Positions 1 through 22,078 of a DNA stretch of 22,078 nucleotides are shown here, piece after piece. The stretch is from Promethearchaeota archaeon (GTDB taxonomy: Archaea; Asgardarchaeota; Odinarchaeia; Odinarchaeales; JBHLKK01). The position numbers were made by a program, and so were the translations under genes. Numbering within the stretch: position 1 is the first letter of the stretch; each line of letters begins with the position of its first letter. The stretch spans positions 1 to 22,078 of the forward strand of contig JBHLPL010000023.1 in the NCBI GenBank assembly GCA_048939465.1, given 5' to 3'. The notes below the pieces were generated by a model, which did not search any database, was not told the DNA's origin, and worked only from the letters and a program-made list of their open reading frames with translations.

Positions 1-1
1 A

Positions 2-1933
2 CTAATGGAATGACTCCTTTATATAATTTAGAAGGCCACCAGCTAGTAAGATGCTCTTGGACCGTGAACTGAGGTCGACTCTAGCAGAGAATTCTATTCC
101 TTTGGTACTATTCTTGACAACTAGTCTCGTTTCCCTCTTTTCTAGTGTCTTTCTAATCTTTTTCATCTCTATTTTATCGCCTTGCTCGACAGAATCATAA
201 ACCTTTTCATCTTCAAACTCTAGAGGCAGAATTCCAAAATTAACCAGATTGGCTTTGTGTATTCTGGCGAATGATTTAGCCATCACTGCTCTAACTCCTA
301 GATACATAGGAGCCAAAGCTGCGTGCTCTCTACTGGAACCCTGCCCATAATTCTCTCCCGCTACGATAAAACCGCCGCCTTTCTCCTTGGCTCGAGAAAC
401 GAAAGAGGAATCAACCTGCTCGAATACGTACTCGCTGATAGCCGGGACATTGCTTCTTAGAGGAAGTATCTTGACTCCGGCAGGCATTATGTGATCTGTT
501 GTTATATTGTCCCCTAGGCGTAATAGCACCTCAAAATGCAGCTCATCTTCAAGTGGGCCTCTTAAGGGCAGTTGCTTGATGTTTGGCCCCCTTATTATTT
601 CGATCTTCTCTGGTTCAGAAGATGGTGGAAGTATCATTCCATCATCAATTTTGATTTTGCTGGGCATTCTGATTTCGGGATAGTCTCCCAGCTTACGTGG
701 GTCCCTCAAGACTCCAAAGATGGCTGTTGCGGCTGCTGTTTCCGGGCTTACGAGGTACAGTTGAGCGTCTCTGGTACCACTACGCCCCTCAAAATTCCTG
801 TTGAATGTTCTCACAGAAATACTGCCAGAAGGCGGAGCTTGCCCCATGCCAATGCACGGACCGCACGCACTCTCCAGTATTCGGGCACCTGATGAGATCA
901 AATCTGCCAGTGCACCGTTCCTTGCTATTTCCTCAAGAACCTGGCGTGAACCGGGAGAGACAATCAGACTGAGGTTAGGATGGACTTTTTTCCCCTTTAA
1001 TATGGCAGCCACTACCATGAGATCCTTCAGGGAAGAGTTGGTACAACTTCCAATGGCCACTTGTTGGACCTCCAATCCTTCTATCTCACTAACCTTGGAT
1101 ACGTTTCCTGGACTGTGGGGCGTTGCTACCAAAGGCTCTATTTGTGCTAGATCAATCTCAATGGTTTCTTCATATTGCGCATTGTCATCAGGTTTTAATT
1201 CTTTCCATTCATCCGATCTTTCCTGCATTGCGAAGAACTTCTTTGTTGTCTCGTCTGAAGGGAATATTGAGGTCGTCGCTCCCGTCTCGGCACCCATGTT
1301 TGCGATTGTAGCCCTCTCATAGACATCCAAATCTTCGACTCCATGTCCGAAGTATTCCAAAACCTTGCCTACTCCTCCCTTTACACCAATGATCCTAAGA
1401 ACTTCCAGAATAATATCCTTTGCAGCAACCCAACGCTGTCTTTTTCCAATGAGATTGATGCCTACAACACCTGGAACCTCCAGATAAAAAGGAGCACCCC
1501 CCATTGCAGCAGCTACATCCAATCCGCCAGCACCGATAGCAAGCATTCCTACTCCGCCTGCCGTAGGTGTGTGAGAATCTGATCCCAGCAATGTTCGTCC
1601 AGGTCGAGAGAATCGCTCGAGGTTCACTTGATGACAAATACCATTTCCCGGTCTTGAGAAATAAATCCCATACTTTGCTGCAACGCTCTGAAGGTACATA
1701 TGGTCGTCTGCATTCATGAAATTCGTTTGAAGTGTATTATGATCCACGTAGCTTACTGACAATTCGGTCTTTACTCTCGGTATTCCAAGTGCCTCAAACT
1801 GAAGATATGCCATCGTCCCTGTGGCATCCTGAGTCAAAGTTCGGTCTATTCTTACAGCAATCTCGGTACCTTCTTTGAGGCCCCCTTCAACCAGATGTTC
1901 CTTCAATATTTTATGCGTTATCGTTCCTTTCAT
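2..1933 (-). CDS. Aconitate hydratase (single-chain AcnA-type, about 643 aa)
   Basis: ORF 2..1963. Likely start is the ATG at 1933 (MKGTITHK) after the SD-like GGGGTTGA. Motifs DHNT, GICHQV, GSDSHT, IGSCTN, CGPCIGMG, RNFEGR, TTDHI and YGQGSSREHA are typical of the aconitase family. Confidence 0.93.
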   Translation of the reverse strand: MKGTITHKILKEHLVEGGLKEGTEIAVRIDRTLTQDATGTMAYLQFEALGIPRVKTELSVSYVDHNTLQTNFMNADDHMYLQSVAAKYGIYFSRPGNGICHQVNLERFSRPGRTLLGSDSHTPTAGGVGMLAIGAGGLDVAAAMGGAPFYLEVPGVVGINLIGKRQRWVAAKDIILEVLRIIGVKGGVGKVLEYFGHGVEDLDVYERATIANMGAETGATTSIFPSDETTKKFFAMQERSDEWKELKPDDNAQYEETIEIDLAQIEPLVATPHSPGNVSKVSEIEGLEVQQVAIGSCTNSSLKDLMVVAAILKGKKVHPNLSLIVSPGSRQVLEEIARNGALADLISSGARILESACGPCIGMGQAPPSGSISVRTFNRNFEGRSGTRDAQLYLVSPETAAATAIFGVLRDPRKLGDYPEIRMPSKIKIDDGMILPPSSEPEKIEIIRGPNIKQLPLRGPLEDELHFEVLLRLGDNITTDHIMPAGVKILPLRSNVPAISEYVFEQVDSSFVSRAKEKGGGFIVAGENYGQGSSREHAALAPMYLGVRAVMAKSFARIHKANLVNFGILPLEFEDEKVYDSVEQGDKIEMKKIRKTLEKRETRLVVKNSTKGIEFSARVDLSSRSKSILLAGGLLNYIKESFH

Positions 1934-2027
1934 TTCAACCCCTCTTGGCTTTGGCTTCAGCATCCTTTCCGAAGGATCCCGACTTTGTACATATTGATTA
2001 GAAAAGGATTTGGTGGGGTCGGTGGGA

Positions 2028-2053
2028 TTTTCCCCAAGCTGATTTTCCTTGGC
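2028..2053 (-). other. tRNA-Trp intron 3 (T-loop, position 59/60, 26 nt)
   Basis: The T stem is the outer helix. Central helix TTCA/GGAA pairs 3 of 4, bulges are AA^G and AA^T, and the inner helix is CCAAG/CTTGG. Removal restores the T-loop TTCAAAT. Confidence 0.85.
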
Positions 2054-2066
2054 TTTGAACCCACAA

Positions 2067-2096
2067 TTCGTCTTAGCAGACGATCCGGCTGTTAAT
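2067..2096 (-). other. tRNA-Trp intron 2 (variable loop, position 46/47, 30 nt)
   Basis: Bulge GG^A, central helix CGTT/GACG, bulge AA^T, inner helix TTA/TAA then CAG/CTG. Removal restores the 5-nt variable loop TGGTT, with U48 matching A15. Confidence 0.8.
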
Positions 2097-2105
2097 CCAA
2101 CGGGT

Positions 2106-2171
2106 TTCTTCGGAGTGGACCGCTCCAGAGGCTCTTCATCCGTTTGTCAGCAGATCTATTGCCTGGGACAT
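2106..2171 (-). other. tRNA-Trp intron 1 (canonical position 37/38, 66 nt), with C/D-box-like elements
   Basis: Lies between G37 (2172) and A38 (2105). Central helix CTCC/GAAG pairs 3 of 4, so the motif is a relaxed BHB/BHL. Contains CTGA, ATGAAGA, TCTGGAGC (antisense to the anticodon loop) and CCGA. Confidence 0.85.
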
Positions 2172-2233
2172 CTGGAGCCCGTCGTCCTACCTGATTAGAC
2201 CACGACCCCTTCAAGAACCTGTAAAATCTTGAA

Positions 2234-2241
2234 ATATAAAA
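2234..2241 (-). promoter_or_regulatory. TATA box of the tRNA-Trp gene
   Basis: TTTTATAT about 25 nt upstream of tRNA G1 (2209). Confidence 0.65.
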
Positions 2242-2344
2242 TTGTATCGGTGGGTATGAACCTAAGATCGTTTCAGCGATCTAAAAGACTGCCCTTCGCT
2301 CAGAGGATTAACATGCGGACAGAGGAAATTGTATTTTAAAAGGA

Positions 2345-2496
2345 TGTGTGACACCGTTCCGTGTTCTAATGGGTACGGGTGTTTCCTCTCGCCTATGGCC
2401 GCCAGCGAACCAGCAGCATCTTGCTTTCCCACGGGCTCGCGCACCGTAGTACAGGTAAGATCGCTCGAGAGCTTAACTTTCACGCGATGTCACACA
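2345..2496 (-). repeat. Terminal inverted repeat forming the processing stem and BHB-like motif of the permuted 5S precursor
   Basis: TGTGTGACATCG (2496-2485) pairs with CGGTGTCACACA (2356-2345), 12 bp with one G-U. Then come the 3-nt bulge GAA (2359-2357), the 4-bp helix CGTG/CACG and the 3-nt AAA (2480-2478). The helix beyond AAA is imperfect (G.A mismatch, then T-A, T-G). Confidence 0.9.
2358..2478 (-). rRNA. rrf: 5S rRNA, circularly permuted gene (3' half 2478-2410, TTCG linker 2409-2406, 5' half 2405-2358)
   Basis: 2478-2410 reads AGTTAAGCTCTCGAGCGATCTTACCTGTACTACGGTGCGCGAGCCCGTGGGAAAGCAAGATGCTGCTGG, the 3' part of archaeal 5S. 2405-2358 reads CTGGCGGCCATAGGCGAGAGGAAACACCCGTACCCATTAGAACACGGA, the 5' part. 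Helices can form: I GCTGCTGG/CTGGCGGC, II CGAGAG/CTCTCG, IV CTACGG/CCGTGG capped by GCGA, V ATCTT/AAGAT, and III after ligation. Confidence 0.93.
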
Positions 2497-2519
2497 AGGA
2501 GTTTAAGAATTCTAAACAC

Positions 2520-2529
2520 TATATAAAAA
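2520..2529 (-). promoter_or_regulatory. TATA box of the permuted 5S rRNA gene
   Basis: TTTTTATATA about 24 nt upstream of the start of the terminal stem (2496). A T4 tract (CCTTTT) follows the 3' arm of the stem. Confidence 0.7.
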
Positions 2530-2554
2530 TATTGCAAATCTTGCATTGATTCCT

Positions 2555-3049
2555 TCAGCTAATTAGACGCCCTTCAGAATCGATCTCGCCTTTCCTTATC
2601 CTCGAGGAGGAGATTGGCATCTTATCCTCTGCAAGAGCCAAAGGGATCAGAACAATTTTGATCGGGGGTATTTTCCTTTGAATTCTAATCTGATTGATCT
2701 CTTCTGCGCGGGCGTAGGTTTCTTTGGTGACCACTATTGCTTCAATTTCTTGACTAGATATTGCGGGTCCGTAAGGATCCTTTAGAGGGATTATCTTAAC
2801 CCTATCGGCGACTCCCTTTTCCTCCAAAAATCTTTCTATTTTAGCTTTTCTCATTTCGAATGGCAAGATTCTTTCTCTTTCAGGTTTTCCTTTCAGCATC
2901 TCTTCAGTTGTTACCCCCAGAATCACACTCTTACCTAATTTAAGCGCCTTCAAGAGCGCGAATTTATGTCCTGCATGAAAATGATCAAATGTCCCTGCAA
3001 AGCCTACGCAGCTGAATTTGCCCTTACTGCAATCTCCCACGAAGATCAC
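2555..3049 (-). CDS. coaD: Phosphopantetheine adenylyltransferase (archaeal CoaD, cytidylyltransferase fold)
   Basis: GTFDHFHAGH (HxGH), LGVT, DPYGP, IVVTKET and ISSSRIRKGEID motifs. GTG start is uncertain. Confidence 0.88.
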   Translation of the reverse strand: MIFVGDCSKGKFSCVGFAGTFDHFHAGHKFALLKALKLGKSVILGVTTEEMLKGKPERERILPFEMRKAKIERFLEEKGVADRVKIIPLKDPYGPAISSQEIEAIVVTKETYARAEEINQIRIQRKIPPIKIVLIPLALAEDKMPISSSRIRKGEIDSEGRLIS

Positions 3050-3227
3050 TGCCTTTAATGCATCGTCCTAATTTCAACCTGTTAGAGTATTCTACTGGAT
3101 ATTTAAGAATGAAGTCTAGAATATCAATGTGGTTTTTTCGGACTTTGACTATTTCTCAGAATCCTCCAAAAAGACCTTGGATCCACTGCTAAGCAGCATA
3201 CCAAACGAAAATTGAGGATGGGGAAAG

Positions 3228-3605
3228 TTAGGCTTTCTCTTTCCTAAGGGGAACTGTATATATCGTCTTGATGAAGGTCTTACCTTGGCACTCTTTGCAG
3301 TCTCCGACTTCCTTGAATATGTAATCTCCTCTCTCAAAATCTCTAATTTCAGTGAAATCACATGTTCGACATTTGATTATTGAGAGTGTTTGATGTTCGG
3401 CTCTTGAAGGATAGGCTGCCCTGCCTCCAACATTTAGGAATGACATAACAAATGACATTAGTATTAATCCTAGCATTATCATCAGAAAGTCTCCGCCTGA
3501 TGTAATTCCTAGATAGATTAGGTAGCCTCCAGCTGCTAGCATGACAATAGATATTGCTATAATGATTATCCTCGATGTTCTGGACCCTTTATGCTCTTCA
3601 GACAC
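3228..3605 (-). CDS. Small membrane protein, two TM helices plus C-terminal Zn ribbon (CxxC-x20-CxxC)
   Basis: Two hydrophobic segments, then KCRTCDF...GDCKECQG. Its start lies 1 nt after the DUF1512 stop. Confidence 0.8.
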   Translation of the reverse strand: MSEEHKGSRTSRIIIIAISIVMLAAGGYLIYLGITSGGDFLMIMLGLILMSFVMSFLNVGGRAAYPSRAEHQTLSIIKCRTCDFTEIRDFERGDYIFKEVGDCKECQGKTFIKTIYTVPLRKEKA

Positions 3606-3606
3606 T

Positions 3607-4725
3607 TTAGAATCCCACTCCTATTGTATTTCCTATTCCTGCAACAATCACAAGATCATTTGGCTTTGTTCTTTCTCGTATAATCCTCTTAACTCGCTCT
3701 ACAGCTTTTTCAGCAGCCTCTGCAATCTCCTTTTTCAAGGGCGAAACTGCTTCCTCAATAGCCTCCTTGATTATGAGCGCATCTAGCGGTATTTTATGCA
3801 GAACGCCTGCATCTTCCATCTTGAATTTCTCAACGCCAAAACCGCCTATTGCGGCCCCCACGCCTTCTGCAAGTTCTCCGCTTTTGTCTCCTTCAAGTTT
3901 CAGTGCTGCGTCTATTGTTATTATTCTGGCTATATTGCCTTTCTGTTGTTCGACGATAAGCTTGATTGCTTCACCGGGCTTTCCGACATTCCCACCAGGA
4001 CCCTTTGCCTTAATCAGAAATAGCGTTCTCTGTTCAAAATCCATCTTGTATGCTACTGTATTTTTGGCAATGTCAGAAATCTCTTCCAAACCAGCTAGTT
4101 TTCTGTTTTCATCTGCTATGCTGGCTACAACCAGTGCACCTATTCCGTCTCCGATTGGCTTGCCCACAGAGAATGCCTTAAGTGCGTTGAAGTACGCGTT
4201 CGCAATTCGCATAATCTCCGGAAGCTGCATTTGGATCTGCATAATCAGAAGTAAGCTTTTCTGCTTCTTTCCGAGCAGCAGATAGTGACGAACAACTCGA
4301 AAGATGTAGTTTACAGCTATAGCGGCTTCTACTAGGTTTTCCAAGTTTGCGGATTCAGGTTCACTTGCCTCAGGTGCTATCCTTAGAACTAGATCCTCAA
4401 ATTGATTCTTTCTGACATTTAATAGGTGCTCAAGCCTCCCTAAAACTCCAGCAGGGTCTTTGTCAACAGGATCAATCTGGAAGAACTCCATAAACTCTGT
4501 TACTCTGGATGTCGGATCTTTGGGTGACTTACCTACTTCCTTTACTGTATTCACAGTTATCTCTTTGCCGCTCAACATCATGATCTCCAGTTTTCGTAGT
4601 GCAGCTTCAATTTGCTTTATCCATCCCCACATCTGGATCCGTTGTCCAAACATCATCTGCACGAAGATCAGACCTATAAATAGAACATATAATATCGTAG
4701 ATAACAGGTCACTTCCAAACTGCAT
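3607..4725 (-). CDS. DUF1512-family archaeal protein (about 372 aa)
   Basis: Likely start is the ATG at 4725 after SD GAGGT. N-terminal TM helix; GDGIG, KGPGGNVG, IDAALKLEG, AEGVGAAIGG and GIGNTIGV motifs recognised from memory as DUF1512. Confidence 0.8.
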   Translation of the reverse strand: MQFGSDLLSTILYVLFIGLIFVQMMFGQRIQMWGWIKQIEAALRKLEIMMLSGKEITVNTVKEVGKSPKDPTSRVTEFMEFFQIDPVDKDPAGVLGRLEHLLNVRKNQFEDLVLRIAPEASEPESANLENLVEAAIAVNYIFRVVRHYLLLGKKQKSLLLIMQIQMQLPEIMRIANAYFNALKAFSVGKPIGDGIGALVVASIADENRKLAGLEEISDIAKNTVAYKMDFEQRTLFLIKAKGPGGNVGKPGEAIKLIVEQQKGNIARIITIDAALKLEGDKSGELAEGVGAAIGGFGVEKFKMEDAGVLHKIPLDALIIKEAIEEAVSPLKKEIAEAAEKAVERVKRIIRERTKPNDLVIVAGIGNTIGVGF

Positions 4726-4952
4726 TGATTCCGACCTCAAATATACTAACACGATAGAGGGAAAAATCCCCCTTTTTAAACCTTCCTCCATCTGATAGCA
4801 TAAATCTCTTTTAATAAACCTTTCGGGCATTGCCCGTTAATCGCTGTATTTTGCCCTCGGAGAATGGAACACAGGATCGTATTCGGTACATTCTCGAGAA
4901 AAATACCAGCAAAGATACATTTTTATCTTCTTACTCATATTTCCACTTGGCA

Positions 4953-5236
4953 ATGAAGGAATAAGTGCCTTCCATCGAGGACTGACCCGAGATCTCGCAA
5001 TGAGGGTTGGAGCAAAAGGACGGTAACACCAGAGCTAGGAGCCGTAACATAATCGCACTGACAGGACTCTTACAAGGCAGATGGCTTACTGTCACTGGAT
5101 GAGTAAGGGCAAACCCACGTGCGGTACATCGGCTCCATGTCAGGGTAAGGCCCCACTATGAGAGAACTCGGCTGAGAAGGGCATAATGCCCCGTCTAGGA
5201 GGCTGAGCGTTAGTTTGTGGGGTACACCTGACCCAC
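4953..5236. ncRNA. Unidentified structured RNA candidate
   Basis: ORF-free interval with several nested helices: GGAGCCG/CGGCTCC, ATCGCAC/GTGCGGT, TGACAG/CTGTCA, GTCAGG/CCTGAC, CCCCAC/GTGGGG, GGGC/GCCC. No family recognised. Confidence 0.4.
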
Positions 5237-5269
5237 TCTCTTCTTATCTCTAATATTATTCTGTTCGAG

Positions 5270-6133
5270 TTGGGATGTAACTTGGGAGGATTCTACAAAG
5301 AGCTGAGGGCTAGCCTAGAATGGAGACTCCCTGAAAGGCTATTGAACCTACTTCCACGAGGTTTTCAGAGAATCGGCGATATCATTATCATGAATATCCA
5401 CAAAGAACTCCTACCATTCAAGGAGCTGATCGGACGCAGTCTATTGAGTATCATTCCAAAATGCAGAAGCGTGTGTGTTAAGATTGGAGGAATTTCAGGA
5501 AGATATCGCACTCCTGAGTTGGAGGTTGTAGCGGGAGACAAGAATACTGAAACTACACACAGAGAACACGACTGCCTTTTCAGACTAGATGTCAAAAGAA
5601 TCATGTTTGCTAAAGGTAACGTCAATGAACGAAGGAGACTGGCTGATCTGGTGAGGGACGATGAAGTGATTGTTGATATGTTCGCTGGAATTGGGTACTT
5701 CTCTATAGTGATTGCCAGACACGCAAATCCCAGAATTATCCATTCAATAGAAATAAATCCTGTTTCATACAAGTATTTGTGTGAGAATATCCTTTTGAAC
5801 AGGGTCAATGAAAAGGTGCATCCAATCCTGGGTGACTGTTCTACTGAAGCTCCGAAATTGGGGATTACTGCAGACAGAATAATCATGGGATACTTACCAA
5901 GTCCAAAAGATCATCTTCCAGCTGCGATGAAGATTACGAATCCCAATGGTACAATCATTCACTATGAAGGATTAATACATAAAACAGATCCGCCTACTCT
6001 CCTATTAGAGGAAGTAGAAGAAGCTGCCGCGAGTTACGGCAAGATGCCCGCCCTAAGTAATTGGAAATTGATTAAGACCTTTGCGCCGAATGTTCATCAC
6101 ATCGTCTTAGACGTTTTGATAAAGGAAGGATGA
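5270..6133 (+). CDS. Met10+/Trm5-family SAM-dependent tRNA-modifying enzyme, Taw2/TYW2-like
   Basis: LDVKRIMFAKGNVNER (TYW2-like MFxxGNxxE), DMFAGIGYF SAM motif, EINP, ADRIIMGYLP, IIHY. TTG start is uncertain. Confidence 0.8.
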   Translation: MGCNLGGFYKELRASLEWRLPERLLNLLPRGFQRIGDIIIMNIHKELLPFKELIGRSLLSIIPKCRSVCVKIGGISGRYRTPELEVVAGDKNTETTHREHDCLFRLDVKRIMFAKGNVNERRRLADLVRDDEVIVDMFAGIGYFSIVIARHANPRIIHSIEINPVSYKYLCENILLNRVNEKVHPILGDCSTEAPKLGITADRIIMGYLPSPKDHLPAAMKITNPNGTIIHYEGLIHKTDPPTLLLEEVEEAAASYGKMPALSNWKLIKTFAPNVHHIVLDVLIKEG

Positions 6134-6136
6134 TCT

Positions 6137-7357
6137 TTGTTCCTGCTTTCTAAATATCCACACCTGAAAATCGACAAAATGGGAGAACTCAAGATAGGTG
6201 ACCACGCTTTTGGAAGAATAGTCTCAGATCACCAGACACCTGTTTTCGTTTTCGTTGGTGATCGAATTGGTCAGGCCTGCAAGACATTTCTGGGCGCTTT
6301 CAAGAATCATCCTCGAGTACTGGCTTGTTATTCCTATAAGACAAACTACATGCCTGATCTATGCAGAATAATCGCATCGCACGGTATGGGGGCAGAAGTT
6401 GTCTCCGACGTTGAGCTTGAGCTAGCTCTAAGATGTAATGTTTCTCCTGATCAGATAATTCTAAATGGTCCTTACAAGTCTGATAAACTCCTTAAGAAAG
6501 CTATATCTTACGGAGTCAAACTGATTAATATAGACTCATTAAATGAAATTCCGAGAATAAACAGGATCGCCGAGAAGAAAAACGTTAAACAAAACATCGG
6601 AATTACCCTTCGACAGGATGACAAGGCAAAAATCGGCGTTTCGAATTCTGAAAGGACCTTGAGTCTTATGCAAAAAACAATACCAGAAGCCAGGAACATA
6701 ATTCTATCTTGTGTACATTCCCATATGGGAACCCAAATTATCAAGGGAGAGAATTATGAGTCCAATTTTGAAATTGTATTGAGCTTCGTGGAAAGGCTGG
6801 AACAGAAGCTGGACGCCGACATAACTTCGTTAGATCTAGGGGGCGGCTTCCCCGAAATGGCAGTTATCGGAGATCAACTTGAAGGTATAGCCAAGAACAT
6901 AATACGAACAGTCTTGCGCCGAAACAAAGAATATGAATTAATCTTCGAACCTGGCCGATTTATTGTTGGTGATGCGGGTATTCTCCTCTCAAGGATTCAT
7001 TCGATAAAAGATGGTGCTGTCAGATGGGCTCTCCTTGATGCTGGAACGAATGTCCTCTCGAAGATGTCGAAGTCAAACTATCGGTTTTTGATTGCAGATA
7101 AGTTCAGGCAAAGCTACACAATCCCTACGAATATTGGAGGACCCCTCCCCACTAACATCGATGTAATCGCCAAGAACTACCCTCTTCCTGAGGCCATAGC
7201 CGAAGGAGATGTGGTTGCAGTTCTGAATTGTGGAGCCTACACTATCTCTCTGTCTTCTCAATTCTGTCAGCTTAGACCCCCCGTCCTGCTGATTGATGAT
7301 TTCGGAATTAGGGTCATAAAGAAGAAGGAGAATCTAGATGAGGACATTCTGAAATAA
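6137..7357 (+). CDS. PLP-dependent fold-III decarboxylase (diaminopimelate/ornithine/arginine decarboxylase family)
   Basis: YSYKTN (PLP lysine), HSHMGTQ, LDLGGGF, FEPGRFIVG and GAY motifs. Substrate is not determinable from sequence. Confidence 0.85.
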   Translation: MFLLSKYPHLKIDKMGELKIGDHAFGRIVSDHQTPVFVFVGDRIGQACKTFLGAFKNHPRVLACYSYKTNYMPDLCRIIASHGMGAEVVSDVELELALRCNVSPDQIILNGPYKSDKLLKKAISYGVKLINIDSLNEIPRINRIAEKKNVKQNIGITLRQDDKAKIGVSNSERTLSLMQKTIPEARNIILSCVHSHMGTQIIKGENYESNFEIVLSFVERLEQKLDADITSLDLGGGFPEMAVIGDQLEGIAKNIIRTVLRRNKEYELIFEPGRFIVGDAGILLSRIHSIKDGAVRWALLDAGTNVLSKMSKSNYRFLIADKFRQSYTIPTNIGGPLPTNIDVIAKNYPLPEAIAEGDVVAVLNCGAYTISLSSQFCQLRPPVLLIDDFGIRVIKKKENLDEDILK

Positions 7358-8440
7358 CTAGCGCGTGACCTTCGATTCCTTAAATACTTCCAGATACTCT
7401 GCGTGTTTGTCAAAATACTTGCGGCATGGCTCAAGCATTATGGTCAGTTCCTTACCTACTGCGTTCTTTAGGTCTAGTGGGTGTAATCCACCTTTTTTGT
7501 AGAGTTTCTCTAATTCCTCAAAAGTCCAGACCGCTAGGTCTCCGCCGTGTTTTGAAGAACGCCTTATGGTAAATTCCTTTTCGCTGCCTCTGAAAATGAC
7601 ATATTTCAGTATTTCAAGAATCGGATTATCCTCAACCTGTTTTTCAGGGCAAAAAGCCATCTTCATCTTTCTATTAATGCTGCTTGGGCTATCGTGTACG
7701 AATATGCTTGTTTCAGGAATGCTTTTGCTCATTTTTGAGGCAATCTGCTGGTCAATAGAATTATTCTCATCATACCCTCCCATTTTGGTCGGCCCTTGAA
7801 GACCCATAATTAGATGATGATGAAGACTAACGGGTTTGTACCACCTTTTCTTCCCTACCTCCCTGGCCAGTATGTTTGCTTTTCTTTGGTCGATTCCAAG
7901 CTGACAGATATCTATCTTCATATGAAATATATCGGCGACCTGCATGGCTGGATAAATATACTGGGCTGCGCTTTTTAGTTCCCCATTAAGACGTCCCATA
8001 ACTGTTAGGCAGCGAGTCATTCGTTTAACAGTGGTGTCTTTTAATACTAGTATGACTTTCTTCCAGTATTCGGTGTCCTTGACAAGATCACTGGCCCAGA
8101 TTATTTCGATTTTGGATGTATCCAGACCCAAGGATTCCCAGACTTTGATGATGTAACGCCCAACAGCTCTGATCTTCTCTAAATCTCCACCCATCTTTTC
8201 ATTTATCCACGCATGCCAGTCCGCCAGAAGTATCTTGAACTTGACTCCCGCCTCGACCAAATCACCTATTTTTTGGGCTCTCATCAAGCCTGTGGCAATA
8301 TTGGCGTATCCTGATGGTTCAAAGCCATCATATGCAACAGGACATTCATTCGTTTCAAGCAATTCCCTGAGTTCCTTAGCTGTAATTATCTCCTCAATCG
8401 GTATTCTGGTAATCAACTCAATTCGTTTCTCGAGATCCAA
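7358..8440 (-). CDS. tyrS: Tyrosine--tRNA ligase (archaeal type)
   Basis: AYDGFEPSG, LADWHAWIN, YPAMQVADI, GIDQRK, KMSKS and LHPLDLK motifs. Likely TTG start at 8440 after SD GAGGTG. Confidence 0.92.
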   Translation of the reverse strand: MDLEKRIELITRIPIEEIITAKELRELLETNECPVAYDGFEPSGYANIATGLMRAQKIGDLVEAGVKFKILLADWHAWINEKMGGDLEKIRAVGRYIIKVWESLGLDTSKIEIIWASDLVKDTEYWKKVILVLKDTTVKRMTRCLTVMGRLNGELKSAAQYIYPAMQVADIFHMKIDICQLGIDQRKANILAREVGKKRWYKPVSLHHHLIMGLQGPTKMGGYDENNSIDQQIASKMSKSIPETSIFVHDSPSSINRKMKMAFCPEKQVEDNPILEILKYVIFRGSEKEFTIRRSSKHGGDLAVWTFEELEKLYKKGGLHPLDLKNAVGKELTIMLEPCRKYFDKHAEYLEVFKESKVTR

Positions 8441-8743
8441 ATGGTACCACCTCATTGATTCGTCGGCAAATACGCTTCAGCGGATATTTCATCACTGATT
8501 ATTGAAAGGAAATGCAACATCGATTTTAAATTTTGCTCCAAAGTCTTTTAACTAACGTCTAACCATCTAAGTCAGCAGATTAGTCATTTGTAACATTAAA
8601 AATATCTTGGAGACTGTGCAATCTACCGCTAAAGGGCTTGGATGTAAACTTATCACCCCTCGCAGAAGGAGCTAATGACTGTGCTTGTCCGCAGTCCCCT
8701 TCCTCTCCACCATTCAGGACGAAGTTTCATCGAAGTGGTTTAG

Positions 8744-9169
8744 ATGAAAAAGCCTGCTAATAAAACATCAGAGATGGTTGAACGTCTCGAAGAGGTTCTG
8801 CTGGAGATTGACAATTTGTCCAAAAGTTTCCCCATCGTGGTTGAAGGCAAAAAAGATGAACAGGCATTAAGGAAATTGGGCATAAATGGCACCATTATTC
8901 GTCTTTCTGGAAGGAGGCTATTTGAGGTGGCTGATACGATGGTTAGTTTCAAAAAAGTCGTGATTCTCACAGATTTCGATAATAGAGGAGAGAGAATAGC
9001 ACATCAGCTATCAAGACACCTGGAGGAAAGAGGAATCCACCCAATTATGAACTGTCGAATTAGGATATTGAACGTCACCGAGGGAAGAATCCGACAGATT
9101 GAAGGATTAAACCGTTTTGTTCGCAATCTAAGAAGAAAAAGCCATTCTTCGAATAGTAATTCATCTTAA
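8744..9169 (+). CDS. Small Toprim-domain protein
   Basis: IVVEGKKD...VVILTDFDNRG Toprim signature; upstream of dnaG. Confidence 0.85.
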   Translation: MKKPANKTSEMVERLEEVLLEIDNLSKSFPIVVEGKKDEQALRKLGINGTIIRLSGRRLFEVADTMVSFKKVVILTDFDNRGERIAHQLSRHLEERGIHPIMNCRIRILNVTEGRIRQIEGLNRFVRNLRRKSHSSNSNSS

Positions 9170-9300
9170 TTCAAGTTATAATAAGTCTTTTAAAGAAAAG
9201 TTTTTTTAAGTGGCATGAACTGATTTCTATAGCATCGAACTTACCATTTCATGCTTTGTAAGAAGTCTGAGTTGGTTACAATTAATAGGAGGTAAATACT

Positions 9301-10533
9301 TTGACTGATCGAGATGATTTCGCAACAACAAAGTACATAATACATATATCAATTGATGTTGATGGTGTAGTTGAAAGGCCGGATGTTGTTGGAGCAATAT
9401 TCGGGCAGACTGAAGGCCTTCTTGGTGGAGAACTTGACCTGAGGGAACTTCAAAAGACTGGAAGAATTGGAAGAATAGGGGTAAACCTTGATACAAAAGG
9501 AGGAAAAGTCGCTGGAAACATAATCATTCCGTCGAGCCTTGATCGTGCGGAAACTGCGATACTGGCAGCCGCCATCGAGGTTATTGATCGAGTAGGTCCA
9601 TGCACAGCAAGGTTAAAACTAACTAAGATTGAGGACATTAGAGAATCTAAAAGAGAGAAGATAATTAACAGAGCAGTAGGCATCTTGAGAGAATGGAATG
9701 AAAAAGTAGCTCCGGAAAGTCAGGAGATTACAGACGCTGTTCTGAATGCCGCTCAAGTCGGAGCAATAGCCAAATACGGTCCCGAGGGGTTACCTGCAGG
9801 CCCATCAATAGACGAATCTGATTCAATAATCATCTTGGAGGGACGTGCAGATGTGCTCAACTTGCTCCGCCACGGTTTCAAGAACTTGATTGCAGTTGAG
9901 GGCACAAACATTCCGAACTCGATAATAGAATTGAGCAGAAGAAAAACAACAACTGCTTTTATGGATGGCGATCGGGGCGGTGAGCTGATACTAAAGGAAT
10001 TGCTTGAAGTGGCAGAAATTGACTATGTTTCGCGGGCCCCGCCTGAGAAGGATGTAGAAGATCTGAGCAGAAAAGAGATAATAAAGTGCTTAAGGAACAA
10101 GGTACCTGTGGAGCAATACGCTCACTTGGAGAAGCCAAAGCGAGAAAAGCCTAAGATAGAAAAGATGAAGCCAAGAAAGGAGAAGAGGTACGTTCTTGTG
10201 GAAAAACCGGAGAACGCCCGTGCCAAGGTACCTAAGACCACTGTACCGAAGGAATTCAGCAAACATGTGGGAGATGTCCGGGAGAAGCTGGAAGCAATTA
10301 TACTTGATAAGAATGCCAAAGTACTAAAAAGAACAAGTGTTGGTGAGCTTGCAGAAATCCTTTCGACGACAGACAATGCGGACGCAGTGGTTTTTGACGG
10401 CATAATTACTCAAAGACTCATTGACATCGCATTTGAAAAGGGGGTAAGGAGCCTAGTAGGTGCTCGAATAGGCAAAATCCAGAAGAAACCAGTAAAAGTA
10501 TCTGTATCCACGTTTGCGGAGATTAACGGCTAA
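9301..10533 (+). CDS. dnaG: Archaeal DnaG (primase-like, exosome-associated)
   Basis: KYIIHISIDVDGVVERPDVVGAIFGQTEGLLG and the Toprim motifs EGRADV and DGDRGG. TTG start after SD GGAGGT. Confidence 0.95.
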   Translation: MTDRDDFATTKYIIHISIDVDGVVERPDVVGAIFGQTEGLLGGELDLRELQKTGRIGRIGVNLDTKGGKVAGNIIIPSSLDRAETAILAAAIEVIDRVGPCTARLKLTKIEDIRESKREKIINRAVGILREWNEKVAPESQEITDAVLNAAQVGAIAKYGPEGLPAGPSIDESDSIIILEGRADVLNLLRHGFKNLIAVEGTNIPNSIIELSRRKTTTAFMDGDRGGELILKELLEVAEIDYVSRAPPEKDVEDLSRKEIIKCLRNKVPVEQYAHLEKPKREKPKIEKMKPRKEKRYVLVEKPENARAKVPKTTVPKEFSKHVGDVREKLEAIILDKNAKVLKRTSVGELAEILSTTDNADAVVFDGIITQRLIDIAFEKGVRSLVGARIGKIQKKPVKVSVSTFAEING

Positions 10534-10917
10534 TTCCCGCCTTAAAAGACTCAATAGCGGTCATCGGCATTGAAAGACGAGTTCAAGTCATGGAAATCTG
10601 AAGACGCAAACCAGAATTGATATAACGACCCGAGCCAAGAAAGAATGTACGAGAATACACTTCGATATCACGATGGAAGAGCTGTCTGACAACACAGGCC
10701 GAAAGCAATCTTGAGTGACTATTATCCGATATTTAATGAAAGGCTATCGTACTCATCTAGCCTGAAAGCAAGATTCTAACTGGAAGCAAAGGGAAAAGCT
10801 CAAGTCTTGGAACTCGGTGAAATCTCTTTCATATCCCCTGAGGGATTGCCAGAAGAAAGAGATGATTTGACGATTCGCTTAACTAGTTAATCTTATTAAT
10901 ATGCTTGTCATCTATAG

Positions 10918-11574
10918 GTGGCGGAGGCCAAGAGAGTGCCGGAAATAATCGCTGGAACCAAAGCAACAAGAATGGAACTACTGGCGCTGAAGAAGCGCAT
11001 AGAGCTGGCGAAGAAAGGGCACGATCTTTTGAAAGAGAAAAGAGATGCGGTAATCATGGAGTTCTTTGATATCGTTGAAAGTGCCCGCAAAGTAAGAGAT
11101 AATACACTGAATCTTTTGAGAGAAGCTTTTACGGCACTTACTGAGGCAAAGATGCTCATGGGACCGTTGCAGCTGGATGAACTTGCCCTGACGACTCCCG
11201 CAAATGTTGAGCTGGAAATCGAAAGTCGTAACATTATGGGCGTTTCAATACCTATTTTGCAAACCAAGGAAACAAGGACCTCCAAAAGGCTTTTCAGTCT
11301 CCTAGGTACATCCGCCAAGCTGGATGATGCAGTAGAGAAGTTTAAGGCGGCCTTGACACACATTATTAAATTGGCCGAAGTTGAGGCTAGCCTAAAGAGA
11401 ATGGCTGAGGAGATAGAAAGGACTAAACGCCGTGTCAACGCACTGAAGGCCATAGTCATCCCAAGGATTGAGAATACGATACGCTATATTTCACTGCACC
11501 TAGAAGAAAGAGAAAGGGAAGATTTTTCAAGGCTCAAATTCATAAAACGGAAGCTAGAGAAGTCGAAAACTTGA
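10918..11574 (+). CDS. atpD: A/V-type ATP synthase subunit D
   Basis: ATRMELLALKKRI..A.KGHDLLKEKRDA, SRNIMGV.IP and EIERTKRRVNAL motifs. GTG start. Confidence 0.93.
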   Translation: MAEAKRVPEIIAGTKATRMELLALKKRIELAKKGHDLLKEKRDAVIMEFFDIVESARKVRDNTLNLLREAFTALTEAKMLMGPLQLDELALTTPANVELEIESRNIMGVSIPILQTKETRTSKRLFSLLGTSAKLDDAVEKFKAALTHIIKLAEVEASLKRMAEEIERTKRRVNALKAIVIPRIENTIRYISLHLEEREREDFSRLKFIKRKLEKSKT

Positions 11575-11582
11575 TCCGATTT

Positions 11583-11975
11583 CTATCCTTTGGTCGATTT
11601 AAGAGAGAGAATAGCTTGCGCCAGGTCACCACCCGCCGCTGCTAATGCCGCTTTGGCCTCTTCAACGCCGGCTCCGGTCTGCTGTGCCACCAGCCGAATG
11701 TCCTCCTCAGGAATCTCAACATGCTTAGTCTCTTCGGCCGACTCTTCTTCTGCCTTTCCAGAGTATGGTCGCTCACTAACACTTCCGCTTATCTGAAAGA
11801 TCTTATGTCCCTTCGTGTCTGTAATGAAGACCTGAGGGTTGGATATCAGAATCTCCTTATTTGGCAATCTAATAATCACCTCTTCTGCAGTATCAAGGGT
11901 TTCTAGCCTTAGGCCCATTTTTCGCATAGCCTTTTCCATATCCCGAGGTCGCATCTTTCTCCTAATTCTACTCAT
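11583..11975 (-). CDS. nac: Nascent polypeptide-associated complex protein (archaeal NAC)
   Basis: NAC domain (MRKMGL...EEVII...I.NPQV) plus C-terminal UBA-like EDIRLVAQQTG...GDLAQAILSL. Confidence 0.92.
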   Translation of the reverse strand: MSRIRRKMRPRDMEKAMRKMGLRLETLDTAEEVIIRLPNKEILISNPQVFITDTKGHKIFQISGSVSERPYSGKAEEESAEETKHVEIPEEDIRLVAQQTGAGVEEAKAALAAAGGDLAQAILSLKSTKG

Positions 11976-12453
11976 CCTCCTTTATGCCCCTTCTAACTTT
12001 AACAGCAACTCCTCGCTTAAATACAATCATCTCTTCACCATTAAGAAGAGCTTTACCAACAGCTAAAATCCTATCGGTTCCGTCCACCACGATGACTTCC
12101 GCAGCGGGTCTAATATCGGGGTCGGCCTCAACCACATGCTTTGCAAATACATTTCTTCCTTCTGAAATAAATTCCGTCACTTCATTAGAAATTACCACTC
12201 TGAATCTGGGTCTTGGTATCTGCTTCATGATTCGTTTCGCACCGGCCAGAGTAAGGGCTAAATACCCGTCCTTTGGACGAAGTGTTGCTATGAGTTCATT
12301 GTTGACATATATATGCCTTATTCGCCCTGTCGTCGGTGATCTTGTGACTGTCAAATCTTCCGGAAAAAGGATATGCCCGATTTTTGGACCAAATTGATAG
12401 TTTGCAACTCCCCGTAATACTCTGAGGGCGAATGAATCGCACTTCTCATGCAT
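11968..12453 (-). CDS. PUA-domain protein (resembles the C-terminal part of archaeosine tRNA-ribosyltransferase)
   Basis: YQFG, S.TTGRIR.I, TLR..DG, and GRNVFAKHVVEADPDIRP..EVIVVD...AVGKA PUA motifs. Confidence 0.85.
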   Translation of the reverse strand: MHEKCDSFALRVLRGVANYQFGPKIGHILFPEDLTVTRSPTTGRIRHIYVNNELIATLRPKDGYLALTLAGAKRIMKQIPRPRFRVVISNEVTEFISEGRNVFAKHVVEADPDIRPAAEVIVVDGTDRILAVGKALLNGEEMIVFKRGVAVKVRRGIKEDE

Positions 12454-12478
12454 AATTGCTCACAAATAGATATTCTTC

Positions 12479-13669
12479 TTAGCCGTATATCTCGTGGTGT
12501 TCTTTTTGATCCTCGGCTCCCCCGAGGATTTTCTCTACGGCTTTTTCGAAGTCATCTTGGTTCACTTCGCTTTTCAGCTGGCGAATGGCAAACATACCTG
12601 CTTCCGTACACATTGCCTTAATGTCGGCTCCAGTTGATCCTTCTGTCATGCTAACCAGCTTTTCAAAATCAACGTTGGATAGACTCATCTTCTTAGTATG
12701 GATTTCAAAAATCTCTTTTCTTGCTTCTTTAATGGGTACGGGGAATTCGATTATGCGGTCGAATCTTCCGGGGCGGAGTAATGCCGGATCAAGTATATCG
12801 GGTCTGTTTGTCGCAGCAATTATTCGTACGTCTCCTCTGGAATCAAACCCATCCAGCACACTCAGTAACTGCATGAGCGTCCTTTGAACTTCCCTATCAC
12901 CGCTTGTTGCTATATCAAGCCTTCTGCTGCCTATTGCATCTAATTCATCAATAAACACAATTGCCGGAGATTTCTCTCGCGCCATATTGAAGACTTCTCG
13001 GACTAGCCTTGCCCCTTCACCAATAAACTTCTGAACTAATTCTGAGCCAATGATCCTTATGAACGCAGTCTTGGTCTCATGGGCGACCGCTCTGGCAACA
13101 AGGGTCTTCCCTGTCCCAGGAAGACCGCAAAGCAAAACACCCTTGGGGGCTTCTATCCCAATCTTATCAAAAAGCTCTGGGTGAAGGAGTGGAAGTTCAA
13201 CCGCCTCACGGACCTCCCTGATTTGATCTTCTAGGCCACCAATATCTCCATAGGCTACCTCTGGCGCTTCCTCTACTTCCATACCTTTGACTAATGGATC
13301 CCTTGTGGGCGGAAGAATCTCTACAAGCGAAAAAGTCCTCTGATTTAAAGCTACGCGGACTCCCGGAGCCAGCTTATCCTTAGGAACACTTGAAGTAACG
13401 TGAACTATGAACTGAGGACCAGCAGAGCTTTTGACCGCCGCCCGACCATCACTTAGCACGTCAACTACTGTTGCGGCAATTAAAGGGGGTTGCCTCATTC
13501 GGTCCAGTTCAACCTTTATCGAGTGTACTTCACGTTCCAGCCGAACTCTTTCAGCATCTAGAAGCTGTTTCTCCGTTTCAAGAGATCGGACCTTCCTTTC
13601 GAGATGCCTTGTATATGTGACAAGGTACGTCTCTTCATAGTCCTTCTTTGATTCTGTGGAGTCCGTCAA
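12479..13669 (-). CDS. pan: Proteasome-activating nucleotidase
   Basis: N-terminal coiled coil, QPPL, OB fold, Walker [15 protein letters not shown], Walker [16 protein letters not shown]-terminal HbYX (IYG). TTG start after GGAGG. Confidence 0.96.
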
Positions 13670-13877
13670 GAGCCATCCTCCAGGGTTTTTATTAATGGAA
13701 TGTGAAACATCAATATTAAGCTTTACTGTGGTCTCTTTTTTTCGTCACTATCATAAGTATGAGGGATCAAATTATTAATTATTGCGCCTATATGGTTCTT
13801 AATCAAAGGCCTAGTAGGGATTAAAAACAAAAACAAAGAAATAGAGTATCGTAGCCCAATATTGAGAGGGAGAATCT

Positions 13878-14390
13878 TTGCAATGTGAGATATGTGGCCA
13901 AACCATACAGGCGCCCAAATATGTGCTGGTTGAAGGAGCTAGGCTTATTGTATGTGCCAATTGCGCACGATTTGGTAGTCCGATAAAGCCTCCTTTTCTT
14001 GGTCCCAAGCAAAAGAAGATAAAGACCGTGAAATCAAAAACTCTTGCTAGAAGGAAATCTGTCAAAAGACCTGCAAAAGAACAGACAGGATTTGAACTGG
14101 TTGGAGATTTTGCAGTCCGAGTTAAAACTGCAAGAGAGAAACTCGGTTGGAAACAGGAAGACCTCGGCAGGATGATCAAAGAGAAGGTCTCTACAATAAG
14201 CAAGATAGAAACAGGGAAATTCAGACCCACAGAAAAGATTCTTAGAAAACTAGAAAAAGCTCTGGAAATAGCTCTGCATGAATCCCCCCCAATAATGACC
14301 GAGGACGCGAGCATAAAAACACACAGATCGCATGAACTCACGTTGGGAGATGTGATTATTGTCAAAGAGCGAAAAAAGAAATCAACATGA
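13878..14390 (+). CDS. mbf1: Archaeal multiprotein bridging factor 1 (Zn ribbon plus HTH)
   Basis: CEICG...VCANC Zn ribbon, HTH AREKLGWKQEDL...KIETG, LTLGD. Divergent from pan. Confidence 0.92.
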   Translation: MQCEICGQTIQAPKYVLVEGARLIVCANCARFGSPIKPPFLGPKQKKIKTVKSKTLARRKSVKRPAKEQTGFELVGDFAVRVKTAREKLGWKQEDLGRMIKEKVSTISKIETGKFRPTEKILRKLEKALEIALHESPPIMTEDASIKTHRSHELTLGDVIIVKERKKKST

Positions 14391-14416
14391 ATTCTCCTAA
14401 TCGGCAGAAGGAGTTC

Positions 14417-14938
14417 TCAGGAAGTTCTTAAGACTCTCTTTCCCCTTCTTGTTGGGATTACTCTGATTTTGGCATTCTTGAAAACCTTATCCAGTTCCCT
14501 CCCCTCAAAAAAGTGGTCGAGAATGCATGCTAGACTGGCGATCTCAGAATGAGGTTGGTTGGTCACCGATATGTTCCAGTCTGCGATGTGGTATACGTCA
14601 TAAGGAACCTTTGACGACCCGACAACAATAATCAGGCTATCCTCACAATTCCGAATTTCGTCAATCTTTTCTCTGAGTGGCATTCCGTACATGGTCAGAT
14701 GTATAATCTTGCCTTTCCACTCTTTGAGGATTCTCTTCCAGTTTCTCTCATATTCAACCTTGAATTCTCCTCCCCAATCCTCCACAACTTGCCTAACAGA
14801 ATTGATTAGGTTCTCATCTTTGTCTCCACTTAAGATTCCAAAATCGGCACCAAATGCTCTGGCGACCAGAAAGACGTGAGATGTTGTTCGTTTGTCACGG
14901 TACATCCTATGACCTAGCCTCATGACCCCTATTTCCAT
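14417..14938 (-). CDS. trm56: tRNA (cytidine(56)-2'-O)-methyltransferase (SPOUT)
   Basis: RLGHR..RDKRTTSHV.LVARAFGA, HLTMYG, VVGSSKVP and NQPHSEIA motifs. Likely ATG at 14938. Confidence 0.93.
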   Translation of the reverse strand: MEIGVMRLGHRMYRDKRTTSHVFLVARAFGADFGILSGDKDENLINSVRQVVEDWGGEFKVEYERNWKRILKEWKGKIIHLTMYGMPLREKIDEIRNCEDSLIIVVGSSKVPYDVYHIADWNISVTNQPHSEIASLACILDHFFEGRELDKVFKNAKIRVIPTRRGKRVLRTS

Positions 14939-15014
14939 AATATCCCCTCTTATTGTATATTTTTCGCTGAAAAACCTAAAAAACATTCCTTAAAGGCGGA
15001 AACATTTTTTAATA

Positions 15015-15034
15015 AATTTACATATATATATATC
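15015..15034. promoter_or_regulatory. AT-rich divergent promoter (trm56/tfe) with a short (AT)n tract
   Basis: aatttacatatatatatatc between divergent genes; the symmetric TATA could serve both strands. Confidence 0.45.
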
Positions 15035-15089
15035 AAACACCATCGGTGGAAGCATACGTTTACCAATGTAGTGCGGGGAGGATTAGCAG

Positions 15090-15632
15090 TTGTCAGACAA
15101 AACGCAAGACGAGACGCTTAACCTGATAATCGGAGAGCTCGAAAACAAGCTGGACAATAAAACCGCAGAAATGCTCGACAACAATACAAGCACTGACATC
15201 CTCAATATCCTTAATCGTGCACAGGAAGTAACCGACGAGGAGCTTGCTGAGAAATCTGGAATGCGACTCAATGTCGTAAGAAAGATATTGTATAAACTGT
15301 ATGATAATCGACTGGCATCATATAGGCGAGTCCGTGACAAGAATACCGGATGGTTTATCTATTTTTGGAAACTGAATCCTGAACGAATATTCACGCTCGT
15401 AAGAAAAAAGAAAACACTTGTTTTGAAGCACCTGAAAGAACGCCTTGCTTATGAAAAAGAAAACACATTCTATCAGTGCAAAGAGGATAACAATTCCCGC
15501 TTTACTTTTGATGAGGCCATGGAGATCACATTTCGTTGTCCCAAATGCGGTAACCCCTTGAAACATCAGAAGAACACAAGAATGATTAGAGTTCTGCAGA
15601 ATCAGATCAAGAAGCTTGAAAGAGATTTGTAA
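15090..15632 (+). CDS. tfe: Transcription factor E (TFE alpha)
   Basis: TDEELAEKSGMRLNVVRKILYKLY, RDKNTGWFIYFW, and Zn ribbon C...FDEAME..F.CP.CG. Confidence 0.94.
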   Translation: MSDKTQDETLNLIIGELENKLDNKTAEMLDNNTSTDILNILNRAQEVTDEELAEKSGMRLNVVRKILYKLYDNRLASYRRVRDKNTGWFIYFWKLNPERIFTLVRKKKTLVLKHLKERLAYEKENTFYQCKEDNNSRFTFDEAMEITFRCPKCGNPLKHQKNTRMIRVLQNQIKKLERDL

Positions 15633-15668
15633 GGCATCGTCCTCTCTGAGGCTATTTTTTAGGATAGA

Positions 15669-16208
15669 TTAAGATTCACCCATCAATTTCTTGATGAATC
15701 TTTCGATCTTTTTTGCATATCTTAAAGACTTGACGATCTCAGGCGTCTTACCATACTTCTGTATCCAATAAGCAAATCTTTCCTCCAGCGTTACATATAC
15801 GCTTCCTTTTGTCAATTTATCCGCATAACAGCATATCTTTTCCTCGACAGTCTTGGGGCGAAAATCTCCAAGCGGAAATCCTAAGTTCTTGCCTTCCCTT
15901 CGAGAGATACCGCCTAATACATGAGTCTCCACAATACGTGCGACCTCTTCACAGATTCCTAGTTCCCTCAGGATCTGGCCGCCTGCTACCCCGTGAAGTA
16001 TGCCGTTAGTCCTTATCCTGCCAATGTCATGGAGTAGTGCGCCTGCCTCAAGAATTGATAGATTAACTCTATGTCCATTACTCTCAATCATTCTGGCCAT
16101 CTTTAAGCTCTTTTCGCAAACAGCGATAGAATGCTTAATAATACTCTTCGAAACATTCAATTGTCGCAGAATGCGCAGAGCTTCTGTTCTGGATGGTGGG
16201 GATTTCAT
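15669..16208 (-). CDS. HD-domain protein (TIGR00295-like)
   Basis: HS..V, GALLHDIGR, HG..G, IVETHV.GG and EEKICCYAD motifs; typical neighbour of tfe. Confidence 0.88.
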   Translation of the reverse strand: MKSPPSRTEALRILRQLNVSKSIIKHSIAVCEKSLKMARMIESNGHRVNLSILEAGALLHDIGRIRTNGILHGVAGGQILRELGICEEVARIVETHVLGGISRREGKNLGFPLGDFRPKTVEEKICCYADKLTKGSVYVTLEERFAYWIQKYGKTPEIVKSLRYAKKIERFIKKLMGES

Positions 16209-16306
16209 AAAAGAACAACATGGGGATTTTGTTTATAAAGGTTGAATCCTTTGGCTCTATTCTCGCAGCAGACTTGTGGCCTCACTGGATTAACCCTCTT
16301 AGGCTC

Positions 16307-17623
16307 TCACTTTTTCTTCTCTATCTTCCCTCCAACGACTGATTCTTCACCTCTAAGTCGTCTTACCACAATAACTGCAACAACCCCGACAATTGCAGCG
16401 ACACATACGCCTACTGCCACGAGGTGAATTGGGAATGTCCCCCCTCCCTCTGGAATTCCCTGCGGCGGGAAAGGTGATGTCGTAACATAACATATCTCCC
16501 CCCATAACGGTCCGTGTAATCTCATGTAGACTACGTGCAGATAACCAGAAGCATCCACAGTCAATGAGGGATATATTTCATGCCTGTCATCTTCGGTTAT
16601 CTCCACGGCGGTTCCAAAGGATCCGGTCGCATTGCTGACATGATAAATCTCGAAATCACCACCATCAAGCTTCGGATAAACGATATGTATATCATCTGCA
16701 GGTCCTACTGCTATGGAGGGGGAGTACACCTCTCCGTAATCTATGACCACTGGCGTGTCAAAAGAGCCTTCACTGTTGTTCACATATAAGATATCAAAGG
16801 ACGTGGGTGTACTCAGATTTCTTCCCTGAAATACCATATGTGCTATGCCGTTTGAGTCAACACAAATAGATGCTTTGGAATTCTCTTCATCTGGACTCTC
16901 TACTAGAGTCGAATTGGGGAAATAAGCATCATTGCTATTTGTGTAAAGAATATCAACCTTATTCATGCTAATGTTCCCATAATAGACTATGTGGACATAT
17001 TCAGACCCATCCACCGTCAGTGAGGGGAATGTCTCGTTTATGTAGCTATTGTTTGATATTTGTATGGGTGCTCCGAAGGATCCTCCGCTATTGTTTACAT
17101 AAAGAACTCTGGTATGGCCACCGGTAGCACTCTCGTATGCTATGTGGATATGACCGGAGGAATCAGCACCGATCGATGGAGAAAAATCCCTAACGTTATT
17201 GGCTGTTATGTTTATCGGCGTTGAAAAAGATCCTCCGATGTTGTTTGTATAGAAGATCTCATAATCATTTTCAGGACTCTCATCAGTCCCACAATATGCT
17301 ATATGAATATTGTTCGCCGTGTCTGCCACGATAACCGGAAATATGCCTGATGGGCCTACTTCTATGTTTTCTAGACTGCCAGAATCATTGTAAATATAGA
17401 AAACTCCCACTGCTAAATCAAAACAGACTATATGTACATTTCCTAACGAATCTACAGTAATTGACCTATCAGAAATTGCCAAACTGCTGGTATTTCCGCT
17501 GATTACTTTAATCTGTTCACTCCATTGAGCGGGTTGCTGAACAGATTCAGAAACACCAATTATTGAGAAGAATAGAATGAATAACAATCCAAGAACTAAT
17601 TTCCTTTTCCGGTTAAGCACCAT
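16307..17623 (-). CDS. Secreted, C-terminally membrane-anchored protein with seven ~50-aa repeats (predicted beta-propeller)
   Basis: N-terminal signal peptide. Seven repeats of PSxxVDxxGxxHIVY...IxYxNNSxGSFxxP. C-terminal TM helix followed by a basic tail. Many N-x-S/T sequons. Confidence 0.8.
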   Translation of the reverse strand: MVLNRKRKLVLGLLFILFFSIIGVSESVQQPAQWSEQIKVISGNTSSLAISDRSITVDSLGNVHIVCFDLAVGVFYIYNDSGSLENIEVGPSGIFPVIVADTANNIHIAYCGTDESPENDYEIFYTNNIGGSFSTPINITANNVRDFSPSIGADSSGHIHIAYESATGGHTRVLYVNNSGGSFGAPIQISNNSYINETFPSLTVDGSEYVHIVYYGNISMNKVDILYTNSNDAYFPNSTLVESPDEENSKASICVDSNGIAHMVFQGRNLSTPTSFDILYVNNSEGSFDTPVVIDYGEVYSPSIAVGPADDIHIVYPKLDGGDFEIYHVSNATGSFGTAVEITEDDRHEIYPSLTVDASGYLHVVYMRLHGPLWGEICYVTTSPFPPQGIPEGGGTFPIHLVAVGVCVAAIVGVVAVIVVRRLRGEESVVGGKIEKKK

Positions 17624-17749
17624 TCATGCTCTCCTCTCAATTGATCAAATCCACTTATCCGGAGATTCCAGTTTATGGGGATTCACCTATCAATACTCCA
17701 GTAATCAGTAAGAGGTAGATCATTCAACAAGCACGGAGCTTCGTCTCCA

Positions 17750-19195
17750 CTAGCTCTTCTTAGCCTCGGAAGCTTCCCGTCTCTCGGCTTTATCTATAAT
17801 GGCCTTGATATCTTTAACTATATCGCTATCGACGGGTTCGGGCTTGTGCTCCCTTAATATATTGGTGGCCTTCTCCCGAGCTCTTGTCAACAGGTCCTTA
17901 GAACCTTTCTTGGTCCAAGCAGCTACTGTATTTCTATCCATCAATGTGGGCAGCCAAAACTCTGTGTTAACAAACTTAAGTGTATGTTTGTGGCTGAGGA
18001 AATGACCTCCCGGCCCCACGTCTCTGACCACATCTGTCGCTAGTGTTTCATCATTGACTTCCATTCCCCTGGCGATTCTGTCGCACATGGCAGCAATTTC
18101 ATCATTGATCACAAGCATCTCAAGACTTCCAGTCATTGCAGATTCGATATATCCACAATCATGGACCAAGTTTGTGCCGCTTAATGTAGCCATTAACCCG
18201 CTCATGGTTGCCTCGGATATAGCTTGCCCGTCGACAACCTTGGAGTCCGTGACTCCACCAGTTCCAAAGAACGGGAGTTTATAAAACCGTGCGAGCTGTG
18301 CTCCTGCAGCATTTATGATTGCGAATTCTGGGGATCCGTATGATGCAATGGCTGTTCGCGGGTCAAAAATCATCGAAATATTCCCCCAGATATAGGGTGT
18401 TCCCTTTCTAACAAGTTCAGAAATCACCAACCCTGCCAGTATCTCGGCGTTTGATGCTGCCAGAGTTCCAGCCAAGGTAATGGGACCTGTAGATCCTGCA
18501 ACCATCAATGAACCATAAATTACTGGCAGTCCAGCTTTTGCGCATTCCACAACATTCTCGATGTAGATTTTGTCATGTTTCAAGGGAGCTGTCGGCTCAG
18601 AATACAGTGTTAGAAGAGGTTTCCTTCTGAGCTCTTCTTCTCCACCCATTATCAAAGAAGCTATTTTTATGGCATCTCTTGTGCTCTCAGGGCTGTAGGT
18701 GATTCCAACCATTGGTTTTTCAGAATTGAGTAATGTTTCGGAGATCTCATGAAGATCTTGGGCTCTTCCCTGATAGTCTAACGCACAACAGAACTGCTCA
18801 ACAAATTTCATATTTGGCAATCCATCTGCTAGCCTAGCTGCCTTTCCAATATAATCTTTCATAGCTGGTTTCCTGTCTCCTGCGATATCCATGAACTTCA
18901 CAGTAGTGGAACCCATTCCAAAGAAGACCCTGCCGTTTTCAAGCTTTATGTCATGCTTCGGCTCCCTTCCACATAACACAATCCGTTCCGGAGCTTTCTG
19001 TAATGCTTCTTTTACGAGGTATGAAGGTATTTTAACGATGTGATCTTTCTCGTCAACAATTGCTCCTGCATCCTTAAAGATTTTAATAGCTAAGTTGCTC
19101 CCAACAAACATACCAACTCGTTCCAATATCTCAAGAGTTGCTAGATGTATCTGGTATAGCTCGTCATCGTTGAGGATAGTTAATCTTGCTCGCAT
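17750..19195 (-). CDS. Trimethylamine methyltransferase (MttB) superfamily protein, non-pyrrolysine
   Basis: IH.ATLEILE..G, SPLxH-like TAPLKHD, GSTGPITLAG, D.QA..E, VGPGGHFL and FWLPTL.DR motifs. No in-frame TAG; GTGGVTDSK occupies the Pyl region. Confidence 0.9.
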   Translation of the reverse strand: MRARLTILNDDELYQIHLATLEILERVGMFVGSNLAIKIFKDAGAIVDEKDHIVKIPSYLVKEALQKAPERIVLCGREPKHDIKLENGRVFFGMGSTTVKFMDIAGDRKPAMKDYIGKAARLADGLPNMKFVEQFCCALDYQGRAQDLHEISETLLNSEKPMVGITYSPESTRDAIKIASLIMGGEEELRRKPLLTLYSEPTAPLKHDKIYIENVVECAKAGLPVIYGSLMVAGSTGPITLAGTLAASNAEILAGLVISELVRKGTPYIWGNISMIFDPRTAIASYGSPEFAIINAAGAQLARFYKLPFFGTGGVTDSKVVDGQAISEATMSGLMATLSGTNLVHDCGYIESAMTGSLEMLVINDEIAAMCDRIARGMEVNDETLATDVVRDVGPGGHFLSHKHTLKFVNTEFWLPTLMDRNTVAAWTKKGSKDLLTRAREKATNILREHKPEPVDSDIVKDIKAIIDKAERREASEAKKS

Positions 19196-19277
19196 ATTAC
19201 CACCTTCTTCTACTCTCTCCCTGCAGATGTATTTGATGATTCTGTGGGCGGGAAGCAGCTCCTTCAGTCACTCTGCC

Positions 19278-20216
19278 TCAATCTACTTCGTCTGGAAATA
19301 CTTCCTTGAGTCTCCATATGCCGAAGTCCGAAATCGTCTTTTCGGTTTCCACAGGATTATACCATTGTTTCTTAGTGCCAACTTTTGCTCGCATTTTCCA
19401 TCTGAATCCTTTTGGCTCATTTTCTACGAAATGTAATAACTTTGATCCTTTCGCAATAATATCCTCTCTCTCAGGCCCGGAAAGGTTCAGCAGGAACTCA
19501 AGCGGTTCCTGTTTGGACGCCCACTCCTCGGCGTTTTCAAGCAAATCTATGATTCTTTTAAGATTTGTTGTGGCTGTATAATAGAAGCCCCAGTCTTTGG
19601 CAAACAGCTTAGCAACATAATTGCCGTTCACTGTTTCCTTTTCTGATTCACCTATGTCATGGGCTCGTAACAGAAGCAAAACATCTTTGATATCTTTTAG
19701 ACCGAAGGCCTCCCACATCTGGAGTTTTTCCAACAGCAGATCAGCAACAGTTATCGTCGGAGAATCCAGTTCTAATCTTTTACGAAAGTTGATTGGGTGA
19801 TTTGCGACCCTTAGTTCATCAAAAAACACATCAGTGAACCACCACAGCTTGTGGTGGAAGTAGATGTCCCTCTTGGAGATTGCCGAAGATAGTGTCGTTT
19901 TCCTCTTCATATAGTTAAAATTCTCCTTAAAGAAATCCTTCAATTTCTTACGGTATTTGCCATAGGACATAAAGTCCAAGTCGCTGAACTCTTGTTCCTC
20001 CTTCCCAAGCCTGACCACTTTCTTGGCAAATTCTTCAAACTCCATACAATGGAGCCTTATAGCAACACCGCCAATAATCCTTACAACGATTCCCTTCTCA
20101 GCAGCCACTTCGACTATTCTTTTCGCCTCCTCCAGAAACTGCTCAGAAGGAATTATGCCTTTCCATTCGGGCGGCAGCTCCCTCTTTAAGGTTCCTCCCA
20201 TTAAATCTGCCTCCAA
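19278..20216 (-). CDS. Uncharacterised nucleotidyltransferase-superfamily-like protein
   Basis: RIIGGVAIRLH...SDLDF (hGG.A...DxD) and later D.FFD and KD..D segments. Specific family not recognised. Confidence 0.6.
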   Translation of the reverse strand: MEADLMGGTLKRELPPEWKGIIPSEQFLEEAKRIVEVAAEKGIVVRIIGGVAIRLHCMEFEEFAKKVVRLGKEEQEFSDLDFMSYGKYRKKLKDFFKENFNYMKRKTTLSSAISKRDIYFHHKLWWFTDVFFDELRVANHPINFRKRLELDSPTITVADLLLEKLQMWEAFGLKDIKDVLLLLRAHDIGESEKETVNGNYVAKLFAKDWGFYYTATTNLKRIIDLLENAEEWASKQEPLEFLLNLSGPEREDIIAKGSKLLHFVENEPKGFRWKMRAKVGTKKQWYNPVETEKTISDFGIWRLKEVFPDEVD

Positions 20217-20268
20217 ATGCTAGTCACTGGTTAGAATGATAAACTGACTAATTTCTTTTTTCCTCCTA

Positions 20269-20295
20269 TAGCTTCACAAAAAAAAGAGGAAAGGG
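20269..20295 (-). terminator. Oligo(U) terminator downstream of the permease
   Basis: A T8 tract (cctcttttttttg on the minus strand) starts about 20 nt after the permease stop codon. Confidence 0.45.
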
Positions 20296-20305
20296 AATTG
20301 AGTCT

Positions 20306-21988
20306 TTACTCTGCCGGTATTTCCCCGTATATCTTGTCAATATCGATACCTTGCTTTCTTCTGTATGATTTCATTATGTAGTAAAGGATCGCTGAACCAA
20401 CATAGCAACCTACAAGGAATAGCAGCGAATACAGATTTCGATAGCTGACTGCGTATAAGTTCCCAGGATCGACAAGCCACATGAACAGCAGGTAGAACAG
20501 GAAGCCGGCTGTTACCGTACTGATAACAGATATTAGTGGCAGTCCTCCTACCTTGTACTTCGCAATGGGTGAGGCCTTATACAGTTCCTTCTTTCTCCGT
20601 GGCAAGATTATTGCAGCTATCGCGGTGAAGAAGTACATGACTGCGATAGCCAAAACCGCATCCAAGAAGATTGCTGAGAAGCCCGGGAGATAAGAATACG
20701 GAATAGCCAATCCCAAAGAACCAACGGCCATTACGACAATAGTATTAACGGGAGCCCCAAACCTAGTTGAGACGTGTCCAATCCAGGCAGGAAGTGTTCT
20801 GTCGAATGCCATGGCGAACATACATCTCGTAGATGATAGGAACAGCGTTCCTGCCCATCCCCAGAACCAGAACGACATACTAATTATCAGCCAGATTGAG
20901 AAAATAACATTGTTGAAGTAAGCTGCGACCAGCATTGGCCTATATGGGAATACTGGCAAAGGTGATGCCGTTGGATCGTAGCCCAAATACCAGTTCCAGT
21001 ATACGAAATTGGATCCCTGGAAGAAATTGTAGCCAAACGTCATAAAGATACTGGTCAAAACAAGTATTGCACCAGCGCCACCAAGTATGTTGGCCCACAT
21101 CATCTGTTTCAAGTTTCTCTTGTACTCGCTAGCTCCTTTTACTTCCCCGTATAGTGTTGCACCCCAGTTAGGCCAGAGATTATAGAACGCAACCAGTGGA
21201 ATTATTGGAGCACCTGCAGCAAAATCGAACAGGTTATTTCCAAATGGTGTAAAGCTCGTCAGCCCATACCATGAGTCTAACGTTGCGTTGGCTATGTCAA
21301 TAGTATCTGCATACGCAGTCGGTGTTGGATAACCAAATGCTGTTGCGAGATTGTTGAATGTGGTCTCTGCAACACCAATGTTCATCATGTACATGCCCAC
21401 CAGAAATGTCAGCAGACCTGCCAGGCAAACGAAGAAGCTGATTTTCTGTATTCGTGCATACCATTTCATTCCTAAGGCAACAATAATGGAAACATATACA
21501 ACAGTAATTACTGTTCCAAGAAAGATGCCATGTGTCCCAGTCCACCAGACTGCCCCATCCAGTAAGGCAGTATTTCCTGTGTTGTATCCTACTGATCCGA
21601 GCAGTGGTGCAACTATTTGGGTTTGAACCATGTTTCCATAGATGGGTGCCCACAGCCACAAACATATAACCCATCCGTTTAACGAAGTCACGAAACCGGG
21701 CAATCCCCCAATTATTCTGGTCTGCCAAATGTAGTCTCCACCGGCTCGAGGCATAGCGGAGATTAGCATGGCGTAGGTGACTACTTCGAAGCCTATGAAG
21801 AAAGTGCTAACCCAAATCGCAAGTACTATGTTGCCTGTAGGCATATAACAGGCATAAGAGTATCCAAACAATCCAAGCGTTATGATGTTTACTGAGAAGA
21901 AAGCATATATGAAAGCATCAAAAGAAGACCAAGCTCTAACAAGTCCTGTAGCCTTTCTGAGGAAAAGTGTTTCCTCTTCTGTGCCCAT
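20306..21988 (-). CDS. APC-superfamily amino acid/amine permease
   Basis: About 12 TM helices; F.RKATGLVR, AMPRAGGDY, GEVK, SSTRCMFAMAFDRTLP motifs. Confidence 0.9.
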   Translation of the reverse strand: MGTEEETLFLRKATGLVRAWSSFDAFIYAFFSVNIITLGLFGYSYACYMPTGNIVLAIWVSTFFIGFEVVTYAMLISAMPRAGGDYIWQTRIIGGLPGFVTSLNGWVICLWLWAPIYGNMVQTQIVAPLLGSVGYNTGNTALLDGAVWWTGTHGIFLGTVITVVYVSIIVALGMKWYARIQKISFFVCLAGLLTFLVGMYMMNIGVAETTFNNLATAFGYPTPTAYADTIDIANATLDSWYGLTSFTPFGNNLFDFAAGAPIIPLVAFYNLWPNWGATLYGEVKGASEYKRNLKQMMWANILGGAGAILVLTSIFMTFGYNFFQGSNFVYWNWYLGYDPTASPLPVFPYRPMLVAAYFNNVIFSIWLIISMSFWFWGWAGTLFLSSTRCMFAMAFDRTLPAWIGHVSTRFGAPVNTIVVMAVGSLGLAIPYSYLPGFSAIFLDAVLAIAVMYFFTAIAAIILPRRKKELYKASPIAKYKVGGLPLISVISTVTAGFLFYLLFMWLVDPGNLYAVSYRNLYSLLFLVGCYVGSAILYYIMKSYRRKQGIDIDKIYGEIPAE

Positions 21989-22078
21989 TGATTTTCTCCC
22001 CCTAAAATCTTTGGTAGACCTTCTATGTGATTTGTCCTATATAAGATTTTGTTTAATAAATTTAATAAAATCATTGTT

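Follow-up and report, generated by a model that had tools for sequence, protein, structure and literature searches.

A tRNA-Trp(CCA) gene with three probable endonuclease-type introns in an Odinarchaeia-related Asgard archaeon

Multi-intron tRNA genes of the Thermoproteales were reportedly described by Sugahara in 2007 and 2008, and a box C/D sRNA located in the tRNA-Trp intron, as in Haloferax and as Pyrococcus sR50, was reportedly described by Clouet d'Orval in 2001 and Singh in 2004. In the Thermoproteales, three introns per tRNA gene is the maximum (PMC4033280), and intron transposition has been reported for their tRNA genes (reviews PMC4033280, PMC4090602). For the Asgard archaea, as many as five inserts per tRNA gene have been published, and 92-95% of the tRNA genes are interrupted in Atabeyarchaeia and Freyarchaeia (PMC11291895; preprint 10.64898/2026.10.13.758758). 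Repeated independent gains of Asgard tRNA introns were inferred by Goswami et al. (2026 preprint, 10.64898/2026.10.13.758758). Asgard EndA is an (alpha-beta)2-type enzyme and possesses the L1 loop (PMC5829648). A BHB-type motif is composed of a 4-bp central helix, two 3-nt bulges on opposite strands and one or two flanking helices (hBHBh', hBH or HBh') and is cut after the second bulge nucleotide, and at the canonical tRNA site the first two anticodon bases lie within the central helix (PMC4090602). The archaeal tRNA-Trp intron has a median length of 65 nt (PMC4090602), and a stable circular intron of 65 nt is known from Sulfolobus (PMC3326292). Box C/D sRNAs nested in archaeal tRNA-Trp introns have been described as well (PMC4090602, PMC3326292, PMC7994747).

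The locus studied here lies in a stretch of 22,078 nt, hereafter the window, from the genome of an uncultured Asgard archaeon; the Odinarchaeia genomes of the genome collection share the order with this genome, and the relatives used for comparison fall within its order or phylum. It was concluded that the minus strand from 2209 (start) to 2011 (end), 199 nt in length, is very probably a functional tRNA-Trp(CCA) gene with three endonuclease-type introns and the only copy found. A first-pass annotation had placed a tRNA-Trp at 2011-2209 with no strand given; the coordinates stood, and the strand was established as minus, since the plus strand of the region begins with TGGTGGGGTCGG and ends with CCACGACCCC. 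A gene position i corresponds to window position 2210-i. The gene is divided into four exons and three introns:

2172..2209, minus strand: exon 1, tRNA positions 1-37, with the acceptor 5' strand GGGGUCG, the D arm and the anticodon stem 5' strand ACGGG
within exon 1, minus strand: anticodon loop CUCCAG with the anticodon CCA
2106..2171, minus strand: intron 1, 66 nt, at the canonical position 37/38
2097..2105, minus strand: exon 2, positions 38-46, with A38, the anticodon stem 3' strand CCCGU, U44, G45 and G46
2067..2096, minus strand: intron 2, 30 nt, at position 46/47
2054..2066, minus strand: exon 3, positions 47-59, with U47, U48, the T stem 5' strand GUGGG and UUCAAA
2028..2053, minus strand: intron 3, 26 nt, at position 59/60
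2011..2027, minus strand: exon 4, with U60, the T stem 3' strand CCCAC, the acceptor 3' strand CGACCCC and A73
2013-2011, minus strand: encoded CCA, the 3' end of exon 4

The excision of gene positions 39-104, 114-143 and 157-182 removed 122 of the 199 nt and resulted in a 77-nt product with the encoded CCA. The MFE fold of the spliced 77-mer was a cloverleaf, and ARAGORN called it tRNA-Trp(cca) up to the 120% threshold; the intronic count and the clean 77-nt cloverleaf given in the first-pass annotation were thus exactly reproduced. As read from the sequence, the anticodon CCA is situated in a 7-nt loop with U33, and the invariants U8, A14, G18, G19, A21, G53, U54, U55, C56, A58 and C61 are retained, as is the A15-U48 pair. 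The archaeal and eukaryotic Trp identity elements are the discriminator A73 and G1-C72, and exons 1 and 4 supply both.

To score the splice junctions, every pair of cut sites was evaluated for a 4-bp central helix and two 3-nt bulges, with the cut placed after the second bulge nucleotide. Chance alone makes such a relaxed motif frequent, with 194 candidates over the 199 nt, therefore the motif count alone was uninformative; the combination of excisions, in contrast, was not common by chance. Chains of up to three non-overlapping candidate excisions that left 72-92 nt gave 12,116 distinct products, of which 267 passed ARAGORN at its default threshold, 10 at 115% and 4 at 120%. The default threshold was too permissive as a product filter, and stepwise thresholds were used instead. 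All four products passing at 120% were tRNA-Trp, had intron 1 (39-104) and intron 3 (157-182) in common and differed in the variable region only. A motif-free alignment to a template with cheap long gaps placed the inserts at 37/38, at 46/47 and in the T loop. A run of A residues makes the sites 56/57 to 59/60 equal in product, and the T stem together with the 3-nt bulge rule assigns the site to 59/60. The first-pass reading of a tRNA-Trp with three introns, two of them at the non-canonical sites 46/47 and 59/60, was borne out, and each intron had its own BHB/BHL-like motif, as had been claimed, all three being relaxed forms and none strict.

Metagenome DNA contigs from four runs, including a 5.4-kb contig in run X3 and a 244-nt contig in run X7, matched the window sequence across the gene with zero differences. 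No contig joining across an intron and no intron-less allele was found among these DNA contigs. The 4-bp central helices were never formed in unconstrained folding, as expected for protein-stabilised motifs, hence the costs of constrained folds were used to compare the motifs.

The motif of intron 1 is a relaxed hBH form. Its central helix CUCC/GAAG has three of four pairs and a C.A mismatch, the outer helix h is the anticodon stem (7 bp), the bulges are AG-A and AA-A (hyphen at the cut), and h' is absent. Intron 2 has an HBh' motif with all four pairs in the central helix CGUU(41-44)/GACG, the bulges GG-A and AA-U and no h. Its inner helix UUAACAGCC/GUCUGCUAA follows directly after the bulge (h' 3) and has two mismatches in this copy, which were taken as real bases because the sequence was reproduced in the four metagenome runs; in both congeners the inner helix is perfect, with 9-10 bp. 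The best-scoring motif of the whole gene was that of intron 3, an hBHBh' form with the T stem as the outer helix (5 bp), the inner helix CCAAG/CUUGG (5 bp), the central helix UUCA/GGAA (three of four pairs and an A.G mismatch) and the bulges AA-G and AA-U. Its flanking helices had pair probabilities of ~0.95-0.99 for the majority of the 37 C states and of ~0.65-0.8 when intron 2 alone was removed, the minimum being ~0.65, and its splice-competent fold cost 2.9 kcal/mol. In these folding models intron 3 mirrors the canonical site within the T loop: the T stem would serve as the anticodon stem does, and the frame is predicted to be preformed.

The splice-competent fold of intron 1 cost about 10 kcal/mol (10.3), owing to a competing antisense helix formed by one of the following elements of the intron:

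2147..2150, minus strand: box D'-like CUGA inside intron 1, conserved in three Asgard families
2133..2139, minus strand: box C'-like AUGAAGA, consensus AUGA[A/C]GA, conserved in three families
2122..2129, minus strand: antisense element UCUGGAGC, the exact complement of tRNA 31-38 (GCUCCAGA), conserved in three families

In the MFE fold of the precursor, UCUGGAGC forms an 8-bp helix that replaces the anticodon stem, and the predicted pair probability of the latter is 0.04. The CUGA (2150-2147) and AUGAAGA (2139-2133) elements are 7 nt apart and provide intron 1 with an internal C'/D'-like pair as in a box C/D guide sRNA; AUGAAGA departs from the RUGAUGA box consensus at a single place, position 5, which is flipped out. 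The order of the blocks is the same in three families: CUGA, a spacer of 7-13 nt that is a hairpin in one family, AUGA(A/C)GA, UCUGGAGC(G) and CUGA, CUGG or CCGA next to the 3' splice site. Among the congeners, the 42 nt that run from CUGA up to the 3' end of intron 1 differ at one position, when the stretch before CUGA varies. Judged from the sequence, intron 1 is the classic, conserved intron of archaeal tRNA-Trp genes and carries box C/D-like elements, a point which the first-pass annotation had overlooked. It also shows that three or more of the four sampled Asgard families have retained this ancient tRNA-Trp intron and its box C/D-like elements.

Further, intron 1 was compared with the features of a guide, namely 10-12 nt beside box D/D' that set the target, either C34 or position 39, against the fifth nucleotide counted upstream from the box. 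Counted in this way, C34 pairs with the 12th nucleotide in the present gene, with the 8th in Odinarchaeia and with the 7th in family f12; C34 was thus not opposite the fifth nucleotide in any of the three cases, and no guide for position 39 was found. In place of the terminal box C (RUGAUGA) and box D (CUGA) of a K-turn, the gene has only AGAUGU, which spans the 5' splice site, and CCGA, close to the 3' splice site; the other families have AGAAGA and CUGA/CUGG. An alignment of intron 1 to the C/D-box family sR46 was weak and non-significant. A target of the segment upstream of CUGA was sought as well: the one perfect 12-nt complement (C23:6558) was at about the level of chance, and the segment varies within the genus. 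Because of the degenerate terminal boxes, the wrong C34 spacing and the lack of a position-39 guide, the intron was named box C/D-like, and its methylation-guide role is putative.

The first-pass annotation had stated that the motif of intron 2 uses C41-U44 (gene 108-111) in competition with the anticodon stem of intron 1 and that splicing is probably ordered. The competition was confirmed: the motifs of introns 1 and 2 share C41-U43 (gene 108-110), so they cannot coexist and are alternative folds. The order itself was only weakly upheld, being reduced to a preference of 1-2 kcal/mol for intron 2 first. The fold of intron 2 cost 8.6 kcal/mol before and 10.3 kcal/mol after the removal of intron 1 (1.2 and 3.1 kcal/mol in a congener), and that of intron 1 cost 8.9 kcal/mol after and 10.3 kcal/mol before the removal of intron 2. 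The cost of the intron 3 fold was independent of introns 1 and 2 in constrained folding. These models weakly suggest that intron 2 may be removed before intron 1, as a mild preference and not as an obligatory step.

An obligatory order between introns 1 and 2, in whichever direction, with the two motifs competing for C41-U43, would be consistent with the mutually exclusive motifs over the shared gene positions 108-110, with an intron 2 fold cheaper by 1.7-1.9 kcal/mol while intron 1 is still present, with an intron 1 fold cheaper by 0.8-1.4 kcal/mol (overall range) once intron 2 is gone, and with the change of the anticodon-stem pair probability from 0.04 to about 0.3. However, this coupling is small compared to the 9-10 kcal/mol that the intron 1 fold costs, chiefly on account of the antisense helix, and refolding leaves both splicing orders possible; an obligatory order was therefore considered unlikely. 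Also unlikely is a conformationally gated maturation of the only tRNA-Trp of the cell, in which the box C/D-like antisense segment would first hold the anticodon loop, perhaps for ribose methylation, intron 2 would be cut with the anticodon stem still open, and the stem would form only afterwards and let intron 1 be removed, intron 3 being independent. If true, an Asgard archaeon would link modification with a fixed sequence of intron removal. A mild preference for the removal of intron 2 before intron 1 is thus the reading retained here.

The only serious alternative to the 46/47 junction was a cut of the variable-region intron of the same gene at 48/49, by which gene positions 116-145 would be excised and the loop would be UGGAU, not UGGUU. 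The product of such a cut likewise passed ARAGORN at 120%, and in this register three of four central pairs form, along with an outer helix of 6 bp that joins the 3' strand of the anticodon stem to the 5' strand of the T stem. However, it is without an intron helix adjoining the bulges, and its fold cost 7.5-13.4 kcal/mol in three genomes versus 1.2-8.6 kcal/mol for 46/47 (8.6 kcal/mol here and 1.2-1.5 kcal/mol in the congeners). The UGGUU loop of the 46/47 product fits the N-G-R-U-Y loops of Asgard tRNA-Trp with no insert at this place (AGGUU in 9, CGAUC in 8, and others), when the A47 that results from the 48/49 register is unlike the U47 of these uninterrupted loops. Additionally, a haplotype from the metagenome run X1 carried 2094 A>G and 2074 T>C, a compensatory change of U116-A136 to C116-G136 (gene strand), together with 2076 G>A, by which the mismatch A118.C134 is repaired. 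The paired substitution at 116-136 speaks for the helix predicted to be used by the 46/47 motif and favours it over the 48/49 one. Cost, product and covariation all favour 46/47, and the 48/49 cut was judged improbable.

The conservation of the gene was followed from its genus to other Asgard families. Two same-genus genomes had the same architecture, with differences at 1/77 positions in the exons and at 5/66, 4-6/30 and 6-8/26 positions in introns 1, 2 and 3; the intron changes were concentrated in hairpin loops and were also located in bulges and at mismatch positions. Across congeners and Odinarchaeia orthologues, exon 1 differed at one position of 38, a D-loop base. The comparison set comprised 32 distinct tRNA-Trp genes of four Asgard families; an intron at the canonical site was present in every gene and measured 31-69 nt, mostly 58-69 nt. 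The four Odinarchaeia tRNA-Trp genes had an extra insert of 27-30 nt at 43/44 or 44/45. T-loop introns were recorded in four genes of other families, at 56/57 (L012, L013), 58/59 (L010) and 59/60 (L011). The one of L011 was the sole T-loop intron among ten sampled genomes of its genus, and the L013 gene had three introns of its own. Since the T-loop sites of tRNA-Trp differ by lineage, their presence at three sites supports a repeated gain, which would have occurred at sites mimicking the anticodon-loop motif.

The surroundings of the gene include the following features:

2233..2240, minus strand: TATA-like box UUUAUAUU, a putative promoter read from the sequence, 24-31 nt ahead of the 5' terminus of the mature tRNA
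2002..2005, minus strand: oligo-T run 6 nt past CCA, a likely transcription stop
2555-3049, minus strand: cytidylyltransferase-like gene, the upstream neighbour
2-1963, minus strand: aconitase-family gene, the downstream neighbour

The 47 nt upstream of the gene were nearly identical in the congener L003, and the T run just after CCA was present in all three genomes of the genus (L002, L003 and this one). The gene sits in a gap between the two same-strand neighbours. A 66-codon frame of the plus strand (1895-2095) that runs across the gene was unsupported.

Two EndA-family genes, L020 and L021, were found in the genome. The L020 protein (204 aa) matched the Aeropyrum pernix alpha subunit 3p1z_B over the full length (E 1.5e-44) and keeps the catalytic His of GPGIDH. 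No gap interrupted the alignment across YG(K/Q)P...(K)P, where the equivalent of Lys44 lies; this lysine belongs to the Crenarchaea-specific (L1) loop, and its role was reportedly described by Hirata in 2011. The L021 protein (191 aa) aligned best with the M. jannaschii enzyme, has Ala at the place of the catalytic His and is without the loop, as would be a structural beta subunit-like protein. RtcB was present at two loci. Judging from these genes, the host is equipped with a predicted endonuclease of the type for relaxed non-canonical motifs and with a ligase.

No tRNA-Trp was present in the Rfam or ARAGORN lists of this 91%-complete genome, and exon 1 had no other match in it. The gene at C68:13113, to which an automated call had given "Trp", is a tRNA-Arg(UCG) whose intron is at the canonical site. 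The 91% completeness, the two helix mismatches of intron 2 that are absent from the congeners, and the three relaxed motifs (C.A in intron 1, which lacks h', A.G in intron 3, and intron 2 lacking h) might point to a decaying or non-functional relic with a working gene in the unassembled 9%, but this is highly improbable in view of exons that differ at a single position across the genus while the introns diverge, a conserved TATA region upstream, entirely intact tRNA invariants and Trp identity elements, no second copy in three same-genus or four Odinarchaeia genomes, and the persistence of the identical sequence in several metagenomes.

With the anatomy, its conservation and the presence of the enzymes observed, we infer that transcription, cleavage and ligation of a functional gene would proceed as follows. 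A precursor of ~200 nt would probably be transcribed from the TATA-like box about 27 nt upstream. In this precursor, the 8-nt antisense segment of intron 1 would pair with the anticodon loop, intron 2 would borrow C41-U44 from the anticodon stem, and the motifs of introns 1 and 2 would alternate in one molecule. The (alpha-beta)2 endonuclease would cut the three introns at the BHB-type motifs, and the exons would be joined by RtcB after the excision. The expected end product is a canonical 77-nt tRNA with A73, G1-C72 and the encoded CCA.

It had been proposed in the first-pass annotation that standard annotation may miss this gene, and both ARAGORN and the Rfam tRNA model did so. ARAGORN made no call on the unspliced region with or without the intron options. 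The Rfam tRNA model had no match to the unspliced gene at the gathering score, at E<=10 (region alone) or genome-wide; at E<=10 the region yielded only noise, Pistol with E 2.1 and the C/D family sR46 with E 6.1. Since ARAGORN and the Rfam/Infernal tRNA model miss the gene, the genome would seem to be without UGG decoding. The practical value of the finding is hence one of annotation: with the gene missed, the genome would appear unable to read UGG codons, and many other tRNA genes of this genome are likewise missed by the standard models. The number of tRNA genes was 24 by Rfam, 25 by ARAGORN and 31 by a structure-based scan of the whole genome for an acceptor stem, a T arm and an encoded CCA.

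The 31 genes of the scan measured 78-199 nt, and the T loop was interrupted in 13 of them. In a rough census by chaining and ranking, with at least one solution wrong, 0, 1, 2, 3 and 4 introns were assigned to 1, 11, 13, 4 and 2 genes, respectively, so about 19 of the 31 genes had two or more. The intron positions were compared among these tRNA genes and with relatives, as had been advised, and the same sites recurred in many of them: 59/60 in ~10 genes and 45/46-46/47 in ~9 genes, with tRNA-Pro(GGG) having three intron sites identical to those of tRNA-Trp. Sequence relatives of the three Trp introns were sought in the genome and none was found; intron transposition was rejected as their origin. 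The earlier view that three introns are at the upper end did not hold, as up to five per Asgard gene have been published and multiple introns are common in this genome, and its Thermoproteales background was outdated for a host of the Asgard lineage.

The kind of gene described here is already published for the Asgard archaea and common in this genome, so that it is a well-supported but ordinary example. Its features leave the current understanding unchanged, and the gene extends the known range of Asgard archaea with intron-rich tRNA genes by an Odinarchaeia-related lineage. It resembles the published Asgard genes in being from the same phylum, in having several endonuclease-type introns per gene and in the many non-canonical sites. 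The published T-arm inserts often have good motifs, and annotators miss the inserts or the whole genes, as was the case here. The published work is centred on Atabeyarchaeia, Freyrarchaeaceae and Jordiarchaeaceae, whereas the present gene comes from an Odinarchaeia-related genus; the main text of the preprint 10.64898/2026.10.13.758758 makes no mention of Odinarchaeia or tRNA-Trp. The three inserts are well inside the published Asgard range of up to five.

As in the Thermoproteales (PMC4033280, PMC4090602), the gene has no more than three BHB introns, the relaxed hBH and HBh' forms are used at non-canonical positions, and the (alpha-beta)2 endonuclease has an extra loop. Unlike the Thermoproteales, the host belongs to a different phylum, and no introns of similar sequence are spread among its tRNA genes. 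Intron 1 differs from the nested box C/D sRNAs in its degenerate terminal boxes (AGAUGU, CCGA) and in a distance from the antisense element to the D box that varies by family. It is like them in the same tRNA, the same canonical site and the same size (66 nt), and in the combination of CUGA and AUGA(A/C)GA with a short spacer and an anticodon-loop antisense that competes with the splicing motif.

Nearly all tRNA genes of the genome under study (G000) were found to be interrupted, for example those at contig positions C21:6978 (-), C118:6129 (-), C88:5638 (+) and C15:35 (-). A structure-based scan of the whole genome detected 31 tRNA genes with encoded CCA and lengths of 78-199 nt, compared with totals of 24 by Rfam and 25 by ARAGORN. 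According to this rough census, only one of the 31 genes was compact, 13 carried an insert in the T-loop and about six contained three or four introns. The tRNA-Pro(GGG) gene on C21 showed the 37/38, 46/47 and 59/60 pattern, identical to that of the tRNA-Trp gene of the window.

In the window, the helix of intron 2 (2067-2096) was disrupted by two mismatches, A118.C134 and C122.U130 (gene-strand numbering), at positions 2076 and 2088, both of which were absent from the two same-genus genomes and from co-occurring haplotypes. With these mismatches, folding into the splice-competent state is predicted to cost ~9 kcal/mol instead of ~1 kcal/mol. Given this, the sole tRNA-Trp of the strain may possibly be spliced more slowly. 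For intron 1, the segment upstream of the CUGA box had a perfect 12-nt complement at C23:6558 (+), the only one genome-wide apart from the opposite strand of the gene itself; ~0.2 such sites are expected by chance. Next to the tRNA gene, the Pfam PF00330 match of an aconitase-family protein (window 2-1963, minus strand) was split into two stretches.

One of the two loci of RtcB, the ligase proposed to join tRNA exons, was also matched in pieces:

G000:C31:2961-5708, minus strand, RtcB family match in two pieces

The pieces covered profile positions 1-57 and 45-426, were separated by about 1.4 kb and lay within a single open frame of 973 aa. This arrangement looks like an intein-type insertion.

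One same-genus genome (L018) carries the GenBank title 'Candidatus Hodarchaeota', unlike the records of L016, L017 and L019. This public label looks inconsistent, because in the genome collection the genus and the Odinarchaeia genomes belong to one order.

In the four Odinarchaeia tRNA-Trp genes (L004-L007), an insert was provisionally placed after position 43/44, and comparison by eye revealed no evident sequence similarity between it and the 46/47 intron of the window genus. Its strict motif comprised a CUCG/UGAG central helix (4/4) and an inner helix of 8-9 bp. Excision at this motif would produce a variable region of 7 nt with the sequence A(G/A)UGGUU, and only a relaxed register at 43/44 would yield the 5-nt loop UGGUU. 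A tRNA-Trp gene from another Asgard family (L013, G039:C66) likewise has three introns, independent of those in the window gene:

an intron of 67 nt at the canonical site 37/38
one of about 22 nt close to 48/49
one of 30 nt at 56/57

What the first reader, a model, noticed from the sequence alone, without database searches (positions are those of the whole stretch)
2345..2529. Circularly permuted 5S rRNA gene with a BHB-like splicing motif
Seen in sequence: on the minus strand the 5S 3' half (2478-2410) precedes the 5' half (2405-2358), and the normal ends are fused by TTCG. The unit is clamped by a 12-bp stem (2496-2485/2356-2345), a GAA bulge, a perfect 4-bp helix CGTG/CACG and an AAA bulge. 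Established: archaeal EndA cuts BHB motifs after the second nt of each bulge, and RtcB ligates. Applying that rule gives ends ...CACGGA (2358) and AGTTAAG... (2478), which join into the conserved 5S sequence GAACACGGA|AGUUAAG. The junction falls between A52 and A53 (E. coli numbering), the bulge of helix III. The BHB helix uses C47-G50, so it is mutually exclusive with helix III and the precursor must refold after splicing. The gene has its own TATA box and a T-tract after the stem, which argues against an assembly artefact. Permuted tRNA genes are known (Thermofilum, Cyanidioschyzon), but I know of no genomically permuted 5S rRNA gene. Novelty is not verified.
Basis: partly seen in the sequence, partly recalled or inferred. 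Interest (0 to 1): 0.97.

Follow-up and report, generated by a model that had tools for sequence, protein, structure and literature searches.

The report
Circularly permuted 5S rRNA gene
This Asgard archaeon's only detectable 5S ribosomal RNA gene is written back half first, between flanks that form the cut-and-rejoin signal of the tRNA-splicing enzymes, so a normal 5S can only be rebuilt by cutting and joining, probably as a small RNA ring; most, but not all, Asgard lineages do the same, which explains their "missing" 5S genes.

Summary
On the minus strand, 2478-2410 is the 3' part of a 5S rRNA, 2409-2406 is a UUCG cap, and 2405-2358 is the 5' part. Rfam sees only two sub-threshold halves in swapped order. 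The re-rotated sequence gives one full-length 5S match (66.5 bits) and folds into the canonical three-arm shape. A 12-bp stem, a 4-bp helix and two 3-nt bulges form a bulge-helix-bulge (BHB) motif. Its standard cut sites release 121 nt whose ends rebuild the conserved GGAAGUUAAG sequence. The genome (91% complete) has no collinear 5S, but it has two EndA paralogs and two RtcB genes. Independent metagenome contigs support the gene order.

In 151 Asgard species genomes I found the permuted form in 85 (20 families, six closed genomes), with strong covariation in the stem. Another 48 genomes carry only a collinear 5S. These are three whole GTDB classes plus one family inside the Loki-type class.

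Cleavage, ligation and the circular end product are inferred. No RNA data could be obtained.

This scan has reported the same architecture many times on other Asgard DNA. I found no paper describing it in the held library. The closest precedent is the permuted, circular SRP RNA of Thermoproteus.

The parts
2520..2529 (-). TATA-like promoter box (TTTTTATATA), centred about 28 nt upstream of the outer stem
   Evidence: Read directly from the sequence. A comparable A/T box lies 25-45 nt upstream of the stem in the related loci I inspected.
2485..2496 (-). Leader strand of the 12-bp outer BHB helix
   Evidence: Pairs with 2345-2356. Pair probabilities are 0.42-0.999. All 10 aligned pairs covary in 18 sequences.
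2481..2484 (-). Leader strand (CGUG) of the 4-bp central BHB helix
   Evidence: Complementary to CACG 2360-2363. Across lineages the leader strand covaries with the 5S helix III strand, with 13 different pairings.
2478..2480 (-). 5' bulge AAA; the predicted cut is after the second A, so A2478 becomes the first residue of the excised RNA
   Evidence: Sequence. The cut position comes from the canonical EndA rule (established knowledge, applied).
2410..2478 (-). 5S rRNA 3' part: the second A of the helix III bulge, the 3' strands of helices III and II, helices V and IV, and the 3' strand of helix I
   Evidence: RF00001 partial hit; HMM positions 47-116; covariation in helices II, IV and V.
2406..2409 (-). 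UUCG tetraloop joining the native 3' and 5' ends (cap on helix I)
   Evidence: Sequence. In 77 unique related loci the cap is a 4-nt loop in 59, and is UUCG, UACG, UGCG or CUCG in 47.
2358..2405 (-). 5S rRNA 5' part: the 5' strands of helices I and II, the helix III hairpin with loop C, and the first A of the helix III bulge
   Evidence: RF00001 partial hit; HMM positions 3-50.
2360..2363 (-). CACG, the 5S-side strand of the central BHB helix; three of its four bases also belong to helix III of the mature fold
   Evidence: helix III pairs C28-G47 to U31-A44 in the rotated fold.
2357..2359 (-). 3' bulge GAA; the predicted cut is after GA, so A2358 becomes the last residue of the excised RNA
   Evidence: Sequence. 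The rule applied gives a 121-nt product with the junction CACGGA|AGUUAAG.
2345..2356 (-). Trailer strand of the outer BHB helix
2338..2341 (-). Short T-run (TTTT) just after the stem; a possible archaeal terminator
   Evidence: Sequence only. A run of four or more T's lies near the end of the model in 19 of 24 related loci. This is weak evidence.
2358..2478 (-). Predicted excised unit of 121 nt, equal to the whole 5S plus the UUCG cap; its ends would be joined by RtcB
   Evidence: Inference from the BHB rule. Two EndA paralogs and two RtcB genes are present in the genome.

Best explanation
The locus is the organism's working 5S rRNA gene, encoded in circularly permuted order.

It has its own TATA box. 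The primary transcript, roughly 2498 to 2338 on the minus strand, would run: leader, 5S 3' part, UUCG cap, 5S 5' part, trailer. Leader and trailer pair into a 12-bp helix. Four leader bases pair with CACG of the 5S. Together these form a bulge-helix-bulge motif.

The splicing endonuclease is an EndA alpha/beta pair here. It would cut after the second base of each 3-nt bulge and release a 121-nt RNA. RtcB would then join the two ends and recreate the conserved helix III sequence CACGGA|AGUUAAG. The RNA would refold into the normal three-arm 5S, with helix I closed by the UUCG loop. The product would therefore be a covalently closed ring, and I take that ring to be the form built into the ribosome.

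Shown: the gene order, 5S identity after rotation, the BHB geometry, conservation and covariation, the lack of another 5S gene, and the presence of the enzymes.

Inferred: transcription limits, cleavage, ligation, and that the ring is the final form. My odds for the last step alone are about 0.55-0.6.
For: - **Gene order.** The two 5S halves are in swapped order as read by Rfam. After rotation there is one full-length hit of 66.5 bits and a canonical fold.
- **No other 5S.** Nothing else is found in the 1.96-Mb, 91%-complete genome at E<=10. There is only one hit with the permuted model (155.4 bits).
- **Closed relatives.** Closed genomes G003, G017, G027, G029, G040 and G073 have only the permuted form.
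- **DNA support.** Contigs from runs of other studies span the locus unchanged.
- **Covariation.** 37 of 43 pairs have compensatory changes. The covariation score is 0.796 against 0.233 in shuffles, and 10 of 10 outer-stem pairs covary.
- **The cut rule works everywhere.** Applied to related loci, it rebuilds the 5S junction with the exact spacing of collinear Asgard 5S genes in three different registers. The central helix covaries with helix III (compared with the collinear sequences).
- **The cap looks selected.** It is a UNCG-type tetraloop in most lineages, which points to a retained structural cap rather than a discarded spacer.
- **Enzymes.** Two EndA-family ORFs (204 and 191 aa, each with PF01974 and PF02778) and two RtcB genes are present.
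- **Precedents.** The permuted SRP RNA of Thermoproteus is cut at a BHB and is functional as a circle (PMC4731332). E. coli lives with a 5S whose native ends are joined by a tetraloop (PMC7283268).
Against: - There is no RNA evidence of any kind for this organism.
- The inner flanking helix of a strict hBHBh' motif is not evident next to the AAA bulge, so the motif is of the relaxed type.
- The central 4-bp helix has only about 0.09 pair probability in the thermodynamic ensemble, because helix III competes with it.
- The terminator is only four T's.
- Nine percent of the genome is unassembled.
- A review-level statement in PMC12918454 says that archaeal 5S rRNAs, unlike 16S and 23S, are not processed through circles. 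That statement rests on species with collinear genes.
Confidence: 0.62

Rival explanations
1. EndA cuts the precursor but the ends are not joined. The ribosome would then carry a linear, permuted 5S with a nick in the helix III AA bulge and a capped helix I.
For: Everything that supports the BHB also fits this reading. A 5S that stays permuted in the final product exists in brown-algal mitochondria (PMC4267664). Exact restoration of the sequence does not by itself require a covalent join.
Against: EndA products (2',3'-cyclic phosphate and 5'-OH) are the natural substrates of RtcB, and excised BHB-flanked RNAs are generally found as circles in archaea (established knowledge; PMC4731332). The nick would lie in a universally conserved, protein-contacted element. 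Two RtcB genes are present.
Confidence: 0.18
2. The ring is only an intermediate. It is reopened at the UUCG cap to give a conventional linear 5S with native ends, as happens with permuted tRNA genes.
For: Permuted tRNA genes of Cyanidioschyzon and Thermofilum work this way (cited in PMC4267664). Circular pre-16S and pre-23S RNAs are reopened in several archaea.
Against: No nuclease is known that would trim a 4-nt loop to 5S ends; in tRNA this is done by RNase P and tRNase Z. The linker is under selection to be a hyper-stable UNCG-type tetraloop of exactly 4 nt in most lineages, and helix I is lengthened in some. That is what a permanent cap looks like, not a spacer.
Confidence: 0.1
3. The 5S is released by processing that does not use the BHB. 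For example, endo- or exonucleases trim back to the long stem, and the stem is only a processing or stability clamp.
For: The central helix is thermodynamically weak. About 29 of 77 related loci failed my strict BHB search.
Against: The 4-bp helix and the 3-nt bulges are conserved, and the helix covaries with helix III in 13 combinations. In three registers the canonical cut sites give exactly the 5S junction. Most of the failures are relaxed motifs or truncated flanks.
Confidence: 0.07
4. The locus is a dead, rearranged 5S pseudogene or an assembly artefact, and the real 5S lies in the unassembled 9% of the genome.
For: The genome is only 91% complete. rRNA genes are often missing from MAGs.
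Against: The same layout is present in six closed genomes that have no collinear 5S. All helices are kept by compensatory changes. Independent contigs from other studies agree. A co-occurring strain differs at six positions; by my reading, five of them keep or improve a pair (plus my reading).
Confidence: 0.02

Closest known systems
Permuted SRP RNA gene of Thermoproteus tenax / T. uzoniensis (Plagens et al. 2015, eLife, PMC4731332)
   Same: It is an essential structured RNA encoded in circularly permuted order. [quoted passage not shown] The circle is the functional molecule, and the gene was 'missing' to standard annotation.
   Different: It is a different RNA (SRP RNA, not rRNA). It occurs in a few species of one genus rather than most of a phylum-level group. 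For SRP RNA the circle was shown by RNA-seq and biochemistry; here nothing has been shown at the RNA level.
Circularly permuted tRNA genes (Cyanidioschyzon merolae nucleus; Thermofilum pendens), Soma et al. 2007 as cited in PMC4267664
   Same: The 3' half is encoded before the 5' half. Leader and trailer form a BHB, and the product passes through a circular RNA made by the splicing machinery.
   Different: In tRNA the linker between the native ends is removed by RNase P and tRNase Z, so the final RNA is linear. Here the linker is a conserved 4-nt UNCG-type tetraloop that looks like a permanent cap.
Permuted mitochondrial 5S rRNA of brown algae and other stramenopiles (Valach et al. 2014, PMC4267664)
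   Same: It is a 5S rRNA whose helix I is closed into a hairpin, with the ends lying elsewhere. This shows that a capped helix I is compatible with 5S function.
   Different: Only the alpha domain is rearranged, with the ends at the alpha/gamma junction. There is no BHB and no rejoining, so the product stays permuted and linear. It is organellar, not archaeal.
Circular pre-16S/23S intermediates and circular or permuted 23S rRNA of archaea (Birkedal et al. 2020, PMC7758197; Genome Biol 2026, PMC12918454)
   Same: rRNA is excised at BHB motifs in a processing stem by EndA and circularised by RtcB. In some lineages the circle or a permuted form is the mature rRNA.
   Different: Those genes are collinear, so the permutation or circle arises only at the RNA level. 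The literature states that 5S is not handled this way.
Engineered cp5S rRNA in E. coli (Huang et al. 2020, PMC7283268)
   Same: The native 5S ends are joined by a tetraloop and the molecule is opened elsewhere. The ribosomes are active and the cells viable.
   Different: It is artificial. The new ends are in loops C or D and are fused into 23S rRNA. It is neither a free RNA nor a ring.

Membership tests
5S rRNA (Rfam RF00001) | A full-length match of sequence and structure above the family threshold on the genomic sequence as it stands | tested here: not met
   There are only two partial hits, 23.2 and 20.0 bits, against a threshold of 38, and they are in swapped order.
5S rRNA (Rfam RF00001) | A full-length 5S sequence once the two parts are put in the conventional order | tested here: met
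   nhmmer with an HMM of nine collinear Asgard 5S genes gives one hit of 66.5 bits, E 4e-22, covering HMM positions 4-115. cmsearch with RF00001 itself could not be run on a constructed sequence.
5S rRNA (Rfam RF00001) | A three-way junction with helices I-V, supported by covariation | tested here: met
   The minimum-energy fold of the rotated RNA is the canonical shape. Helices I, II, IV and V each show compensatory changes, and helix III is nearly invariant.
Archaeal bulge-helix-bulge (hBHBh') substrate of the splicing endonuclease EndA | A 4-bp central helix flanked by two 3-nt bulges on opposite strands, each bulge lying 3' of its central-helix strand | tested here: met
   CGUG/CACG with bulges AAA and GAA. 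The same geometry occurs at the 5S junction in about 48 of 77 unique related loci, and the central helix covaries.
Archaeal bulge-helix-bulge (hBHBh') substrate of the splicing endonuclease EndA | Flanking helices of at least 2 bp on both sides (h and h') | tested here: inconclusive
   The outer helix has 12 bp. No convincing inner helix abuts the AAA bulge. GUU after the bulge pairs with AAC of the 5' part only in the mature 5S fold, so the motif is relaxed.
Archaeal bulge-helix-bulge (hBHBh') substrate of the splicing endonuclease EndA | Actual cleavage by the cognate endonuclease | not testable with these tools
   The genes for a catalytic-type and a second EndA paralog are present.
Permuted non-coding RNA genes expressed through a circular RNA (tRNA, SRP RNA) | The 3' part is encoded upstream of the 5' part, and the native ends are joined by a short linker | tested here: met
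Permuted non-coding RNA genes expressed through a circular RNA (tRNA, SRP RNA) | Leader and trailer form the BHB, and its cuts regenerate the uninterrupted RNA sequence | tested here: met
   The junction CACGGA|AGUUAAG has the spacing of collinear 5S genes.
Permuted non-coding RNA genes expressed through a circular RNA (tRNA, SRP RNA) | The circular or junction-spanning RNA is detected | not testable with these tools

The most novel reading that the evidence does not exclude
In most Asgard archaea the 5S rRNA inside the ribosome is a covalently closed ring of about 120 nt, made by the tRNA-splicing enzymes from a back-to-front gene. The gene has also switched between the permuted and collinear forms more than once during Asgard evolution. 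Three whole GTDB classes, and one family inside the Loki-type class that includes a closed 4.4-Mb genome with three tandem 5S genes, are collinear. Their sister lineages, including the Heimdall-type relatives of eukaryotes, are permuted.
Probability: 0.5. Interest if true: 0.9.

Novelty: new variant of a known kind. Interest (0 to 1): 0.85.

Why it matters
5S rRNA is a universal ribosome component. Its gene is assumed to be trivially recognisable, and its presence is a criterion for a "high-quality" genome.

A permuted gene that standard models cannot see explains why 5S genes "could not be predicted" in closed Heimdallarchaeum genomes (PMC8813620). Many Asgard MAGs are therefore under-annotated.

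If the product is a ring, it would be the first naturally circular 5S rRNA. It would also extend the moonlighting role of the tRNA-splicing machinery to a core ribosomal RNA in the closest archaeal relatives of eukaryotes.

The mixed distribution found here gives natural controls for experiments. It also raises a concrete evolutionary question: which state the archaeal ancestor of eukaryotes had, given that eukaryotic 5S genes are collinear.

Tried and rejected
- **Rfam and ARAGORN.** Rfam at gathering thresholds found nothing in the window. ARAGORN found no tRNA.
- **RNA runs.** None was listed for the 181-nt locus, and no holder on record as RNA was listed for the first 10 kb. This says nothing about expression. 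Reads were laid on four DNA runs, so junction reads could not be sought in cultured Asgard archaea.
- **RF00001 on the rotated sequence.** The tool only takes stored sources, so I used an nhmmer surrogate.
- **Promoter scan.** The sigma-70 promoter/terminator scan does not apply to archaea and was ignored.
- **TATA regex.** My regular expression was too strict and found 16 of 24. By eye nearly all loci have a TATA-like box.
- **Strict BHB finder.** It failed on about 29 of 77 loci with relaxed motifs, insertions or truncated flanks.
- **Cap parser.** It mis-trimmed about six sequences, so the tetraloop counts are lower bounds.
- **5S sequence identity.** The collinear Loki-class family is closest to permuted Loki-type 5S at 0.66-0.69 identity. 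This is too weak to decide the direction of change.
- **G110.** Its apparent collinear hit (38.4 bits) proved to be a short permuted copy at contig ends.
- **Literature.** Searches for 'permuted 5S', 'circular 5S' and related terms found only the organellar case and irrelevant plant papers.

Full report
**What is in the sequence**

Read on the minus strand, the locus has these parts in order:
- a TATA-like box, TTTTTATATA, at 2529-2520;
- a 12-nt leader strand at 2496-2485;
- CGUG at 2484-2481;
- AAA at 2480-2478;
- 69 nt that match the 3' part of 5S rRNA, at 2478-2410;
- UUCG at 2409-2406;
- 48 nt that match the 5' part, at 2405-2358, ending in CACG-GA;
- the trailer strand at 2356-2345, which pairs with the leader in 12 pairs (one G-U);
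- a TTTT run at 2341-2338.

**Is it a 5S gene?**

Rfam finds nothing at gathering thresholds. With permissive settings it finds two sub-threshold RF00001 hits. The upstream one (2408-2499, 20.0 bits) aligns to the 3' half of the model. The downstream one (2314-2406, 23.2 bits) aligns to the 5' half.

I built an HMM from nine collinear 5S genes of the same phylum. It gives two hits in swapped order on the native sequence: HMM positions 47-116 first, then 3-50, at 33.0 and 18.3 bits. On the re-rotated sequence it gives a single full-length hit of 66.5 bits, E 4e-22.

The rotated RNA folds into the textbook three-arm shape. The break lies between the two A's of the helix III bulge, which are Rfam model positions 50 and 51.

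**The processing motif**

The outer helix, the 4-bp CGUG/CACG helix and the two 3-nt bulges have the archaeal bulge-helix-bulge (BHB) geometry. Each bulge lies 3' of its central-helix strand.

The established rule is a cut after the second bulge nucleotide (from my knowledge of the EndA literature). Applying it releases 2478-2358, which is 121 nt, and the ends join as CACGGA|AGUUAAG.

Three of the four CACG bases are also helix III bases in the mature fold. Consistent with this, the central helix has only about 0.09 probability in the ensemble, whereas the outer stem is near 1. I see no convincing inner helix next to the AAA bulge, so the motif is of the relaxed kind.

**Is it the real gene, and is the DNA right?**

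The genome has 1.96 Mb in 152 contigs and is 91% complete. It has no other RF00001 hit at E<=10 and exactly one hit with my permuted model (155.4 bits).

Logan contigs from four runs of four studies (mangrove and sediment metagenomes) cover the locus collinearly. One of them is a 7.7-kb contig. One run also holds a second strain with six differences. By my reading, two of these turn G-U pairs of helix I into Watson-Crick pairs, three keep pairs in the other helices, and one lies in an unpaired stretch; the pattern matches the sister species G002.

The genome encodes two EndA-family proteins of 204 and 191 aa. Both carry PF02778 and PF01974. The first has the Tyr/His/Lys pattern of a catalytic subunit by my reading, and the second looks like a structural partner. 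The genome also encodes two RtcB genes.

**Relatives**

The same two-half pattern appears in the sister species and in Odinarchaeia-named genomes of the same GTDB order.

A permutation-specific DNA pattern found 20 Asgard records in about 186,000 species genomes. They were named Odin-, Jord-, Freya-, Atabey-, Baldr-, Njord-, Heimdall-archaeota and Asgardarchaeum. It also found five obviously random bacterial hits, about the number expected.

An 18-sequence MAFFT alignment gave a consensus of 43 pairs, 37 of them with compensatory changes. On that alignment:
- 92.4% of cells are paired, against 62.6% in shuffles and 36-46% when partners are slid;
- the covariation score is 0.796 against 0.233;
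- all ten aligned outer-stem pairs covary.

**Phylum survey**

A covariance model of the permuted precursor gave strong full-length hits in 85 of 151 species genomes, in 20 families. These include closed genomes G003, G017, G027, G029, G040 and G073.

RF00001 above threshold was found in 49 genomes. One of these, G110, is an artefact of a short permuted copy at contig ends. That leaves 48 genomes with only a collinear 5S. No family has both forms.

Centring on the collinear genomes shows where they belong:
- a class of 87 species, 78 with a collinear 5S;
- a class of 19 species, 17 collinear;
- a class of 6 species, 4 collinear;
- one family (f23) inside the large Loki-type class, whose other four families are permuted.

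In f23 a closed 4.4-Mb genome has three tandem collinear 5S genes with a 375-bp period, each with its own TATA box.

The collinear genes have no BHB flanks.

These results qualify earlier notes of this scan that every sampled Asgard lineage is permuted.

**What the comparison says about mechanism**

Among 77 unique permuted loci the cap on helix I is a 4-nt loop in at least 59. It is UUCG, UACG, UGCG or CUCG in at least 47, and some lineages lengthen helix I. That is the signature of a retained, stabilising cap rather than a spacer to be cut out.

A strict BHB at the 5S junction was found in about 48 of 77 loci, in three registers:
- CACG-GA|A in this genome and in the Odin, Jord, Baldr, Freya and Atabey types;
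- NNGG-AA|G in the Njord and Loki types;
- CCUG-AA|A in one Heimdall-type family.

In every register the canonical cuts give exactly the spacing of collinear 5S genes. The leader strand covaries with helix III in 13 combinations (collinear sequences).

Some loci carry extra BHB-like insertions. These lie at the 5' junction in Atabeyarchaeia, in loop C in several Loki-type genomes, and in the cap in one genome.

**Comparison with what is known**

- The closest precedent is the permuted SRP RNA gene of Thermoproteus. Its ends are processed at a BHB and ligated into a functional circle (PMC4731332).
- Permuted tRNA genes use the same route, but their linker is removed.
- Brown-algal mitochondrial 5S is structurally permuted without any rejoining (PMC4267664).
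- E. coli tolerates a 5S whose native ends are joined by a tetraloop (PMC7283268).
- Archaeal 16S and 23S are known to pass through, or remain as, circles, whereas 5S is stated not to (PMC12918454).
- Ten full-text searches found no description of a permuted or circular archaeal 5S.

Within this scan the architecture has been reported many times on other Asgard DNA. I verified it independently here. What I add is the collinear classes, the three BHB registers and the cap statistics.

**Verdict**

- I give about 0.97 that this is the functional, permuted 5S gene.
- I give about 0.8 that it is cut at the BHB and rejoined.
- I give about 0.55-0.6 that the ring is the mature ribosomal form.

No RNA-level evidence could be obtained, so these last steps remain inference.

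Noticed in passing
window 2011-2209, minus strand: A tRNA gene lies about 135 nt downstream of the 5S. It has its own TATA-like box near 2243 and ends in CCA. ARAGORN and Rfam both miss it. The sequence reads as tRNA-Trp (anticodon CCA) with three inserted segments. The largest, after the anticodon loop, has box C/D-like motifs and a stretch complementary to the anticodon loop, as in the known archaeal tRNA-Trp intron. In-silico removal of three segments gives ARAGORN tRNA-Trp calls. The same 5S-tRNA pairing is seen in Odinarchaeia loci.
   Followed up: partly
G238:C1:1399892-1400758 (L143, L145, L147): A closed 4.4-Mb genome of family f23, within the Loki-type class, carries three tandem collinear 5S genes with a 375-bp period, each with its own TATA box. 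All other families of that class have the permuted gene.
   Followed up: partly
G017/L045, L054, L137 (Atabeyarchaeia); L121-L123, L130, L134; L120: Some permuted 5S loci carry additional insertions. Atabeyarchaeia have a duplicated CGUG-AGA junction with a roughly 33-nt hairpin at the 5' cut site. Several Loki-type and other genomes have 30-45-nt insertions in loop C. One genome has a roughly 32-nt extension of the helix I cap. These look like nested BHB introns or expansion hairpins.
   Followed up: no
window 2359-2495, run X2: A second, co-occurring strain differs at six positions (2389, 2403, 2404, 2423, 2447, 2465). By my reading, five of the changes keep or improve a pair and one (2465) lies in an unpaired stretch, and they match the sister species G002.
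   Followed up: partly
G000:C31:2961-5708 (L034, L036): One of the two RtcB genes is a 973-aa open frame in which the RtcB domain is split by a long insert. The Pfam match covers positions 1-57 and 45-426 about 1.4 kb apart, which suggests an intein.
   Followed up: no
L046 (DXJA01000473.1, Candidatus Jordarchaeum madagascariense EB_bin_7): The species description lists a 5S rRNA gene as present (PMC9723677). The contig I retrieved holds the permuted form, so the published call may be a partial hit.
   Followed up: no
same genome, other contigs (scan notes): Earlier first-stage notes report many BHB-type introns inside protein-coding genes of this genome (ahcY, gatA, pyrG, eS30, elf1 and others). 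If real, this fits a very active, broad-specificity EndA/RtcB system. I did not check them.
   Followed up: no

What the first reader, a model, noticed from the sequence alone, without database searches (positions are those of the whole stretch)
2398..2417. UUCG-capped helix I suggests the mature 5S rRNA is a covalently closed circle
Seen: the natural termini are linked by only four nucleotides, G(TTCG)C, closing an 8-bp helix I. The predicted spliced circle is 121 nt, ordinary 5S length even with the loop included. There is no spacer or second processing motif at the linker, unlike permuted tRNAs whose circular intermediate is reopened by RNase P/Z. Inference: the ribosomal 5S may have no ends, which would resist exonucleases, or it is nicked in the tetraloop by an unknown nuclease.
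Basis: partly seen in the sequence, partly recalled or inferred. Interest (0 to 1): 0.75.

Follow-up and report, generated by a model that had tools for sequence, protein, structure and literature searches.

The report
Capped helix I, likely circular 5S
In this Odin-related Asgard archaeon the only 5S ribosomal RNA gene is encoded back to front, with its normal ends fused by a stable UUCG loop and its new ends in a splicing motif, so the RNA is probably joined into an end-less 121-nt ring, which has not been checked on RNA.

Summary
On the minus strand, 2417-2410 pairs with 2405-2398 (8 bp) and is closed by UUCG (2409-2406). These strands are the normal 3' and 5' ends of a circularly permuted 5S rRNA gene, the only 5S-like locus found in this 91%-complete genome.

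The cap is not a disposable linker. Among 33 distinct related Asgard hairpins, 20 carry a UNCG tetraloop. The stem is always continuous (6-12 bp) and shows compensatory changes. No second cut motif is present.

The outer ends of the transcript form a 12-bp stem, a 4-bp helix and two 3-nt bulges, with the geometry of a bulge-helix-bulge (BHB) motif. Cutting by the BHB rule and joining gives 121 nt and restores the canonical CGGAAGUUAAGC. The same holds in 14 other loci whose stems share no sequence. The genome encodes an (alpha-beta)-type splicing endonuclease and RtcB ligase.

A closed ring is therefore the best-supported mature form (about 0.55). It rests on inference only: no RNA run was listed, so neither junction reads nor read ends could be examined.

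Precedents are the circular SRP RNA of Thermoproteus and circular 23S rRNA in archaeal ribosomes. This scan has already noted the permuted Asgard 5S on other DNA (61 notes, at least 54 genomes). I found no paper describing it.

The parts
2520..2529 (-). TATA-like box TTTTTATATA. It ends 23 nt upstream of the first base of the flanking stem, so transcription is predicted to start at about 2497-2495.
   Evidence: Sequence. The same TATA-to-stem spacing occurs in Odin and other relatives. Canonical Asgard 5S genes have the TATA box at the same distance from the mature 5' end. Promoter function is inferred.
2485..2496 (-). Outer BHB stem h1, leader strand (UGUGUGACAUCG). It pairs with 2345-2356.
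   Evidence: 12 contiguous pairs. In 15 loci the proximal 10 pairs are 100% paired, and 9 of 10 show compensatory changes.
2481..2484 (-). Central 4-bp BHB helix, leader strand CGUG. It pairs with CACG at 2360-2363, which overlaps the 3' strand of helix III.
   Evidence: In other lineages the pair is CCGA/UCGG or UCAG/CUGA, always 4 bp between two 3-nt bulges.
2478..2480 (-). 3-nt bulge AAA. The predicted 5' cut is between 2479 and 2478, so A2478 becomes the first ring nucleotide.
   Evidence: BHB geometry. The cut position follows the established rule for archaeal EndA and was not tested here.
2358..2478 (-). Predicted excised and ligated 5S rRNA, 121 nt. The order is 3' part (2478-2410), UUCG cap, 5' part (2405-2358).
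   Evidence: The circular MFE fold gives helix I with UUCG plus helices II-V. Rotated, the ring aligns colinearly with canonical Asgard 5S, with no indel at the junction.
2410..2417 (-). Helix I, 3' strand (GCUGCUGG).
2406..2409 (-). UUCG tetraloop joining the native 3' and 5' ends.
   Evidence: UNCG occurs in 20 of 33 distinct relatives.
2398..2405 (-). Helix I, 5' strand (CUGGCGGC), followed by loop A CAUAG.
2357..2359 (-). 3-nt bulge GAA. The predicted 3' cut is between 2358 and 2357, so A2358 becomes the last ring nucleotide.
   Evidence: The discarded third bulge base varies among lineages (A, U, G), while the retained two are always GA or AA.
2345..2356 (-). Outer BHB stem h1, trailer strand (CGGUGUCACACA).
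2338..2341 (-). UUUU run, the likely archaeal terminator, 3 nt after the stem.
   Evidence: Sequence. T-runs sit at the same place in relatives. Terminator function is inferred.

Best explanation
Window 2497-2338 (minus strand) is a self-contained transcription unit for a circularly permuted 5S rRNA in an Odinarchaeia-related Asgard archaeon. The UUCG loop is a permanent structural cap. It replaces the free ends of helix I, so the natural termini are never regenerated.

The transcript's own ends pair into a BHB motif: a 12-bp stem, a GAA bulge, the 4-bp helix CGUG/CACG and an AAA bulge. The heteromeric tRNA-splicing endonuclease cuts in both bulges, and RtcB joins A2358 to A2478. The product is a covalently closed 121-nt RNA with the normal 5S sequence and fold. 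This ring, not a linear derivative, is most likely what enters the 50S subunit.

Shown here: the gene order, the cap, the BHB geometry and its covariation, exact restoration of the canonical junction, and presence of the enzymes.

Inferred: cleavage, ligation, and persistence of the ring in ribosomes.
For: 1. Only 5S locus. The own genome (91% complete) gives only the two abutting half matches to RF00001, while 13 of 14 control genomes score over the cut-off. Single-contig relatives G003, G017, G027 and G029 likewise have only permuted loci.

2. The cap is under selection.
- 20 of 33 distinct hairpins have UNCG loops, with N varying (U, A, G), against 1/64 expected for a random tetraloop. Two more have CUCG.
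- Stems are contiguous (6-12 bp) and extensions keep pairing.
- 5 of 8 helix I pairs show compensatory changes.

3. No processing motif at the cap. There is no bulge, spacer or conserved sequence there.

4. The BHB is conserved.
- In 15 loci from at least 6 named Asgard groups, the flanking stem is 100% paired and 9 of 10 pairs are compensatory.
- The central helix is always 4 bp and both bulges are always 3 nt.

5. The cut-and-join rule works.
- In all 15 loci the predicted ligation gives CGGAAG(U/C)(U/C)AAG, with no indel against 9 canonical Asgard 5S sequences.
- Rings are 121-129 nt.
- Discarded bulge positions vary and retained ones do not.

6. Canonical, non-permuted Asgard 5S genes have no flanking BHB.

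7. The circular MFE fold is the standard 5S three-way junction. The BHB conformer of the precursor lies 2 kcal/mol above its MFE.

8. The enzymes are present. There are two EndA paralogues, one matching the catalytic and one the structural repeat, and two RtcB genes.

9. Precedents.
- The permuted SRP RNA gene of Thermoproteus tenax is cut at a BHB and exists as a mature circle (PMC4731332).
- Circular 23S rRNA is incorporated in archaeal ribosomes (PMC12918454).
- E. coli ribosomes work with 5S whose native ends are joined by a 4-nt connector, and those ends lie far from 23S rRNA (PMC7283268).
Against: - There is no RNA evidence of any kind for this organism or its relatives.
- The inner helix beyond the AAA bulge is weak (at most U-A, U-A), so the motif is of the BHL type rather than a strict hBHBh'. 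It therefore depends on a relaxed-specificity enzyme.
- The central helix competes with helix III, so a conformational switch is required.
- UNCG conservation could serve folding of a precursor rather than the mature RNA.
- Full-length 5S circles seen in other archaea are minor species, interpreted as linked to degradation (PMC12558985).
- An earlier check in this scan priced the ring-in-ribosome claim at 35/100.
Confidence: 0.55

Rival explanations
1. Linear permuted 5S. Either the transcript is cut at the BHB (or trimmed) but the new ends are not ligated, or the precursor is used with its flanking stem. The ribosomal 5S would then have helix I capped by UUCG and free ends in loop B, between helices II and III.
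For: - The cap and gene order fit this reading equally well.
- The linear 2478-2358 RNA folds into the same structure.
- Permuted final products are documented for brown-algal mitochondrial 5S (PMC4267664).
- Permuted 23S rRNA is integrated in Thermococcales 50S particles (PMC7758197; title).
Against: - A precise BHB (4-bp helix, two 3-nt bulges) conserved over lineages with unrelated stem sequences is not needed for simple trimming.
- The cut rule restores exactly the canonical junction.
- RtcB is present. From general knowledge, RNAs excised at a BHB in archaea are circularised as a rule.
- In T. tenax, lack of circularisation impaired SRP protein binding.
- An unprocessed precursor would carry 7 extra nucleotides and a 12-bp stem inside loop B.
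Confidence: 0.25
2. The ring is an intermediate. The 121-nt circle is made but then opened in or next to the UUCG loop by an unidentified nuclease. This would give a conventional linear 5S, as permuted tRNAs are opened by RNase P and tRNase Z.
For: [quoted passage not shown]
- Permuted tRNAs follow this route (Soma et al. 2007, cited in PMC4267664).
- Opening the loop would leave a helix I of normal length.
Against: - There is no spacer, bulge or conserved recognition element at the cap.
- Loops are compact UNCG tetraloops under selection, and extensions stay base-paired.
- From my own knowledge, no enzyme is known that recognises 5S the way RNase P and tRNase Z recognise tRNA.
- Ring length already equals a normal 5S.
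Confidence: 0.12
3. A non-functional rearranged 5S remnant. The working 5S gene would lie in the unassembled 9% of the genome.
For: The genome is a 152-contig assembly, 91% complete.
Against: - The same arrangement, with promoter, terminator and compensatory changes, occurs in at least 21 of 41 related genomes.
- These include closed single-contig genomes that have no canonical 5S.
Confidence: 0.02

Closest known systems
Permuted, circular SRP RNA of Thermoproteus tenax / T. uzoniensis (Plagens et al. 2015, eLife, PMC4731332)
   Same: A universal structured RNA is encoded with its halves swapped, and its gene looked 'missing'. It has its own TATA promoter and a short leader. Leader and trailer fold into a BHB that is cut by a two-subunit splicing endonuclease. 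The ends are joined, and the mature functional RNA is a circle whose native termini are never re-created.
   Different: - The RNA differs (5S rRNA, a ribosome component).
- The junction lies in loop B rather than at a helix tip.
- The arrangement is spread over many Asgard classes rather than two species.
- Nothing has been shown on RNA or with enzymes here.
Circular 23S rRNA in mature archaeal ribosomes (Genome Biol 2026, PMC12918454) and circular pre-16S/23S intermediates
   Same: A BHB in a processing stem, EndA cleavage and ligation are involved. A covalently closed rRNA is reported to be incorporated into ribosomes.
   Different: - Those genes are not permuted, and the junction lies at the native ends.
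- The same paper states that circularisation concerns 16S and 23S rRNA but not 5S rRNA.
Circularly permuted tRNA genes (Cyanidioschyzon merolae, Soma et al. 2007, cited in PMC4267664; Thermofilum pendens from my own knowledge)
   Same: The gene order is 3' half, linker, 5' half, with BHB-type flanks and a circular RNA formed by the tRNA splicing machinery.
   Different: There the circle is an intermediate. The linker is removed by RNase P and tRNase Z to give free ends. Here the linker is a 4-nt UNCG loop within a normal-length helix and has no removal signal.
Permuted mitochondrial 5S rRNA of brown algae (Valach et al. 2014, PMC4267664)
   Same: This is a 5S rRNA in which a closed hairpin takes the place of open helix I.
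   Different: It is a linear final product with ends at the three-way junction, and no splicing or ligation is involved. It is organellar and of separate origin. It is not a full swap of halves.
Engineered cp5S rRNA in E. coli (Huang et al. 2020, PMC7283268)
   Same: The native 5S ends are joined by a 4-nt connector. The capped helix I sits normally in active ribosomes.
   Different: It is artificial, opened at loop C or D, and fused into 23S rRNA. It is not a free ring.

Membership tests
5S rRNA (Rfam RF00001) | Match to the covariance model over its gathering score (38 bits) | tested here: not met
   No gathering-level hit was found in the window. Two half hits of 23.2 and 20.0 bits cover 2314-2406 and 2408-2499. 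The failure follows from the swapped order. The spliced form could not be given to cmscan.
5S rRNA (Rfam RF00001) | Five-helix, three-way-junction fold with conserved loop A (CAUAG), loop C and loop E sequences after rejoining | tested here: met
   The circular MFE fold gives helices I-V. The rotated ring aligns end to end with 9 canonical Asgard 5S sequences, without an indel at the junction.
5S rRNA (Rfam RF00001) | Free 5' and 3' ends at helix I | tested here: not met
   At the gene level the ends are fused by UUCG. The state in the RNA was not testable.
BHB substrate of the archaeal tRNA-splicing endonuclease | Central 4-bp helix flanked by two 3-nt bulges on opposite strands, each 3' of its helix strand | tested here: met
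   The motif reads CGUG-AAA on one strand and CACG-GAA on the other. The same geometry occurs in 15 loci, with other helix sequences (CCGA/UCGG, UCAG/CUGA).
BHB substrate of the archaeal tRNA-splicing endonuclease | Flanking helices on both sides (strict hBHBh') | tested here: inconclusive
   The outer helix is 12 bp with strong covariation. The inner helix is at most 2 A-U pairs after a G-A mismatch, read from the sequence. This makes the motif BHL-like.
BHB substrate of the archaeal tRNA-splicing endonuclease | Cleavage in the bulges by EndA and ligation by RtcB | not testable with these tools
   The genes are present: EndA-type ORFs on contigs C90 and C139, and RtcB on C31 and C78. No enzyme or RNA data are available.
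Permuted genes matured into functional circular RNAs (Thermoproteus SRP RNA type) | Swapped gene halves with native ends closed, a BHB at the new ends, and exact restoration of the canonical sequence on ligation | tested here: met
Permuted genes matured into functional circular RNAs (Thermoproteus SRP RNA type) | Junction-spanning reads and a circular species on gels | not testable with these tools
   No RNA run was listed for 2150-2650, so read laying could not be used.
Permuted tRNA-type pathway (circle reopened) | A removable linker or second processing signal between the native ends | tested here: not met
   The linker is a 4-nt loop inside a continuous helix. Relatives have 3-7-nt loops, mostly UNCG, with no bulges.

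The most novel reading that the evidence does not exclude
Most Asgard lineages (Odin, Heimdall, Jord, Baldr, Njord, Frey and others) build their ribosomes with a covalently closed circular 5S rRNA. It would be made from a permuted gene by the tRNA-splicing machinery, so the large subunit would contain an rRNA with no ends at all. The site of permutation may mark a former BHB intron in loop B, still visible as a 30-32-nt insert in Heimdall-type genes.
Probability: 0.5. Interest if true: 0.85.

Novelty: new variant of a known kind. Interest (0 to 1): 0.65.

Why it matters
- 5S rRNA is universal and is treated as a linear, autonomous molecule in every textbook ribosome. An obligatory ring form in the closest archaeal relatives of eukaryotes would be a new mode of rRNA maturation.
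- It would give the tRNA-splicing endonuclease and RtcB an essential role in ribosome biogenesis.
- It would explain why standard annotation (Rfam gathering threshold) finds no 5S gene at these loci.
- Practically, it calls for a permuted 5S covariance model for Asgard genome annotation.
- It points to a simple test on existing metatranscriptomes.

Tried and rejected
- RNA evidence: the look-up of sequencing runs on 2150-2650, kind rna, listed no RNA holder. Read laying could therefore not be used.
- Rfam at the gathering threshold and ARAGORN found nothing in the window.
- BHB topology: I first read the bulges as lying on the wrong side of the central helix (a mirror-image BHB). Re-deriving the pre-tRNA geometry (5' strand h-H-B, 3' strand H'-B-h, from my own knowledge of the anticodon-intron pair) showed the motif has the canonical topology.
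- Spliced-form scan: I scanned metagenome contigs for the spliced order (junction, then 3' half, cap, 5' half), hoping for ring-derived transcript assemblies. There were three hits. Two are chance matches. One (L108) is a gene with a different permutation, not an RNA.
- Canonical Asgard 5S genes were checked for flanking BHBs. None was convincing, so ancestral circularisation at helix I is not supported.
- All bacterial hits of the genome-wide pattern scan lack 5S features and were rejected.
- Literature: searches for 'permuted 5S', 'circularly permuted 5S', 'circular 5S rRNA', and Asgard with 5S rRNA plus 'permuted' or 'splicing endonuclease' found no description of this gene.

Full report
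**What is there**

On the minus strand the window reads, 5' to 3':
- a TATA-like box, TTTTTATATA (2529-2520);
- 23 nt further on, a leader UGUGUGACAUCG (2496-2485);
- CGUG (2484-2481) and AAA (2480-2478);
- GUUAAGC... and the rest of the 3' part of a 5S rRNA, ending in GCUGCUGG (2417-2410);
- UUCG (2409-2406);
- CUGGCGGC (2405-2398), then CAUAG and the 5' part of 5S up to ...GAACACG (2363-2360 is CACG);
- GAA (2359-2357);
- a trailer CGGUGUCACACA (2356-2345), three bases and UUUU (2341-2338).

Rfam finds nothing at its gathering threshold. In E-value mode it gives two half matches to RF00001. Model position 1 falls at 2406 and model position 120 at 2408.

**Is it the real 5S?**

The window's genome has 1.96 Mb in 152 contigs and is 91% complete. 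It has no other 5S-like sequence, while the same search scores over the family cut-off in 13 of 14 control genomes.

Among 41 related genomes, 9 have a canonical 5S. At least 21, including this one, have the same swapped order. These include single-contig genomes with no canonical copy.

A pattern scan of one genome per species returned about 45 further permuted loci. All true hits come from records titled Heimdall-, Odin-, Jord-, Baldr-, Njord- or Freyarchaeota, Asgardarchaeum and the like. The bacterial hits lack any 5S feature. Genomes in the same order as the window are identical at this locus to records named Odinarchaeia.

**The cap**

I collected helix I plus loop from all loci and obtained 33 distinct hairpins:
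- Every stem is contiguous, 6-12 bp.
- 20 loops are UNCG (UUCG, UACG, UGCG) and two are CUCG. The rest are 3-7 nt.
- Within the Heimdall group the second loop base changes freely (U, G, A), while U1, C3 and G4 stay, with one exception (UAUG).
- Njord-type genes extend the helix by 3-4 further base pairs before the loop.

On a 15-sequence alignment, helix I is paired in 97.5% of cells, and 5 of 8 pairs, the four next to the loop among them, show compensatory changes.

This is the signature of a selected, folded hairpin, not of a disposable linker. No bulge, spacer or conserved element that could direct a second cut is present. By length the cap adds nothing: the ring has 121 nt against a model length of 120.

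**The other side of the molecule**

The circle claim depends on the transcript's own ends. Leader and trailer form 12 contiguous pairs, followed by the bulge GAA on the trailer strand, the 4-bp helix CGUG/CACG and the bulge AAA on the leader strand.

I first thought the bulges were on the wrong sides. Working through the pre-tRNA case showed otherwise: the 3' splice-site bulge lies next to the anticodon stem and the 5' bulge lies on the far side of the 4-bp helix. The topology here is the canonical one. That geometry comes from my own knowledge. The T. tenax paper gives the general definition.

Cutting between the second and third bulge base on each strand and joining gives 2478-2358, which is 121 nt, with the junction ...CACGGA|AGUUAAGC.

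The same search on relatives found the motif in 15 simple-type loci:
- stems of 9-15 bp;
- a central helix that is always 4 bp (CGUG/CACG, or CCGA/UCGG one register over);
- bulges that are always 3 nt;
- predicted rings of 121-129 nt.

In every case the ligated sequence is CGGAAG(U/C)(U/C)AAG. The rotated rings align with nine canonical Asgard 5S sequences without any indel at the junction.

Bulge positions that would be discarded vary. The third trailer base is A, U or G, and the second leader base is A, U, C or G in the Heimdall outer motif. Retained positions do not vary.

The outer stem is 100% paired, with compensatory changes in 9 of 10 pairs. No shuffle out of 500 reached the observed covariation, and slid controls fall to 28-46% paired. 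Canonical Asgard 5S genes start about 25 nt after a TATA box, end at a T-run, and show no such motif.

**Energetics and enzymes**

The 121-nt sequence, folded as a circle, gives the standard 5S three-way junction with UUCG on helix I. The precursor constrained to the BHB conformer lies 2 kcal/mol above its MFE.

The genome encodes two RtcB genes and two EndA paralogues:
- The 204-aa protein matches the C-terminal, catalytic repeat of the two-repeat enzymes and keeps the His motif.
- The 191-aa protein matches the N-terminal repeat and has lost that His.

By established knowledge this is the (alpha-beta)2 architecture, which accepts relaxed BHB/BHL motifs. That matters because the inner helix beyond the AAA bulge is weak here.

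**What is known**

- The closest precedent is the permuted SRP RNA gene of Thermoproteus. Its leader and trailer form a BHB cut by the two-subunit endonuclease. RNA-seq shows ligated termini, and the mature RNA is circular (PMC4731332; lead from earlier notes of this scan).
- A 2026 paper reports circular 23S rRNA inside archaeal ribosomes, and states that circularisation concerns 16S and 23S rRNA but not 5S rRNA (PMC12918454).
- Whole-5S circles seen in Halobacterium and Sulfolobus are minor, heterogeneous species linked to degradation (PMC12558985).
- Brown-algal mitochondrial 5S is 'permuted', but it is a linear product without splicing (PMC4267664).
- In E. coli, 5S with its native ends joined by a 4-nt connector sits normally in active ribosomes, and those ends are far from 23S rRNA (PMC7283268).
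- No paper in the library describes a permuted or obligatorily circular archaeal 5S.
- This scan has noted the permuted Asgard 5S before, in 61 notes from at least 54 genomes.

**Verdict**

The reading that the mature 5S is an end-less ring is the best-supported one:
- The cap is a conserved structural element with no opening signal.
- The opposite ends carry a conserved, covarying cut-and-join motif that rebuilds a canonical 5S.
- The enzymes are present.
- Rings are accepted mature forms for two other archaeal RNAs.

It remains an inference. No RNA run could be listed, and a scan of metagenome contigs for the spliced order gave no transcript-derived sequence.

My probabilities are:
- ring as mature form: about 0.55;
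- linear permuted or nicked form: 0.25;
- ring reopened at the cap: 0.12;
- non-functional remnant: 0.02.

It is a new variant of a known kind (permuted gene, BHB, functional circle), applied to a universal ribosomal RNA across much of the Asgard phylum.

Noticed in passing
L044:1250-1337 region (Heimdallarchaeota AB_125), L023 (G017), L028 (G027): Heimdall-type and G017/G027 permuted 5S genes carry a 30-32-nt hairpin insert between the outer BHB and GAAAGUUAAG. The outer BHB predicts a 152-154-nt ring. In L044 and G017 a second, intron-type BHB inside that ring would remove 32 or 30 nt and leave 121 or 123 nt with the canonical junction. This suggests a former BHB intron at the permutation site.
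   Followed up: partly
L108:5094-5310 (-), metagenome contig Ga0299912_10015276: This is a 5S gene with a different break point, on the 5' strand of loop B. Helix III and the 3' half come first, helix I is closed by a 7-nt loop, and CAUAG plus the 5' strand of helix II come last. CCGA/UCGG with AGA and AAA bulges predicts a 121-nt ring, but the outer stem has only 3 contiguous pairs. Rfam scores it 39.5 bits as a poor linear 5S.
   Followed up: partly
window 2011-2209 (-): A tRNA-Trp-like gene (GGGGUCGUGGUCUAAUCAGG...GGGCUCCAGA...) lies directly downstream of the 5S unit. ARAGORN does not call it, presumably because of introns. The 5S / tRNA-Trp neighbourhood is conserved in the Odin genomes and in G009.
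   Followed up: no
G000:C31:2961-5708 (-), loci L102/L104: One RtcB gene is a 973-aa open frame. The Pfam match is split (positions 1-57 and 45-426) by about 460 aa, possibly an intein.
   Followed up: no
G000:C90 (L105:1168-1782 +) and G000:C139 (L106:1474-2049 -): Two EndA paralogues, 33% identical, are present. One matches the catalytic C-terminal repeat and the other the N-terminal structural repeat of the two-repeat enzymes. This indicates an (alpha-beta)2 splicing endonuclease.
   Followed up: partly
window 2552-2610 (-): A weak C/D-box-like match (SNORD44, 15.3 bits, E = 2.1) lies just upstream of the 5S promoter and overlaps the end of an ORF (2555-3049). A C/D sRNA gene also sits next to the permuted SRP RNA gene of T. 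tenax.
   Followed up: no
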